The notes under the pieces: model-generated
What the model was told of the DNA's origin: nothing
Seen by the model: the letters and a program-made list of their open reading frames with translations, nothing else
The model's database searches: none
Position numbers and translations under genes: made by a program
Source: an uncultured Gemmatimonadaceae bacterium
GTDB taxonomy: Bacteria; Gemmatimonadota; Gemmatimonadetes; Gemmatimonadales; Gemmatimonadaceae
Assembly: GCA_963817955.1 (NCBI GenBank)
Contig: CAWFQK010000002.1
Location: forward strand, 992,001-1,056,000
Direction of reading: 5' to 3'
Length of the DNA: 64,000 bases
Shown here: positions 1-64,000 of the stretch, piece after piece
Layout of the letters: each line of letters begins with the position of its first letter
How positions within the stretch are numbered: position 1 is the stretch's first letter

Positions 1-1013
1 GCACGATCAACATGATCCGGCTGGGCGAGGCGCTCGCCGCGACGGATGCCGGCGTAGGCGGCCCGCCAGTGCGTGCGCTGGTGGTTTACAACTCCAACCC
101 TGCCGCGGTGGCGCCGGACCGCAACATGGTCCTACGCGGCATGGCGCGGGACGACCTCTTCACGGTCGTGCTCGAGCATTTTCAGACCGATACGGCCGAT
201 TACGCCGACATCCTCCTTCCGGCCACGACGCAACTCGAGCACTGGGACCTGCATCTCTCATACGGCCACCATTACGTCACGCTCAATCGCCCGTCCATCG
301 ACCCGCTCGGCGAGGCCTTGCCGAACAGCGAGATCTTTCGACGTCTAGCGACATGTATGGGACTCGATCATCCGGCGCTGCGCGACGACGACCTGACGAT
401 GATCAGCCAGGCACTCCCCTCCCCCAGCGAGATGCTCCAGGGCGTGACGTTGGACGTATTGCTCGAAAAGGGATGGACACGCCTGAACGTGCCGACACCC
501 TACCTCCCGTACGCCGACGGAGGCTTTCCGACGCCTTCCGGAAAGTGTGAGTTCTACTCGGCACGCATGGCCGAGATGGGGCTCGATCCGCTGCCGTCGT
601 TCACGCCGCCCTACGAATTTCCGGACACCGCGCCGGCACTCGCCGCGCGGTACCCGCTGACGCTCATTTCGTCGCCGGCCCACCAGTTTCTCAACTCCAC
701 CTTTGTGAACGTCGACTCCCTGCGCCGCGACGCGCGCGAACCGGAGTGCTTACTGCACCCGGCGGACGCAGTCGCGCGTCGTATTGTTTCGGGCGCACGC
801 GTCATCGTACACAACGACCGTGGAGCGTTTACCGCCGTGGCGCGCGTCGAAGACTCGATTCGCGCGGGCGTGGTGTGGGCGCCGTCCATCTGGTGGGGCA
901 AGTTCGCTGCTGACGGCGCAAACGCGAACCAGACGACGTCGCAGCGCGAAACCGACCTGGGACATGGGCCGGTGTTCTACGACAACCTCGTGGAGGTTGG
1001 GCTGGCCAACTGA
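1..1013 (+). CDS. Molybdopterin oxidoreductase family protein, C-terminal part (5' end outside window)
   Basis: Motifs VYNSNPAAVAPD, TDTADYADILLPATT, FPTPSGKCEFYS, and C-terminal molybdopterin dinucleotide-binding region (FLNSTF, LHPADA...I..G..V.V.N.RG). Frame is open to the window start. Confidence 0.9.
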   Translation, partial: TINMIRLGEALAATDAGVGGPPVRALVVYNSNPAAVAPDRNMVLRGMARDDLFTVVLEHFQTDTADYADILLPATTQLEHWDLHLSYGHHYVTLNRPSIDPLGEALPNSEIFRRLATCMGLDHPALRDDDLTMISQALPSPSEMLQGVTLDVLLEKGWTRLNVPTPYLPYADGGFPTPSGKCEFYSARMAEMGLDPLPSFTPPYEFPDTAPALAARYPLTLISSPAHQFLNSTFVNVDSLRRDAREPECLLHPADAVARRIVSGARVIVHNDRGAFTAVARVEDSIRAGVVWAPSIWWGKFAADGANANQTTSQRETDLGHGPVFYDNLVEVGLAN

Positions 1014-1142
1014 CTCGGCAATGCCACTGGCAGGTTGCCGCCGGGGCCGCCGGCCCAAAGAACGGGATTCCCTGGCTTGCGTCCGCGCTGCTTCGGCGCC
1101 TTCATTGCATAAGGTCGACCCCGTACGCGGACCGGAGACAAC

Positions 1143-2609
1143 GTGGAGTCGCACCCTGAAACACTAGGCGCTCTCAAGCGCTCGCCGCATGGCGTTCCCG
1201 AGCGCGCATTTCGTAAGGTCAAAGACGAGATGCGCCAGAATCTTCTCGCACGGCTCTGCCGGGGCGGGCCGCTGTTCGCTGGCGTGCTCGGCTACGAAGA
1301 GACCGTCATGCCACAGATCGTCAACGCGCTCCTGTCGCGGCACAACTTCATTCTCCTCGGGTTGCGGGGACAGGCGAAGTCGCGGATCCTGCGCGCCCTG
1401 GTGACGCTGCTCGACGACACGATGCCAATCGTTGCCGGTAGCGAGATCAACGACAACCCGTTCGCGCCAATCTCGAAATACGCGCGCAATCTCATCACAG
1501 AAGCCGGCGACGACACGCCGATTGCCTGGGTGGGACGAGACAACCGATACGTCGAGAAGCTCGCCACGCCCGATGTCACCATTGCCGATCTGATCGGCGA
1601 CCTCGATCCGATTCGCGCGGCGCGCGGCGGGCATCTGCTCTCCGATGAGCTGACCATCCATTACGGCATGCTCCCGCGCGCGAACCGCGGAATCTTCGCC
1701 CTGAACGAACTGCCAGACCTCGCCGGCAAAGTGCAGGTCGGTCTGTTCAACGTCATGCAGGAAGGCGACGTGCAGATCAAGGGCTATCCGGTGCGCCTGC
1801 CGCTCGACGTGCAACTCTGCTTCACGGCGAATCCCGAGGACTATACGGCGCGCGGCAAAATCATCACGCCGCTCAAGGACCGCATCGGCAGTGAGATCGT
1901 GACGCACTATCCGGCAACCATCGATCTCGGCATGGACATCACGAAGCAGGAAGCGTGGACCGCGCGCGAGAGCCGTCCGGTGCGCGTGCCGGATTTCGTC
2001 GCCGAGGTGATCGAGCGGATCGCATTCGAGGCGCGCAACGACCGCCGCATCGACAAGCGATCTGGCGTGTCGCAGCGCATGCCGATCGCGGTCATGGAGA
2101 ACGTGGTGTCGAATGCCGAGCGTCGCGCAATCGTGACGGACGACGGCGAGATCGTGCCGCGGATCTCCGACATCTATGCCGCACTGCCGGCGATCACGGG
2201 CAAGATCGAGCTCGAGTACGAGGGGGAGCTCGTGGGCGGCCCGACGATCGCGCGCGAGCTGATTCGACGCGCCTCGGACGCGACCTTTCAAGATCACGCC
2301 GGCGGCGTGAACGTCGACGATGTGATCATGTGGTTCGACGAGGGCGGCGCGCTGCAGGTGGCGGACGAAGCGCGCGGCGACATGGCGCTCAAGGGATTCG
2401 AGATCGTTCCCGACCTGCTGCGCATCGTGCACCACACGGGGCTATCGCCGGAGCACGATGCCGGGACCTCGGTGGCGGCGTGCGAGCTCGTGCTCGAGGC
2501 ACTGGTGGCGCGCAAGAAGATTTCGCGTTCCGACAACGGCCAATACGGACGGGCCAGCCCCGAGCCACGGCGGCGGCCGAATCAGGATCTGTTCGGCGGG
2601 GGGGCGTGA
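1143..2609 (+). CDS. Magnesium chelatase ChlI/MoxR-like AAA+ ATPase
   Basis: Walker A-like GLRGQAKS, ANRGIFALNELPDL, FTANPEDYTARGKIITPLKDRIGS. Confidence 0.85.
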   Translation: MESHPETLGALKRSPHGVPERAFRKVKDEMRQNLLARLCRGGPLFAGVLGYEETVMPQIVNALLSRHNFILLGLRGQAKSRILRALVTLLDDTMPIVAGSEINDNPFAPISKYARNLITEAGDDTPIAWVGRDNRYVEKLATPDVTIADLIGDLDPIRAARGGHLLSDELTIHYGMLPRANRGIFALNELPDLAGKVQVGLFNVMQEGDVQIKGYPVRLPLDVQLCFTANPEDYTARGKIITPLKDRIGSEIVTHYPATIDLGMDITKQEAWTARESRPVRVPDFVAEVIERIAFEARNDRRIDKRSGVSQRMPIAVMENVVSNAERRAIVTDDGEIVPRISDIYAALPAITGKIELEYEGELVGGPTIARELIRRASDATFQDHAGGVNVDDVIMWFDEGGALQVADEARGDMALKGFEIVPDLLRIVHHTGLSPEHDAGTSVAACELVLEALVARKKISRSDNGQYGRASPEPRRRPNQDLFGGGA

Positions 2610-3133
2610 ACCGCGCACTCTCGGTTCGGCCGGCGCAGCTCGATGATCTCGACTCGATCGTCGAGTTGCGCCTGTCGCTGCTCCTGGAATATCGCGACAA
2701 CCCGCTGTACGCCGGCCTGCGCCCGGATGCGAACGCCCGGGCCCACGATCTCTTTCGCGCTCAGATCCTGTCGCACGACGAGACGATCTTCGTGGCCGAA
2801 CGACGCCACGACATCGTCGGGGTCCTGCGCTGCGTCGACACGCCGAGCTCTCCACTGTTGCTTCCGGCGCGGTACTGCTACGTCTCGTCGGTCTACGTGC
2901 GACCGGCGGAAAGACGAAAGGGGGTACTCCATGCGCTGCTCGCTGCCGCCGAGCGCTGGTGCGAGGAGCGCGGCATCACCGAGATGCGTCTCCACAATTC
3001 CTCGACGTCGGACACGGCCGAACGTGCCTGGAGCGCGCTCGGATTCGACGTCGTCGAACACGTGCGCCGGCGCGAGTTGCCGGCGCATCGAACGACACCG
3101 CAGGTTCACGAGCACGTGGAGACACACCGATAA
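2606..3133 (+). CDS. GNAT family N-acetyltransferase
   Basis: GTG overlaps the upstream TGA; VYVRPAERRKGV acetyl-CoA motif; A..AWSALGF. Confidence 0.85.
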   Translation: MNRALSVRPAQLDDLDSIVELRLSLLLEYRDNPLYAGLRPDANARAHDLFRAQILSHDETIFVAERRHDIVGVLRCVDTPSSPLLLPARYCYVSSVYVRPAERRKGVLHALLAAAERWCEERGITEMRLHNSSTSDTAERAWSALGFDVVEHVRRRELPAHRTTPQVHEHVETHR

Positions 3134-3771
3134 TGCCGGTCATCACCATTTCGCGCATGTACGGGTCCGGCGGTTCGGAAGTGGCCGCGCGCATCGCGGC
3201 GGCACTCGGATGGTCGCTGTTCGACAACGCGATCATCGACGCCGTTGCCGAACGCTCAGGCCTGACACGCGCCGAAGTCAGCGAACAGGAAGAGCGCGTG
3301 CCGTCAATGGTTGAACGACTCGCTACGGCGTTGTCGCTTGGTTCACCGGAGATCATGCCGCCCGTTCCCAGCGGACCGCTCGAGACGACGGAAGAGCGCA
3401 TCGTCGCGATTACCAGCCGGGTGATCGACGAAGCGGTGCAAACCGGGCCTGCGGTATTCGTTGGCCGCGGCGCGCAGTGCCTGCTCGCGGAGCGAACCGA
3501 CGCCCTGCACGTGTTCTGTTACGCAGCCAAAGAGGCGCTCCAACGCTACACGATGGAGCACTTCAACCTATCCGCAGCGGAAGCGGAGCGGATGGTGCAC
3601 GACCAGAACCGGCAGCGCGAGCAATATGTGAAGCGTCACTGGAATCGGAATTGGCTTGCGTACGAGAACTACCATCTGTGTCTCAATACCGCGTGGCTCG
3701 GCATCGAGCGCTCCGCAGAGCTCGTGACGCTCGCGGCGCGGGAGCAGTTCGATCTGGCGGGAGTCCGGTGA
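3133..3771 (+). CDS. Cytidylate kinase-like family protein
   Basis: TAATG coupling; VITISRMYGSGGSEVA P-loop; VFVGRGAQ; YHLCLNT. Confidence 0.85.
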   Translation: MPVITISRMYGSGGSEVAARIAAALGWSLFDNAIIDAVAERSGLTRAEVSEQEERVPSMVERLATALSLGSPEIMPPVPSGPLETTEERIVAITSRVIDEAVQTGPAVFVGRGAQCLLAERTDALHVFCYAAKEALQRYTMEHFNLSAAEAERMVHDQNRQREQYVKRHWNRNWLAYENYHLCLNTAWLGIERSAELVTLAAREQFDLAGVR

Positions 3772-3776
3772 TTACT

Positions 3777-3809
3777 CGGGACACGAGACACGAGACACGG
3801 GACACGAGA
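3777..3809 (+). repeat. GGGACAC/GAGACAC heptamer tandem repeat
   Basis: cgggacacgagacacgagacacgggacacgaga between convergent stop codons. Confidence 0.9.
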
Positions 3810-3811
3810 TG

Positions 3812-4924
3812 CTAGTCCGCGCGTTTGAGCGCGTGGAAGCGGTGAAGCACATCGTCGGGCAGCACGAGGTTGTCTGCGATTGCGGCGACCTCGTCAGCAT
3901 CTCGCCACGCCGCCTCGAGCGTGGCCAGCTCGCCCTCGAGCGCCCGGCGCTCGCTGTCTTCATGCGTCGCCATCTCCAAGGCGAGGCGGACATCCTGCGG
4001 AAGGTTGACCACCGCGCCTTCTGGTGTAGACTTGCCGAACCGTTGGATGCGGGATGGTGAGTGATCTGCGAAGTATTTGAACAAAGCCGAAGGGTCCGGA
4101 GTTTCGCCAAGCAGGTTGACGGCGGATGACAGTTGTTCGCGCTTGGCGCCACTCGCGTTGAGCACGGGAAGCAGCTTTGCCGCCGCCCGCAGCGCTACAT
4201 CGCCGGTGAGGGTCGTGGAGATCCACTGGGGACCATTCCAGCGCGATGCCTGCAGCATCCTGCCATTCTTCAGATGCACCGGCTCCGAACGCGGCCCCTG
4301 GATCGGCACGTTCAAGGCCCAGCCGTCACTCGCCGGAACGAGCGTGACACGGTAGAGCTGGTCGAGGCGCACCGACACCGGAACGGTGAATTCCGGCACG
4401 GTGAGCGTTCGGACCCTGCGCTGCCGAAACACATTGGCCGTGGTGTTGACGACACTCGAAATTGCCGTCACACCGCTGGCGATGGTGGTGATGAGCGCAC
4501 CGCCGGCTATGAGGTGAGTAACCGGCCCGAGTACGGCGGCACCCGTGGTAGCGGCGAGTCCGAGGCCGGTATAGAGCAAGTGCTTCCGACGCCGCCGGCC
4601 GAATTGATCGCCATAGCGCCACGCTGCCATTTCAGGACGTTGCGGCGATCCGATCCGCACGAGCGTGAGCCCGTCTCCCGCACGCGCGAGCCCGATGTTC
4701 TCGGTGGACATGCGCAAGCGCGTGCTCCGAAACAACCGCTCGCACTCCTCGATTGCCTCCCAGCGCTCCTCGAGCGGCGACAGGTTCCAACGCTCGCACG
4801 TACGGCATACCACCCACAGTCGCCCATGTGCCGAATCGAACGCCAGTCGACGGCCGACTGGAAAATGTTCGACCGCCTCGTTGGCCCCGAGCGGTGAATT
4901 GCAGAAGATGCAAGTGGAGAACAT
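3812..4924 (-). CDS. Conserved hypothetical protein with N-terminal Cys pairs (CxxC...CxxC) and a central hydrophobic segment
   Basis: MFSTCIFCN...WVVCRTCERW. The upstream extension in the ORF track runs through repeat DNA, so ATG 4924 is preferred. Confidence 0.75.
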   Translation of the reverse strand: MFSTCIFCNSPLGANEAVEHFPVGRRLAFDSAHGRLWVVCRTCERWNLSPLEERWEAIEECERLFRSTRLRMSTENIGLARAGDGLTLVRIGSPQRPEMAAWRYGDQFGRRRRKHLLYTGLGLAATTGAAVLGPVTHLIAGGALITTIASGVTAISSVVNTTANVFRQRRVRTLTVPEFTVPVSVRLDQLYRVTLVPASDGWALNVPIQGPRSEPVHLKNGRMLQASRWNGPQWISTTLTGDVALRAAAKLLPVLNASGAKREQLSSAVNLLGETPDPSALFKYFADHSPSRIQRFGKSTPEGAVVNLPQDVRLALEMATHEDSERRALEGELATLEAAWRDADEVAAIADNLVLPDDVLHRFHALKRAD

Positions 4925-4973
4925 GGCGCGCTGAAGATAGTGCATCGGGTTGTCGAGCACGCGTGCCTTCTCG

Positions 4974-5023
4974 CACCGGTCGGCGAGGTTCGGGTGTCGA
5001 GCGGTGAGTTGTGTGCTGTGAGT
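4974..5023 (-). repeat. Partial inverted copy of the ~100-bp dispersed element
   Basis: 4974-4992 is the exact reverse complement of 5063-5081 (cgaacctcgccgaccggtg), with CACAACT-like heptamers beside it. Confidence 0.8.
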
Positions 5024-5032
5024 ATCTAAAAA

Positions 5033-5149
5033 CGCACCACGCACAACGCACAACTGGAAACTCGAACCTCGCCGACCGGTGGGCCGACCGCTACGGAGCA
5101 GCCAGCGACATCCAGCCGGTCAACACCCCGGAGCCCCGTCCACGCTGCA
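5033..5149 (+). repeat. ~100-bp dispersed intergenic element, copy 1
   Basis: cacaac heptamers + ctcgccgaccggtgggccgaccgctacggagcagccagcg core; recurs at 7843 and 33360. Confidence 0.9.
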
Positions 5150-5322
5150 CGGTCGCCGCTCTACCGGCTTACGAGCCAGACACCCTGGTGCTGGTGACCT
5201 TCGCAGTTCTTGCGTAGGCGCTCTAATGACCTTCTCGCGGGTTCGGGGACACGGGTCTGACGTACCTCTCTACTATCTACTAACGCCGAAACGCTCAAAA
5301 CATGTCGGTTTTGGTCAATCGG

Positions 5323-6672
5323 TCACATTGGCCCTTGCGCTGACCCCCCAATTTCGGAACTAATATATAGGACTACGATCATCGCGGGACGAACGGGCGG
5401 CGAGACGGGATCGCTCGTGCCACGCATCGAATGCGAATAGGTCGAGACGGGATCGATCCTGGCACGCTTCAAATGCGAACGGGTCGAGACGGGATCGATC
5501 GTGGTGAGATCGGATTCGAACGGGTCGAGACGGGATTCGAGCGTGTCGAGATGGGATTCGAGCGTGTCGAGCAGGGATCCTAACGCGGCGAGATGGCATT
5601 CGATCGTGCCGAGCAAGGATCGCAACGCGGCGAGATGGCATCGCAACGCCGCGAGATGGAATGCGATCGTGCCGAGCGAGCATTGCAACGCCGCGAGGTG
5701 GCATTGCAACACGCCAAGCAGGGATCCTCGCCTGCCCAGATCGGATCGCAACGGATCAAGCAGGGATCGCCGCGCGTCGAGACCGAATCGCAACGGGGCG
5801 AGCGAGGATCGCAGCGCGTCGAGACGGAATCGCAACGCCGCGAGCAAGGATCCCAGCGGGGTGAGGCAGGATCCTCGCGTGCCGAGCAGGCATTGCAACC
5901 GGCCGAGAAGGGATGCGATCGCGTCGAGATCGCATCGCCTCGCTGCGAGACGACACCCGAACGCGTCGAGACGGCACTCCAACTCGCCGAGACGTAATCG
6001 GAGCGCGTCGAGCTGAGATTCCAACGCGTCGAGACAACACTCGAGCGCGTCGAGATGGCACCCCAACTCTGCGAGACACAATCGGAGCGCGTCGAGGCGG
6101 CACCCGAGCGCGCCGAGATGGGATTCTAACTCGTCGACCGGGCACCCCATCGGGTCGAGCTGGAATCCGAACTCGTCGAGACGCAATCGGAGCACGTCGA
6201 GAGAGCACTCCAACGCGGCGAGACGGCAGTCGAGCTCATCGAGATGGAACCCTCGCGCGTCGAGATGCCACTGCAACGCGTCGAGACGCCACGCCACCTC
6301 GCTGAGGCGGCACCCCAACTCTGCGAGACGACACCCCAACGCTCCGAGACGACAGCGCAACTCTGCGAGACCACATCGCAAATCCCCGAGACGACATCGC
6401 AACTCCCCAAGACGACATCGCAACTCCCCAAGACCACACCGCAACCGCTCGAGGCGGTTGCTCCCGTTTTTCGACCCCGGCGCGTCGGGCGCCCGTCGGG
6501 GGGCAGCTCTCTTTCGGCGCCCCGTTGGCCGGGAGGCCACATGAAATACCACGAAGGCAGTATGCTCGAAGCGCTCCGCCGCATCGACACCTTTCTCGAT
6601 GCCCAACCCACGGCGTTCGCCCCGCTCCTGGGTTCTGCCGCTCGGCAGGAGCTCACCGACACCATCACCCAA
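5323..6672 (-). CDS. Possible heptad-repeat (LxxLxxx), Cys-rich coiled-coil ORF encoded by the array; start uncertain
   Basis: Stop-free across the array; a/d positions use synonymous Leu codons CTC/CTT/CTG/TTG/TTA; no convincing RBS or start; overlaps the start of the + strand gene. Confidence 0.35.
   Translation of the reverse strand: MGDGVGELLPSGRTQERGERRGLGIEKGVDAAERFEHTAFVVFHVASRPTGRRKRAAPRRAPDAPGSKNGSNRLERLRCGLGELRCRLGELRCRLGDLRCGLAELRCRLGALGCRLAELGCRLSEVAWRLDALQWHLDARGFHLDELDCRLAALECSLDVLRLRLDEFGFQLDPMGCPVDELESHLGALGCRLDALRLCLAELGCHLDALECCLDALESQLDALRLRLGELECRLDAFGCRLAARRCDLDAIASLLGRLQCLLGTRGSCLTPLGSLLAALRFRLDALRSSLAPLRFGLDARRSLLDPLRSDLGRRGSLLGVLQCHLAALQCSLGTIAFHLAALRCHLAALRSLLGTIECHLAALGSLLDTLESHLDTLESRLDPFESDLTTIDPVSTRSHLKRARIDPVSTYSHSMRGTSDPVSPPVRPAMIVVLYISSEIGGSAQGPM
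5334..5371 (+). promoter_or_regulatory. Conserved promoter-like motif CTTGCGCTG-N16-ACTA-N5-TAGG upstream of the 21-nt array
   Basis: Same boxes and spacing at 28151-28114 on the minus strand, upstream of the second array; AT-rich context. Confidence 0.55.
5401..6470. repeat. Degenerate 21-nt-period tandem array (~50 units)
   Basis: Units start c(g/a/c)ag every 21 nt without an indel from 5505 to 6470; 5401-5484 shows a 42-nt dimer period; one 20-nt unit at 5485-5504. Confidence 0.95.
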
Positions 6673-7300
6673 CTCAGCGCGTCCGCCACTGCTCAGGAGG
6701 TCGGTGGCCGCGCGAGCCGAGGAGGGACGTCGAAGCTGCGCGCGCTGCGCCTTGCGCTACGGATCCACCATATGGATCCCATCGCGGCGATCGCGAAGCT
6801 TCGGTTGCCGGCTGTTCCCGATTTTAGCTCCCTCACCACGCCGCGCTCGACCGTGCCGACGGAGCGACTGCTCGCTGCGGCGGCCGCAATGGGCGAGGCC
6901 GCGGCTCGGCACGTGGCGGTGTTCACGGCTAACGGGCTTCCGGCGGATTTCCTCGCGCGGTTGCAGGCGTCCGCGCAGGCGCTGCAGGACGCCATTGATG
7001 GGCGATCAGGGCAAACCGTGGTCCGAAGCGGGGCGACGGCCATCCCTGGCGGCTGAGGAGCGGCGTGGTCGCACCATCATCACGGTGCTCAACGGCTTGC
7101 TGCTGCCGTTGATCGGCGCCGATGCCGGCCTGCAGGCGGCATGGACCACGGCGAAGCGCGTCGCGCGCAAGCCGGGCGTCAAGATCGGCGCTCGCGCGAG
7201 CGCGGCACAAGCGGACGCCACCACGCAGGGCAGTACGGCGGCGCCAGCAACGCCGCCGGCAGCATCCACACCTCCGGCATCGCAGTTGCCGGCGGTGTAA
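6541..7300 (+). pseudogene. Uncharacterised Ala-rich helical protein (~252 aa if repaired), with a +1 frameshift near 7040
   Basis: GGAGG RBS at 6532-6536 before ATG 6541. Removing one C at 7040/7041 joins ...VRSGATA to SLAAEERRG...AAWTTAKRV, collinear with the paralog at 27130. Confidence 0.8.
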
Positions 7301-7333
7301 CACGCCGCACCAGTAGGTCACACCCCGCAGTAC

Positions 7334-7367
7334 ACGCGAACGGCCGCCCTCGGGCGGCCGTTCGCGT
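7334..7367 (+). terminator. Strong hairpin after the array-associated gene
   Basis: acgcgaacggccgccc / gggcggccgttcgcgt perfect inverted repeat; only a weak pyrimidine tail. Confidence 0.65.
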
Positions 7368-7456
7368 TCCTCCCCTCTCAAATACTGCTTTGTCCGACGT
7401 TCAGCGCTGGCGGCGGTAACGGCGCGAACGACTGCGATTGGGTTCGGCGCGCTTGG

Positions 7457-7714
7457 GGCAGGATCAAGCGATCGGGACGACGGGTGACTGTCTTCAGTGA
7501 TCAGTGCGTGAGTCATCAGTCATCAGTCGCGCGGCAAGGCGACGGGTTCTCGCTCGGGCTGGCCTCCGTGGCCGCGCGTTTTATTTGGTGGTGGGTGGTT
7601 GCGGGTCGCTTCGCCCGGTCGAGGGCTGTCGGGGTCCTCAGTCACTGACGACTGATCACCTACGCACTGATGACTGACCACTGTCACCCGCCGTCCCGAT
7701 CGCTTGATCCTGCC
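7457..7714. mobile_element. MITE/REPIN-like element with ~71-bp imperfect terminal inverted repeats
   Basis: Arms 7457-7527 and 7644-7714 (about 9 mismatches), 116-bp spacer, TGG on both flanks. Confidence 0.55.
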
Positions 7715-7750
7715 TGGCCACGACAAGCCATCTCGTCGGCTCGCCCATCG

Positions 7751-7840
7751 CAGAGATCCTTCGCTTCGCTCAGGATGACCGGCTTCGCTCAGGATGCCAG
7801 GCTGTGCTCAGGATGCCAGGCTGTGCTCAGGATAACAGGC
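7751..7840 (+). repeat. REP-like palindrome followed by tandem 19-bp copies of its right half
   Basis: cagagatccttcgcttcgctcaggatgac, then ggcttcgctcaggatgcca, ggctgtgctcaggatgcca, ggctgtgctcaggataaca. Confidence 0.85.
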
Positions 7841-7841
7841 A

Positions 7842-7951
7842 ACGCACAACTCACAACTGGCAACTCGCACCTCGCCGACCGGCGGGCCGACCGCTACGGA
7901 GCAGCCAGCGGCATCCAGTCCGTCAACACCCGGAGCCCAATCCACGCTGCA
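7842..7951 (+). repeat. ~100-bp dispersed intergenic element, copy 2
   Basis: About 8 differences from 5040-5137 over ~97 nt. Confidence 0.9.
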
Positions 7952-8013
7952 GCGGCCGGCGGGAGCCGCTGGCGAGCCAGGGACCCCGATGCGAACGACT
8001 CCGGTGCGAAAGA

Positions 8014-9243
8014 CTAGACCACCTCCGCCAGCTCGGTCCGCCGAATGAACACCCAATAGGAGTAGATCAGCATGATCGCGGCACCGCCGCCGATCGCCCA
8101 TGACACTCCAATCACGTGCGCCACGCTGCCGGCGACGAACGAGCCGAGCACCGACGACAGGCCCACGACGACGAACGAATAGGCGGCCATCATGCGGCCG
8201 CGCAGCTCGTTGGGCGCGAGGTGCTGCAACGTCGAGTTGGACGACGCGTTGTTGACGATCATCGTAAAGCCCACCGCGAGCAATACGGGATATGCGATCG
8301 CGGCCGTGCGGACGAGCGAGAACAGGATCAGCAGCGCGGCAAATGCCAACGACCCGATGCGAAGCACCTGCCCGCGCGGCAGTCGATCGCCGATTGCCGC
8401 GAGGCATAGCGCACCGGCCAGGCCGCCGATTCCGACGCACGCCAGGAGCGCGCCATACCCGCCAGCGTTCAACCCAAGCCGGTCGCGAGCCACGACGGGC
8501 ATGAGCGTGAGGTAGGGAACGCCGAGTACGGAATACACGGTGACGAGGCGCAGCAGCGCGGCAACGGCCGGTGTGTCGCGCATGAACCGCATGCCTTCGC
8601 GAATGCCCTCGAGGGGCGACGCGAGATGCGTCGGCGGGAACCAGGCCGGCAACCGGACGAGAAACAGCCCAGCGAGAACCGTGATGTAGCTCGCGGCGTT
8701 CACACCGAAGCACCACGGCATCCCGAGTTTGGCGATGATGATCGCGCCGACGCTGGGTCCGACGACCCGCGCCAGATTGAACCCACTGGAGTTCACCGCG
8801 ATTGCGCCCGGCAGGTCTTCGCGACCGACGAGCTCGACGACGAGGGATTGTCGAGCCGGGATCTCGAACGCGCTGATCATCCCGTTGGCGGTCGCCAACA
8901 CGAGCAGCCAACCGATCGTGACGTGTCCCGACCAGGTCACCCACCAGAGCGTCGCCGCCTGAATGCCAAGCAGCATCTGCGCTATGCGGACGATCCGAAG
9001 CTTGTCGCTCCGATCCACCAGCACGCCCGCCGGCAGCGAGAACAGCAGAATGGGCAATGACTGCGCTGCCGCGACGAGACCGACGACGAAGGCGCTATTC
9101 GATATCTGTAACGCCAGCCACCCCTCGGCCATCGTCTGCATCCACGTGCCGATGAGCGACAGCGTCTGTCCGAACCAGAAGAGACGAAAATTCCGATGGC
9201 GGACGAGTGTGTCGAAGGGGTTGAGCGTGGGCACGCTGGACAA
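8014..9243 (-). CDS. MFS transporter (MFS_3/DUF894-like)
   Basis: RNFRLFWFGQTLSLIGTWMQ; GVLVDRSDK motif A; about 12 hydrophobic segments; start TTG 9243 or GTG 9234. Confidence 0.9.
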   Translation of the reverse strand: MSSVPTLNPFDTLVRHRNFRLFWFGQTLSLIGTWMQTMAEGWLALQISNSAFVVGLVAAAQSLPILLFSLPAGVLVDRSDKLRIVRIAQMLLGIQAATLWWVTWSGHVTIGWLLVLATANGMISAFEIPARQSLVVELVGREDLPGAIAVNSSGFNLARVVGPSVGAIIIAKLGMPWCFGVNAASYITVLAGLFLVRLPAWFPPTHLASPLEGIREGMRFMRDTPAVAALLRLVTVYSVLGVPYLTLMPVVARDRLGLNAGGYGALLACVGIGGLAGALCLAAIGDRLPRGQVLRIGSLAFAALLILFSLVRTAAIAYPVLLAVGFTMIVNNASSNSTLQHLAPNELRGRMMAAYSFVVVGLSSVLGSFVAGSVAHVIGVSWAIGGGAAIMLIYSYWVFIRRTELAEVV

Positions 9244-9311
9244 TGTAAGATGGCCTGGCGCGGCATGGCCCCATCCATGCCCCCGGCATATAGTTCCGAG
9301 AGGAGGTCCCC

Positions 9312-10592
9312 ATGCGCTACCACACCTATGGCAAGTACAACGCCGAGCTCGCCGACGCCATCGACTTGCAGTCGTTGCTCGACAAGCTAGCCGACTTCCT
9401 CCTGCAGTCCGGCTTCGCCGGCGGCGAGAATCAGTCCAACTACGGGTGGGATCCGGCAGATGAGCGCAACCGATCGCTCGATTCGCTCAAACAGGCGATT
9501 CTCGACGCGCTCACGGAGGGCGGCCAGTTCACCCCGGAAATGCTCGAAGCACTCCGCGGCGGCGACGACGAGGAAGGACAGTCCAAGCTGGCTCAGCTTC
9601 TCGATCAGCTCGTCCAGCGTTTGATCGAGGAAGGATACCTCAACGTCGAGGCACCGCCCCAGATGCCCGCCGGACATCAGCCTGTCACCGGGCCCGGCAG
9701 TCTCTCCAAGGCCGCGGCGCGCGACGTCCAGTTCAATCTCACCGAAAAGGGCATCGACTTTCTCGGCTACAAGACACTGCGCAATCTCCTTGGCTCGCTC
9801 GGCAAGTCGAGCTTCGGGAGTCACGACACCGCGTATCTTGCCACTGGTATCGAGTCAGATGGGTGGAGCAAGCCGTACGAGTTCGGCGACGTGCTGAACA
9901 TCGACGTCAACGAAACGTTGAAGAATTCACTTGCCCGCACCGGCAAGCTCGACGTGCCCATGGATCTCGATTACTGCGATCTGATGGTGCGACAGGCCGA
10001 GTACCGGTCGTCGTGCGCCACGGTCCTGATGCTCGACTGCTCCCATTCAATGATCCTGTACGGTGAGGATCGCTTCACACCGGCGAAAAAAGTCGCGCTG
10101 GCACTGACGCACCTCATTCGCACACAGTTCCCGGGCGACACACTCAAAGTCGTGTTGTTTCACGACTCGGCTGAGGAGATTCCGCTCGCCACGCTGGCGA
10201 CCGCGCAGGTGGGGCCGTACCACACCAATACCGCCGAAGGGTTGAAGCTCGCGCGTCGGTTGTTGCTGGGGCAGAAGAAAGACATGCGCCAGATCATCAT
10301 GATCACAGACGGCAAGCCGAGCGCGCTGACCATGCCGAACGGACAGATCTACAAGAATTCGTTCGGCCTCGATGCCACGGTGATTGCCCAGACGATACAC
10401 GAAGTCGCAAGCTGCCGGCGTGCGGGCATCATGATCAACACGTTCATGCTGGCGCGCGACCGCACGCTCGTGGAATTCGTCAAACGCGTGTCCGAGATCA
10501 GCCGAGGCAAGGCGTATTTCACGTCGACCATGACGCTGGGACAGTTCATACTCATGGACTTCCTCAAGCGGAAGACACGAAAGGTCAGTTAG
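9312..10592 (+). CDS. VWA domain-containing protein (partner type of ChlI-like ATPases)
   Basis: [38 protein letters not shown]. Confidence 0.9.
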
Positions 10593-10605
10593 CCACTCTG
10601 ATCGT

Positions 10606-11607
10606 TCAGATCTCGCCGAGCAAGACGCGGCGCAGCGTCGCAACATCGATGTTGCCGCCACAGAAGATGACGCCGACGCGTTTGCCGGCGAGCCGGTCGC
10701 GCAGTTTCTGCACACCGGCAAATCCCATGGCGCCGGCGCCTTCCACGAGGTTGTGCGTAATCGACAGAACGGTGCGCAGACCCTCCGCGATTTCCGCATC
10801 GGTTACCGTGACGAATCCGGCCAGCCCCGCCCGCAACGCCGGGAACGTGAGATCATAGGTGGAACGCGTCGCCACGCCCTCGGCAAAGGTGTCGACACGG
10901 GTGGTCGTGATGCGCTCACCGCGATGCCAGGAGTCGTGAATCGCCGCGGCGCCGGCGGCTTGCACGCCGTACACCTCGACCCGCGGCGCAAAGGCACGCG
11001 CCACTGTCATGGCGCCGACGGCCTGTGATCCTCCGCCAATGGCGATCACTAGTGCATCGATCGACGGATCCTGCTCGAGTATCTCGAGCGTCATGGTGCC
11101 GGCACCAGCGATGATGCGCGGGTCGTTGGTGGAGTGCGCCACAACGCGTCCGTGCTCGACGGCAAGTGCCTGCATCACGCCAACCGCTTCATCGTAGTCG
11201 CGTCCCTGCTCGACGACCGTCGCGCCAAGGGCGCGCATTGCGGCGTTCTTGTCCGGGTTGTTGCCCGCCGGAACGCAGATGGTTGTGGCGACATCCAGCA
11301 GGCGCCCGCCGAATGCAATGCCCTGACCATGATTGCCGGTCGACGCAGCAACAACGCCGCGTACCCGCTCGTGAGCGGTGAGCGCGGTCATGAAAGACAG
11401 CCCGTTCCGGATCTTGAAAGAATTTGTCGGCTGGTGATTCTCGTGTTTAGCGAGAATACAAATGCCGGCGCCGGCAACAGCGCTCAGTTGCGGGTATGCG
11501 CGGAACGGTGTGGGCGTGAGATATGGCGCGAGCCGTTCGCGCGCAGCAAGAACGTCATCGATCGTGATCGGCCAATCCGCGACCGGTTGGGTTGGAATCG
11601 CTGGCAT
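10606..11607 (-). CDS. PLP-dependent threonine/serine dehydratase family protein
   Basis: KHENHQPTNSFKIRNG, ASTGNHGQG, IGGGS, CGGNID. Confidence 0.9.
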   Translation of the reverse strand: MPAIPTQPVADWPITIDDVLAARERLAPYLTPTPFRAYPQLSAVAGAGICILAKHENHQPTNSFKIRNGLSFMTALTAHERVRGVVAASTGNHGQGIAFGGRLLDVATTICVPAGNNPDKNAAMRALGATVVEQGRDYDEAVGVMQALAVEHGRVVAHSTNDPRIIAGAGTMTLEILEQDPSIDALVIAIGGGSQAVGAMTVARAFAPRVEVYGVQAAGAAAIHDSWHRGERITTTRVDTFAEGVATRSTYDLTFPALRAGLAGFVTVTDAEIAEGLRTVLSITHNLVEGAGAMGFAGVQKLRDRLAGKRVGVIFCGGNIDVATLRRVLLGEI

Positions 11608-11611
11608 GGGT

Positions 11612-12646
11612 CTAGTATAGAGGAGGCGCCGTGGAAATGAGCACGGCGGTGAGGGCCACGACGAGCGCGCCGACGAGAAGCTCCGCGGTTACGGCACGCT
11701 GAAAACGTGGCTTCGTTTGCGCACCCCAGTCGGTAACCACGACTGAGCGCGCGTGGAACCCTCCAAAGCCGAGCATGACCAGCACGCCCGCCAGCTTCAG
11801 CAACAGTATCCGACCGTATCCGGTCAACCAGAGGTCGCTCAACGCCGGTAGCCTCAGCCACATCGCGATGGCACCGGAGACGAAAACCAACGCCACGCAT
11901 TCCAGTGCCGCGGAGTGAAAGGCGCGTACGAGCCGCGCCCCGGCAGCAGCGCGCTCGGCGACCTCCAGCGGGCGAAGCGCCGGCAGTCCGCAGAGCAGAA
12001 CGGCCACGAGACCGCCCAGCCAACCACCCGCGCCCAGGATGTGCCCGACGTCGTCGGCCACGGCGAGCGAGAAATGCCGGGACATGACCCCCGCATGGCC
12101 AGTGAGCGTTTCGCCAAGACAGACGCCCACTACACCGATCCCGGCAGCGAACCAGCCGACGCGCCCGCGACGCGCGGCGAACAATCCGACGGCTGCAATC
12201 CCCGCCCCGGCAATTCCGACGAGCCATCCATGTCCCCACGACGTGTCATGCACGACCGTTACGACGGCAGTCGTACGTTGCACTACCGCATTCACGGCAG
12301 GTGTCGTCCGCGCCATGAGGCGCAGGACCGACGTTATGAGGAAGAGCACGATTGCGGCCTGCCCCATTCGCCTCGCGCGCTCGGTGCTGTCCTCGGCGAT
12401 CTCGGCTGTCCACTTCGCCTCGGCGAGCACGAATAGTCTGTACATCACGACACCGACCAGCGTGAGCACAGCCATCCACTCGGCCCACCGCCCCGCTGTG
12501 CTCACACCCACCACAGCGAACGGCTGCACCACGGAATTCGGTAGAGATGCTTGTGCGCCTGCCTCCGGAGCCGGGGTAGCCATCACCGCCAGGGCCGCGA
12601 AAACGACACGCACAACTCGAGTAAGAATAGGAGTAGGCACGGACAT
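11612..12646 (-). CDS. CopD family copper-resistance membrane protein
   Basis: TLTGHA, HILGAGGWLGGL, LTGYGRILLLKL. The upstream ORF extension is REP-derived. Confidence 0.75.
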   Translation of the reverse strand: MSVPTPILTRVVRVVFAALAVMATPAPEAGAQASLPNSVVQPFAVVGVSTAGRWAEWMAVLTLVGVVMYRLFVLAEAKWTAEIAEDSTERARRMGQAAIVLFLITSVLRLMARTTPAVNAVVQRTTAVVTVVHDTSWGHGWLVGIAGAGIAAVGLFAARRGRVGWFAAGIGVVGVCLGETLTGHAGVMSRHFSLAVADDVGHILGAGGWLGGLVAVLLCGLPALRPLEVAERAAAGARLVRAFHSAALECVALVFVSGAIAMWLRLPALSDLWLTGYGRILLLKLAGVLVMLGFGGFHARSVVVTDWGAQTKPRFQRAVTAELLVGALVVALTAVLISTAPPLY

Positions 12647-12676
12647 AGATTGGTCGGTACGGGGCCACCACGCAAA

Positions 12677-12789
12677 CCGGCCGGCCCGCCGGTCACAGAG
12701 ATCCTTCGCTTTGCTCAGGATGACAGGCATCTCTCGTCCCGTGTCCCGTGTCCCGTGTCCCGTGTCCCGTGTCCCGTGTCCCGTGTCTC
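12677..12789. repeat. Mosaic repeat cluster: fragment of the 100-bp element + REP-like palindrome + 7 GTCCCGT heptamers
   Basis: ccggccggcccgccggtc; cagagatccttcgctttgctcaggatgacaggc (12696-12728); (gtcccgt)n 12735-12789. Confidence 0.9.
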
Positions 12790-12802
12790 AAGCCCGTCCC
12801 CC

Positions 12803-13489
12803 ATGCCCCCTCAGATCGACCCGACTATCCGATCTGACTTCGGACGGCGGCTCAGGGCCTGGTACCGCCGCAACGGACGCGATCTCCCCTGGCGTCGAAC
12901 GCGCGATGCATACGAAGTCCTCGTCTCTGAGCTCATGCTGCAGCAGACGCAGGTTTCGCGCGTCGTGTCGTACTATGGCGAGTTTCTCGAGCGTTTCCCG
13001 ACGTTGGCAGATGTAGCGCGCGCTCGACCGGCAGCCGTCATGGAAGCCTGGGAGGGCCTGGGCTACTACGCGCGGGCGCGGAATCTTCATCGCCTGGCGC
13101 GCGAGGTCACCGACGACGGCCGGAAACCGAACGGCACGCTTCCGGCCGAGCCAATGGCCCTGCGGGCGTTGCCAGGCATCGGAGCATACACGGCGGGAGC
13201 GGTAGCGTCGTTCGCATATGAGCGTCGGGCGGCGCTCGTCGACACGAACGTCGCACGGGTGCTCAGGCGCGTGTTCGCGCCGTCAGCCAAGGTGGCGACG
13301 ACGAAAGGTCGCCGCGTTCTATGGGAGATCGCCGAATCCATCCTCCCGCGGACGGGCCGAGCGACGTGGACGCACAACCAGGCGCTCATGGAGCTGGGCG
13401 CTCTGGTTTGCACGGCGAGGGTGGCGCATTGCGGCCGGTGTCCAGTCCGGTCGGTGTGCCGTTCGGCACCGAAACTCTCGAAGGTCTAA
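12803..13489 (+). CDS. mutY: A/G-specific adenine glycosylase MutY, short form (catalytic domain only)
   Basis: RDLPWR, VSELMLQQTQV, WEGLGYYARARNLH, HhH LPGIGAYTAGAV, VDTNVARV, C-x6-C-x2-C-x5-C FeS motif. Confidence 0.9.
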   Translation: MPPQIDPTIRSDFGRRLRAWYRRNGRDLPWRRTRDAYEVLVSELMLQQTQVSRVVSYYGEFLERFPTLADVARARPAAVMEAWEGLGYYARARNLHRLAREVTDDGRKPNGTLPAEPMALRALPGIGAYTAGAVASFAYERRAALVDTNVARVLRRVFAPSAKVATTKGRRVLWEIAESILPRTGRATWTHNQALMELGALVCTARVAHCGRCPVRSVCRSAPKLSKV

Positions 13490-13552
13490 AACTCGTAGGT
13501 TTGTTCTGGAGTGCATGGCTAGAGCCACCGAGTGCAATAGAGGGGAGAGATT

Positions 13553-13873
13553 ATGGTGGATCCGAGGTCGGTTCAAGCGATGGAAGAGATGATGGTCTTC
13601 TTCGGCTGCATGGGGGGCCTGACCTCGCTCACAGTGCTCGGCGCCATGTGGATACGGCGCCGCGACCGTGCCGGTGTCGGCACCTCGGCGGTCGTTCAGC
13701 GCCTGGACGAAGTCGTAGAACGGTTGGCTCGACTGGAGAACTCGGTGGATTCCAGCGCGCTGGAGATAGAGCGGATTTCGGAGGGACAGCGCTTTACCAC
13801 CAAGCTGCTGGCCGAGCGATCCGAGGCTGGGCCATTGGACCGTCCGAAGGCTGGAGGAATCGCGCCGCGGTAG
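13553..13873 (+). CDS. Small membrane-anchored hypothetical protein with coiled-coil tail
   Basis: GAGGGGAG RBS; one TM segment; RLARLENSVDSSALEIERISEGQRFTTKLL. Confidence 0.7.
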   Translation: MVDPRSVQAMEEMMVFFGCMGGLTSLTVLGAMWIRRRDRAGVGTSAVVQRLDEVVERLARLENSVDSSALEIERISEGQRFTTKLLAERSEAGPLDRPKAGGIAPR

Positions 13874-14120
13874 ACTTGGAGCGCGGCCGTTTTTCGTAGG
13901 GGGATCTTGCGCCGAAAAGCCAGTATTCGCCGTACGCAGGCGCCTGGGTTTGCAGAATGTCGCGGGAGACCCTATCGGGCTAGATTCCCCGCACGCTCCC
14001 GACCGGGCGATGTTGCGCCTTTCTATATCCACGGGCGCGACTCATCTACTCGCATACCGCGACGTCGGGAGGTGCAGGCCAATGGCGACCATCGTTACGC
14101 AGGTCTACGGAGACAGCAGC

Positions 14121-15515
14121 ATGAGCAAGACCCAACCTGAGCAGACGTCCACAGCGCCGTCAGGCGATCTTACGAACACTGGCACGCTCGAGATTACCGA
14201 TTCTCGTACGAAGAAAGCCTACTCCATCCAGATCGTGCAGGGCGGCGTCGAAGGCGACACCGTAACGCGCGCCATGGACCTTCGGCAGATCAAGACGTCG
14301 CCAAACGAATTTGGCTTGATGACGTACGACCCCGCCTTCATGAACACCGCCTCGTGCAAGAGCGCGATCACGTTCATCGACGGCGACAAGGGCATTCTGC
14401 GCTATCGCGGATATCCGATCGAGCAACTCGCGGAGAAGTCCACGTTTCTCGAAGTCGCGTGGCTCCTGCGTAATGGCGAGCTGCCGACGCAGCCCGAATA
14501 CAACTCGTGGGTGAACGACATCACGTACCACACGTACGTGCACGAGAACATCAAGAGCTTTCTGCAGGGATTCCGGTACGATGCGCATCCGATGTCGATG
14601 CTCTGCTCCGCCGTCGCGGCGCTGTCATCGTTCTACCCGGAAGCAAAGAACATCCAGGATCCCGATCAGCGAAACATCTCGATCATTCGTCTCCTGGCCA
14701 AAATGCCGACCCTCGCGGCGTTCTGTTACCGCCACATCAAGGGTCTGCCGTTCATCTACCCCGACAACAGCCTGAGCTACACCGAGAACTTCCTCTCGAT
14801 GGTGGCGCGGATGTCGGAGTCGAAGTACGAGGGCAACCCGGTATTCGTGAAGGCGTTGGAGATCCTGTTCATCCTGCACGCCGACCACGAACAGAACTGC
14901 TCGACGAACGCAGTGCGCGCCGTCGGATCGTCGCATGTCGATCCGTTCTCGGCCGTGGCTGCCGGCGTGGCAGCGCTGTACGGTCCGTTGCACGGCGGTG
15001 CGAACGAGCAGGTGCTCCGCATGATCAGCGAGATCGGACACCCGAAGAACGTTCCCGCCTTCATCGACGAAGTGAAGGGTGGAAAGGGCAGCCGGCTCAT
15101 GGGCTTCGGCCACCGCGTGTACAAGAGCTACGACCCTCGCGCCAAGATCGTGAAGAAGCTCGCCGACGAAGTCTTCAAGGTAGTCGGCTTGGATAAGGAT
15201 CTCGAGATCGCGCTCGAGCTGGAGCGGATCGCGCTGTCCGACGACTACTTCGTGTCGCGCAAGCTCTATCCGAACGTGGACTTCTATACGGGCCTCATCT
15301 ACCGGTCCATGGCCTTCCCGACCGACTTCTTCACCGTGCTGTTCGCGGTGGCGCGCACGTCGGGCTGGCTCGCGCAATGGGAAGAGCTGCTCAACGACAA
15401 GGAGCAGAAGATCGCTCGTCCGCGGCAGATCTACGTCGGGTATGGCGAGCGCCCGTACGAAACCAAGCTCAACGAGCGTTTTCCGCGGGCAAACAAGGAC
15501 GCGATCCGGAAATAG
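14121..15515 (+). CDS. gltA: Citrate synthase
   Basis: GGAGA RBS; YDPAFMNTASCKSAITFIDG, LHADHEQNCST, GPLHGGAN, LMGFGHRVYK, YPNVDFY. Confidence 0.97.
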   Translation: MSKTQPEQTSTAPSGDLTNTGTLEITDSRTKKAYSIQIVQGGVEGDTVTRAMDLRQIKTSPNEFGLMTYDPAFMNTASCKSAITFIDGDKGILRYRGYPIEQLAEKSTFLEVAWLLRNGELPTQPEYNSWVNDITYHTYVHENIKSFLQGFRYDAHPMSMLCSAVAALSSFYPEAKNIQDPDQRNISIIRLLAKMPTLAAFCYRHIKGLPFIYPDNSLSYTENFLSMVARMSESKYEGNPVFVKALEILFILHADHEQNCSTNAVRAVGSSHVDPFSAVAAGVAALYGPLHGGANEQVLRMISEIGHPKNVPAFIDEVKGGKGSRLMGFGHRVYKSYDPRAKIVKKLADEVFKVVGLDKDLEIALELERIALSDDYFVSRKLYPNVDFYTGLIYRSMAFPTDFFTVLFAVARTSGWLAQWEELLNDKEQKIARPRQIYVGYGERPYETKLNERFPRANKDAIRK

Positions 15516-15516
15516 T

Positions 15517-15550
15517 CACGGGACACGCAGAACGGAACACGGGACGCGGG
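15517..15550 (+). repeat. Degenerate GGGACAC heptamer run
   Basis: cacgggacacgcagaacggaacacgggacgcggg immediately after the gltA stop. Confidence 0.7.
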
Positions 15551-15556
15551 AAGAGT

Positions 15557-15595
15557 GAAAACCGGGGCGACCGCGTCGCCCCGGTTTTCGTTTGC
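15557..15595 (+). terminator. Intrinsic terminator after gltA
   Basis: gaaaaccggggcgac-cgc-gtcgccccggttttc then gtttg. Confidence 0.85.
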
Positions 15596-15624
15596 TGTAT
15601 GCGTACGCGATATTGATCCCTGTG

Positions 15625-17781
15625 ATGAAGACACTCACAGCGCTGATCGCTCTCGTCCTATGCGCCGCTCGACTCGGCGCGCAGGCGTCGCTGCCGAAGT
15701 ACCCACCGGCCGTCCGCGGCGCGCAGAGCGACGATCTGAACGGCGTTCGTGTCGCCGATCCATACCGCTGGCTCGAGAACCTATCGTCGCCGGAAGTGCG
15801 CACGTGGATTACCGCGGAGAATGCCGCGACGGAGGCGTTCATCGCCCAGACGCCTCGGCGGAAGGAGATCCGAGATCTCGTACGTCGTGCGTGGGACACT
15901 CCTCGAACTGGCGTGCCATTCGCCGGCGGAGACCGCCTGTTCTACTATCAGAGCGACGGTCTGGAAAACCAGCCCGTGCTCTACGTTCAGGACCGCACCG
16001 AACTGTCGCCGCGCGTTCTGATCGATCCGAACACGTTCTCGCCGGAGGGCCTGATAGCAATCGTCGACCAGTCGCCGGCGCCGGACGGCAAGTATCTCGC
16101 CTACGCCGTATCCAAGCAGGGGTCCGCGTGGCGAACGGTACGAATCCGCGACGTGCGCACGACCCAGGATCTCACGGACGAGTTGCAAGGCATCAAAGAT
16201 TCTCCGCTTGCGTGGACGCGCGACACCCGTGGCTTCTTCTACATCCGTTCTGATGCGGGGCGCGCGGCACTCACGACGAATCCGCTGGCGCCGGACGGCC
16301 GCCAGCAGGTGTTCTATCACCGGCTCGGGCGCCCGCAGACCGACGATCGGTTGATGTATGAGAATGCCGCACACCCCGAGTGGCGGCTCCACGTGGATGT
16401 GAGTGACGACGGCCAGTATCTGGTGATCGCGGCGCGTGTCGGCACCGATGCGAACAACCGGCTGTACCTGATCGATCTGGACAATCCAGGGCACCCCAAC
16501 CTCGCCGCCCCACTCGTCACCCTGTTCGATGGAGCCGATGCGCTCTACGAGTTCGCGGGCAGCGCCGACCAGCTGTTCTTCATTCGCACGACGCGTCACG
16601 CCCCACGCGGCCGGCTGGTCGCCGTCGACATCAACATGCCCGATGAGGACCATTGGACGACCGTGGTGCGCGAGACCTACGATCCGCTCATTGCCGCTCA
16701 CCGCGCGGATGATCGCATTGTGGCGCACCGGCTGCACGACGCACGATCGGTGCTCGAGCTCTATGGCTTCGACGGCGGACTGCGCGGCATCGTTCCACTA
16801 CCGGGGCTCGGAACCGTCACTGAAATATCCGGCCGTGAGAGCGACCGCGAGTTCTACTTCGGCTACACATCGTTTCTTCAGCCGATGACAATCTTCCGCT
16901 ACAGCAGCGACGCACGCGCCGCTGCGCCATTCCGGAACGTCCGTCCCGACACCGCGCTCGCCGACTTCGAAACCACGCAGCTTTTTTTCACCGCCAAGGA
17001 TGGGACGCGCGTGCCCATGTTCATCACGGCACGCCGCGGACTGCCGCTCGACGGTAGCCATCCGGCAATCTTGGCGGCGAGCGGTGTCGATGACGGTGGC
17101 GTCGGATTCAACGCCGTGGCGACTCCTGAGTTCTCGCCAAGGGTGGCGGCATGGCTCCAGCTTGGAGGCATCTACGCCGTGGCCAACGTGCGCGGTGGAT
17201 GGGAGTATGGCCGCGCGTGGCAGGAGAGCGGTATCGGGCATCACACACAGGTTAGCATCGATGATTTCCTGAGCGCCGCCGAGTTCCTCGTCGACCGGCG
17301 GTACACGAAGACAGCCTTCTTGTCGATTGCCGGCCGTGGCACCGGTGGGGTGCTGGTTGGAGCGGCGCTCACGCAGCGCCCAGAGCTGTTCGCCGCGGCA
17401 TGGATCGACGCCGGGGTATTCGACATGACGCGGTTCAATCGATTCACGGTGGGAGCGTCGTGGATTCCGGAGTTCGGGTCGCCCGACCGTCCCGATGACC
17501 TCCGCGTTCTACTCGCCTACTCCCCACTCCAGAACGTCCGAGCGGGGACGCGGTTTCCCGCCACACTCCTGACCGTCGGGGATCACGATGAAGTCGTGAC
17601 ACCGGCGCACAGCCTCAAATTCGCGGCGGCGCTCCAATGGGCGCAGGCGGCACCAGCGCCAGTGCTCCTGCACGTCGTCTTCGACGCCGGGTTCGGCCCA
17701 GGCACTCCCACGGCGATGCAGATCGCGCGCGACACGGACGTCTTGTCGTTCCTCTCGAGCGCCTTACACCTCTCGCGATGA
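15625..17781 (+). CDS. Secreted prolyl oligopeptidase (S9A) homologue, apparently catalytically inactive
   Basis: Signal peptide; VADPYRWLE; KDGTRVPMFI; ANVRGGWEYG; the GGSNGG position reads GRGTGG and the AGHG position reads AGFG. Confidence 0.85.
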   Translation: MKTLTALIALVLCAARLGAQASLPKYPPAVRGAQSDDLNGVRVADPYRWLENLSSPEVRTWITAENAATEAFIAQTPRRKEIRDLVRRAWDTPRTGVPFAGGDRLFYYQSDGLENQPVLYVQDRTELSPRVLIDPNTFSPEGLIAIVDQSPAPDGKYLAYAVSKQGSAWRTVRIRDVRTTQDLTDELQGIKDSPLAWTRDTRGFFYIRSDAGRAALTTNPLAPDGRQQVFYHRLGRPQTDDRLMYENAAHPEWRLHVDVSDDGQYLVIAARVGTDANNRLYLIDLDNPGHPNLAAPLVTLFDGADALYEFAGSADQLFFIRTTRHAPRGRLVAVDINMPDEDHWTTVVRETYDPLIAAHRADDRIVAHRLHDARSVLELYGFDGGLRGIVPLPGLGTVTEISGRESDREFYFGYTSFLQPMTIFRYSSDARAAAPFRNVRPDTALADFETTQLFFTAKDGTRVPMFITARRGLPLDGSHPAILAASGVDDGGVGFNAVATPEFSPRVAAWLQLGGIYAVANVRGGWEYGRAWQESGIGHHTQVSIDDFLSAAEFLVDRRYTKTAFLSIAGRGTGGVLVGAALTQRPELFAAAWIDAGVFDMTRFNRFTVGASWIPEFGSPDRPDDLRVLLAYSPLQNVRAGTRFPATLLTVGDHDEVVTPAHSLKFAAALQWAQAAPAPVLLHVVFDAGFGPGTPTAMQIARDTDVLSFLSSALHLSR

Positions 17782-17839
17782 CGCAACGGTTCCGGCCTAC
17801 AGCCTTGCTGCGCGTTGAACGCCCGGTCACCTTTCGCGC

Positions 17840-18421
17840 ATGAGCATGCTCGCGGGCTATGCGGCGTTCGTCGCCGGCGCGAAAATAGTGTTGTTCTACG
17901 TCGGGATCGCGATGTTCCTCATCAGCGCTTTCGACTGGGCGGTGCGGACGCGGCGGATCAATCCGTTCAGTCGTTCGGCGCGTTTCTTTCGCGGGAACAT
18001 CGACCCGCTCTTGCAGCCGATAGAGCGCGTGGTCGTCCGGGCGGGCGGCGTGCCGTCGTCTGCCGCGTGGTGGGCATTCGTGGCATACATCATCGGCGCG
18101 ATCCTGCTCATTTCGCTGATGCAGTTCGCCGGGCGCATCCTGTCGCAGGTCATGTTCGGGATCAGCGCGCCATCCACCATCCCGATGCTGCTGGTCTCCT
18201 GGGGCTTTGCGTTGCTCCGCTTGGCGCTGCTGGTCCGCGTGCTGTCTTCCTGGCTTCCGATCTCGCCGTACTCGGCATGGATCCGGTGGTCATACTGGCT
18301 CACGGAGTGGATGATCGCGCCACTGCGCCGAGTCATCCCACTCATCGGCGCCATCGACATCACGCCAATCGTCGCGTGGTTTCTCTTGAGCATCATCCAG
18401 AGCGCACTCGGCGTTCCGTGA
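17840..18421 (+). CDS. yggT: YggT family membrane protein
   Basis: Two YGGT repeats; [26 protein letters not shown]. Confidence 0.85.
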
Positions 18422-18720
18422 GCGGGCTCCGAGTAACGCAATCCGGCAGTCGAGTTCGCTTCTCTGTACGTGTGCAGCCACGGGCTTCAAAGAGCGAAGT
18501 AGTGGGCCTGTACGGCGACGCGTTGAAGATCCGCCTGGCCGCGCCACCAGTGGATGGCGCCGCCAACAAAGAGTTGATCGAATTTCTCGCCGACGTCTTT
18601 GCCGTGGGCCGGCGTCAAGTTACCATTGTCGCCGGAGAGAGTTCGCGATCGAAAATCGTCGAGATCGACGGAATCGCCGAACGCTCCGTCCACGACGTCG
18701 CCGCTGGGGTCGTACGATGA
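18418..18720 (+). CDS. yggU: DUF167/YggU family protein
   Basis: [36 protein letters not shown] overlap. Confidence 0.9.
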
Positions 18721-19148
18721 TGCAGGAACCGATGACACGCATTCTGTTGATCGGCACCGAGTTGCCGCTGCTCGAAGGCTTGGCGCAAAGCTTCGCCGCA
18801 CTCGGGTTCACGCCAATCACCGCGCAGTCGCTCGTCGAAGGACGGGAGCTCGCGGCGCAAGCGCCACCGCTCATTGCGGTGATCAATCGCGGGTTGGCGG
18901 CGTCGGCCACGGCAGATGCGCTGAGTATTCCTCTCGCACCCGGCGGCGCGCTGGTCCTGTATCGAGGCGCGGGCAGCACGCTCGACGCATTACCGACATC
19001 GCTGCATCGTACGGTGCTGGCCGACCTCACCCTTCCGCTGGAACGGAACCGTCTCATGGCGCTGGTGCACCATGTCGGCGAGCGGGCGGGGGCGACGGGC
19101 CGCGGGCGTCCCGACGACACTCCCGACGAAGTGGTGCCGCCCACCTGA
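18717..19148 (+). CDS. Hypothetical protein, degenerate receiver-like fold
   Basis: ATGA overlap; RILLIG...LLEGLAQSF...LGF alpha/beta pattern; no phospho-Asp evident. Confidence 0.6.
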   Translation: MMQEPMTRILLIGTELPLLEGLAQSFAALGFTPITAQSLVEGRELAAQAPPLIAVINRGLAASATADALSIPLAPGGALVLYRGAGSTLDALPTSLHRTVLADLTLPLERNRLMALVHHVGERAGATGRGRPDDTPDEVVPPT

Positions 19149-19166
19149 CCGGGCGCCCCTCGCACA

Positions 19167-19195
19167 TTGCCTCGTCCTTCGCGGGGTGCTAGACT
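19167..19195 (+). promoter_or_regulatory. Sigma70-type promoter for the metH operon
   Basis: TTGCCT-N17-TAGACT with extended -10 TG, just upstream of the riboswitch. Confidence 0.65.
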
Positions 19196-19210
19196 GTAAT
19201 GACAACTGAC

Positions 19211-19264
19211 ATCGTGGCGATTTTAGGCAAATTGCGGCCACGTAAAACATTCCGCTAAAGCGCC
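19211..19264 (+). promoter_or_regulatory. SAM-II (SAM-alpha)-like riboswitch aptamer
   Basis: P1 CGTGGC/GCCACG, GATTT, TTGC and GCTAAAG hallmark motifs; lies upstream of metH. Confidence 0.85.
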
Positions 19265-19265
19265 C

Positions 19266-19300
19266 GCCCGAGCGCTTGCGTTCGGGCATTTTTCTTTTTT
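19266..19300 (+). terminator. Intrinsic terminator as riboswitch expression platform
   Basis: gcccgagcgc-tt-gcgttcgggc followed by atttttctttttt, 16 nt before the metH ATG. Confidence 0.8.
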
Positions 19301-19316
19301 ACGGATACGGATTGCG

Positions 19317-22300
19317 ATGGCCGATCTGACGTCTTCTTCCCCTTCGTCGTATACGCCGTCCGCCGGGGCAGCATCCGCGCCGGCGACGACAAGCGCGTAT
19401 CTCGCGGCCATTGCCCAGCGGGTTCTCGTCTTCGACGGCGCGATGGGTACGAACCTTCAGCGTCATCACCCGACGCCAGAAGATTTCGGAGGGAAATCGC
19501 TCGAGGGCTGCAACGATCACCTGGTGCTGACGCGCCCCGACATCATTCAGTCAATCCACGAATCGTTCCTTGCCGTGGGATGCGATGTCGTCGAGACCTG
19601 CACGTTCCAGTCGACGCCGCATCGCTTGCGCGAATGGGGAATCGAAGAGAAGACGCATGACGTGAATGTTGCCGCCGCGCGCCTGGCGCGCGCCGCCTGC
19701 GACAAGTTCTCCACGCCGGAGCAGCCGCGCTTCGTCGCCGGCTCGATCGGGCCCACGGGACTGCTGCTGTCGAGCAGCGATCCCGTGCTCTCGAATACGA
19801 CGTTCGCCGAACTGGAGACGAACTATTACACGCAGGCCAAGTATCTCGTGGAAGGCGGGGTGGACGTCCTGCTCATCGAGACGGCGCAGGATATTCTCGA
19901 GATGAAAGCGGCGATCGCCGGTTTCGAGCGGCTGTTCGCCGAGATCGGTCGGCGCGTGGCCATCCAGGCGCAGATCACGCTCGACACGAGCGGCCGCATG
20001 CTACTCGGCACGGACATCGCCAGCGCGATGACGACGCTCGAAGCGCTGCCGATCGACGTCATTGGGCTGAACTGCTCGACTGGCCCCGAGCACATGCGCG
20101 AGCCAATCCGCTTTCTGGCGGAGAATGCGTCGCGCCCCGTGTCGTGCATTCCGAACGCCGGACTTCCACTCAACACCGGGACTGGCGACGCCATCTATCC
20201 GCTGGAGCCCGCGTCGATGGCCCAGATGCTCGGCGAGTTCGTCGAAGAGTTCGGCGTGCGCGTCGTAGGCGGATGCTGCGGCACGACGCCGGAGCATCTG
20301 GAGGCGATCGTACGGCGGGTGTCGCGACCGGCGGCGCACAGAGATCCTTCGGTCGCTACGCTCCCTCAGGACAGCAAAGCCGGCGGCAAGCGCGGCTCCA
20401 GGGTGCCGCGGGCGAGCAGCGCCATGCGCGCCATGGACTTCGACCAGAACCCCAAGCCGTTGCTCATCGGCGAGCGCGTGAACGCCCAGGGCTCACGCAA
20501 AGTGAAGCGGCTGCTGCTCGCTGACGACTACGAGGGCATCTCCGATGTGGCGCGCGAGCAGGTGGAGTCTGGCGCGCACGTGCTCGATGTCTGTGTCGCC
20601 GTGACCGAGCGCGGCGACGAAGTGGAACAGATGGCGAAAGTAGTGAAGCTGCTCTCCATGACGGTGGATACCCCGATCATGGTCGACTCCACGGAGCCGG
20701 CAGTGATCGAGCGCGCGCTGGAAGCGATTCCGGGACGCGCCATCATCAACTCGATCAACATGGAGAACGGACGCGAGCGCATCGATCGCGTCGTGCCGAT
20801 CGCCAAGAAGCATGGCGCCGCCTTGGTCGCCCTGACGATTGATCCGATCGGCATGGCCAAGACACGCGACCGGAAGCTCGAGGTGGCAAAGAAGATTTAC
20901 GATATCGTCGTTGGAGAATATGGTCTGAAGCCCCAGGACCTGATCTACGACGATCTGACGTTCACCCTCGCGACGGGCGACGCCGAGTGGATCGACTCCG
21001 CCGTCGAAACACTCGAAGGCATTCGTCTCATCAAGCGCGAGTTGCCCGGGGTGTTCACGAGCCTCGGCGTATCCAACGTGAGCTTCGGACTCGCGCCGGA
21101 CGCGCGGGCGGTTCTGAATTCAGTATTCCTGCATCACTGTGTCGAAGCCGGGCTCGACATGGCCATCGTGAACCCGGCGCACGTGCAGCCGTACGCCGAG
21201 ATTCCCGGCGAGGAGCGGACGCTGGCGGACGATCTCGTCTTCAATCGCCGACCGGATGCGCTGCAGCGGTTCATCGAGCACTTCGACACAGGGAAGCAGG
21301 ACCGCGGGCCCCAGACGGAGAAGGCAGATCCGACCGCCGACATGACGGCCGAGCAGCGCGTGCACTATATGGTGGTGCACCGGAAGAAGGACGGCATCGA
21401 GGCGGCACTCGACGCCGCCAGCGTACGCGAGCATCCGGTCCGCGTGCTCAACGAAGTGCTGCTGCCGGCCATGAAGGAAGTCGGCGACAAGTTTGGCGCC
21501 GGCGAGCTCATTCTGCCGTTCGTACTCCAGTCGGCAGAGGTGATGAAGAAGGCCGTGAAGCACCTCGAGCAATTCCTCGAACGCGCCGAAGGCTACACCA
21601 AGGGCCGCGTGGTGCTGGCGACGGTGTACGGCGATGTGCATGACATCGGCAAGTCGCTCGTCAACACGATCCTGTCGAACAACGGCTATACGGTCTTCGA
21701 CCTGGGCAAGCAGGTGCCGGTGAACACGATCATCGAGAAGGCGATAGAGGTGAACGCCGATGCGATCGGTCTGTCGGCGCTGCTCGTGTCGACATCGAAG
21801 CAGATGCCGATGTGCGTGCAGGAGCTCGATCGGCGAGGACTGAAGATTCCGGTGCTGATCGGCGGCGCGGCGATCAACCGCCGGTTTGGGCGGCGTGCAT
21901 TGTATGTCGAAGGCGAGCGTCCATACGATTCCGGCGTGTTCTACTGCAAGGACGCGTTCGAGGGACTGGACACGATGGACCGCTTGCAGAACACGGAGGG
22001 CCGCGAGGCCTTCATCACGCACCTCCTCGACGAAGCACGCAACGACAAGTTCCTGCACACCAACGTCGGCAAGGATACGTCGGCGGGGACGGCTGGTGGC
22101 GAGCGCAGCGATGTGAGCGCCGACAACCCGGTACCGGCCGCGCCGTTCTTCGGCACGCGCACGTTGACGGACATTCCGATTAACGAAGTCTTCGATCTCC
22201 TCGACCTCGACGAGCTCTATCGTCTGCAGTGGGGTGGCCGCGGCTCGGGCCCGGAATTCGACAAGATGGTGCGCGACGTCTTCGAGCCGACGCTCGCGCG

Positions 22301-22913
22301 GCTCAAGGAATGGGCACTAAAGGATGGATGGCTCGTTCCGAGCGCAGTCTACGGACTGTTTCCGGTGCAGGCAGACGGAAACAACCTGGTCGTTTACAAT
22401 CCGGAGAAGTACACCGCTGATGGAACGACCACGGAGATCGCCCGCTTTCATTTTCCGCGACAGGAAGGCCGCGAACGACTCTGCCTTGCGGACTATTTCC
22501 GCGCCGTGGGTTCCACCGACGTGGATGTCGCCGGATTGCAGATCGTGACCGTCGGCAATGCGGCGAGCGCGTTGTTCGACCAGTTACAGGCGGCAAACGA
22601 GTTCACCGAAGCATTCTACGTCCACGGGATCTCCGTCGAGATGGCGGAGGCGATGGCGGAATGGATGCACCGGAAGATTCGCCACGACCTCGGCTTGCCG
22701 GCTGGTCAGGGCAAACGGTATTCATGGGGCTACGGCGCGTGTCCCGATCTCGAGGACCACGAGCAGGTGTTCACGCTCCTGCCCGCCGAGCGCGAGCTCG
22801 GCATGCAACTCACCAGCGCATTCCAACTGCTGCCCGAACAGAGCACGGCAGCAATCATCGTCCATCACCCGCAGGCGAAATACTACGCCGTCCGCGGCGA
22901 GGGCAATCGATGA
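19317..22913 (+). CDS. metH: Cobalamin-dependent methionine synthase
   Basis: DGAMGT, GLNCSTGP, GGCCGTTPEH, IGERVNAQGS, B12 motif GDVHDIGK, RYSWGYGACPDL. Confidence 0.97.
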   Translation: MADLTSSSPSSYTPSAGAASAPATTSAYLAAIAQRVLVFDGAMGTNLQRHHPTPEDFGGKSLEGCNDHLVLTRPDIIQSIHESFLAVGCDVVETCTFQSTPHRLREWGIEEKTHDVNVAAARLARAACDKFSTPEQPRFVAGSIGPTGLLLSSSDPVLSNTTFAELETNYYTQAKYLVEGGVDVLLIETAQDILEMKAAIAGFERLFAEIGRRVAIQAQITLDTSGRMLLGTDIASAMTTLEALPIDVIGLNCSTGPEHMREPIRFLAENASRPVSCIPNAGLPLNTGTGDAIYPLEPASMAQMLGEFVEEFGVRVVGGCCGTTPEHLEAIVRRVSRPAAHRDPSVATLPQDSKAGGKRGSRVPRASSAMRAMDFDQNPKPLLIGERVNAQGSRKVKRLLLADDYEGISDVAREQVESGAHVLDVCVAVTERGDEVEQMAKVVKLLSMTVDTPIMVDSTEPAVIERALEAIPGRAIINSINMENGRERIDRVVPIAKKHGAALVALTIDPIGMAKTRDRKLEVAKKIYDIVVGEYGLKPQDLIYDDLTFTLATGDAEWIDSAVETLEGIRLIKRELPGVFTSLGVSNVSFGLAPDARAVLNSVFLHHCVEAGLDMAIVNPAHVQPYAEIPGEERTLADDLVFNRRPDALQRFIEHFDTGKQDRGPQTEKADPTADMTAEQRVHYMVVHRKKDGIEAALDAASVREHPVRVLNEVLLPAMKEVGDKFGAGELILPFVLQSAEVMKKAVKHLEQFLERAEGYTKGRVVLATVYGDVHDIGKSLVNTILSNNGYTVFDLGKQVPVNTIIEKAIEVNADAIGLSALLVSTSKQMPMCVQELDRRGLKIPVLIGGAAINRRFGRRALYVEGERPYDSGVFYCKDAFEGLDTMDRLQNTEGREAFITHLLDEARNDKFLHTNVGKDTSAGTAGGERSDVSADNPVPAAPFFGTRTLTDIPINEVFDLLDLDELYRLQWGGRGSGPEFDKMVRDVFEPTLARLKEWALKDGWLVPSAVYGLFPVQADGNNLVVYNPEKYTADGTTTEIARFHFPRQEGRERLCLADYFRAVGSTDVDVAGLQIVTVGNAASALFDQLQAANEFTEAFYVHGISVEMAEAMAEWMHRKIRHDLGLPAGQGKRYSWGYGACPDLEDHEQVFTLLPAERELGMQLTSAFQLLPEQSTAAIIVHHPQAKYYAVRGEGNR
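20339..20374 (+). repeat. REP-like palindrome variant inside metH, in frame
   Basis: cagagatccttcggtcgctacgctccctcaggacag versus intergenic cagagatccttcgcttcgctcaggatgac; encodes RDPSVATLPQD. Confidence 0.7.
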
Positions 22914-24781
22914 ACCCCAAGCTCGAGCGTCTTCTCGATCCGAACGCCATCGTCGTATTCGACGGTGCGATGGGCACCATGCTGTACAGCAAAGGAGTGT
23001 TCATCAATCAGTGCTACGACGAGCTCAACCTGCGGGCGCCCGATCTCGTACGCGACGTCCACAAGCAGTACGTGGACGCGGGCGCGGAAGTGATCGAGAC
23101 GAACAGCTTCGGCGCGAACCGCGTGAAGCTCACGCAGCATGGCTTGCAGGAGCAGGTCCACGAGTTGAATCGCGCCGCGGCCACGGTGGCGCGCGAAGCG
23201 GCAGGCGATCGCGCGCTCGTTGCCGGCGCGGTGGGCCCGCTCGGCGTGCGGCTCGAGCCGTACGGCCCCACGAGCAAGGATGAAGCGTGCACGATCTTCC
23301 GCGAACAGATCGAAGGTCTGGTCGCAGGCGGCGTGGACCTGTTCATCGTCGAGACCTTCAGCGATCTCGAAGAGATCGAGCAGGCCATTCGTGCCGCACG
23401 CATTGTAGCGCCAGACAAGCCGGTGATCGCGCAGATGACGATCGGAGTGGACGGTCGCACACCGTACGGCGCATCGCCCGAGTACGTGGTTCGCGCGCTC
23501 GAGACGTGGGGCGCCGACGTGATCGGCCTCAACTGCTCGGTTGGTCCGCAGACCATTCTCGACTGCATCGAGAAGATGGTGCCGCAGACACGCAAGAAGC
23601 TCAGCGCCCAGCCAAATGCCGGGATGCCGCGCGACGTCGGCGGCCGCAGCATGTACATGGCCAGTCCCGAGTACATGGGCACCTACGCCCGTCATCTCGT
23701 ACAGGCGGGCGCCAAGATCGTGGGCGGCTGCTGCGGCACGACTCCGGATCACATCCGTGCAATGGTGGAGGGTGTTCGCCCGCTCACGCCGCGCATGGCG
23801 CAGACCCGCGCGGTGAGTGGTGACGGACAAGCGGCGCGCGCCGCGACGTTGGAGACCCCGCACGGAGTGGAATCGGTGCCATTCGCCGAGCGGTCACGCT
23901 TTGCGGCGAAGATGTGTCGCGGCGAGTTCGTGACGTCGGTGGAGATCGTACCGCCACGCGGCGTGGATGCGTCGCGCATGTTGAGCGACACGGCGCGTCT
24001 GAAGACGGCCGGCGTCGACGCCGTGAACGTGCCCGACGGTCCGCGCGCGCAGAGCCGCATGGGCGCGCTGATGACCAGCGTGTTGATCGAGCAGCAGGTG
24101 GGCATGGAAACCGTGACGCACTACGCCTGTCGCGACCGCAACCTGCTCGGCATGCTCAGCGACTTGTTGGGTGCATCGGCCGTTGGCCTTCGCAACCTGC
24201 TCATCATCACCGGCGATCCGCCAAAGATGGGGCCCTACCCCGACGCCACGGCCGTCTTCGACGTTGATTCGATCGGGCTGACGAATCTGGTCAGCCACCT
24301 CAATCGCGGCCTGGATCCTGGCGGAAACGCCATCGGCCAGCCGACGCGCTTTGCCATTGGCGTCGGCGTGAATCCGGTCGCCATCGATCTGGAACACGAG
24401 ATCAAGCGTTTCGACTGGAAGGTAGACGCCGGCGCAGAGTACGCCATCACGCAGCCCGTATTTGACGCGGAGCAACTCGAGCGGTTCTTCCGCCGCATTG
24501 GGACGTCGCACATTCCGGTCCTTGCCGGCATCTGGCCGCTGGTGTCGGTACGCAACGCGGAATTCCTTGCCAACGAGGTACCGGGTGTGTCGGTGCCGGA
24601 CGCAGTGATCGCGCGCATGCGCAGGGCAAATGAGCGTTCGAAGGAGCACGCGGTGGCGGAAGGCATCGCGATCGCGCGTGAGATGCTCGACCGCATCAGG
24701 CCGCTCGTGCAGGGCGTCCAGGTGTCGGCGCCGTTCGGGAAAGTGGAATTGGCACTCCAGGTCTTCGCCGATACATTGTAG
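22910..24781 (+). CDS. yitJ: Bifunctional homocysteine S-methyltransferase / methylenetetrahydrofolate reductase (YitJ-like)
   Basis: ATGA overlap; DGAMGT, GLNCSVGP, GGCCGTTP, then MTHFR motifs HYACRDRN, ITGDPP, AITQPVFD. Confidence 0.92.
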   Translation: MNPKLERLLDPNAIVVFDGAMGTMLYSKGVFINQCYDELNLRAPDLVRDVHKQYVDAGAEVIETNSFGANRVKLTQHGLQEQVHELNRAAATVAREAAGDRALVAGAVGPLGVRLEPYGPTSKDEACTIFREQIEGLVAGGVDLFIVETFSDLEEIEQAIRAARIVAPDKPVIAQMTIGVDGRTPYGASPEYVVRALETWGADVIGLNCSVGPQTILDCIEKMVPQTRKKLSAQPNAGMPRDVGGRSMYMASPEYMGTYARHLVQAGAKIVGGCCGTTPDHIRAMVEGVRPLTPRMAQTRAVSGDGQAARAATLETPHGVESVPFAERSRFAAKMCRGEFVTSVEIVPPRGVDASRMLSDTARLKTAGVDAVNVPDGPRAQSRMGALMTSVLIEQQVGMETVTHYACRDRNLLGMLSDLLGASAVGLRNLLIITGDPPKMGPYPDATAVFDVDSIGLTNLVSHLNRGLDPGGNAIGQPTRFAIGVGVNPVAIDLEHEIKRFDWKVDAGAEYAITQPVFDAEQLERFFRRIGTSHIPVLAGIWPLVSVRNAEFLANEVPGVSVPDAVIARMRRANERSKEHAVAEGIAIAREMLDRIRPLVQGVQVSAPFGKVELALQVFADTL

Positions 24782-24838
24782 GCCCGACCGCATGGCGTCG
24801 GCTCAACAACCGTTCTTCCACGCCTCACGACCCAACCC

Positions 24839-26005
24839 ATGTCAAACGACCTATCGCTCGCCAACCCACCGCTGACCATGCTGTCGGAGGACGAGGAGTT
24901 GTTTCGCGATGCCGTCGCCGGATTCGCCGAAGAAGATGTTCGCCCGCGTGTGCAACAGATGGAGCGTGACGGCAAACTCGATCCTGCCCTGGTGAAGAAG
25001 TTCTTCGAGATGGGATTGATGGGCATCGAAGTCGCCGACGAATACGGCGGCGCTGGCGGCTCGCTCTTCATGGTCGCGCTCGGCGTGGAAGAGATCAGCA
25101 AAGTCGATCCCGCCGCAGCCATCCTGATGGACGTGCAGAATACGCTGGTCAACTATCCAGTCCGCACGTACGGCAGCGACTACATCAAGTCCACGTACCT
25201 CCCGCAGTTGACGGGCGAGAAGGTGGGCGCGTACGCGTTGTCGGAATCGAACTCCGGGTCGGACGCCTTCGCCATGCAGACGCGCGCCGAGCAGCGCGGC
25301 GACCGGTGGATTCTGAACGGCCGGAAGATGTGGATCACGAACGGCGCCGAAGCACAGATCTACGTCGTTTTTGCCAACGCGAATCCGCAAGCCGGGTACA
25401 AGGGAATCACTGCTTTCGTGGTCGAGCGCGGGTTCAAGGGCTTCAGCGTCGGCAAGAAGGAAGACAAGCTTGGCATCAGAGCCTCGAGCACCACGGAGCT
25501 CATTCTCGACGACGTCGAGGTGCCGGCCGAAAACGTGCTCGGTCCTGTCGGCCAGGGATACAAGATCGCGATCGAGACACTGAACGAAGGCCGGATTGGC
25601 ATTGGCGCCCAGATGATCGGCGTCGCGTCCGGCGCGTTGCGCGCCGCGACGGAATACGTGAAGGAGCGTACACAGTTCGGCAAGAAGCTGGGCGATTTTC
25701 AAGGGATTCAATTCCAGCTTGCTCAAGCACGCACCGAGCTGGAGGCCGCACGGCTCATGGTCTACAACGCCGCGCGTCTCAAAGACGCCGGCCGCGATAT
25801 CGCGATGGAAGGCGCAATGGCCAAGCTCTTCTCGTCCCAGGTGGCCGAACGCGTAACCTCCATCTCGCTCGAGCTGTTCGGCGGATATGGCTACACGAAG
25901 GATTATCCCGCCGAGAAGTTCTACCGCGACGCCAAGATCGGCGCGATTTATGAAGGCACGAGCAACATGCAGTTGCAGACGATCGCCAAGGGGATGCTGA
26001 AGTAG
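24839..26005 (+). CDS. Acyl-CoA dehydrogenase (short/branched chain)
   Basis: YALSESNSGSDA, NGRKMWITNG, KLGIRASST, FGGYGY, IYEGTSNMQ. Confidence 0.95.
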   Translation: MSNDLSLANPPLTMLSEDEELFRDAVAGFAEEDVRPRVQQMERDGKLDPALVKKFFEMGLMGIEVADEYGGAGGSLFMVALGVEEISKVDPAAAILMDVQNTLVNYPVRTYGSDYIKSTYLPQLTGEKVGAYALSESNSGSDAFAMQTRAEQRGDRWILNGRKMWITNGAEAQIYVVFANANPQAGYKGITAFVVERGFKGFSVGKKEDKLGIRASSTTELILDDVEVPAENVLGPVGQGYKIAIETLNEGRIGIGAQMIGVASGALRAATEYVKERTQFGKKLGDFQGIQFQLAQARTELEAARLMVYNAARLKDAGRDIAMEGAMAKLFSSQVAERVTSISLELFGGYGYTKDYPAEKFYRDAKIGAIYEGTSNMQLQTIAKGMLK

Positions 26006-26025
26006 GGGACACGGGACACGGGACA
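26006..26025 (+). repeat. GGGACAC heptamer repeat
   Basis: gggacacgggacacgggaca directly after TAG. Confidence 0.85.
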
Positions 26026-26034
26026 ACGGCGCAC

Positions 26035-27003
26035 GTGAAAGCCATTCGGGTACACGAGACGGGCGGGCCGGAGGTGCTGCGGTTCGAGGATATTGCCGAG
26101 CCGCGGCCCGCTGCTGGTGAACTGCTGATCGACGTCGAAGCGATCGGCGTCAACTTCATAGAGATCTATCAGCGCGAAGGCCTCTATCCTGGGGCTCGGC
26201 CATTCACGCTCGGCTCCGAAGCGTGCGGGGTGGTGCGCGAGTGTGGTGCAGGGGTCAGTGGATTCGTCACCGGCGACCGCGTCGTCTCGCAGAGCGTGAA
26301 AGGTGCGTACGCCGAGCGCGCCGTGGTGCCCGCCGAACGAACGGTGCTCGTTCCGGGCGGCGTGTCGTCGAAGTCTGCCGCGGCCGTGTGGTTACAGGGG
26401 CTGACCGCACACTATCTGTCGCATTCCACCGTCCCGCTCAAGAATGGCGATCGCGCGTTGATTCACGCTGCGGCGGGCGGCGTCGGTCTCCTGCTCTGCC
26501 AGATGGCAAAGAAGCGTGGCGCGTTCGTGATCGGCACGGCGTCTACAGAGGAGAAACGGCTGCTCGCGCATCAGGCAGGTGCCGATGAGGTCATCGACTA
26601 TACCTCAAAGGATTTTGCTGCTGAAACCCGCCATATCACGAACAATGCGGGCGTTCACGTGGTATATGATTCGGTGGGCAAGACCACCTTTGACAAGTCG
26701 CTCGATTCGCTTGCGCCGCGCGGCCTGCTCGCGCTGTTCGGCCAATCGAGTGGCCCCGTACCACCATTCGATCCACAGATACTCAATCGCAAGGGCTCGT
26801 TGTTCCTGACACGGCCGACATTGAATCATCATGTGGCAACCCGCGAAGAGTTGCTGTCGCGTGCCAATGCGCTGCTCGGCTGGGTGGTGCGCGGCGAGCT
26901 GTCGGTTCGCATTGGGTGCGAGTTCCCGTTGGCGCATGCTGCGGATGCGCAGCGCGCGTTGGCAGGACGGCAGACCACAGGCAAGGTTCTGCTCGTTCCG
27001 TAA
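26035..27003 (+). CDS. qor: NADPH:quinone oxidoreductase (zeta-crystallin family)
   Basis: IGVNFIE, QGLTAHYL, HAAAGGVG, VYDSVGK, FGQSSG, TTGKVLL. Confidence 0.93.
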   Translation: MKAIRVHETGGPEVLRFEDIAEPRPAAGELLIDVEAIGVNFIEIYQREGLYPGARPFTLGSEACGVVRECGAGVSGFVTGDRVVSQSVKGAYAERAVVPAERTVLVPGGVSSKSAAAVWLQGLTAHYLSHSTVPLKNGDRALIHAAAGGVGLLLCQMAKKRGAFVIGTASTEEKRLLAHQAGADEVIDYTSKDFAAETRHITNNAGVHVVYDSVGKTTFDKSLDSLAPRGLLALFGQSSGPVPPFDPQILNRKGSLFLTRPTLNHHVATREELLSRANALLGWVVRGELSVRIGCEFPLAHAADAQRALAGRQTTGKVLLVP

Positions 27004-27050
27004 TACGGAAAACCCGTCGAGCCGGTGAAGGTCACGCGCCCGCGCAGTGC

Positions 27051-27090
27051 CAGTCGTGTGGCCACCGCCGGAGCTGTAGCCACACGACTG
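27051..27090. terminator. Hairpin between convergent qor and the array-associated gene
   Basis: cagtcgtgtggc ... gccacacgactg 12-bp perfect stem. Confidence 0.55.
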
Positions 27091-27129
27091 CCTCGAGACT
27101 ACGCAACATCAACCTGCTTACGTCACCGC

Positions 27130-27590
27130 TTACGTCACCGCGGGCGCCGTCGCGACCTGCGGCGCCGACCCCCCAGCGGTTGCTGCCACCGGCGGCGCGC
27201 CGGCGCCGCTGACGGCGGCCGGCACCTGCACTGATCCCTTCAGCACGACCCGTCTCGCCACACGCCAGCCGGCGAGGAAAGCCGGATCACCAGCAAATTG
27301 CTTGCTGATGACCGCGTTCAGCATGTTCACCGCCTCCCGCGCCCGGGCCAGCTCCTGCGTCATCGCCTGCGTTGCCCCGGCCCGACGGACCTTGGTGTTG
27401 CCACGCTCGGCGACCACCGCCTCCACCGCGGCGGCAGCGGCACCAAGTTGCTGCAGGGTGTCCGTGGGAAACCCACCCTGCACGAGCGTATCGGCATGCG
27501 GGGAGGCCGCCGTGGCCATCGCGCGTGCCGCGTGCACGAGCTGCTTGGGACGCAGCGACGACACGGGCGTGGTGAGGGCGGACAGAATGT
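27130..27590 (-). pseudogene. 5'-truncated paralog of the 6541-7300 protein
   Basis: SALTTPVSSLRPKQLVHAARAMATAA...GFPTD...RAGAT...LNA...D..FLAGWRVARRV aligns without gaps to SSLTTPRSTVPTERLLAAAAAMGEAA...GLPAD...RSGAT...LNG...D..LQAAWTTAKRV; the N-terminal ~95 aa are missing. Confidence 0.8.
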
Positions 27591-27614
27591 CCGCTCGCCC
27601 ACGCTGACAGCGCG

Positions 27615-27970
27615 CACGGGTCGCCGAAAGGCGCGAGCAGGTCGCTGAATCACGCGAGCAGGTCAGCGAAAACCGCGACCGGGTCGCCGAAACACGTGAC
27701 GGGTCAACGAAACGCGCGAGCGGGTCAACGAAAGGCCCGAGCGGGTCAGTGAATCACGCCGAGGGTCGGCCGTACAGCGCTTGCATTGCGTATTTCAGCG
27801 CTTGCATCGCGTATTTCAGCGCTTGCATCGCGGTATTTCAGAGCTTGTATCGCGTATTTCAGCGCTTCCATCGCGTATTTCAGCGCTTCCATCGCGTATT
27901 TCAGCGCTTCCATCGCGATATTTCAGTGCTTGTATCGCGATTTTCACCGCTTCTATCGCGTCGTACAGCG
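27615..27970. repeat. 21-nt-period tandem array in two blocks (~8 + ~9 units)
   Basis: Block 1 units such as agcaggtcgctgaatcacgcg; block 2 CAGCGCTTSCATCGCGTATTT from ~27775; a few 1-nt indels. Confidence 0.95.
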
Positions 27971-28001
27971 CTGATGGGGCGAAATCACCGATGTGAACAC
28001 G

Positions 28002-28047
28002 AATGCCACGAATGCGTGCGACGGTTGTCGCGCCCATTCGTGGCATT
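28002..28047. other. Long hairpin between the array and the upstream motif
   Basis: aatgccacgaatg-c-gtgcgac ggtt gtcgcgc-c-cattcgtggcatt. Confidence 0.7.
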
Positions 28048-28113
28048 ATTGGCGTTCGCGCTCCGGGTTCAGCGATCGCTCATCGGCGAATCAGAGCTGG
28101 AGTCGCACTGCCC

Positions 28114-28151
28114 CCTACTATCTAGTCTCCGCTGGCGCACGCCAGCGCAAG
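28114..28151 (-). promoter_or_regulatory. Second copy of CTTGCGCTG-N16-ACTA-N5-TAGG
   Basis: Minus strand reads cttgcgctg gcgtgcgccagcggag acta gatag tagg. Confidence 0.55.
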
Positions 28152-28300
28152 AGTAAACTATCGTTTTCGCCAACTTTCTTTTGACAACAACCAAATAGTT
28201 GTGTTTTCGAGACTGAGGTGTTTGTAAGGTGAATGGCCAAAGTCTCGAGCCCACCTTCGCGCCGAGTGCCGACATAGGCGACACTCGACGCGGAACGTAG

Positions 28301-31162
28301 CTACTGGATCGGTCCGCCCTTCTTCGTCTGGGGTACGCCGTCCGTCATCCACTTCGGCGCCGGCGTGCCCTTGAGGTAGTGATCGAAGAACTGTTTCATC
28401 CGCTCCTGGAAATCCTTCTGGTTCTCCTTCTTGGCAAGATGGTGCGGTTCGCCTGGATATGAGAGCAGAATCACCTGCTTGCCCCAGCGCCGCGCCGCGC
28501 CGTACAGCTCGAGGCCCTGATGCCAATCCACGGCGTTGTCCGCCGTGCCGTGCAGGATCAGGAACGGCGTCTTGATGTTGCGAACATTGTAGACCGCCGA
28601 CTGCTCTTCGAATAGTTGGTGGTTGTCCCACGGGTTGGTGCCCATGCGCACCTGACCCACTTCCACAATGCCCTGCTGGAGCGTGCCCGTTCCCGGATAC
28701 GTCTCGTCGTAGAAGCTCACGAGATCGGTTGGCGGTGCGCCCGTCACGACGGCAGCGAACATGTTCGTCTGCGTCAGGATGAACGACGTCTGGTATCCGC
28801 CCCAGCTATGGCCCTGGATGCCGATGTGCTTTGGATCGGCGTAGCCCATCTCGATGACCTTCTTCACGCCACTCGTGACGCAATCGAGGGCCGAGGTGCC
28901 CGGCTTGCCGATTTCGTAGACGATGTCGGGCTCGAACACCAGGTAGCCATCGCTCGCGTACTCGGCAAAGTGCGGGCGGTCGTCGAACGCCGGCATGGGG
29001 AATTGGTGATGCGTGTTCGACAACAGCTCGTAGAAGTACACGAGCATGGGGTACTGCTTTCCGGGCTGGTAGTTCGCCGGTAATGTGAGCGTGCCTTGCA
29101 GACGCTGGCCCTTGCTGTTCTTGAAATCGACGAGCACACGCGTGCCCCAGGCGTATTCGTCAATGATGGGATTGGCATTCGTCAACTTGGTGGGCGACGC
29201 GAACGCCGTGTTCGACAACCAGTAATCGGGTGACTGGGTGAAGCTCTGCCGGGTGAAGATCACGCGATCGGCGTTCTCCGCTTTCACCGCCTGGCCCACT
29301 GATGCGTCCTCGTAGATCAGCGGCACCGGCTTGGCGCCAGGCGCCAGCGTGTAATAGCCGGACTTCTTCGTCCACTCGCCGTACGCCGAGAGGAGCAGTG
29401 GCTTCGAGAGATCGACGCCCTCGTCTTCCTCGCCCTGCGCGGCGCCAAACGCGCCGCCGCCGCGACCACCACGACCACCACCTTGCCGGTCGAGACGCAG
29501 GAGCCGGAACTGAATCTGCTGCGCGTCGCCCACTCCCCCCGTGAGATTCACTGCCTTGCCGCCATCGAGCGGCAGCAGGTAGAGGTCGAAACGATGATTG
29601 ACGATGACCGATTTGCCGTCCTTCGACCAGCCCGCGACGCCGTACGTTGGCTTCTCGTATGGATGGTCGTCCGTCGCATCGATAAAGCTCACGTTGCCGC
29701 CGAGTGTGACGTTGCGTCCCGTTTCGGTGTTGTAGACAACGATCTTCTTGTCCTTCAGATAGAGAAACCACTTGCCGTTGGGCGAACTGCCCATGGTGCG
29801 CATGAGACCATTGGCGATCGGCGAGCGTTCACCCGTCTCGGTGTTCACGCGGAAGTAGTCTGCGCGATTGCCGCCCCACTGCACTTCGGTGCGATACGTG
29901 GTATCGATGCGGCCAATCGCCCATTTCGGATCGGGAGTCGCCGTCACGTTGCGCATGACCTCATCGGACACGCGCACCAGCGTTCCGCTCGACACATTGA
30001 ACACGGCAGGCAACGTGGTGCGACGCTCGGCGGCGAGCCGGATCATCTGCACCGACTGCACTTCGGCATCCTTCCAGTGCCAGACGTCGACGTTGGCCTG
30101 CGGCTCCGTGCTGGGCGTGGCGGGCGTCTTGTCCGGCTCCTGATCCTTGAGGCCGACGTATATACGCGATCCGTCGCGTGTCCACCGCAGCGCTCCGAGC
30201 TCGCTGAGCACGTACTGCTTGGGGAAGCCAGCGTCCTTCGCGGGATCGTATTCAGTGAGACGCGGCTTGATGCTCCCGACGTCCTGCCACACCATGAGGA
30301 CGTTGTCCTTCTGCACATTCTCTTTCTTCTTGTCGCCCTTCAGCACGGCCAGCGAGGAGCCCTTGTCGCTCCACGTGAGCTGGTCGAAGTCGGCGGCAGC
30401 AGAGCTCAGCACCTTGGACTGACTGGTGGCGAGATCCACGACGTAGACGCCATTGCCCATGCGATCGGCGGCGTCCACGGTGTAGGCGAGCAAGTGTCCG
30501 GCGTCGTCGAAGTCGTACAGATTCACGTTGCCGATGTTCTGGACGAGACCCGTTGTCAGTTCGCGCAGGACCAGATCGGCTCCGTTCTGCTTGGCAGACT
30601 GATTGGCCTTGTTCGTCCGCACCGCCAGAAAATGCGAGCCCTTGGCGAATTTGAATGTCATCCCGTCAGGCACCGAGTACTTGTCGCCGGTTGCCAGGTC
30701 GAGCAGCTCGAAGCGGCGCTGAGGTGCAGCGGCCGGAGCGGCGTCACCTGCCTGGCCACGCCCGCCTCCACGTCCACCACGTCCGCCACGTCCACCGGCG
30801 GGAGTTGGGGGGGCCACGAAGTAGCCAACGAAGCGCGAGTCGTCGGAGAATACCGGCGCTGACCCAACTGGAATGGAGTACGTCTTGGTGCCATCGAGCT
30901 GGCGAACGAACAACGTTCCGTCGCCCTCGTTCGGCGTTTGGACGTACGTCATCCACTTGCCGTCGGCCGACAGCGCGGCGTTGCCAATACGGTTCCAGCG
31001 GCCAATGTCGGCGAGACCAAGAACCTTTTTGGCGCCGGGTTCGGCCTTCGACGCGGCAGCCGGCGGCGCGGCGGTCGCCGCGTTCTGGGCGTGCGCCGGA
31101 AGCGCGATAGCGGCCGTCGCCATGAAGGCGAGGATGTAGCGAATGGGGGTGTTGCGAGACAT
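28301..31162 (-). CDS. Secreted S9 family peptidase (beta-propeller + alpha/beta hydrolase)
   Basis: GGAG RBS, signal peptide, GHSWGGY, HGTADNAV, GEPHHL (intact triad). Confidence 0.92.
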   Translation of the reverse strand: MSRNTPIRYILAFMATAAIALPAHAQNAATAAPPAAASKAEPGAKKVLGLADIGRWNRIGNAALSADGKWMTYVQTPNEGDGTLFVRQLDGTKTYSIPVGSAPVFSDDSRFVGYFVAPPTPAGGRGGRGGRGGGRGQAGDAAPAAAPQRRFELLDLATGDKYSVPDGMTFKFAKGSHFLAVRTNKANQSAKQNGADLVLRELTTGLVQNIGNVNLYDFDDAGHLLAYTVDAADRMGNGVYVVDLATSQSKVLSSAAADFDQLTWSDKGSSLAVLKGDKKKENVQKDNVLMVWQDVGSIKPRLTEYDPAKDAGFPKQYVLSELGALRWTRDGSRIYVGLKDQEPDKTPATPSTEPQANVDVWHWKDAEVQSVQMIRLAAERRTTLPAVFNVSSGTLVRVSDEVMRNVTATPDPKWAIGRIDTTYRTEVQWGGNRADYFRVNTETGERSPIANGLMRTMGSSPNGKWFLYLKDKKIVVYNTETGRNVTLGGNVSFIDATDDHPYEKPTYGVAGWSKDGKSVIVNHRFDLYLLPLDGGKAVNLTGGVGDAQQIQFRLLRLDRQGGGRGGRGGGAFGAAQGEEDEGVDLSKPLLLSAYGEWTKKSGYYTLAPGAKPVPLIYEDASVGQAVKAENADRVIFTRQSFTQSPDYWLSNTAFASPTKLTNANPIIDEYAWGTRVLVDFKNSKGQRLQGTLTLPANYQPGKQYPMLVYFYELLSNTHHQFPMPAFDDRPHFAEYASDGYLVFEPDIVYEIGKPGTSALDCVTSGVKKVIEMGYADPKHIGIQGHSWGGYQTSFILTQTNMFAAVVTGAPPTDLVSFYDETYPGTGTLQQGIVEVGQVRMGTNPWDNHQLFEEQSAVYNVRNIKTPFLILHGTADNAVDWHQGLELYGAARRWGKQVILLSYPGEPHHLAKKENQKDFQERMKQFFDHYLKGTPAPKWMTDGVPQTKKGGPIQ

Positions 31163-31304
31163 GAGATCTCCAGCAGTCCAGAGAAGACCGCAGGCGCTGC
31201 AGCGCGGAGCGGTCGTGCGGGTTGCCGAATATACGCGCCGGGGTGGGAGTCCGCTCGCTCGCGCCGGTGCTTGACGCACCCACGAGGGAGACGATGTTTC
31301 GCCG

Positions 31305-33305
31305 ATGCGAATCCGGATCATCGCCCTGGCGCTCATCGCCACGGCCTGCGCCACGTTTCCGCTCCCGTTCCGGCGAACGGCGCCAACGCCGACGCCAGCG
31401 CCAACGCCGGTGCCGGCAGTCGCCTCCAAACCGGCCGACCGGCCTGTTCCCTACCCCGTATTCGAGACGCACGCGTTCGCGCATGCGGTAGAGCGGGGAA
31501 CCCGCACCAGGACGGGCGCGCCTGGCCCCAAATACTGGCAGCAGTTTGCCCGGTATAGCATAGACGCCGAGCTCGTGCCGACGACAAGCCAGATCAACGG
31601 CCGGGAGTCGGTACGCTACTTCAATCGGTCGCCAGACACGCTACGAACGATCTGGATGTTCGTGAATCAGAATGTGTTCAAGCCAGGCGCCGCTCGCTCG
31701 GTTCCGATGCCGGTCACCACCGGCATGGAGATCTTGCGACTGGCGATAGCCGGTCAGACTCTGGAAAAGCACGACATCGGCACCGGGTATTCCATCGATG
31801 GGACCGTGATGTCGATTCGACCGCCGCGCGCATTGGCACCGCACGATTCGATCGACATCGACGTCGCGTGGGCCTTTCAGGTCCCGTCCGACGGCGCCCC
31901 GCGTGAGGGAACGACCGGCGACGTGTTCATGGTGGCATACTGGTACCCGCAGTTCGCCGTCTATGACGACGTGAACGGCTGGCAGCTCGACCCGTACCTC
32001 GGTGCCAGCGAGTTCTACATGGATTACGCGGACTACGACGTCAACATCAGCGTGCCGCAGGGATGGCTGATCGGCGCAACCGGCACGCTGACAAATGCCG
32101 ACGTCGTCTTATCGAAACAGACACGCGACAGGCTGGCCGAAGCGCGCCGCAGCACAAGCGTCGTCCATGTCGTGCGCGATCAGGATCGCGGCGCCGGCGC
32201 GACGAGAGCAACGAACACGGGATTCGACGGTGTGCTGACATGGCGATTTCGCGCGCATAACGTGCGCGACTTCGACTGGGGCGCCTCGGCCAAGTACCTG
32301 TGGGATGCGACGAACGCGCGCGTGGGCGATCGCGACGGCGACGGTCGCCCAGACACGACGGCGATCAACACCCTCTACAGGCCCGAAGCGCGCGCATGGG
32401 CGTGGGACCGGTCAGCCGCCTACGAGCGCTCGGCGGTCGAGTTCCTGTCGGGGGATCTCTGGCCATATCCCTGGGCACAGATGACGGCGCTGGAAGGCCC
32501 GGCATCGTGCAAGGGCATGGAATATCCGATGCTCACCTGCATCGGCGGTCCGCGGGACACCTTGTCGCTGTACTCGGTCCAGATTCACGAGACAGGCCAC
32601 ATGTGGTTCCCGATGAGCGTCGGATCGGACGAGCGGCGGTTTGCCTGGCAGGACGAAGGCCTGACGCGCTTCAACCAGGCAGAGGGCATGGCGGCGTACT
32701 TCAGGGGCTATGACCTGGAGCGCCGGTTGCGGGACAACTACATCACGTTCGCACGCACCGACAGCGAAGTGCCACTCATGCGTCCAGGCGATCAGTACCC
32801 ATACGGCACGCCCGCCTACAGTATCGCCTCGTATGACAAGATGGCAACGAATATGGCCGCCCTCCGCGGCTTGCTGGGAACGGACGCCTTTCAGTCGAGC
32901 TACCGCACGTACGGCCTGCGTTGGCTGTACCGGCATCCCACGCAATACGACTTCTTCAATAGCTTCAATTCGCTGAGCGGACGCGACCTCTCGTGGTTCT
33001 GGCGCACGTGGTGGTACGAGGCCTGGACGCTGGATCAAGCGATCGCGTCGGTCGTGCCACAAGGCGACCAGTTGCTCGTCACGATCGCGGACAATGGGCT
33101 GGCGCCAATGCCGGTGCGTCTCGCGGTGACGCGTACCGACGGCCGAGTAGAGCGGATGGAGATACCAGTCGACGTCTGGCTCGCCGGCGCTCGCCGGACC
33201 ACAACGCTGGTAGCCGGCGCCGCGACGGTGAGAATGATCGAGATCGATCCCGAGCAACTGTTTCCGGACGTGGATCGGTCGAACAATCGGTGGGTGCGGC
33301 GGTAA
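31305..33305 (+). CDS. M1 family metallopeptidase, possible lipoprotein
   Basis: GAGGGAG RBS; IATAC lipobox-like; GMEYP; HETGH...QDEG. Confidence 0.9.
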   Translation: MRIRIIALALIATACATFPLPFRRTAPTPTPAPTPVPAVASKPADRPVPYPVFETHAFAHAVERGTRTRTGAPGPKYWQQFARYSIDAELVPTTSQINGRESVRYFNRSPDTLRTIWMFVNQNVFKPGAARSVPMPVTTGMEILRLAIAGQTLEKHDIGTGYSIDGTVMSIRPPRALAPHDSIDIDVAWAFQVPSDGAPREGTTGDVFMVAYWYPQFAVYDDVNGWQLDPYLGASEFYMDYADYDVNISVPQGWLIGATGTLTNADVVLSKQTRDRLAEARRSTSVVHVVRDQDRGAGATRATNTGFDGVLTWRFRAHNVRDFDWGASAKYLWDATNARVGDRDGDGRPDTTAINTLYRPEARAWAWDRSAAYERSAVEFLSGDLWPYPWAQMTALEGPASCKGMEYPMLTCIGGPRDTLSLYSVQIHETGHMWFPMSVGSDERRFAWQDEGLTRFNQAEGMAAYFRGYDLERRLRDNYITFARTDSEVPLMRPGDQYPYGTPAYSIASYDKMATNMAALRGLLGTDAFQSSYRTYGLRWLYRHPTQYDFFNSFNSLSGRDLSWFWRTWWYEAWTLDQAIASVVPQGDQLLVTIADNGLAPMPVRLAVTRTDGRVERMEIPVDVWLAGARRTTTLVAGAATVRMIEIDPEQLFPDVDRSNNRWVRR

Positions 33306-33476
33306 GGGACACGGGACACGGGACACGAGACAATCGACACGGGACAAGCGACACGAGAAACTCACAACGCACAACTCACAACTGGAAACTCGAACCTCGC
33401 CGACCGGTGGGCCGACCGGTACGGAGCAGCCAGCGAGATCCCGCCAGAATAGAGCCCGGAGTCCAATTCACGCTGT
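33306..33476 (+). repeat. GGGACAC heptamers followed by copy 3 of the ~100-bp dispersed element
   Basis: (gggacac)n 33306-33358; cacaactggaaactcgaacctcgccgaccggtgggccgaccggtacggagcagccagcga. Confidence 0.9.
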
Positions 33477-33522
33477 GCCCGTCGGCGTCAGCACTGGCAC
33501 CCAACTTGAAGCCCGGGGCGCC

Positions 33523-34191
33523 ATGCCGCTTTCACGTAGGCTGCTTCGTGCAGCGATAGTGGCCGTGGCGCTCGCTTGCGCGACGGTCGCGCCCGGCGGC
33601 GCGCAGGAAATTGGGGCGTACGTTGGGGGCGGCGAGGGCGGACTTCGCGACGTGCGCCGGCCGTTCGGTGGCGGCGTTTCCGCAACTCTCATGTTCCACG
33701 ATTGGATCGGCATTCGTGGAGACGCGGGTTACTACTGGACCGTCGAGAATCGAATAGGATGCTTCGCCGTTCCGCTCGTAGCCGAAGCCGGATCCCGATG
33801 CGTGACGGCCCGTATCTCGAGCCACAGCCATTTCCCGCTGTTCGACGGGCTCGCGGTTCTCCGTGCGCACATTCCCGGCAAGGGCGTTCGGTTCGAAGTG
33901 GGGGCGGGGCCGAGTTGGGTGAATGTGACCAGCGATATTCGGGCGAACAGCGACAGCCTGCTGCACACACACGTCTCGAGCTCACGGATTGGTGCCATGT
34001 TCATGGCGGGGATTCTCGCCCACCCACAGTGGCGTATTCCCGTCACGCTGGAGGCGCAGTATGTCTATCACATGAGCGATACTTTCGGCGCGTGCACCAA
34101 CCAGCTCAACGATCCGATCTGCGGGCAACGGCTCGATTTCCACGAACTGCGATTTTCTATCCTCTACCGACTACGGCCGGTGAGCCCATGA
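33523..34191 (+). CDS. Hypothetical exported protein, possible small outer-membrane beta-barrel
   Basis: Signal peptide, alternating beta strands, two Cys pairs, ends ELRFSILYRL. Confidence 0.6.
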   Translation: MPLSRRLLRAAIVAVALACATVAPGGAQEIGAYVGGGEGGLRDVRRPFGGGVSATLMFHDWIGIRGDAGYYWTVENRIGCFAVPLVAEAGSRCVTARISSHSHFPLFDGLAVLRAHIPGKGVRFEVGAGPSWVNVTSDIRANSDSLLHTHVSSSRIGAMFMAGILAHPQWRIPVTLEAQYVYHMSDTFGACTNQLNDPICGQRLDFHELRFSILYRLRPVSP

Positions 34192-34254
34192 CCGCAGCCG
34201 CCAGCGTGGCCGCCCTGCTCCGTTTCCGAAGAGAGCGGCACGCCAGCGAAAAGC

Positions 34255-34461
34255 TCAGCGATTCGACTGACGTTTCTCGGTGTCTTCCGCGCTCCGATCA
34301 CCCGTTGGTTGCTCGGGCAGAGTGAGCCAGGTGCTCGACCCGCTCAGATTGCGATCCTCGGCGACATCGTCCTTCTCGACTTTCTTGTTCTGCTCGGCGT
34401 CCTCGTTCTCGGATCCCGCCGCGTTTTTTCGTTTCTCGTCCTTGCGATCCTTATCAGCCAT
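34255..34461 (-). CDS. Small hydrophilic protein (68 aa)
   Basis: AGGAGG RBS; MADKDRKDEKRK...LSGSSTWLTLP. Confidence 0.65.
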   Translation of the reverse strand: MADKDRKDEKRKNAAGSENEDAEQNKKVEKDDVAEDRNLSGSSTWLTLPEQPTGDRSAEDTEKRQSNR

Positions 34462-34579
34462 CACGCCCTCCTGTAGGGTCCTACTGTAGGTTCGCACAGC
34501 GTGTGCCGGGCACGGGACACGCCGTGCCAAATACCAGCCAAACTGTTGAGCTCTCCGGGACGCGAGTATGCTTCCTCGC

Positions 34580-35344
34580 ATGAGCAATCGTCCGTATATC
34601 CTGGCCGAGACCACCTGGAAAACCGTTGACGCGACGCCCTATGACGTCGTGATTCTGCCGTGGGGCGCCACCGAAGCGCACAACTATCATCTGCCGTACG
34701 GCACGGACACGATTCAGTGCGACGCCATTGCCGCCCGCGCCGCTGAGCGTGCATGGCAGCACGGCGCGCGGGTCGTCGTCCTTCCCGCCGTGCCGTTCGG
34801 GGTGAACACGACGCAGCTCGACATCAAGCTCTGCGTGAACATGAATCCGTCCACGCAGGCGGCCGTGCTCGCCGACGTCGTGTCGTCGATCGAGCAACAG
34901 GGCATTCGCAAGTTGTTGTTGTTGAACGCGCACGGCGGAAATGATTTCCGGCAGATGATCCGTGAGCTGCAGCCGAAGACGGACGTCTTTCTGACGATGA
35001 TCAATTGGTGGTCGTGCGTCGACGTGACACAGTTTGTCGAGGAACCTGGCGATCACGCAGGAGAGGCCGAAACGAGTGCGATGATGCATCTCGCGCCCGA
35101 GCTCGTGCGGCCGCTGAGCGATGCTGGTCCGGGCCGCGCCCGCCCGTCACGCCTGCGCGGCGTGCGTGAGGGGTGGGCTTGGGCACCGCGCCGCTGGACG
35201 CAGGTGACTGCCGATACAGGGATCGGCAATCCCGCCAAATCCACGGCCGCAAAGGGCCACGCCTACGTCAACGCGGCCGTGGAGCGCATCGGAGACTTCC
35301 TCGTCGAACTCGCCGCACTCGATCTCGACTCGCTATACGAATAG
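34580..35344 (+). CDS. Creatininase family protein
   Basis: PWGATEAHNYHLPYGTD, LNAHGGN, DHAGEAETS. Confidence 0.92.
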   Translation: MSNRPYILAETTWKTVDATPYDVVILPWGATEAHNYHLPYGTDTIQCDAIAARAAERAWQHGARVVVLPAVPFGVNTTQLDIKLCVNMNPSTQAAVLADVVSSIEQQGIRKLLLLNAHGGNDFRQMIRELQPKTDVFLTMINWWSCVDVTQFVEEPGDHAGEAETSAMMHLAPELVRPLSDAGPGRARPSRLRGVREGWAWAPRRWTQVTADTGIGNPAKSTAAKGHAYVNAAVERIGDFLVELAALDLDSLYE

Positions 35345-35350
35345 CGCCGC

Positions 35351-36706
35351 TCACATGCCGCTTGGATACGTCTCCGCCGGTTCGCCGTCCACGTGCACCG
35401 GCAGATGCAGCGCATCCACGGCGCGCGTCTCGTCGATGAACAGGAACGCATCATACCGCCTCGGCATGATCGTCGGGACATAGTTGCCGAGTCGCTCGTA
35501 CGCGGGATCGTACACGACGCCAATCGCTCGATGACCAATCGGTTCGTCGAGACCGGGTACACCGCCGTCATCGCTGCCATCGAAGAGCAGCAGCGCATCG
35601 CCGACGGACGCATTGTGCATCGCCTCCTCGAAACTGTCACCGCGTGCGGCTGGCACTCGCAGGCGCTGCATGGGCTCGCCCCACTCGTCGGCCGCGATGA
35701 CTGTGCCGCGATGCGTGCCGAATCCGACGAGGACGACACCCTCGCGGTCATGCGCCTGGCGCGTGAGCTGTCCAACGTTCACCATGCCAGCCCTCGTCAT
35801 GTCGGTGAACCGCGCGTCACCAATGTGGGTGTTGTGTTCCCAGATGATCGCCTTGGCACCCGGGCCGTGGTGCTGCATGAGACGGTCGATGGTGTCCATC
35901 ATGTGGTGGTCACGGACGTTCCATGATGCCGGACCGCCGCGAACCATGGTGCGATAATACAGCTCCGCATTCCGAGCAACCAACGCGTTCTGCTCGGCGT
36001 TGAAGTATCCCTCGCGTCCATCCTCGCGGAACTCGGCCGCGTGCACGCGGAGATCGCGCAGAACGGAGACCGCCTCGTCCTCACATGAGGTCGGGACGAT
36101 GGCCGTGGCACGCGCGTACTCCTGGACGTCTTCCGCGTACGGCTCGAAACACCGATAGGCGCGCCGAGCCGCCGCAGCCAATCGCGGATCCACGCGCTCG
36201 AGATATTCGGTGACGGCCCACATGGAATCCCAGAGCGAGTACACGTCGAGTCCGTAGAACCCGGCCTGCTGTTCGGACGCACGACTCTGGTTGCGCGTGC
36301 GCAGCCACTCCACCAGGTCAACGATCTCGCGATTCGCCCACATCCAGGTGGGCCAGCGCTCAAAAGCGTGCAGCACGTCGAACGCCGTGGCCCCGGCATC
36401 CGCCATCCCCTTCACATAGCGGTTCACCCGATAGCAGTCCGGCCAATCGCCCTCGACGCCAATGAACGAAAAACCCCGCTCATTGATGAGGCGCTTCGAG
36501 AGCTCGGCGCGCCACGTGTAGAACTCCGACGTGCCGTGCGACGCCTCGCCGAGCAACACGTACCGGGCGTCGCCGATCGCCTCGATCAGCGGATTGAGAT
36601 CGCGCACAGCGGCCAACGGACGAGCGACCTTTCGCAAACCCGCCGCGAGCCACTCCGTGCGTTTGCCATCGCCGTCCTCGTCAGTGATCGAGCGCGTCCA
36701 GGGCAT
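35351..36706 (-). CDS. Erythromycin esterase family protein
   Basis: GGAGG RBS; LLGEASHGTSEFY, EGDWPD, WNVRDHHM, WEHNTHIGDAR. Confidence 0.9.
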   Translation of the reverse strand: MPWTRSITDEDGDGKRTEWLAAGLRKVARPLAAVRDLNPLIEAIGDARYVLLGEASHGTSEFYTWRAELSKRLINERGFSFIGVEGDWPDCYRVNRYVKGMADAGATAFDVLHAFERWPTWMWANREIVDLVEWLRTRNQSRASEQQAGFYGLDVYSLWDSMWAVTEYLERVDPRLAAAARRAYRCFEPYAEDVQEYARATAIVPTSCEDEAVSVLRDLRVHAAEFREDGREGYFNAEQNALVARNAELYYRTMVRGGPASWNVRDHHMMDTIDRLMQHHGPGAKAIIWEHNTHIGDARFTDMTRAGMVNVGQLTRQAHDREGVVLVGFGTHRGTVIAADEWGEPMQRLRVPAARGDSFEEAMHNASVGDALLLFDGSDDGGVPGLDEPIGHRAIGVVYDPAYERLGNYVPTIMPRRYDAFLFIDETRAVDALHLPVHVDGEPAETYPSGM

Positions 36707-36805
36707 GCCAGAATCCTCCATTCACAAGTCGCCAGAGACTCGACATCTTGCAATTTGGAGGCTCGACCAGGCGGCTCAGCCTTCAGAACCTTTGGCTACT
36801 GGATA

Positions 36806-37375
36806 ATGTTTCCCACACTGCCAGACGCAGTGCCGCAGCGAAGTGACCCGCTTTCACGCGCCTTCGGACGCGTGGTGCTGAGGCTGTTGGGCTGGCGAAT
36901 CACGGGCGAGGTACCAGATCGACCGAAGTTCGTGGTGATCGTGGCGCCGCATCGCTCGAACTGGGACTTCGTGGTGGGACTCGCCGTGAGGTTTGCGCTT
37001 GGCATAGACGCCTCGTGGATCGGCAAGCACACGCTATTCCGAGGTCCGTGGGCGGGGCTGCTTCGGCGCTGGGGCGGCATTCCGGTCGATCGCCGATCAC
37101 CACACGATACCGTTGCCACCGTCGTCGATCTCTTTGCCAAGTCTGACCGCATGGTCCTCGCCGTGGCCCCCGAAGGTACGCGAAAGCGAGGCAGCGAATG
37201 GAAGACCGGCTTCTGGCACATAGCGCATGGGGCGGACGTGCCGATTCTGCCGATCGCGTTCGACTGGACTGATCGGACCGTGCGCCTGATGCCGATCGTC
37301 CATCCCCGAGACCTCGAACAAGACATGCGGAACATTCGGGCGCTGTACGCCGGGGTTCGCGGGCGGTACCCGTGA
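36806..37375 (+). CDS. Lysophospholipid acyltransferase (PlsC-like)
   Basis: APHRSNWD (HX4D), APEGTR, WKTGFWHIA. Confidence 0.9.
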   Translation: MFPTLPDAVPQRSDPLSRAFGRVVLRLLGWRITGEVPDRPKFVVIVAPHRSNWDFVVGLAVRFALGIDASWIGKHTLFRGPWAGLLRRWGGIPVDRRSPHDTVATVVDLFAKSDRMVLAVAPEGTRKRGSEWKTGFWHIAHGADVPILPIAFDWTDRTVRLMPIVHPRDLEQDMRNIRALYAGVRGRYP

Positions 37376-37394
37376 CCGCCGTTAGTTTTCGGAC

Positions 37395-38657
37395 ATGCTA
37401 CGTGTGCTCTGGCGCGTCATGGCCGCCCTGCTCCTTGCCACCCGACTCTCCGCGCAAAGCAATCCGCCAAGCGCTCCAGGGTTCGTTGTAGGTAATCCGC
37501 TGTTCGACAGCGGACGGAACATCACCGTGTCGCTCCTCACGATGGGCGACGGTGACGAAGTGTGGGAGCTGTTCGGCCACACCGCGATCTGGCTGCACGA
37601 CGACGTCAGCGGCGCCGATGCGGTGTTCAACTGGGGGGTGTTCGACCGCAGTCAGCCACTGTTCATCCCGCACTTTCTCAAAGGGCTCATGCTCTACCAG
37701 ATGGGCGCCGAGCCGCTCGAGTCGGTGTTGTCGCAGTATCGTTACCTCAATCGGTCCGTCGTGTCGCAGCAACTCGCGCTGAACGCGGCGCAGAAGGACA
37801 CGCTGCTGCGCTTGATCCAGCTCAACGCGCGACCGGAGAATCTGCAGTACCGCTACGATTACTTCGTCAACAACTGCTCGACGCGGCCTCGGGATCTGCT
37901 CGACCGCGCGTTGGGCGGCCAGATTCGAGCCAAGTCAATGGTGCCCAGTGGCACCTCCTATCGCTGGCACGCGCTTCGGCTCATGCAGGGCAACAAGCCG
38001 CTGGTGCTCGGCGCGGACATTGGACTCGGCGAGCCGAGCGATCGCGAGATCACGAAGTGGCAGACCATGTTCCTGCCGCAACAACTGCATGATGTCGTCG
38101 GGGCACTGCAGGTGCGCGACAGCAGCGGCATGCTCCATCCCCTGGTCGCCAACGAACGCGTGTTGTTTCAGGCAACCAGGCTGGGAGAGCCGACCGCGCC
38201 GCCAAATCTGGCGCCGTGGCTGTGGGGTTCTGGGCTGGTGATCGCCGCAATCCTGGTCTGGCTCGCGACTGCCTCGGACCGGGGTAGCCACGCCGCGCGT
38301 GTCGGCCTCGCGGTGCTCGCCATTGTCTGGTGCACGGCCGCGGGCCTCCTCGGCACGCTACTCACTCTATTGTGGACCGTTACCGATCACATGTTCGCGC
38401 ACCACAACGAGAATCTGCTGCTGTTCAACCCATTATGGCTGATTCTCGCGGTGCTCGCCGGCAAGTACGTGCTGCGGCCACGCGCGACAAGAGCTACGTG
38501 GTACCTCGCGTTCGGTTTGGCGGCGCTGTGCGTACTAGCGCTCGTTGCTCACGCGGTCACGCTCTCGAAGCAAGCCAATCTCGCCGTGATTGGACTGGCG
38601 CTGCCGCCGGCCCTGGCGATTGCGTGGATCGTCAGACCGCGGGCGCCGCAGGCCTGA
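37395..38657 (+). CDS. DUF4105 / Lnb-like lipoprotein N-acyltransferase domain protein with C-terminal TM segments
   Basis: FGHTAI, FNWGVFD, YRYDYFVNNCSTR, four TM helices. Confidence 0.75.
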   Translation: MLRVLWRVMAALLLATRLSAQSNPPSAPGFVVGNPLFDSGRNITVSLLTMGDGDEVWELFGHTAIWLHDDVSGADAVFNWGVFDRSQPLFIPHFLKGLMLYQMGAEPLESVLSQYRYLNRSVVSQQLALNAAQKDTLLRLIQLNARPENLQYRYDYFVNNCSTRPRDLLDRALGGQIRAKSMVPSGTSYRWHALRLMQGNKPLVLGADIGLGEPSDREITKWQTMFLPQQLHDVVGALQVRDSSGMLHPLVANERVLFQATRLGEPTAPPNLAPWLWGSGLVIAAILVWLATASDRGSHAARVGLAVLAIVWCTAAGLLGTLLTLLWTVTDHMFAHHNENLLLFNPLWLILAVLAGKYVLRPRATRATWYLAFGLAALCVLALVAHAVTLSKQANLAVIGLALPPALAIAWIVRPRAPQA

Positions 38658-38684
38658 TAAGACACCCCTGAGCACTCAGCCGCA

Positions 38685-38900
38685 TCAGCCTTCGCCGGGA
38701 GTTTCGATCGGAGTCGCACCGTCCTGATCGTTCGCTCCACAGGGCATGCGATGAACGACGCGGTGACTGAGGATGCGGACGTCGGCATCCTCGAACCGCG
38801 CAATCAGCTCACCGCACTTCATGCAGCGCGGGAACATCGTGAAGATCGAGCGGGCCATCTCGTCGATGGCCGGATCGTTGGGGCGCGCTGCGATGTCCAT
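38685..38900 (-). CDS. Small hypothetical protein (CxxC...HxxxC)
   Basis: 71-aa ORF with FPRCMKCG and VVHRMPC. Confidence 0.5.
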   Translation of the reverse strand: MDIAARPNDPAIDEMARSIFTMFPRCMKCGELIARFEDADVRILSHRVVHRMPCGANDQDGATPIETPGEG

Positions 38901-38939
38901 GCTGCACTATGTGGGGAGGGATTGGAGTTCGCCAGGTGT

Positions 38940-38968
38940 GGGACACGGGACACGGGACAATGGGGACG
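38940..38968 (+). repeat. GGGACAC heptamer repeat
   Basis: gggacacgggacacgggacaatggggac. Confidence 0.85.
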
Positions 38969-39562
38969 TCAGCAGTGCTCGAACGCGTTCAGCATGTCGC
39001 GTTTGTCCAGGTCCGTGTAGCAATACGGTCCGCATTGCGTGAGTCCTGCGGTTCGAAAGAGCCGGCGATACTCCGCTGCGCTTCGCTCCTGCCAGCCGAG
39101 TCGATCGCCTTCCATGGCGTCCTCCGTCGTGAACGCCTCGATGTACGCGACGCCGCCGAGCAAGCGACGGACGGCGCGCAAACCTCGCTCGAGATCACGT
39201 GACTCGACATACTGCAGGACGTCCGCGCAAACGATGAGATCGATATTGCGTGGCACGGTCATCTTCGCGAGATCGCCGAAGCTGCCCCGACGAATGTTGC
39301 GCCGCTTGCCAAACCGCTCGAGCACGTACTCGCTGGAGTCGATACCGACGTAACGCACCTCCGGCCTGAGCCTTCGGAGAACGGAGAACCAGGGCGCCTC
39401 GCCGCAGCCGATATCGAACACCGTTCGGATGCGCCGGCCGAGAACGAACTCGGCAACCGAGACGGCCAGTCGCACCTTGCGGCCGAGACTTTCGCGAGTC
39501 GATACCCGATCTTCCGGGTCGCGGTACCAACGGTTGAAATAGCTGCGATCGTAAGTCTTCAT
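38969..39562 (-). CDS. Class I SAM-dependent methyltransferase
   Basis: VFDIGCGE, GIDSS, DLIVCADVLQY. Confidence 0.88.
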   Translation of the reverse strand: MKTYDRSYFNRWYRDPEDRVSTRESLGRKVRLAVSVAEFVLGRRIRTVFDIGCGEAPWFSVLRRLRPEVRYVGIDSSEYVLERFGKRRNIRRGSFGDLAKMTVPRNIDLIVCADVLQYVESRDLERGLRAVRRLLGGVAYIEAFTTEDAMEGDRLGWQERSAAEYRRLFRTAGLTQCGPYCYTDLDKRDMLNAFEHC

Positions 39563-39600
39563 CCCGTGTCTCGTGTCTCGTGTCCCGTGTCCCGTGTCCC
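39563..39600 (-). repeat. GGGACAC/GAGACAC heptamer repeat
   Basis: cccgtgtctcgtgtctcgtgtcccgtgtcccgtgtccc abutting the methyltransferase ATG. Confidence 0.9.
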
Positions 39601-39689
39601 AGAGCAACCTTCGATTGCACCAGGGGGTAGAACGAAGGCTGCCCAAATCCTAGTTTCAGTAGTCTCCCACACCATTGTAGTTGTCAACC

Positions 39690-41132
39690 ATGCAAGCGAC
39701 TTCATCTGCCACTCGCGCATCGCGCTGGTTGGCTGCCGCCGTGCTGGCCCTTCTCGTTCCCGCGGCGAGCCTTCATGCGCAGGTCGTACCGGCACCCGCA
39801 TCCGGGTTTTCCGCGCTGCAGGGCTCCGTCATGGACAGCGTGCACAACGCTCCCCTGGCGAACGCCAACGTGATTGTCGAGGGCACGACGCGAGCGGCCG
39901 TCACCTCCGCGGACGGTCATTTTCACATCGACAGCATTCCCGCCGGCCCGCATCGCGTGTCCGTGATGCACGCGTTGCTCGATACGCTGGGCGTGCTGAT
40001 GCGGACACCCGCTTATCCATTCGTGGCCGGCCAGACGCACGATCTCGATCTCGCGCTGCCTGGAGGCGAGCGATTGGCCAATTCGCTCTGTACGCAGGCA
40101 ATGCGCGCCCGCGGTCCGGCCGTGATGCTCGGCTTCGTACGCGATCCGGAGAGCAACAGTCCCGCGCTCGGGGCGAAGGTATCGCTGGTGTACTACGATA
40201 CCGACCCGATCGGTCGCAAGCAGATGCGCATGCGCGAAGCACCGGTGGACTCGAGCGGCATGTACCGCATCTGCGGTCTGCCCGCCGAGATGTCGGGAAA
40301 GGTTCAGGTATTCCGCAACGGGGTGAGTACCGGCGAGGTTCCGGCCGAAGTCACGAATTTTCTCGCGCTGCGCGCGTTCAGCGTTGCCGCAACTCAGATC
40401 GTCACTGAGGTGAAGATGGACAGTGGCAAGGTGAAGCGGATCGCCAAGGGCTTGGCGCGTGTGACTGGGCGGGTCATGGATAAGACTGGCAAGCCGCTCG
40501 GGGGTGCACGTGTGACGCTTCAAGGCGGCGGGGAGACAGCGATCTCACGGCCGAACGGCGAGTTCGCACTCGATAGCCTGCCGGCAGGGACCCAGGCGCT
40601 CGAGGTACGAAAGCTCGGATACGCATCCGCTGACGTCCCGGTGGAACTGTCATCGAGCGTGCCGGCGCGCACGACGGTGACGTTGGGCGATTTCGTGCCG
40701 GTGCTCGCCACCATGCGCGTCGAGGCAGCGCAGGACAAGGCGCTGTCGGATGTCGGCTATCTACAGCGCAAGCAGACAGGCATGGGCTATTACATGGATG
40801 GCAAGATGATCAATCATGAATCGCTGTCGTTCAGCGACGTGATGCGCGTCGCGCCAGGCCTTCGTGTCTCGCCGCTGGGAGACGGGAAGACGTACGTGAT
40901 CACTGACGCGCGTAACTCGGCAGATGGGTGCGTGAATTTCTACGTTGACGGAACCTTCTGGCAGACCATGTCACCGGGCGACATCGACGATTTCGTCCGT
41001 CCACAGGAATTGGTCGCCGTCGAGGTGTACCACGGCACGAGCGCTCCGCCGCAGTTCGTGCAGGCGGGCCAGAGCGGATGCGCCGCCGTCGTGGCGTGGA
41101 CGGTAGCGAAGGTGCGCCCGAAGAAGCCGTGA
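39690..41132 (+). CDS. Exported protein with carboxypeptidase-regulatory-like domains and a C-terminal TonB plug-like domain
   Basis: Signal peptide; repeated G.V.D...PL..A.V...T...G.F....LP.G; C...YVDG...VEVYHG...CAAVVAWT. Confidence 0.8.
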   Translation: MQATSSATRASRWLAAAVLALLVPAASLHAQVVPAPASGFSALQGSVMDSVHNAPLANANVIVEGTTRAAVTSADGHFHIDSIPAGPHRVSVMHALLDTLGVLMRTPAYPFVAGQTHDLDLALPGGERLANSLCTQAMRARGPAVMLGFVRDPESNSPALGAKVSLVYYDTDPIGRKQMRMREAPVDSSGMYRICGLPAEMSGKVQVFRNGVSTGEVPAEVTNFLALRAFSVAATQIVTEVKMDSGKVKRIAKGLARVTGRVMDKTGKPLGGARVTLQGGGETAISRPNGEFALDSLPAGTQALEVRKLGYASADVPVELSSSVPARTTVTLGDFVPVLATMRVEAAQDKALSDVGYLQRKQTGMGYYMDGKMINHESLSFSDVMRVAPGLRVSPLGDGKTYVITDARNSADGCVNFYVDGTFWQTMSPGDIDDFVRPQELVAVEVYHGTSAPPQFVQAGQSGCAAVVAWTVAKVRPKKP

Positions 41133-41151
41133 CGCGCCGGCAAGGGCCGGC

Positions 41152-41364
41152 ATGACCCAGCGCATTCGTGTTTTCAGGCACACCGAGATGGCAACGGAGT
41201 GCGAGGTGTGCGGGGTGCGCTTCGATCTCATTGCGGGTGGCGCATGCACGAAATGCCGGCGGGTGCTGTGCGCGCGTCATCTGCACGGCTCGTGGGGGCG
41301 GCGCCTGATGGTGGATTTCGGGGCCGCTCCGCTGTGCACCGAGTGCCGGCGCGACGCGACGTGA
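41152..41364 (+). CDS. Small Cys-rich zinc-finger-like protein
   Basis: CEVC, CTKC, CARH, CTEC in 70 aa; stop overlaps the next GTG. Confidence 0.7.
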   Translation: MTQRIRVFRHTEMATECEVCGVRFDLIAGGACTKCRRVLCARHLHGSWGRRLMVDFGAAPLCTECRRDAT

Positions 41365-41813
41365 CCACGCACACGCCGAAGGACCCTGCGTTTGCGGCGC
41401 GCGTGCGCTCGAGCTTCGACCGGCAGCGCTTCATGGCGACCATCGGCGCGCGGCTCACGCGCGTAGAGGCCGGTGAATGCGACATCGAACTCGCCGTGCG
41501 CGATGATCTCATGCAGCAGCACGGGTTCCTCCACGCAGGCGTCCTCGCGTCTGCAGCCGACAGCGCGTGCGGCTACGCTGCACTCAGTCTCATGCCGACG
41601 GGCGCGGCGGTGCTGAGCGTGGAGTTCAAGCTCAACCTCTTGGCGCCGGCCGCTGGCGACCGCGTCGTGGCGCGAGGACGCGTCATCCGCGCCGGGCGTA
41701 GCATCACGGTGTGCTGGGGCGACGTGACGGCCTACACGGGCAGCACCGAGCGCCTCGTGGCGACGATGGTCGGCACGATGATGACCGTCACCGATCGCGG
41801 GCTGAGCGACTAG
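41361..41813 (+). CDS. PaaI family thioesterase
   Basis: QQHGFLHAG...ADSACGYAA, VEFKLNLLAPA. Confidence 0.92.
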   Translation: MTTHTPKDPAFAARVRSSFDRQRFMATIGARLTRVEAGECDIELAVRDDLMQQHGFLHAGVLASAADSACGYAALSLMPTGAAVLSVEFKLNLLAPAAGDRVVARGRVIRAGRSITVCWGDVTAYTGSTERLVATMVGTMMTVTDRGLSD

Positions 41814-42037
41814 GCTCCGTCTTCTTCGTTCGCGCGCCGTTCGCGTGCCTCGATTTCCGCGTCGGTGACATCGCTGTCAGCGATCTCGCCTGCCTCGTCC
41901 GTGTTGTCTCGACCGACCCGCACACGATCGCGTGTCTGCTCGAGCTCGTTCGCGCCATATTCGGCGCCTGCCAGGCTACGGCCGTGCATCACGTCATCGT
42001 TACGGACGGGGGATTTCTTCCTTTTGTCGTTGGGCAT
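41810..42037 (-). CDS. Small acidic hydrophilic protein (75 aa)
   Basis: GGAGG RBS; MPNDKRKKS...HGRSLAGAEYG. Confidence 0.65.
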   Translation of the reverse strand: MPNDKRKKSPVRNDDVMHGRSLAGAEYGANELEQTRDRVRVGRDNTDEAGEIADSDVTDAEIEARERRANEEDGA

Positions 42038-42086
42038 CTGTGTCCTCCTGCCGCATTCTGTTGGCAGGCTACGTGCCGGTGACGGC

Positions 42087-42719
42087 ATGGTGTGGAAGAG
42101 ACAGGCGGGCGCAATTCTCTGCGGCTTTGCAGTGGCATTCGCCACCGGCGTGGTCTGCGCTCACGTCGTGACGTCAGCGGGCGATTGGAGCCGCGGACTC
42201 CCGTGGGAGCGCACGTTGATGTACCGGCTGCACACGCCACTACCACGCACGCTCGACGCGCTGATGCTGGTCCTTCCCTGGTTCGGCACCAACGCCGCCC
42301 TCATCCCGCCCATCGCGGCGATCTGCTGGTGGTTGTGGGTACGAGAGCATCGCACCGACGACGCCGTGCGCCTGGCCGTGGTGCAGATCGGAAGCTATCT
42401 GTTGAATCCGTCGCTCAAGGCGATGTTCGGGCGTGCACGCCCCGACATGTTCGCGCGCCGCGGCTGGTACGGGTACAGCTCTTTCCCGAGCGGCCACGCG
42501 ATCGCTAGCATCTCTGTACTGATGACGCTGTGCATCATCTTACATCGAGTAAAGGGATGGTCGTGGCCGTACTACGTATTCATCCCGATCATGCTGGCCA
42601 GTCTCTATTCGCGGCTGTATCTCGCCGTCCATTGGCCAACGGATGTATTGGCTGGCGCCGTGGTCGGAATCGTCTGGCTGGCGGCAACGAGCGTCGCCTT
42701 TCGCCGGCCGGTGGCATGA
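42087..42719 (+). CDS. PAP2 family phosphatase
   Basis: KAMFGRARP, SFPSGHA, SRLYLAVHWPTDV. Confidence 0.9.
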   Translation: MVWKRQAGAILCGFAVAFATGVVCAHVVTSAGDWSRGLPWERTLMYRLHTPLPRTLDALMLVLPWFGTNAALIPPIAAICWWLWVREHRTDDAVRLAVVQIGSYLLNPSLKAMFGRARPDMFARRGWYGYSSFPSGHAIASISVLMTLCIILHRVKGWSWPYYVFIPIMLASLYSRLYLAVHWPTDVLAGAVVGIVWLAATSVAFRRPVA

Positions 42720-42741
42720 GACACGAGTCCAATGCGCCGTC

Positions 42742-43695
42742 CTACCCGATGATCGTGCTCAACCGCGAGGCATCGACGTTGCCCCCGCTGACGACGGCGG
42801 CCACGCGCTCGCCAGGCCGCAGCCGGATCGCGCGTGACAACACCGCCGCCGTGGCCGCGGCGCCAGCGGGTTCGGCGAGGAGCTTGGCGCTGAAGAGCAA
42901 CTCGGCGACGGCGGCAGCGATCGTGTCGTCGTCGATGAGCACGACGTCTTCGGCGTATTTGCGGACCAGTTCGAACGCAATATTGCCGGCCATGGGCGCT
43001 GCCAATCCGTCAGCGATGGTCTGCACGGTGTCCAGGGTCACCGCGTGGCCTTCATCCAGACTGCGGTGCATGGCCGGCGCACCGACCGGCTCCACGCCGT
43101 AGACCCGGATTTTGGGGTTGAGCTCCACCACCGCGGCCAGCACGCCGGCAATGAGACCCCCGCCGCCGATGGGGACGACCAGGACGTCGAGGTCGGCGGC
43201 TTGTTCCACTAACTCGAGCGCGACAACACCGGCGCCGGCCGCGACCAGCGGATCGTCGAATGGATGGACGAAGGTGAGTCCGCGTGACTGTTCCAGCTCG
43301 CGCGCCTTCTGGAATGCCTGGATGCTCGATGCGCCGTACAGCACGACTTCCGCGCCGTAGCCCCGGCTGGCGTCGACCTTTGCCGTCGACGCCTTCTCGG
43401 GCATGACGACCGTCGCCTTCACACCAGCATCGCGGGCCGCCCAGGCGAGCGCCTGCGCATGATTGCCTGCCGACACGGTGATGACCCCGCGCCTGCGCGC
43501 CGTCTCGTCGAGAGTCGCAATCTTGTTGAGCGCCCCCCGCGCCTTGAACGAGCCGGTTTTCTGAAGATTCTCGCACTTCAGAAATAGATGTACGCCGACG
43601 CGCTCACCCAGACGCCTGGCGGTGACGGTCGGTGTCAGGTGTACGCGGCCGGCGATTCGTTCACGCGCCGCGCGTACCGTGGAGAGATCGAGCAT
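42742..43695 (-). CDS. PLP-dependent threonine/serine dehydratase family protein
   Basis: KCENLQKTGSFKARGA, SAGNHAQA, PIGGGGL, SGGNVD. Confidence 0.93.
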   Translation of the reverse strand: MLDLSTVRAARERIAGRVHLTPTVTARRLGERVGVHLFLKCENLQKTGSFKARGALNKIATLDETARRRGVITVSAGNHAQALAWAARDAGVKATVVMPEKASTAKVDASRGYGAEVVLYGASSIQAFQKARELEQSRGLTFVHPFDDPLVAAGAGVVALELVEQAADLDVLVVPIGGGGLIAGVLAAVVELNPKIRVYGVEPVGAPAMHRSLDEGHAVTLDTVQTIADGLAAPMAGNIAFELVRKYAEDVVLIDDDTIAAAVAELLFSAKLLAEPAGAAATAAVLSRAIRLRPGERVAAVVSGGNVDASRLSTIIG

Positions 43696-43753
43696 GGGAG
43701 CCGAGGTCAAAATGGTGCCAGGGAGGAAGGGGCGAACATCCTGACAGTCTACC

Positions 43754-43891
43754 ATGTGGGACAATGGCGGTGGAGGTCAAACCACCCTCACGACCGCGAT
43801 CATCGTGAACGACGGCGAAACCATCTGGTTCGAGGGCGTGGCGCTCATCGGATTGTACTGCATCATCGCCGCGGCCTTCTGGTGGGGCTGA
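43754..43891 (+). pseudogene. C-terminal remnant of a Ca2+/H+ antiporter (CaCA/ChaA family)
   Basis: IIVNDGETIWFEGVALIGLYCIIAAAFWWG* resembles the D-G-E-x-x-W-x-E-G final helix of CAX exchangers. Confidence 0.7.
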
Positions 43892-44058
43892 CATGTCGAA
43901 TCTTTCCCGCCGGGCTGCGTGCTGGGCGACGGCTCGGACCGTCACTGAGGATTGACGTCCCGAACGGCATCGCACATCGTGGGAGCATGCTATCCGTGCA
44001 CGGCCGGCCAGCCGCCGGTGGACCTCGGCTCATATCAGGTCAGCGATCTCGCGATATA

Positions 44059-45114
44059 ATGATCAAACTTAAAACAGCCATCGCCCTGTTGGTCGCGATC
44101 TCGCCCGCGCGTGCCCAGTGGGCGCCGCAGCAGAGCGGCACGACCGCCGAATTCCGTGGTCTCGTCGCGCTCAGCCCGAACCTCGTCTGGGCGAGCGGCA
44201 CTCGAGGTCGAGTGGCCCGTACGACGGACGGCGGCCGGACGTGGGCCGTCCAAACCGTTCCGACGGCGGATTCGCTGGACTTTCGCGACATTGACGCGGC
44301 CTCGGACACGCGCGCCTGGGCGATGAGCGCCGGTCCCGCCGAGCGGCATCAGGCGCAGATCTTCCGCACCGATGACGGCGCGACGTGGACCCGTCAATTC
44401 ACGACGAGCGACTCAGGCGTGTTCTTCGACGCGATCTCCTTCTGGGACGACCTACACGGCATTGTGCTGAGCGACCCTGTGGGCGGCCGGCTCCTATTGC
44501 TCGCAACGAATGATGGGGGCTCGTCATGGACGCGCATCCCGACGGATCGTGCACCCGCCATGCTACCGGGCGAAGCAGCGTTCGCGGCGAGTGGCACCTG
44601 CCTCGCCGTGCAGGGAACGTCCAACGTCTGGATCGCTACCGGCGGTGGTCCGCGCGCCCGCGTCTTCCGGTCTACCGACCGAGGTCGTACCTGGCAGGTG
44701 TCCGACACTCCCGTGCATGCTGGCGGCAATGCGGCCGGCATCTTCTCGATCGCGTTCAGCGATGCGCAACATGGCGTGGTGGTCGGGGGCGACTACACGA
44801 AGCCGAAACAGCCGTCCGACAACGTGGCGGTGACGAGCGACGGTGGTGTCACGTGGACGCTCGCCAGGGGACCTCTGCCGCAAGGGTACATGTCGGGTGT
44901 GGCCTACGTTCCAGGCACCGACGGACGGATGCTCGTGGCGGTGGGACTCGGCGGCACCGCGCGCTCCAACGATGCTGGGCAAAGCTGGACTATGGTCGAC
45001 ACCGTCGCGTATAATAGCGTGGCGTTCGCGTCGCGCGACGACGGATGGGCGGCCGGCCCTCGCGGTCGTATCGCGAAATGGTCTCCGGCAACGCCGCGTA
45101 TCTCCAAACCGTAA
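44059..45114 (+). CDS. Secreted YCF48/BNR-repeat beta-propeller protein
   Basis: Signal peptide; repeated Asp boxes T.DGG.TW. Confidence 0.88.
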   Translation: MIKLKTAIALLVAISPARAQWAPQQSGTTAEFRGLVALSPNLVWASGTRGRVARTTDGGRTWAVQTVPTADSLDFRDIDAASDTRAWAMSAGPAERHQAQIFRTDDGATWTRQFTTSDSGVFFDAISFWDDLHGIVLSDPVGGRLLLLATNDGGSSWTRIPTDRAPAMLPGEAAFAASGTCLAVQGTSNVWIATGGGPRARVFRSTDRGRTWQVSDTPVHAGGNAAGIFSIAFSDAQHGVVVGGDYTKPKQPSDNVAVTSDGGVTWTLARGPLPQGYMSGVAYVPGTDGRMLVAVGLGGTARSNDAGQSWTMVDTVAYNSVAFASRDDGWAAGPRGRIAKWSPATPRISKP

Positions 45115-45201
45115 TTCCTATGGCCGGACGTCACACGTGGCGTTCCTGAAGCACCGACCTCCCACCGTTCCACCCCCCGTTCCAATCCCTTGAGGTAAAT
45201 C

Positions 45202-45861
45202 ATGGCTGTTCGCCGTGAAGTCGCTGTCCTTTGCAGCATGCTGGCCCTGCTCTCCTGCACACATCCGGTAGCTACCCCCTCGCCAGCTCCAGGAGCGGGA
45301 CGAGCAGCGAGTGCTACGCCGGGTACCAGCGTACAAGCCGGCCAGCCGGCCGGCGCCCCAGTACGCCGGATCCCCCCGTCGCGCGACAGTCTCGCCAAAC
45401 TCCGCGCGGACTACGTCGCGCAGATCACCCAGCAGATCGCCGGCCGCGAGACGCAACCCGCCGAGCAAGTATTCAAGAACGTGCAGGTGCTCAAGGGAGT
45501 GACGGCAACGGAGCTCGTCCGCATGATGGACAAGGAGTACGCGCAGTCGATGGGTTGGAATTGCACCAATTGCCACCGGCTCGCCCCCCAGGGCAACTGG
45601 GCAAGTGACACGTCCGAGAACAAGAAGCGCGCGCGCTTCATGCAGCAGATGACCAACGATCTGAATGGCGTGCAGCTCCCCAAGTTGTATCCGCGCGATA
45701 CCCCCAAAGTGACCTGCATTACCTGCCATCGAGGCTATAACGAGCCGCCGTCGGACGAGTATCTCGTTCCGGAACGTGGCAAGCCGGGTGGCGTGCCCTT
45801 TCCCCCGCCGCGCGTTGCCCCGCCGGCCGGACAGCGGCCGGTTGCACGACCGCCGCTCTAG
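45202..45861 (+). CDS. Di-heme c-type cytochrome lipoprotein (reaction-centre cytochrome c subunit-like family)
   Basis: GAGG RBS; LLSC lipobox; AEQVFKNVQVL; CTNCH; KKRARFM; VTCITCHRG. Confidence 0.85.
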   Translation: MAVRREVAVLCSMLALLSCTHPVATPSPAPGAGRAASATPGTSVQAGQPAGAPVRRIPPSRDSLAKLRADYVAQITQQIAGRETQPAEQVFKNVQVLKGVTATELVRMMDKEYAQSMGWNCTNCHRLAPQGNWASDTSENKKRARFMQQMTNDLNGVQLPKLYPRDTPKVTCITCHRGYNEPPSDEYLVPERGKPGGVPFPPPRVAPPAGQRPVARPPL

Positions 45862-45899
45862 GGACACGGGACAACGGCGGCGGGCTGTGGAGCCTGAAT

Positions 45900-47504
45900 T
45901 CAGCGCCCGCCGCAGGCCGCGATTTCGCGACGGGGCTCCGCAGCGTGAGGAAAGAGATCGCGCGCGGCGCGCGCTTGGGGCCGCGCGCGCGTGCAGTCGC
46001 CGCGGCTGAGGTACGCTTGGGCAAGCCGCGTGTGAATGCGATAGCTGCCTGGGTCGAACACCGCCGCACGCGCCATGGCGCTCGTGCGCGAGCCGGTGCT
46101 GTAAATAGCGATTGCCGCGAATTGCCCGGCGCTGCGGCCCACAGTAATGACGGCAAGGCCAAAGACGATCAGGGACCCGAGCTGGCGCACGCCCGTCTTG
46201 ATCGTCACCCCGCCCGCGCCTGGGGGCGCGAGTGCCCCGGCCAGCGTCCACACGAAATAGGTCGGCACAGCCACGAGTAGCACGGCGTCGAACGCGCCAA
46301 CTACCGCTGCGGCAACGAGCGTGCCGACGAGCGTGATCGCCGTGAGCACGCGCTCTGGATCTCGTCCCTTGCCTGAGCGCAGCTCGCGCACGGCTCTACC
46401 GAGCAGTCCGATCATGGTGAGCAACAAGAGGCCGAACGCGATTCCCCCGCGTTCCGACAGGTAGGCCACCCAATCGCTGCTCGGCCAGGGATTCGACGTC
46501 AGGCCGTCGTCCTGGGACATCGACGGGTCGTTGTGCGTCGCGTACTTGGGGTACGCCACCGGCCAGTTCCCCGGGCCGACGCCGACAAGGGGATGCGCCA
46601 GCGTCATGTGCAACGAATTCGTGTACTGTACGAGCCGGCCGCGTCCGCTGCCTTCTTTATAGTTCACCAAACCGGTGGCGGAGTCGAGGTACGGCGAATC
46701 GCTCTTCCATTCGAGCCGGTTCGGCAACAGAATGGCAGCGGTCGCACCGGCGACCGCCGCGGCGCCGAGCACGAACAGCCGGCGCAATGTCCGCGCTTCA
46801 CACCAGCGACTCCACGTCATCAGCGCCAACGCGCCGACTGGAACGGCCAGCACGATGACCGCGAGCCACGCGGCACGGCTGCGCGACAGCACGAGCGCTG
46901 CCGTCACGATCGCCATCGAGATCCCGCCAAAGATGCTTCCCAAGCCACGGCGCGCCGTGAGTGCCACCAGTACCACGACCGGCGTGCCGATCGCCGCCAT
47001 GTGCGCAATGAAGTTCCGGTTGCCGAACGTGCCACCCGGCGCGCGATTCAAACTGAAGTACTCCGTCTCCAGACCGTACGCCTGGGCGAGCGACGTCGCA
47101 GCGGCCAGCACGACGCCGGCCGCGAGCGCAACGACGAGTGGCCGCACGAGGCCAGCGCGGCGCAGTGCGCCGGCCACCCAGAACAGCAAGGCGCCCGAAA
47201 GCGAGATCGCCATTGCGCGCTCAGCCGCCCAGACGTTCGTCGCGAAAACGGTGGACACCACACTCACCGCGAGAAAGCCGGCGAGCAGCCAATCGACCAC
47301 TGTCACGGTGATGCGCTTGGAGTGGCTGATACAGAGCAACGCGGCGACACCCGCGCACACGTGCAGCACGAGCTCTTTCGGCACAAAGTACCGGTCGAGA
47401 TCGAACGCCTTGTACGGAAGCGCGGCAAGAATGATCGCGACGGCGCCGAACTGCAGGAGGAACAGGGCAAGCCGGTCGCGCGTGGCAGGGGACGCTGCAG
47501 CCAT
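45900..47504 (-). CDS. O-antigen ligase/polymerase (Wzy_C) family membrane protein
   Basis: GTFGNRN, LSRSRAAW, HPLVGVGPGNW, many TM segments, C-terminal TPR-like tail. Confidence 0.8.
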   Translation of the reverse strand: MAAASPATRDRLALFLLQFGAVAIILAALPYKAFDLDRYFVPKELVLHVCAGVAALLCISHSKRITVTVVDWLLAGFLAVSVVSTVFATNVWAAERAMAISLSGALLFWVAGALRRAGLVRPLVVALAAGVVLAAATSLAQAYGLETEYFSLNRAPGGTFGNRNFIAHMAAIGTPVVVLVALTARRGLGSIFGGISMAIVTAALVLSRSRAAWLAVIVLAVPVGALALMTWSRWCEARTLRRLFVLGAAAVAGATAAILLPNRLEWKSDSPYLDSATGLVNYKEGSGRGRLVQYTNSLHMTLAHPLVGVGPGNWPVAYPKYATHNDPSMSQDDGLTSNPWPSSDWVAYLSERGGIAFGLLLLTMIGLLGRAVRELRSGKGRDPERVLTAITLVGTLVAAAVVGAFDAVLLVAVPTYFVWTLAGALAPPGAGGVTIKTGVRQLGSLIVFGLAVITVGRSAGQFAAIAIYSTGSRTSAMARAAVFDPGSYRIHTRLAQAYLSRGDCTRARPQARAARDLFPHAAEPRREIAACGGR

Positions 47505-47720
47505 GATGCAGAGGAATCAACCGGTGCGACCAGTTATTCGCTAGACGGCTTCAACAGCGCGTCCGAGCGGAGCGGCCAGACGCACACCCATAACCCAAGC
47601 GCTGATCCGTGCGACTCCCTTACAACCTCAGGTGGGCGCCGTTCTTGCTCGCATGACCGAGGTTGCTTGATTACAGCATGGCAACCTCGGCTGTGCCTAT
47701 TTCTCTAGCCCGCCCGCACC

Positions 47721-49691
47721 ATGCTTACTTCACGACTCACCGCGACGGCTCTCCTTGCCGCCGCTCTCGCGTCGCCTCTCACCGCGCAGGCGCCCGGCGC
47801 CCAGCGTCCGCAGCGAACTCCGCCACCAGTGGACATTACTGGCGTTGGGGATACATCTATCTTCGCGCCACTCAACCTGCCAACGGGAAACGTCTACCGT
47901 AGCGGTTCAGGCATGGCGGGACCGCGCTATTTCGAGCAGCGCGCCGACTACGACTTGCGCGGAACGCTCGACACGGCCGCCAAGACCCTGCACGGCGAGA
48001 TGACACTGCGCTATACCAACAACTCGCCGGACACTTTGCGGTTCGTCTGGTTCCAGCTGGAGCAGAACGCGTTCAAGAGCGGCTCGCTCAACTCGTACGT
48101 CTTTGCCGCAAACTCGCGCTTCGGCGCCCGGAACTTCGAGGGCGGAGACGTCATCGACCGCTTCAATCAGGTGGCCGGCACGCGCCGCACGCCGCTCAAG
48201 ATGCGCGTCGAAGGCACGGTCATGAAGGTAGACCTCGTGTCACCCCTCGCCCCGGGCCAGACGGCGATGTTCGACGCGGCATGGCACTTCAACATTCCCG
48301 AACACGGCGCCGACCGCATGGGCCGTGAGGGCTCTCTGTTCGAGCTTGCCCAGTGGTATCCGCGCGTCTGCGTGTATGACGATCTCCGCGGCTGGAACAC
48401 GGAGCCCTATCTGGGACAAGGCGAATTCTATCTCGAGTACGGTAACTACAACGTGTCGATCACCGTGCCCGCCGGCTACATCGTCGCCTCGACCGGACTG
48501 TTACAGAATGCCCGCGAAGTGCTGACGCCAACGGAGATCTCGCGTCTCGCACAGGCCGCCAGATCGGAGATCCCGGTCCACATCGTCACGCAGGCCGAGC
48601 TGGAGAACGGCAGCGCCCGCCCACGGAAGACGGGGACGATGACGTGGCGCTTCGCCGCGCAGAATGTGCGCGACGCCGTCTGGGCGGCGGCCCCCGATTA
48701 CATGTGGGATGCATCGGGGTGGCAGGGCAAGCTGTCCAACGCGTACTACCGGCCGAGTGCCATCGAGACGTGGAAGGACGCGGCGGACATGGGCCGCATG
48801 TCGATCATGGAATACTCGGAGCGTTGGTTCCAGTATCCGTATCCTCAGATCAGCGTCGTCGAAGGCCCGATCAGCGGCATGGAATACCCCATGCTCGCCA
48901 TGGAGAACAAGAGCGCCGACAAGTACGATCTGTACAACGTGATCACCCACGAGATCGGGCACATGTGGTACCCGATGATCGTCGGATCGAACGAGCGAGT
49001 TCACTTCTGGCAGGACGAAGGATTCAACACCTTCATCAACTACTTCTCTGAGGCACGGCGGTATCCCGAGAAAGGATCATACGAACAGCGCGTGGCGCAT
49101 GACCGGGGGGTGGTCGAGCAGTTCATGCAACTCGGCTACGATCAGCCCATCGAGATCCCGGCGGACCGCATCAACCCGCAACTCCTCGGCGAAAACGCGT
49201 ACGTGAAGACCGCGGTCGGGTTGGCGCAGCTCCGCGACGAGATCCTCGGACCACAGGCGTTCGACGAGGCCTTCCGGGAGTACACGCGCCGCTGGGCGTT
49301 CAAGCATCCGAGTCCGTCTGACTTCTTCCACACCATGGAAGACGTGAGCGGCAAGCGCCTCGATTGGTTCTTTCGCGAGTGGTTCCTGGAAAACGTACAC
49401 TTCGACGCCGGCATCGACACGGTGGCGGAGCATCAGGTGGGCAATACCGACTCTGTCGTCGTGCGGTTCCGCAACTACGCGCGCGGCGTGCTCCCCATTC
49501 GCGTGCGCTTCACGTTCAGCGACAAGACGACACAGGATTTCGACTACCCGGCTGAAGTGTGGAGCACCAACACCAGCTTCTACGATCGCGTCTATGGGTT
49601 CACAGGCAAGACGGTGACGAAGATAGAGCTCGACCCCGATCACCGGATCGTAGATATGAGGCGCTCGAACAACGTCTGGCCACGGCCGTAG
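47721..49691 (+). CDS. M1 family metallopeptidase
   Basis: Signal peptide; GMEYP; HEIGH...QDEGFN. Confidence 0.92.
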   Translation: MLTSRLTATALLAAALASPLTAQAPGAQRPQRTPPPVDITGVGDTSIFAPLNLPTGNVYRSGSGMAGPRYFEQRADYDLRGTLDTAAKTLHGEMTLRYTNNSPDTLRFVWFQLEQNAFKSGSLNSYVFAANSRFGARNFEGGDVIDRFNQVAGTRRTPLKMRVEGTVMKVDLVSPLAPGQTAMFDAAWHFNIPEHGADRMGREGSLFELAQWYPRVCVYDDLRGWNTEPYLGQGEFYLEYGNYNVSITVPAGYIVASTGLLQNAREVLTPTEISRLAQAARSEIPVHIVTQAELENGSARPRKTGTMTWRFAAQNVRDAVWAAAPDYMWDASGWQGKLSNAYYRPSAIETWKDAADMGRMSIMEYSERWFQYPYPQISVVEGPISGMEYPMLAMENKSADKYDLYNVITHEIGHMWYPMIVGSNERVHFWQDEGFNTFINYFSEARRYPEKGSYEQRVAHDRGVVEQFMQLGYDQPIEIPADRINPQLLGENAYVKTAVGLAQLRDEILGPQAFDEAFREYTRRWAFKHPSPSDFFHTMEDVSGKRLDWFFREWFLENVHFDAGIDTVAEHQVGNTDSVVVRFRNYARGVLPIRVRFTFSDKTTQDFDYPAEVWSTNTSFYDRVYGFTGKTVTKIELDPDHRIVDMRRSNNVWPRP

Positions 49692-49703
49692 CGCTCGACC
49701 GCT

Positions 49704-50156
49704 CTACCGCTTCTTCGCCAGTATCGTTCCCCGACAGCCCGCAGCCCCGCAGTGACACGGGAATCTCCGTTTCGCCGCGGGGCTGTGTCGTTCCTCCAGG
49801 ACATACGCGTAGTCGTAGGCCAGCTCATCGCCCGGCTCGACGTCTCGAATCGTATCGATCCAGATGCGTCCGTCTTCGACGATGGCATCGCAGTTGGGGT
49901 CGCACGAATGGTTGATGAACCGCGCGTCGTTCCCGTCCACCGCCGCGTCGATGACGATGTCGTCGTCGATCGCGAACAGAAAGGTATGATGCCGCTCGCC
50001 ATCTATGTCGGGGTATCGCGCGTCGGCCTGCTGCGGAGTGAACCGCTCGCCGGCGTACTCGATCAGGCGCGTACCGGCGGCAATGCGCCGCGTCGCGAAC
50101 GCGCCCAGGCCTTGAATTGGCGAATGGCGAATCTCGAACAGCGGATCGCCGGTCAT
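49704..50156 (-). CDS. SET domain protein-lysine methyltransferase
   Basis: GLGAFA, RFINHSCDPNC, ELAYDY, post-SET CHCGAAGCRG. Confidence 0.93.
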   Translation of the reverse strand: MTGDPLFEIRHSPIQGLGAFATRRIAAGTRLIEYAGERFTPQQADARYPDIDGERHHTFLFAIDDDIVIDAAVDGNDARFINHSCDPNCDAIVEDGRIWIDTIRDVEPGDELAYDYAYVLEERHSPAAKRRFPCHCGAAGCRGTILAKKR

Positions 50157-50719
50157 GCGCGAGCGGGTTCGCGCGTCTCCACCTCCGTGACGCCGCCGGA
50201 GATGATGAACGCCATCACGTCCGCGGCGTCGGCGTTGATCCGCTCCACGCGGTTCGCCGGCACCACGAGAATGTGGCCGGCGAATCCGTAGGATTGCGGC
50301 ATGTACACCGTCACGAGATCGGCCATGCCGAGCGGCGCCAGTGAATCCGACGTGAGGAACGCCAAAACCTTCAGGGTACCGTCACCGGTGAGCGACACGA
50401 GCACTGGCTTGTCGAACCGTCGTTTCTCGCCAACGAAAGCGTTCAACATGTCCTTCGCTGAGGAATACAGCAGTCGGACGAACGGGAGCCGGTCGAACAC
50501 ACGGTCGAGTGACGCGACGACGCTCCGAGTGATGATGCTCGACGCGGTGAAGCCAACCAGCGTGATGAGTGCAAGCGCCAGAAGGAATCCAATGCCGCGG
50601 ATCGGCAATCCGAGCCAGCTATCGATGGTGGTGAAGATCATGACGCACACATAGACCGTGAGCGCCAGCGGCACCACCACGACGAGACCGCGCAGAAAAT
50701 AATTGAGGAGGCGGGACAT
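50153..50719 (-). CDS. DUF502 family membrane protein
   Basis: YFLRGLVVVVPLALT, RLPFVRLLYSS, FIISGGV. Confidence 0.88.
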   Translation of the reverse strand: MSRLLNYFLRGLVVVVPLALTVYVCVMIFTTIDSWLGLPIRGIGFLLALALITLVGFTASSIITRSVVASLDRVFDRLPFVRLLYSSAKDMLNAFVGEKRRFDKPVLVSLTGDGTLKVLAFLTSDSLAPLGMADLVTVYMPQSYGFAGHILVVPANRVERINADAADVMAFIISGGVTEVETREPARA

Positions 50720-50840
50720 GCCCTAGAAGCTAAGGCCGCTGCGGCTTTGCGTCGCGATGGCCCTCCCCTTGCCCTCACTGTGCCTGGCGCGGCGCGACGA
50801 TTCCGACAACCACCCATTAACCACCCATGAGGTCGTGACA

Positions 50841-51098
50841 ATGGGCAAGCGTGACGGGCAGCAGAAGGGAGAACAACAGCACGACGAAGGGCAGCATGGC
50901 GAGAAGACGCATGCCGCCTTCATCGACGACCTGCACGGGCGCCATGGCGGAAGCGAAGAGTCCGAGGGTGCGCCGCAAGCCGAGAATGATGCTGAGCTCT
51001 CAGACCGGCCGATTGCCGGACACCATCGCCTTTTTGAAGAGCGCGAGCAGCACGATGAAGCCGAAAAGAATAGCGAAGCCAACCGGCTCCGCCGCTGA
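50841..51098 (+). CDS. Small hydrophilic His/Glu-rich protein (85 aa)
   Basis: GAGG RBS; MGKRDGQQKGEQQHDEGQHG. Confidence 0.6.
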   Translation: MGKRDGQQKGEQQHDEGQHGEKTHAAFIDDLHGRHGGSEESEGAPQAENDAELSDRPIAGHHRLFEEREQHDEAEKNSEANRLRR

Positions 51099-51813
51099 TT
51101 TCCTTCCGCTGCGGCCAACCCTCTCGACGCTTCGCACCGCGGCGGAACACTGCCGCGGTTGCGATCTCTTCATGCTCGGCACCCAGACGGTGTTCGGCGA
51201 AGGGCCGAGCGATGCGCGCGTCGTTCTGGTAGGCGAGCAACCTGGTGACCAGGAGGACCGGGCCGGGCGACCGTTCGTCGGCCCCTCCGGCGCGCTGCTC
51301 GACCGCGCATTGGCCGCCGCGGGCATTGCGCGGGAAGACGTCTACGTCACGAACGCAGTCAAACATTTCAAATGGGCAAAGGACGCACGTACCAAGCGGC
51401 GCATTCACAAGTCGCCAAACGTCGGGGAGATTCGAGCCTGCTTTCCCTGGTTGGCCAACGAGATCGCGCTGTTGAAGCCCGACGTCATCGTCTGTCTCGG
51501 CGCCATCGCAGCCAAGACGCTGCTCGGCCGAACGTTCAGCGTGATGAAATCCCGGGGCGTCGCCGTGAAATCGGAGTGGGCCGCGGCGGTGTTCGCCACG
51601 GTTCATCCGTCGGCCGTGCTGCGCGCCCCGCGCGAACAACGGGTCCTGGCAGAGCGACTCTTCACGGCCGACATGCGCAGTGTTGGTCGCTATCTGGCAC
51701 AACACACTGACGACGGGCGCACCGGCCGCCGACCCCGTACATTTGCGGCATGGCCACTTATCGATCGTCAGTCACCTACCTCAAGCGCGCCGACCCGGTC
51801 CTCGCGCGCGTAA
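51055..51813 (+). CDS. udgX: UdgX-type family 4 uracil-DNA glycosylase
   Basis: CRGCDL, GEQPGDQED..GRPFVG, TNAVKHFKW, KRRIH, TVHPS. Confidence 0.9.
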   Translation: MKPKRIAKPTGSAADFLPLRPTLSTLRTAAEHCRGCDLFMLGTQTVFGEGPSDARVVLVGEQPGDQEDRAGRPFVGPSGALLDRALAAAGIAREDVYVTNAVKHFKWAKDARTKRRIHKSPNVGEIRACFPWLANEIALLKPDVIVCLGAIAAKTLLGRTFSVMKSRGVAVKSEWAAAVFATVHPSAVLRAPREQRVLAERLFTADMRSVGRYLAQHTDDGRTGRRPRTFAAWPLIDRQSPTSSAPTRSSRA

Positions 51814-52382
51814 TCGAGGCCGTTGGACCGTGCCGGCTGCAGCTTCGCACGGACGGCACGCACTACGAGGCTCTCACGCGATCGATCGTGTTTCAGCAGC
51901 TCTCGGGCAAAGCCGCGGGAACCATTTTCTCGCGATTCAACGCTTTGTACCCTGACGCCTCTCCCACACCGACACAGGTGCTCGACACGGACGATGAACG
52001 GCTCCGTGCCGTCGGGCTCTCGCGACAGAAGATCGGATACCTGAGAGATCTTTCAACGAAGATCGCGACCGGCGAATTGACCCTCGATGCCGTCGAACAC
52101 ATGAGCGACGATGATCTCATCGCGCACCTGATTCAGGTGAAAGGCATCGGCCGCTGGACGGCGCAGATGTTCCTCATGTTCCGGCTCGGCCGATCGGACG
52201 TGTTACCCGAGCTGGACCTCGGCATTCAAAACGCCATTCACCGTGCCTACCGCACGCGCACACGGCCCACGCCCAAACAGGTCAAGAAGATCGGCGCCAA
52301 GTGGACACCGCACAGTACCGTCGCGTGTTGGTACCTCTGGCGCTCGCTCGATAACGGAGACGGACAGCTCGGTACGGACTGA
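51750..52382 (+). CDS. alkA: DNA-3-methyladenine glycosylase II (AlkA family)
   Basis: IVFQQLSGKAA, GLSRQK, VKGIGRWTAQMFLMF, DLGIQ, CWYLW. Confidence 0.9.
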   Translation: MATYRSSVTYLKRADPVLARVIEAVGPCRLQLRTDGTHYEALTRSIVFQQLSGKAAGTIFSRFNALYPDASPTPTQVLDTDDERLRAVGLSRQKIGYLRDLSTKIATGELTLDAVEHMSDDDLIAHLIQVKGIGRWTAQMFLMFRLGRSDVLPELDLGIQNAIHRAYRTRTRPTPKQVKKIGAKWTPHSTVACWYLWRSLDNGDGQLGTD

Positions 52383-52506
52383 ACCGTGGACGCGCGGTTG
52401 GTGTGAGGCTGATACTCGCGGGTACGTCGCTCGTCTGATTACAGGACAGATCGGCATACGGAAGCGATGACGCCTCCATCAGCAAACACAGACTGCGCCA
52501 GAAGCC

Positions 52507-54888
52507 ATGGCGCCGCGTTCAGTGCTTTCTCTCGAGCGTAAGCTTCCACTGCTGATTTTCGGCATCCTCGCCGTGGTGCTCGCCGCAACGCTGGGCGCAT
52601 CCTACTACGAGATCCGCCGATCGGCAGAGATCGCCGCGGCTGATCGCCTGTCCAGCTTGTCACAGGTGCTCGCGTCCTCCGTGCAGCAGCAAACTGCGAC
52701 ACGGCTCGCGACCATGCACCGCGCGGCGGCGGATACGGCGATCATCGCGGCGTTCCGCACGCCTGCGCAGAAGCCGATGGAAGCGGACGCGGCCCTGTCG
52801 GCTCTCAGAATGGGGAACGACAGCGCCAATCCGCTTCAACTGGTCACACGCGATGGACGCGTCGTGGGCGAACTGCGGTCGACGACGCCGGCGGAACTCG
52901 AACACCTCCGCGACGAGTTGCGTTCGTTCGCCAGATCGCCCGATAGTAGTCACATCGGCCCCCTCTTCGTCGAGAACGGCCGCGCATCCTACTGGATCGC
53001 CGTGCCCGTCAGTCAGCGTGGACGTGTCATAGGCTACCTGGCGCAGGAAAGACGCGTCAATAGCAATCCGCGCTCGCTGCAACCATTACGCGACTTGATC
53101 GGCGCGGACATCGCGTTGTATTACCGCAACGCGAGCGACGACCTCTGGGTAGAGCTCAGCGGCACCGTGACGTCGCCGCCGACGCATGTCTACGCATATG
53201 GCAACCTGAAGGTCATGACGCACGCGTCGTCTGGACCGGCGCTCGCCGCGACCGTGCCGGTCAGTGGCACACCATTCATGATGACGCTCGAGTACCCGAT
53301 GCAAGCGATGTACGAGCGCCCTCGTGCCATGATCCGAGCCCTCGCGGAAATGGCCGTTCTACTCGCCGTCGTCGGCGCCGCCTTGGCCTGGATCATCAGC
53401 CGCCGTTTCACACGGCCGCTGGTCGAGTTGACGGGCGCCGCCGAAGCGATGGCCCACGGACGCTATTCGCAGCGCGTCGAGACGCGCGGCCGTGACGAGA
53501 TCGGACGGCTTGGAACGTCGTTCAATCGGATGGCCGAACAGGTGCAAGTCTCCTCGGACGCCTCGGCGCTCGCGGTCCAGCGGCTCACACGATCGGTGAC
53601 GACACAGGAATTCCTCGCCGAAGCAAGCCGGATTCTCGCTTCATCTCTGTCCGACGAATCATTGCTTCCCGACCTTGCACGCTACTGCGTGCCGACGCTG
53701 GCCGACTATTGCAGCATTCACGTGTTGGACGGCGACAGCGCGCTACGCCGCGTCGAGACCGCGCACTACGACGCGGCCCAGCAAGGTGCCGTACGCGAGC
53801 TGGTCCAACGGTATCAGCACAGCGTCAACGGCGACGGCCCGGTACCGGAGGTCATGCGATCACAGCGAGCCCTACTGGTTCCACGCGTGGATCGCGCGGC
53901 GGTAGCTGCGCAGGCGGCCGATTCGTCCACACATAGTCTGCTCGAAATCGTCGGCCCGACGTCTTTCCTGTGCGTCCCACTCATCGCGCGCGGCCGCGCG
54001 CTCGGCGCAATTTCGTTCACAATGACTGATTCCGGTCGTGTGTTCGGCGAGGAGGACGTCGAAGTCGCCATGGAGCTCGGACGCCGCACAGCGGTCGCGA
54101 TCGACAACGCGATCATGTATCGCACGTCGCTCGCCCTGCGCGCCGAAGCGGAAGCAGCGAGTAACGCGAAATCAGAGTTTCTGGCGAAGATGAGCCATGA
54201 GATCCGCACGCCGATCAATGCAATGCTGGGCTATGCAGAGTTGCTCCAACTGGAAATCGCCGGCCCCATCAATGCGACGCAGGGCAAACAGCTCTCGCGG
54301 ATCCGCACGAGCGGCGATCATCTCACGACCCTCGTGAACGAGATCCTCGACCTGGCGAAGATCGAGGCCGGTCGGATGAGTCTCGATCCGAGAGTTGGGA
54401 TTGCCAGCGACGCTGCAGAGTCCGCCCTCTCGCTGGTGCGGCCGGCCGCCGACGCGAAGGGTGTGCACATCGAGCCGACGATTGGCGGGGAGCCGTTGGC
54501 GCAGTACGTTGGCGATCCCCAGCGGGTTCAGCAAATCCTCACGAACTTGCTTTCGAACGCAGTGAAGTTCACGCCTGCAGGCGGCCATGTTTCGGTGCGG
54601 TGCGGGCGCGACCGGCGCAAGGATCTGCCGGACGACGAAACGCAGCGCCAATGGGCCTGCCTGGCCGTGGAGGACACAGGGATCGGCATCTCTCCGGACG
54701 ACATTCGGCGGATCTTCCAACCGTTTGTCCAGGTGCAGAACGGGTATACGCGCTCGCACGGCGGAACCGGCCTCGGCCTATCGATTAGCCGAAACCTTGC
54801 CCAGATGATGGGCGGAGACATCACGGTGAGCAGCGTGCCCGGAGAAGGATCGCGTTTCGTGCTTTGGCTGCCGGCGGCAGCTGCCTGA
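52507..54888 (+). CDS. Membrane sensor histidine kinase (periplasmic domain, HAMP, GAF, HisKA, HATPase)
   Basis: DEIGRLGTSFNRM, MSHEIRTP, NLLSNAVKFT, DTGIGI, GTGLGL. Confidence 0.93.
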   Translation: MAPRSVLSLERKLPLLIFGILAVVLAATLGASYYEIRRSAEIAAADRLSSLSQVLASSVQQQTATRLATMHRAAADTAIIAAFRTPAQKPMEADAALSALRMGNDSANPLQLVTRDGRVVGELRSTTPAELEHLRDELRSFARSPDSSHIGPLFVENGRASYWIAVPVSQRGRVIGYLAQERRVNSNPRSLQPLRDLIGADIALYYRNASDDLWVELSGTVTSPPTHVYAYGNLKVMTHASSGPALAATVPVSGTPFMMTLEYPMQAMYERPRAMIRALAEMAVLLAVVGAALAWIISRRFTRPLVELTGAAEAMAHGRYSQRVETRGRDEIGRLGTSFNRMAEQVQVSSDASALAVQRLTRSVTTQEFLAEASRILASSLSDESLLPDLARYCVPTLADYCSIHVLDGDSALRRVETAHYDAAQQGAVRELVQRYQHSVNGDGPVPEVMRSQRALLVPRVDRAAVAAQAADSSTHSLLEIVGPTSFLCVPLIARGRALGAISFTMTDSGRVFGEEDVEVAMELGRRTAVAIDNAIMYRTSLALRAEAEAASNAKSEFLAKMSHEIRTPINAMLGYAELLQLEIAGPINATQGKQLSRIRTSGDHLTTLVNEILDLAKIEAGRMSLDPRVGIASDAAESALSLVRPAADAKGVHIEPTIGGEPLAQYVGDPQRVQQILTNLLSNAVKFTPAGGHVSVRCGRDRRKDLPDDETQRQWACLAVEDTGIGISPDDIRRIFQPFVQVQNGYTRSHGGTGLGLSISRNLAQMMGGDITVSSVPGEGSRFVLWLPAAAA

Positions 54889-54923
54889 ACGAAGCCTGGG
54901 CAGAGGCAACCTATCGCTCCACG

Positions 54924-55571
54924 TCAGGTGTCACCGAGCAGCGCAGTGCATGTCAGGCTTACAGCCGCACCGAGCAGCCATCCGCCGACGACATCCGTGG
55001 CCCAGTGATCGTCGGCGATCACACGGTACGCGCCCATCGCGGCTGGCGGTCCGAGGCCAATCGCTACCGCGGCCGGCGTGGAGAGCAAACCGCGGCGATG
55101 GAGGATGCGAGCAGTCGTGAGCGCGAGCGCGGTGGCACCCGTGGTATGGCCGCTGGGATAACTATCGGTGCGCCGCCGCGTGCCACGACGATGGGGCCGC
55201 GCGCGATGAAAGACCAATTTCACGCCGCGATGCGCGAGCCAGCCGACCCATGCTGACGTAACGATCGCTGGGCCGCCGCGCGCCTGCCGACGCCTCATCA
55301 AGTGGGCTGTTGCGTAGGCGATCGTGAGGCAGCCGCCCGGCAGACCGATGGGATACAGTGGTGAGAGCGCCCGCGCCGTCGCTCGGACCGACGGACGCCG
55401 TGCCGCGCCGCGCACACGCTCGTCGAGCAAGGGCGGTGACGCAGGATTCAATCCCTTGGCGAGTAATGCAACCGCGCCAAAGGCCGCTGCAGCAAGCGCG
55501 ATCTGCGGCGTGGCACTGGCCGAGACGCGCCGAACCGATCTTCCAACGATTCGAGGTTCTGGCACGCTCAC
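54924..55571 (-). CDS. PAP2 family phosphatase
   Basis: KLVFHRARP, SYPSGH, YRVIADDHWATDV; start uncertain. Confidence 0.8.
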   Translation of the reverse strand: MSVPEPRIVGRSVRRVSASATPQIALAAAAFGAVALLAKGLNPASPPLLDERVRGAARRPSVRATARALSPLYPIGLPGGCLTIAYATAHLMRRRQARGGPAIVTSAWVGWLAHRGVKLVFHRARPHRRGTRRRTDSYPSGHTTGATALALTTARILHRRGLLSTPAAVAIGLGPPAAMGAYRVIADDHWATDVVGGWLLGAAVSLTCTALLGDT

Positions 55572-55621
55572 GGCTCATGCACGCGCCGAGCCAGAGCGAG
55601 CCGAGCACGGGCAATAACAAA

Positions 55622-56893
55622 TCATCTTTCGTTCTTGTAGACCTTCCCCCCCTTCATCACGAACATCACGCGGCGCAACGCGGTGATGTCTTTCGTCGGA
55701 TCACCCTGCACCGCTATGAGATCCGCCTGCATGCCCGGCGCGATGCTGCCGATCTGATCGCCCAGTCCAAGCGCCTCGGCGCCGAGTGAGGTGGCGGAGG
55801 TGATCGCTTCCAGCGGCGTTTGGCCGCCCGCCTGAACGCGGCAGACCAGCTCCTCGGCGTTACGACCGTGCGCGCCGGCCACCGCATCCGTGCCAAACAC
55901 CACTTTCAACCCGGGTGTCTTCAGCGCGCGCTTGAACATCTCGGTTGCCGTGGGGATCGCTTTCTCCATCGATGCGAAGCCCGCCTCGTTGTAGTTGCCA
56001 ATGCCTTCATACTTCGCGCGATTGTCCAGATAATTTCGGAATACCAGGCAAATCTGCGGATCGAAATAGACGCCGCGATCGGCCATCAGTTTCAGCACGT
56101 CATCGTTGGCGAACACGCCATGGTCGACCTGGCTGCAGCCGGCGAGAACTGCCGCCTGAATGCTCTCCGAGCTGTGTGCGTGCACCATGGTTCGCAGCCC
56201 TTGTGCCTTGGCCTCGCCGCAGATGGCCTGGAGCTGCTCGGCGGTCATCGTGAGCGCGCCACCGTCGCGGATGCTCGCCGATGCGAAGATCTTGATGAAG
56301 TCCGCGCCCTCCGCCTTACGCTTCCGCACGAGCGCGCGCAGCGAATCGGGCGTGAGACGTGTCGGGCTGTTGAAGGGATTCAAAGACGTGATGACGCGCG
56401 GCCCCGGGATCTGCCCGAGCGCAATCCACTCACGCAGATCCTTGTCTTCCGCCGAGCCCGGACTCTGAACGGTCGTGAAGCCCGCCATCAGCGTGGCATA
56501 CGCATTCCCTGCCGTGGACAGCATCGACTCTACCGGCGTGTCGCCGTCCCCTCGCGTGTGGTAACGCCCCTGGCGATTGAAGTACCAGGTGAGATGGGAA
56601 TGTCCATCGATCATCCCGGGGAGCAGCGTGAGCCCCTTCAGATCGTACGTGGCCGCGCCGGTCGCGGCCTTCTCCAATTTCGAGATCTTGCCGTCTTGCA
56701 CGATGACACTGCCACCGTGGATGACATGACCCTTGCCGTCGAGAATTTGATCGGCATGGATGACGATGGGCTTCGGCAACGCCGAGGGAGTCATGACGGG
56801 GGCCTGCGCGAGGGAAGGGGGCGGCGGCGACAACAAGCAACAGAGAGCGCATTGAGTAATCCAATGAATGACGACGCGAGAGCTTACGCTCAT
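55622..56893 (-). CDS. Amidohydrolase family protein (secreted)
   Basis: LPGMIDGHSH, DFIKIFA, VHAH, DHG, FGTDA; start uncertain. Confidence 0.9.
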   Translation of the reverse strand: MSVSSRVVIHWITQCALCCLLSPPPPSLAQAPVMTPSALPKPIVIHADQILDGKGHVIHGGSVIVQDGKISKLEKAATGAATYDLKGLTLLPGMIDGHSHLTWYFNRQGRYHTRGDGDTPVESMLSTAGNAYATLMAGFTTVQSPGSAEDKDLREWIALGQIPGPRVITSLNPFNSPTRLTPDSLRALVRKRKAEGADFIKIFASASIRDGGALTMTAEQLQAICGEAKAQGLRTMVHAHSSESIQAAVLAGCSQVDHGVFANDDVLKLMADRGVYFDPQICLVFRNYLDNRAKYEGIGNYNEAGFASMEKAIPTATEMFKRALKTPGLKVVFGTDAVAGAHGRNAEELVCRVQAGGQTPLEAITSATSLGAEALGLGDQIGSIAPGMQADLIAVQGDPTKDITALRRVMFVMKGGKVYKNER

Positions 56894-56959
56894 CGGCACT
56901 CAGAATCCAGATGCGCCTCCGCACAAGCGATGTCAGACTCGCCCGGCGTCGACCTTCCC

Positions 56960-58054
56960 TCAGGCCGACAGGGCGGCCGGGTGCGCGATGTAGTACCCCT
57001 GCACGTATGTCGCACCGCGCTCACGATTCCACGCCAACTCCTCGCTCGTTTCCACACCTTCGGCGATCGTTTCGATATGCAGGCGGACGGCCAGATCCAT
57101 CAGCCGCTCGGCGTCGCCGAGATGTGGAAGTGGCGACGTGCGCACTCGTTCCATGTCCAGCTTGATGTAATCCGGACGTACTTCGCTCACGAGGTGGCGC
57201 GAGTAGTCGGCACATCCAATGTCGTCCAGCGCGACGCGGAACCCTGCCTGCCGTACTGAATCGACGACGGCACGAAGCTGCCGCACGTCGCTCGCATCCT
57301 CGGCGTCGGTCACCTCGAAGACCACGCGCTCGCGCGCAAGGTCAGCGGCATCGATCGCTTCGATGGTTGGCACCAGCGCATGGACGCCTTCGCGTACTGC
57401 GTCCACCGTAAAGTTGAGGAAGAGCTGTTGTCGGTCGTCGTAGGTTCCGGCGGAGCGGATCGCCGAACGTCGCGCCGCACAGTCCAGTTCCGGCACCATG
57501 CCGCAACCGCGAGCCGCATGGAACAGCGGACCCGGCGACATCGTTCGTCCGTCTTGGCCAATCCCCCGGACGAACGCTTCATAGCCGAACACATGCGACG
57601 TCTCATCGGCACGCACGATCGGCTGAAAGACGCTCGTCAACCGGTCACCGCGCAAGATTTCAACGAACCACGACGACACGTGGATCTGCCGCAGTTCGTG
57701 AATGGTGCGTACACGGTGAATGTCATCGACCTCGAGATCATCAGCGCCGATCTTGAAGACGCACCGCGTATCCGCGCCTTCGTCCATCGTCAGAAAGTCG
57801 GCGAGATCGAGCAGCAGCTCTTCCGGATAGCCTTCCGGCGCATCGACCGTCAGCGCGCCCGTCGCCGTCATCGTGAACGGACGATCGAGCTGGACGAGGT
57901 AACGACGGACCTTCCGCAACGCGAGTCCGACCGGGAACCAAAGGAACAATCGCCCCGGTTCGACGGTCCGTGACGGCGCATCGTCATATCCGCCAGGTAC
58001 AACTGCGAGCCGTACCATGTCGCCCCGGACCCGTGGTGAGTGAAGGTGCTGCAT
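56960..58054 (-). CDS. EAL domain protein (c-di-GMP phosphodiesterase family)
   Basis: FQPIV, YEAFVR, LFLNF, FEVT, ALDDIG, IKLD, IAEGVET, VQGYY; start uncertain. Confidence 0.88.
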   Translation of the reverse strand: MQHLHSPRVRGDMVRLAVVPGGYDDAPSRTVEPGRLFLWFPVGLALRKVRRYLVQLDRPFTMTATGALTVDAPEGYPEELLLDLADFLTMDEGADTRCVFKIGADDLEVDDIHRVRTIHELRQIHVSSWFVEILRGDRLTSVFQPIVRADETSHVFGYEAFVRGIGQDGRTMSPGPLFHAARGCGMVPELDCAARRSAIRSAGTYDDRQQLFLNFTVDAVREGVHALVPTIEAIDAADLARERVVFEVTDAEDASDVRQLRAVVDSVRQAGFRVALDDIGCADYSRHLVSEVRPDYIKLDMERVRTSPLPHLGDAERLMDLAVRLHIETIAEGVETSEELAWNRERGATYVQGYYIAHPAALSA

Positions 58055-58097
58055 TCACTCATCAGTATCGGCCCCGCGGGGACACGACTTTATGTCA

Positions 58098-58218
58098 GTC
58101 GCTGGCTGCTCCTAGCGGTCGGCCCGCAGTTCATAGAGATCCTTCGCTTCGCTCAGGATGACAGGCTGTCGCGTGTCGCGTCCGTGTCTCGTGTCCCGTG
58201 TCCCGTGTCCCGTGTCTC
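58098..58218. repeat. Mosaic repeat cluster: inverted fragment of the 100-bp element + REP-like palindrome + GTCCCGT heptamers
   Basis: gtcgctggctgctcctagcggtcggcccgc; agagatccttcgcttcgctcaggatgacaggc (58135-58166); heptamers 58182-58218. Confidence 0.9.
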
Positions 58219-58219
58219 A

Positions 58220-59389
58220 CTAGGCCCCGTACACCTCGAACAGCCCGGCGGCGCCCATGCCTCCGCCAATGCACATCGTCACCATCCCAATACCGCCGCC
58301 GCGACGGCCCAGCTCGTGGACAACCTGCGTCGTGAGCTTTGCGCCAGTAGCACCGAGCGGGTGGCCGAGTGCGATCGCGCCGCCGTTCACGTTCACCTTG
58401 TCCTCGGGAATGCCGAGGTCCCGCACCACTGCCACGACTTGCGCGGCAAAGGCCTCGTTGAATTCCACGAGATCGACGTCGGCCATGGTCATACCGGCGC
58501 GCTTCAGCGCTTTCGGAACCGCCTTGATTGGTCCCACACCCATGATGTCCGGTTCCACGCCGGCAGCCGCGAAGGTGATGAATCGCGCGAGCGGCTTCAT
58601 CCCCAATGCCTTCGCGCGTTCGGCGGTCATCAACAACACTGCCGCCGCGCCATCGCTGTACGGACTCGCGTTGCCAGCCGTCACGGTGCCGTTTGCCTTG
58701 AACGCCGGGCGTAGCTTCGAGAGCGCTTCGATGGTCGTGTCGGACCGCGGCAGCTCATCGCGCACGAACGCCACTTGCGTCACCGTCTTCTCCACGCCAT
58801 TCCACGCAACCTGTTCCACGGGGACTGGCACGATCTGCCCGGCGAATCGGCCGTCTGCGAGTGCCTTCGTCGCCTTCTGCTGACTCTCAAGCGCCCAGCG
58901 GTCCTGATCCTCGCGCGTCACCTTCCAGCGTTCGGCGACCCGTTCGGCCGTGAAGCCCATCCCGATGTACGACTCGGTGAGATCGGCGTCGAGCCGCGTG
59001 TGATACCCGGACATCGGCACCTGGCTCATCATCTCGACGCCGCCGGCCAGCACGACGTCCGCCATGTCGCTCATGATCTCCTGCGCGCCGAGCGCGATCG
59101 ACTGCAGTCCCGACGAGCAGAAACGATTGATCGTCGCAGCCGGTACTTCGACCGGTAGTCCGGCGCGCAACCATGATAGTCGTGCGACATTCAACCCCTG
59201 CGTCGCCTCGGGCATCGCGCAGCCCCAGAAGACATCGTCGACGATGTTGGCCTCGACGCCCGCCTTCTCGATCGCAGCGCGCATGAGGCGCGCCGACAGG
59301 TCGACGGCATGCACGTTCGCCAGCGCCCCGTCCTTCTTGCCCTTGGCGACCGGGCTCCGCACGGCCGACACTATTACGACTTCTTTCAT
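58220..59389 (-). CDS. fadA: Acetyl-CoA C-acyltransferase (thiolase)
   Basis: [37 protein letters not shown]. Confidence 0.95.
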
Positions 59390-59405
59390 GTCTCTGCCTC
59401 CAGTG

Positions 59406-61721
59406 TCAGTTCCGCAGCGGTTTGCCGGTCTTCAACATGTACTGCACTCGTTCCTGTGTCTCTTTCGTACCCAGCAACCGCAAGAATGCGTCGCGTTCGA
59501 GATCGAGGATGTCCCGTTCCGTGACGCGTCGCGGCGGACCGTCTCCGCCCGTCAGGATGTAGGCCAGCTCGTGCGCAATCCGGACTTCATGATCGGTGAT
59601 CTGTCCCGCCTCGTGCATGGCCCACACTGCGTAATGCAGGTTGCCAAGACCTTCCTTGCCGAGGGCCGGTATGGTACGTGGCAGGGGCGGCACGTAGTCG
59701 GGCGAGAGATCCACGACCCGCGCAACGGCATCGGCGATCAGTCGGTCGCGATTCATCGTGATGCGATCGACGTCGCGCAGAAAGCCGAGCTTGCGCGCGT
59801 CCAGTGCGCTGGTGCTCATCGTCGCCAGAGCGATCAACTGGAAGGCGCGTTTCACCGCCTCGAACGGATCGGCCTCGGCGTACGGTCCAAGCTCCGTGGT
59901 GAAGCGGAACAGCAGCTCGGTCGTTCCTCCCCCCGCGGGAATCAATCCGACGCCGACCTCTACGAGCCCCATATACAGCTCAGCGTGTGCCTGCACCCGA
60001 TCCGAGTACAGCGAGAACTCGCAGCCGCCGCCGAGCGTCAGGCCAAAGGGCGCGGCCACGACCGGGAATGGCGCTTGCCGAATACGGAGCGCGGTGTCCT
60101 GGAAGGTGCGCACCGCGCTCTCGATCTGCTTCCAGTTGCCAGCCTGAACGAGTGTGAGAATCAACGAGAGATCGGCGCCCGCCGTGAACGTGCGGGGGTC
60201 CTCGTTGCCGATCACCAGGCCCGCCAGGCCGGCGCGCTCGACACGATCGAGGGAGCGATGGATCATCGCGATCACGCCTTCGCCGAGCGTGTTCATCTTG
60301 CTGTGAAACTCGAGCACGGCCACGCCCGATCCGGCGTCGAGCAGCGACGCGTCATCGGAATGCTCGAGTACGCGCCGCTCGCGGTTGGAGGGAAGGTGCA
60401 ACTCCGCGAGGCGAATCTCGCCTTCCTCATGCGGTATCGGCTCGTAGCCGCCAGCGAGCGCGAGTACCTGCGTGCCGTCCGTGGAGTAGAACCCGTGGGT
60501 CGCCTCGCGGAGCAATGCCGGTTCGTCGAGACCCAGCTCGGCGAACCCGCGGCGCAGGAACTCGACGCCAATCATGTCCATCTGCCTGAACGGTCCGGCG
60601 TCCCAGGCATACCCCCACTCGATCGCATGATCGACGGCCGCGAGATCGTAGGCGATGACCGGCGTCGTACTCAACACGTAGTGAGAAAAGCGCAGTAAGT
60701 ATTCTTTAACGAATGTACTTTCCCGACCGTTCCAGTCACGGAGCGCGGCAAAGCGCTGGGGCAATGGGAGCCGCAACAGGCGCTTCAGTTCCGGGGTGTC
60801 CAACCTCGTCTGCGGCGCGTATTGGCCGCTCCGCCAATCGAGCGTGTGGATCTCTTTGCCCACCCGCTTGTAGAAGCCGGCGCCGCTCTTCTCGCCCAAC
60901 CGGCCAGCCTTCACGAGATCGAGCACCCAGGGCGGCAGCGAGAAATCCTCCTTCGTCGTGTCGCTCAGTTCTTTCGTGACGTGCGCAATGACGTCGATGC
61001 CGGACAGGTCAGCCGTTCGAAACGTCGCGGACTTCGACCGGCCGGTGAGGACACCTGTCAGCGCGTCCGTTTCGTCGATCGTCAGCCCGTGCTTCTCCAT
61101 CTGTCGAATGGCGAGCACCATGCCGAACACGCCGAGACGGTTGGCGACAAAGCCAGGGACGTCCTTCGCGACGACGATTCCTTTGCCGAGAATCCGATCG
61201 CTGAACCAGCGCGCAGCGTCGGTGGCCGCCCTGGACGTTTCCGGCGTCGGGATGATCTCCAGCAAATGGAGATAGCGCGGCGGATTGAAGAAGTGCATGC
61301 CGAGGAAGCGCGACCGGAACGATGCCGAGCGTCCCTGCATCAGGAGCTGCATTGGTATGCCAGAAGTATTCGACGCGACGATCGCGTGCTCCGGCAACAA
61401 TGTTTGCAGCTTTTCATAGAGTGCCCGCTTCGGCTCGAGCTGCTCGATGATCGCTTCGATGACCAGATCGCAGCCGCGCAGCTTCGCGAGGTCGTCCTCG
61501 GTATTTCCGATCTCGATGGCCGCGGCCCGCTCGACGTCCATGAACGCCGCCGGTCTCGACTTCTTCGCGCGTTCCACGCCGGCACGCGCAGTGGCGTTTC
61601 TGTCGTCTCCCGTCCCTGGAATATCGAGCAGCACCACGGGCAGACCAGCTGACGCTGCCAGGGCTGCAATGCCGCTTCCCATGGTACCCGCGCCGACGAC
61701 GCCGAGTTTGCGAATCCGCAT
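59406..61721 (-). CDS. 3-hydroxyacyl-CoA dehydrogenase / enoyl-CoA hydratase (FadN-type)
   Basis: [41 protein letters not shown]. Confidence 0.93.
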
Positions 61722-61978
61722 CCACACCTCCGCACCGGTTCGTGAATCGCGGCGGAACAGCCCGCAGCCTGAGAGATAGCCGCCCACGGAAGCCACTGGC
61801 AGTCCGGCAGGCTAACCCCATTGCCAACAATATGTTGCCGACCCAGCTGGCCCCCTGTCGGGCCAACCCGGACATTCTGTCCCTGTGATGGAGGTTACAG
61901 ACGAGGACGGTATAGTTACGTAGTGATATCCGCTGCCGTCCACGTAATAGTCTGGACCGCTTTCATTTGGGTGCTGTC

Positions 61979-62446
61979 ATGAACTCTCATTGCCGGCCCT
62001 CGGACGTGCTGCGACGGCGCGGCTTTTCGATGATCGAGCTGCTCATTGTGATCGTCATGGTTGGCGTCGTGGGGGGCATGTCCACGGGCAAATTCCATTC
62101 GATCATCGTTCAACAACGCGTCCTGCGCGCCGCGGCTGTCGTGCGAACCGATGTCGAGGCGGCGTTCGCCCTGGCAAGCCGCAATCGCCGGCCCATTCGC
62201 GTGTCCTGGGATGCGACCAACCTGCAATTGGTCGTCACCGATCGCGCAGGTGCCCTGTTCTTTCGCCGCGCAGGACTCGGTCAGGATCCGTACAGTCTGC
62301 CGCCCGGCTCAGTCACCTTCTCGCGATCCGCGCTGGAGGTATACCCGAACGGCTTGGCGAACGACACGCTGCTCATCACGCTGTCGGCGAATGGCGTGAC
62401 CAAGAAGGTCTGGATTTCCCGGGCCGGCATGGTGCAGAGTCGATGA
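61979..62446 (+). CDS. Type IV pilin-like protein (FimT/GspH-like)
   Basis: Prepilin motif RRRG|FSMIELLIVIV. Confidence 0.85.
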   Translation: MNSHCRPSDVLRRRGFSMIELLIVIVMVGVVGGMSTGKFHSIIVQQRVLRAAAVVRTDVEAAFALASRNRRPIRVSWDATNLQLVVTDRAGALFFRRAGLGQDPYSLPPGSVTFSRSALEVYPNGLANDTLLITLSANGVTKKVWISRAGMVQSR

Positions 62447-62838
62447 AACAACGCAAAGGGTTTTCGCTCATCGAAATCATGGTGGCCATGACCATCATGT
62501 CGCTCGTCCTCATGTCGCTGTCCATGCTGAGCATGTACGTCGCCATTCGCGGCCGCGATAACGATGGCGCGGCAAAGCGCACAGCGGCGCTGCAGCTCGA
62601 GGCCAATAAATTCGGCGCCGTACCGTACAGCACGCTGGCGGGCTGGAACACGTCCAACGCGAGCTTCACGCTCGGCGACTTCAGGTATACGCGCAGGCTG
62701 ACCATCACAACCCTGTCCTCGTCGCGATACACCATCAAGATCGTCGTGGTGCCGTCGAGCAGCGCGGTCAGGCCCGATTCGGTAATCCTCGACCGCACGT
62801 TGCCCTCGACCAGTGGGGCGTTGTGCACCGGGTGCTGA
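62443..62838 (+). CDS. Minor pilin (PilV-like)
   Basis: RKG|FSLIEIMVAM; ATGA overlap. Confidence 0.85.
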   Translation: MKQRKGFSLIEIMVAMTIMSLVLMSLSMLSMYVAIRGRDNDGAAKRTAALQLEANKFGAVPYSTLAGWNTSNASFTLGDFRYTRRLTITTLSSSRYTIKIVVVPSSSAVRPDSVILDRTLPSTSGALCTGC

Positions 62839-62839
62839 C

Positions 62840-63724
62840 ATGAACACTCTGAACTCACGCCGCGGATTCACGCTGATCGAGGTGCTGATCGCATTGGTGA
62901 TCCTCGGCGTGCTTGGCGTGGCGTTCACCAAACTGCTCACCTCTCAAGGGCGGTTTTTCGATCAGCAGACGAATATGCGCACGGCGCGGAGTATCGCGCG
63001 CACCTCCACGAACATCCTGTTGTCCGATCTCCGCATGGTACAGGATTCGGGAGGAGTCGACTCAGTAGCCTTGGACGGCAAGGCGATTCGCATCATCGTG
63101 CCGTATCAGTTCGGATTGGTCTGCGCCACCGCTGGCACCGTGACGACGGTCAGCATGCTACCTGCCGATTCAGCGGCCGTCGCACAGGCCGTCTACGGTG
63201 GTTTCGCCTGGCGCAACCCGACCACCGGCCGGTACACTGTCGTTACACCGAGCCCCCCCACGATGCCCCTCTCGAGCAGCAATCCGGCGCTCTGCACTGG
63301 TGCGGGCAGCGGCCAAGCGCAGATTCGCACCGTGAGGATGAATGGTCGAACGGGAAGCATTCTCGATCTTCAGGCGCCGGCACCGACCGGTGCGACGACG
63401 TCGGCCACCGTATTCCTCTGGCAGAAGATCTCCTACTCGTTCAAGCCATCCACGGCTTATCCCGGCTTCATTGGCCTGTACCGCACCGCGATCGGGGGAG
63501 CAACGGAAGAGATCCTCGCGCCGTTCGACACGTCGGCCCGATTCAAGTTCTATCAGGCCGGCGAAGACTCGGCGCGCACCGTGCCGCCCAACGTCGCGCT
63601 CATCCGCGGGGTGAATCTGGTGCTCAACTCCCTTAGTCCAAAGAAAACGTCGGACAAGAATGCAACGAATTCGGCGTCGCACATCGTGACGTCGGTGTTT
63701 TTCAAAAACGTCCGTTCGTACTGA
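62840..63724 (+). CDS. Minor pilin (PilW-like)
   Basis: RRG|FTLIEVLIAL; LLSDLRM; ends VFFKN. Confidence 0.85.
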   Translation: MNTLNSRRGFTLIEVLIALVILGVLGVAFTKLLTSQGRFFDQQTNMRTARSIARTSTNILLSDLRMVQDSGGVDSVALDGKAIRIIVPYQFGLVCATAGTVTTVSMLPADSAAVAQAVYGGFAWRNPTTGRYTVVTPSPPTMPLSSSNPALCTGAGSGQAQIRTVRMNGRTGSILDLQAPAPTGATTSATVFLWQKISYSFKPSTAYPGFIGLYRTAIGGATEEILAPFDTSARFKFYQAGEDSARTVPPNVALIRGVNLVLNSLSPKKTSDKNATNSASHIVTSVFFKNVRSY

Positions 63725-63736
63725 CTGGAGCCATCC

Positions 63737-64000
63737 ATGGTTCAGCTGAAGAATCGAAAAGCGTTCGCGTTGCCGATGACCATTCTGATCATCGCCGTCA
63801 TCACGGCAGCATTGGCGGCGGCGTTCACATCGGTCAGGGCGGAGTACATGACGAACACCGCCGAGCGGAGCCAGAACCGCGCCTATAACCTGGCCGAGAC
63901 AGGGCTCGAGCAGTTCATGGTACTACGCGACACGAGCTGGTGCAGCCACTGCAGCGACCCGGTGACGGCCGACTCCGAGTGGACTCGCGTTCCCCTGCCC
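63737..64000 (+). CDS. PilX-like minor pilin, truncated by window end
   Basis: GGAG RBS; RKA|FALPMTIL without Glu5; RAYNLAETGLE. Confidence 0.8.
   Translation, partial: MVQLKNRKAFALPMTILIIAVITAALAAAFTSVRAEYMTNTAERSQNRAYNLAETGLEQFMVLRDTSWCSHCSDPVTADSEWTRVPLP

Follow-up and report, generated by a model that had tools for sequence, protein, structure and literature searches.

The window, by which we mean the whole 64,000-nucleotide stretch of DNA analysed here, contains two copies of a composite unit in which an array of 21-nt repeats stands upstream of a gene of an uncharacterised family. Copy 1 is 2.1 kb long and lies on the plus strand, with its parts in the order start motif, array, terminator-like hairpin, hairpin/pseudoknot leader, ribosome-binding site and gene. 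The initial annotation of this DNA had described a four-part module at this place, namely a motif, a 21-nt tandem array, a gene for a helical protein and a hairpin, and all four are present at or near the positions proposed. The same parts had been claimed in the same order around a paralog on the minus strand, which holds for copy 2 (motif 28152-28111, arrays 27972-27610, gene remnant 27564-27130, hairpin 27090-27051). The features of the two copies are listed below.

5246..7377, plus strand: copy 1 of the duplicated unit in full, from start motif through array, leader and gene to terminator hairpin
5297..5375, plus strand: promoter-like start motif, class A (TTGCGC at 5335-5340, TAATAT at 5361-5366, end ..TATAGGAC)
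5401..5505, plus strand: first five 21-nt units, as 42-nt super-units (Tandem Repeats Finder, TRF: period 42, 3.5 copies, 82% matches)
5506..6450, plus strand: non-coding block of 45 perfectly registered 21-nt units with consensus GAGACGGCATCCCAACGCGTC and constraint at columns 1-3, 9 and 16
5323..6672, minus strand: open frame on the antisense strand (449 aa, LxxLxxx heptads), rejected as a gene
6441..6471, plus strand: terminator-like hairpin T1 at the array end, GCAACCGC-TCGA-GGCGGTTGC then TCCCGTTTTT
6475..6501, plus strand: leader hairpin S1, CCCCGGCG ... CGTCGGGG, then a U-rich run
6487..6493, plus strand: S1 loop GGGCGCC, 5' strand of the loop-to-downstream pairing S2 (pseudoknot)
6516..6522, plus strand: GGCGCCC, 3' strand of S2, just 5' of the ribosome-binding site
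6526..6539, plus strand: small hairpin TGGCC-GGGA-GGCCA around the Shine-Dalgarno sequence GGGAGG (6531-6536)
6541..7300, plus strand: gene of the uncharacterised family (P0001, residues 1-171; P0002, the rest in another frame)
7336..7365, plus strand: 14-bp GC-rich hairpin after the stop codon, unit end
28111..28152, minus strand: start motif of copy 2, class B, CTCTTGCGC..GGAGACTAGATAGTAGGGGG (genome position C2:1020150)
27610..27972, minus strand: two array blocks of copy 2 with 21-nt units, at 27775-27972 and at 27610-27748
27576..27600, minus strand: hairpin at the array end of copy 2, GGGCGAGCGGAC-ATTCT-GTCCGCCC
27130..27564, minus strand: paralogous gene remnant of copy 2 (P0003, 144 aa)
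27051..27090, minus strand: hairpin after the stop codon of copy 2, CAGTCGTGTGGC...GCCACACGACTG

T1 was located by a terminator scan, while the small hairpin at 6526..6539 and the hairpins after the two stop codons were read directly from the letters. The 14-bp stem at 7336-7365 is the strong hairpin previously noted after the gene.

Copies in the window and in the genome

Homology of copy 1 to the copies on C4 (80-83% identity; blastn of 4800-8200 against the genome) spans 5246/5247 to 7376/7377. More than 20 copies of the unit are present in the genome, their ends are sharp, and no transposase was found inside the unit. A 90-nt repeat flanks copy 1 (5039-5128 and 7842-7931); it was considered as a boundary of the unit and rejected, being dispersed genome-wide. 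The genome is rich in other repeats, and heptamer arrays were also detected by TRF within the window.

Both window copies are decayed, copy 1 by a frameshift and copy 2 by a 5' deletion. The start codon of copy 1 (ATG at 6541) is preceded by GGGAGG at 6531-6536, so that the gene and clean ribosome-binding site described earlier are confirmed, but the reading frame is not intact. Compared with the intact paralog P0004, one extra base near 7040, seen as a single alignment gap, breaks the gene, which resumes in another frame and continues to 7300. The remnant in copy 2 covers profile positions 85-244 only, and relative to a 95%-identical paralog (C1:141770-143230) the copy is without 404 nt, comprising the proximal leader and about 84 codons, with the deletion junction at about 27580. 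Intact genes of this type encode 252 aa.

Describing the module as one of two copies was an undercount. Among the places examined, 23 in the genome match the protein at E <= 0.013, and 19 of these have a 21-nt periodic array directly upstream. About half of the family genes are broken or truncated. Arrays without a gene on C4 retain the start motif, the array and the hairpins, T1 included, and of the 42 arrays that reach 150 nt or more, 22 have no detectable family gene upstream.

The 21-nt array

TRF reports periods of 21, 42, 63, 84 and 105 over 5401-6445, and the array of copy 1 comprises about 50 units, as had been claimed, by TRF, by arrangement in rows of 21 and by identity at lag 21 (mean 0.61, vs about 0.26 at other lags). 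In the 45 units at 5506-6450 a GAG is nearly invariant and there is no indel. The two blocks of copy 2 likewise have a period of 21, with 9.3 copies at 87% and 6.7 copies at 76%. Units stand head to tail without spacers; a CRISPR array was considered and rejected, as there are no unique spacers between units.

Divergence between this array and five paralogous arrays is 0.01-0.07 at columns 2, 3, 9 and 16 and 0.2-0.46 elsewhere, and indels between them are mostly of 21, 42 or 63 nt. Overall array divergence (0.20-0.25) is close to the synonymous divergence of the gene (0.15-0.20). Across the six frames the array has dN/dS values of 0.58-1.25, compared with 0.12-0.29 for the downstream gene in its own frame, and coding on the sense strand was rejected because all three sense frames contain stops. 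The array is a non-coding, strictly phased and conserved 21-bp repeat within the control region of the gene. Conserved columns 2, 9 and 16 of copy 1 are spaced by 7 nt (circular autocorrelation 0.50); a general 7-nt sub-period was rejected, as it is absent from 11 other arrays and from the mean lag spectra.

No excess RNA folding of the array was detected on either strand (z = -0.55 on the plus strand and -1.31 on the minus strand), and Rfam gave no match at the gathering score or at E <= 1. A wedge model predicted a net bend above that of random genomic DNA in 11 of 17 arrays. This predicted curvature lends weak support to a lattice on DNA, since in-phase repeats are expected to give a bend anyway.

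Structured leader and start motif

Between the array and the start codon lies a structured RNA leader with a hairpin, a U-run and a loop-to-downstream pairing. In an alignment of 19 leaders (A3), the helix of S1 is 84.2% paired, with nine of its ten pairs varying on both sides and G-U pairs present. S2 is 93.8% paired and occurs as GGACGC/GCGTCC, GGATGC/GCATCC and GGGCGCC/GGCGCCC; its pair 56-104 is AU in 10 sequences and GC in 6. Taken together, S1 and S2 have 87.8% of cells paired, vs 74.4% in shuffles, and none of 500 shuffles was as high. This covariation, with G-U pairs in S1, indicates that the sense strand is read as RNA at least from S1 onwards. Covariance model R1 found 13 places in the genome, 12 of them at unit leaders; in relatives it matched 16 of 51 loci, of which 13 were training rows, and none in the sister family f2.

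GC-rich hairpins with a U-run, as in a terminator or attenuator, lie on the sense strand 5' of the start codon (T1, and S1 in the 19 leaders), and S1 with its U-run forms a canonical terminator in L022, L026 and L032. A hairpin around the Shine-Dalgarno sequence was recognised by eye in three sequences only; the analogues of the one in copy 1, with other stems, are ATGGCC-ACTTGGA-GGCCAT in subfamily 2 and CCCC-TTGGA-GGGG in L049. Arrays of type III also end in hairpins.

The motif first noticed at 5334-5371 proved to be part of a conserved start element at 5297-5375. A regular expression for it matched 27 times in the genome; 23 matches are at unit starts and fall into two sequence classes, and the other four are unrelated. 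The two classes have CTTGCGC-N14/15-GGA(G)ACTA.ATA.TAGG in common. Judged by its sequence the class A motif is promoter-like, with a spacing that is not canonical for sigma-70, and a sigma-70 consensus scan of 5200-7450 returned no sites. In 54 loci of relatives nhmmer found no match to the motif, and a strict regular expression for the -10 plus TAGRG matched only 2 of 24 loci; we therefore make no claim that the motif is conserved across genomes. The AT-richest window lies just upstream of the array in only 9 of 24 relatives.

Downstream of the array the picture differs between families. Of 21 loci of the sister family f2, 16 have a sense-strand match to a sigma-54 type -24/-12 element between array and gene, at -95 to -147, against a background rate of 0.37 per kb. 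Arrays of f2 end upstream of this match in six of the seven loci with a clear array and a match, and overlap it in L058. The rpoN gene is present in all five genomes tested, and each genome has 7-15 genes for enhancer-binding ATPases, none of them within 20 kb of 17 family loci in five genomes. On these sequence features, f2 is a probable sigma-54 regulon. The family of the window, f1, has no sigma-54 match in 30 loci; in this genome only two weak and oddly placed matches were seen among the 23 copies, nothing convincing, and alignment A3 contains no conserved -10 within 40 nt upstream of S1. Since neither a sigma-54 match nor a conserved -10 separates array from gene here, the array is probably transcribed together with the gene in this genome.

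The protein family

The product is a basic, all-helical protein of about 250 aa. Its tail is disordered and rich in Ala, Pro and Thr, and Ala-Ala is a frequent C-terminus. The statement that it belongs to no named family was borne out: Pfam, NCBIfam and PHROG returned no family for the protein or for any of 11 aligned members, a profile search of the PDB gave nothing below E 0.01, and Foldseek against the PDB gave nothing at E <= 0.001. VIA-align retrieved generic helical bundles only (best Z 9.5). For a comparison with PspA/IM30, a helical stress protein under sigma-54 control, the protein had no Pfam match at E <= 1, and the PspA chain 4whe_A came 42nd at Z 7.7, in the range of unspecific helical matches. 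The ESM Atlas returned unnamed clusters only, which are commonest in Gemmatimonadota and Acidobacteriota. The family is nevertheless large, as a full HMM search recovered 4840 representative metagenome clusters at E <= 0.001, compared with only five matches in a word-indexed protein search. Searching the genome contigs with a profile from the closer alignment A2 yielded no relative.

An AlphaFold2 (AF2) model (pLDDT 83) shows an all-helical bundle with two helices of 55-56 residues and a predicted length of about 80 Angstrom. The body carries a median net charge of +8 in 149 representatives, 95% of which have a positive value, and the C-terminus is Ala-Ala in 65 of the 149; the frequency of Ala in the tail is 0.22. 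Ala-Ala ends form a known class of C-terminal degron, and by analogy such an end suggests fast turnover by ClpXP.

Most relatives keep the period and replace the sequence

Homologues in two taxonomic families of one Gemmatimonadota order are mostly preceded by a 21/42-nt periodic array whose unit sequence differs wholly from locus to locus. Units are C-rich in L053 and L055 and G-rich in L057, with no strand composition in common. The top upstream lag is 21, 42 or 63 in 18 of 25 informative loci, and the remaining seven show no such periodicity; by best upstream window, the lag is 21 or 42 in 20 of 26 loci and 20, 22 or 43 in four more. Downstream sequence, used as a control, is not clean, since 7 of 24 loci have a lag of 21 or 42 there too, with a lower identity of 0.36-0.43, and TRF called no tandem repeat in 13 of 51 loci. 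Small arrays of period 20 or 22 also occur, as expected under helical phasing and not under codon heptads. Some metagenome gene calls run upstream and produce extensions with a 7-residue periodicity.

The central proposal of the initial annotation, a conserved and multi-copy functional unit, is supported and generalises beyond the two loci of the window, because the unit is multi-copy in this genome and homologues of other species, genera and a second taxonomic family are mostly preceded by arrays. The part of it that did not carry over is the start motif, for which the profile search gave no match outside this genome; the protein matches no characterised family.

Mechanistic interpretation

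The most likely mechanism, with a probability of roughly 0.4, is a phased binding lattice at the level of DNA. The array would act as a periodic binding lattice on double-stranded DNA in which each unit, being two helical turns long, presents the same face, and a protein would coat the array or oligomerise along it and would determine how active the neighbouring promoter is. As ligand, the product of the adjacent gene would be the best candidate, because it is basic, its length of about 80 Angstrom comes close to that of 21 bp (71 Angstrom), and its divergence parallels that of the array; the unit would then be an autoregulated protein-array pair. An enhancer-binding activator would be the alternative ligand.

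The lattice on DNA is favored by the retention of the period while units are unrelated, and by selection on an array that is non-coding, with four columns only 0.01-0.07 diverged and 45 units without an indel. It is consistent with the position of f2 arrays upstream of the sigma-54 match, the usual place of enhancer sites, with the lack of an RNA signature in the array (fold z-scores, composition, Rfam), and with a basic protein whose model has two long helices. However, the only strongly conserved promoter-like element of this genome lies at the far end of the array in 23 copies and points towards it, the array ends, on the same strand, in a terminator-like hairpin followed by a T-run, and gene-less arrays with motif and hairpins, like other array types with end hairpins, look like transcription units. 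Binding of a protein to the array is itself a proposal from sequence, and no gene for an enhancer-binding protein lies near the 17 loci. Periodicity in relatives also has its exceptions, given the control that is not clean, the seven aperiodic loci and the 13 loci without a TRF repeat.

These points against the lattice are in part the case for a transcribed repeat RNA, which we regard as possible but hold only tentatively. Here the start motif would be a promoter, a leader or non-coding RNA of about 1.1 kb would end at the terminator-like hairpins, and the gene would be expressed by read-through (attenuation). Each unit would bind an RNA-binding protein, possibly the gene product, and the RNA could be a scaffold, a sponge or an autoregulatory leader. 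All 23 units have at the far end an AT-rich motif with a TAnnnT hexamer, oriented to array and gene; T1 is a hairpin with a T-run on the same strand, S1 becomes a canonical terminator in three loci, S1 and S2 covary, and the roughly 70 nt from T1 to the start codon leave no room for a promoter. The gene-less arrays that keep motif and hairpins, and the type III arrays that end in hairpins, fit as well. Yet the sigma-54 match in f2 stands between array and gene, so the array would not be needed there as a leader. The array shows no excess folding, loci share neither a motif nor a base composition, single-stranded RNA has no intrinsic reason for a 21-nt period, and in relatives the start motif was not found and the AT-richest window lies just upstream of the array in a minority of loci. 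The initial annotation had offered both an RNA leader and an in-phase DNA array; the sister family tilts the choice to the DNA array, and the promoter-like and terminator-like elements of this genome tilt it to RNA.

A selfish or neutral origin is improbable; on that view the unit would be the decaying remains of a dispersed element that once propagated itself, or a region prone to slippage, with a period inherited through unit-wise slippage and an array that has no function of its own. The many copies with sharp ends (5246-7377), the broken or truncated genes, the 22 arrays without a detectable gene, an overall array divergence near the synonymous divergence of the gene, indels in multiples of 21, which slippage produces, and a genome full of other repeats all agree with such an origin. 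Against it, the period recurs with unrelated units across two taxonomic families, which descent alone does not account for after replacement of the units; certain columns diverge 5-30 times less than those next to them, not one indel of 1-2 nt occurs in 45 diverged units, and the unit contains no transposase.

The option of a divergent coiled-coil polypeptide, encoded antisense by the array (5323-6672) as a heptad-repeat partner of the downstream product, is rejected as very improbable: the 449-aa frame is open with Leu at heptad positions a and d, has weak Pfam matches (DUF7310, 41.5 bits with a cut-off of 40; crescentin rod, 26 bits with a cut-off of 100) and keeps variants at two conserved triplets hydrophobic, but its dN/dS is 1.06-1.24 vs 0.12-0.29 for the real gene, it is broken in the 95% paralogs C4:244583 and C4:587885, its conserved columns are not codon-periodic (the invariant ones include a first position, giving S/C/F/L/W, and a third position), 130 nt of it would run into the 5' end of the sense gene, and arrays of other subfamilies and species yield no coiled coil in any frame.

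Significance and comparison with known systems

Gemmatimonadota, bacteria abundant in soil, have scarcely been studied by molecular genetics. The unit combines a large unannotated protein family, whose genes are preceded by arrays across two taxonomic families, with an array whose only conserved property is a period of two helical turns. It is a rare natural case in which the period and not the sequence is maintained, and offers direct access to the way in which phased repeat lattices are read, whether as DNA or as RNA. For annotation, it explains the false 7-residue-periodic N-terminal extensions and false antisense coiled-coil ORFs that gene callers produce at family loci. The leader RNA with its covarying loop-to-downstream pairing is absent from Rfam, and the probable sigma-54 regulon of f2 and the Ala-Ala degron suggested by analogy are further additions. 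In the portion of the literature covered by our search, on Gemmatimonadota tandem repeats and on 21-bp or 21-nt tandem or direct repeats, we found no such arrays, no such family and nothing like the unit.

The RNA alternative would bring the unit close to CsrB and RsmZ, which are protein-sponging RNAs with GGA loops, and to TRAP and HutP, which act at repeat-reading antitermination leaders. Like these, it would have many short repeated sites in one RNA upstream of a terminator, and in the array of copy 1 each unit has an invariant GAG. Unlike them, its arrays have no site in common, its spacing is rigid and Rfam has no match; compared with CsrB and RsmZ in particular, GGA occurs only in the proximal units, the arrays of relatives are without GGA, and there is no excess folding.

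Known sigma-54 enhancers consist of two or three inverted-repeat sites. Arrays of f2 resemble them in lying directly upstream of a -24/-12 match in genomes that encode sigma-54; they differ in having 10-40 direct repeats and no activator gene nearby, and f1 has no match at all in its 30 loci.

In type II and III partition centromeres (parC/ParR of R1 and pSK41, tubC/TubR), an adaptor coats upstream tandem repeats and represses the promoter. The tandem phased repeats upstream of a gene are alike, as are the cooperative coating and autoregulation proposed here. In contrast to those systems, there is no NTPase partner, a single gene lies between leader and terminator hairpin, the chromosome carries many copies, and the protein is modelled as a long helical bundle and not as a ribbon-helix-helix or winged-helix fold.

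Plasmid iterons, repeated directly at intervals of about two helical turns and 17-22 bp in length, adjoin the rep gene and also autoregulate it. The arrays described here share with them direct repeats two helical turns apart (period 21, in perfect register) immediately upstream of a gene, a repeat sequence that diverges with the adjacent gene, and extra arrays without a gene. They differ in having up to 45-70 units, compared with 3-9 in iterons, in occupying more than 20 chromosomal loci, and in a protein without a winged-helix Rep domain or any Pfam match. A bolder and rather doubtful extension of the DNA lattice (or of its RNA counterpart) is that every rod-like paralog would recognise a 21-bp or 21-nt track of its own, which would make more than 20 independent, co-evolving protein-lattice pairs. 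If true, this would be a new sequence-programmable nucleoprotein filament system with one protein per two helical turns. It would differ from iterons, centromeres and enhancers, and would serve gene control or the local structuring of the chromosome.

Organization of the unit

The duplicated unit measures 2.1 kb, with homology between the copies spanning 5246-7377. In copy 1 (plus strand, 5200-7400) the parts follow in the order motif, array, hairpin with T-run, hairpin, ribosome-binding site, gene and hairpin, the gene encoding a member of an uncharacterised protein family (hereafter the family gene).

Features of the unit in the window (from sequence; the array also from Tandem Repeats Finder)
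5297-5375, plus strand: conserved AT-rich element (start motif)
5401-6450, plus strand: tandem array of 21-nt units
6441-6471, plus strand: hairpin with T-run at the array end
6475-6501, plus strand: second hairpin
6526-6539, plus strand: ribosome-binding site within a small hairpin
From ATG 6541, plus strand: open frame of the family gene
7336-7365, plus strand: 14-bp hairpin 3' of the stop
28152-27051, minus strand: locus 2, parts in the same order as copy 1

The degenerate 21-nt array described in the initial annotation was confirmed: Tandem Repeats Finder (TRF) reported periods of 21, 42, 63, 84 and 105 over 5401-6445, and 45 units at 5506-6450, written in rows of 21, kept register with no indels. 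Near-invariant columns of these units were GAG at 1-3, A at 9 and C at 16. Compared with an intact paralog, the gene of copy 1 carries one additional base near 7040 that shifts the frame. A 404-nt deletion has removed the proximal leader and some 84 codons from locus 2, as judged against a paralog of 95% identity at another site in the genome.

The protein family

The intact paralog, P0004, is 252 aa long. No Pfam, PHROG or NCBIfam family was found for the protein and no sequence relative in the PDB, in keeping with the initial annotation, which recognised no named family for this helical protein. Its AlphaFold2 model is confident (pLDDT 83) and all-helical: helices span 33-88 and 137-191, and from 213 on the tail is disordered; fold searches returned generic long helical bundles only. 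Searched against 1.84 billion proteins, a profile of 11 members matched 4840 representatives at E <= 0.001, of which 848 reached E <= 1e-30. The protein body is positively charged in 95% of 149 representatives (median +8), and 65 of the 149 end in Ala-Ala. C-terminal ClpX degrons are a known class of degron, and by analogy the Ala-Ala end is a possible degradation tag.

Copies and decay in the genome

The assembly comprises 4.53 Mb in 9 contigs at 64% G+C; one housekeeping enzyme from the window shares 75-83% identity with its counterparts in Gemmatimonadaceae genomes. A search with the N-terminal portion of the protein matched 30 places in this genome at E <= 10. Directly upstream of 19 of the 23 places examined is DNA whose lag-21 identity reaches at least 0.5; of the other four, one is a gene in tandem behind an array-bearing gene and three have no array. 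The parts and order first reported for both window loci hold, and the count of two copies was too low.

The commonest tandem-repeat period genome-wide is 21 nt (22 kb of TRF rows at period 21 and 10.7 kb at period 42). Arrays that reach 150 nt and whose period is a multiple of 21 number 42, of which 20 have a detectable family gene or fragment downstream and 22 do not. About ten family genes are intact, and the others carry frameshifts or truncations or survive as a few codons; in two arrays of contig 4 the motif, array and hairpins are kept and homology ends at the ribosome-binding site.

Two loci have unusual arrangements. At C1:440955-442472 (minus strand) a tandem pair of family genes, 20-31% identical to P0004, carries the array and the R1 leader (R1 being a covariance model of the leader hairpin region) at the first gene only. 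At C2:888482-888805 (minus strand) the N-terminal portion of a type I restriction-modification methylase runs in frame into the first 106 family-gene codons; the junction falls exactly at the family-gene start codon, with no array. The fusion protein, P0006, matches PF02384 and PF12161.

Conservation among relatives

Of 41 close relatives, 18 carry the protein family. A phylum-wide draw of 401 genomes located it in 74, all within two taxonomic families of one order (11/94 and 62/166 genomes), whereas 140 genomes from ten further taxonomic families yielded no member. The upstream periodicity that the initial annotation proposed to look for at homologues was recovered: in a first set, autocorrelation over the 1 kb preceding the gene peaked at lag 21, 42 or 63 for 18 of 25 informative loci, and in a second set the lag of the best window upstream was 21 or 42 for 20 of 26 and 20, 22 or 43 for four more. 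Downstream windows of the second set, an imperfect control, gave lag 21 or 42 at 7 of 24, at lower identity. The top TRF period over 51 loci was 21, 42, 63 or 126 in 22, 22 nt in three, 20 nt in two and another value in 11, with no repeat in 13. Unit sequences are unrelated between loci, and the sense strand may be C-rich or G-rich; metagenome gene calls that extend upstream of the true start have compositionally odd extensions with a 7-residue period. Judged from these comparisons, relatives mostly keep the array period and not the array sequence.

The proximal leader

In an alignment of 19 leaders, a U-rich run comes after a GC-rich hairpin, the loop of which (GGACGC) is the complement of a GCGTCC lying just 5' of the ribosome-binding site. 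Loop and complement vary in concert (GGATGC with GCATCC; GGGCGCC with GGCGCCC in the window copy). Paired cells amount to 87.8%, vs 74.4% in shuffles (0/500 as high), and sliding the partners gave 29-47%. Helix 2 is paired at 93.8%, and helix 1 includes G-U pairs. We favour reading the proximal leader as a structured RNA. In principle, the inverted half-sites of a dimeric DNA-binding protein might co-vary in this way too, but the G-U pairs and the U-run speak for RNA. Of the 13 matches to R1 in the genome, 12 are at unit leaders and one, a weak one, is in coding DNA; in relatives it matched 16 of 51 loci, 13 of them used in training, with no match in the second family. No Rfam match was found for the leader.

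Promoter elements

The far-end motif occurs in 23 copies of two classes with the common form CTTGCGC-N14/15-GGA(G)ACTA.ATA.TAGG, and is the only strongly conserved promoter-like element in the window's genome. It does not fit sigma-70 spacing and was not found in the other genomes searched, although the initial annotation had proposed to look for it at homologues. In the second family a sigma-54 type GG-N10-GC element (e.g. TGGCAC-N5-TCGCA) lies on the sense strand between array and gene, -95 to -147 from the start codon, at 16 of 21 loci, and the array ends upstream of it at 6 of 7 loci with a clear array and match. The element was found at 0 of 30 loci of the window's family (background 0.37 per kb). 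Sigma-54 is encoded in all five genomes tested, the window's included. None of 17 family loci from five genomes has an activator gene within 20 kb.

Possible roles of the array

Each functional step of the unit is something we infer. The array would act at the DNA level as a phased lattice with a period of two helical turns, a reading to which we give a probability of roughly 0.4. Pointing to it are a two-helical-turn period that persists while the sequence does not, lags of 43 and small arrays with periods of 20 or 22, the enhancer-like position of the array in the second family, an array without any RNA signature, and a basic, rod-like product with helices about as long as 21 bp. A transcribed repeat RNA in the window's genome is a somewhat doubtful alternative, consistent with the orientation of the far-end motif, the terminator-like hairpins that close the array, an interval from array to gene that offers a promoter neither space nor signal, and the resemblance of gene-less arrays to transcription units. 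Both had been proposed initially; each has evidence, and the DNA array now ranks higher. A neutral or selfish repeat seems improbable.

Overall divergence among paralogous arrays (0.20-0.25) is near the synonymous divergence of the gene (0.15-0.20), columns 2, 3, 9 and 16 diverge by only 0.01-0.07, and indels are mostly of 21, 42 or 63 nt. Together with the coding tests given next, these data show the array to be non-coding DNA under nucleotide-level and phase constraints.

The coiled-coil partner polypeptide of the initial annotation is very improbable and was rejected: the minus strand across the array is open for 449 aa with LxxLxxx heptads and weak coiled-coil Pfam matches, but against five paralogous arrays this frame has dN/dS 1.06-1.24 (0.58-1.25 over all six frames, vs 0.12-0.29 for the downstream gene in its true frame), it is broken in close paralogs, the invariant columns have no codon periodicity, and arrays of other subfamilies or species have no coiled coil in any frame.

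Other repeats and a riboswitch match

The window also holds a dispersed repeat (..CTCGCCGACCGG(T/C)GGGCCGACCGCTACGGAGCAGCCAGCG..) some 105 nt long, with heptamer runs on its flanks. It lies at 5030-5136, 7842-7931 and, as an inverted pair, 4974-5081; with 150 blastn alignments genome-wide, it brackets the unit by chance and not as a unit boundary. A short way downstream of the unit is an inverted repeat (7457-7527 / 7644-7714; 71-nt arms, 87% complementary, 116 nt apart) made up of heptamer runs (GTCATCA / CACTGAC). The 19-nt tandem repeat at 7768-7840 (GCTCAGGATGACAGGCTGT, 3.8 copies) is one instance of 20-nt repeats (GCCTGTCATCCTGAGCGAAG, CTCTTGCAGTTCTCTGCGAC types) at dozens of genome places. 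Short intergenic heptamer arrays (GTCCCGT / GGGACAC and relatives) occur at 12736-12787, 26006-26025, 33306-33355, 38940-38959, 39562-39600 and 58180-58216.

A second type of 21-nt array (C1:558481-558910, C3:118425-118861, C4:1664047-1664401, C7:126472-126973) opens with a start motif peculiar to it (..GCGGTGGCAAG..GGCATAGAGG..) and has an end shared by its copies (..CTCACGTACCGT), with neither family gene nor R1 leader adjoining. A third (C2:413115-413441, C1:191821-192089) is preceded by an AT-rich stretch and ends in a hairpin, GCCTGCCGGATGGCAGGC, with no adjoining family gene.

At 19204-19279 (plus strand) Rfam gave a match to the SAM_alpha riboswitch (RF00521; 39.3 bits vs a gathering score of 36, E 2.4e-05), a family described for Alphaproteobacteria; the host here is a member of the Gemmatimonadaceae.

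Comparison with known systems

The titles and abstract openings returned by a literature search held no description of the unit. Closest to it in working are iteron/Rep modules, centromere/adaptor modules and an oversized enhancer; the unit differs from all three in scale, and their defining protein features are absent. The parts of the unit (direct repeats, a terminator-like leader, a sigma-54 promoter) are of familiar kinds.
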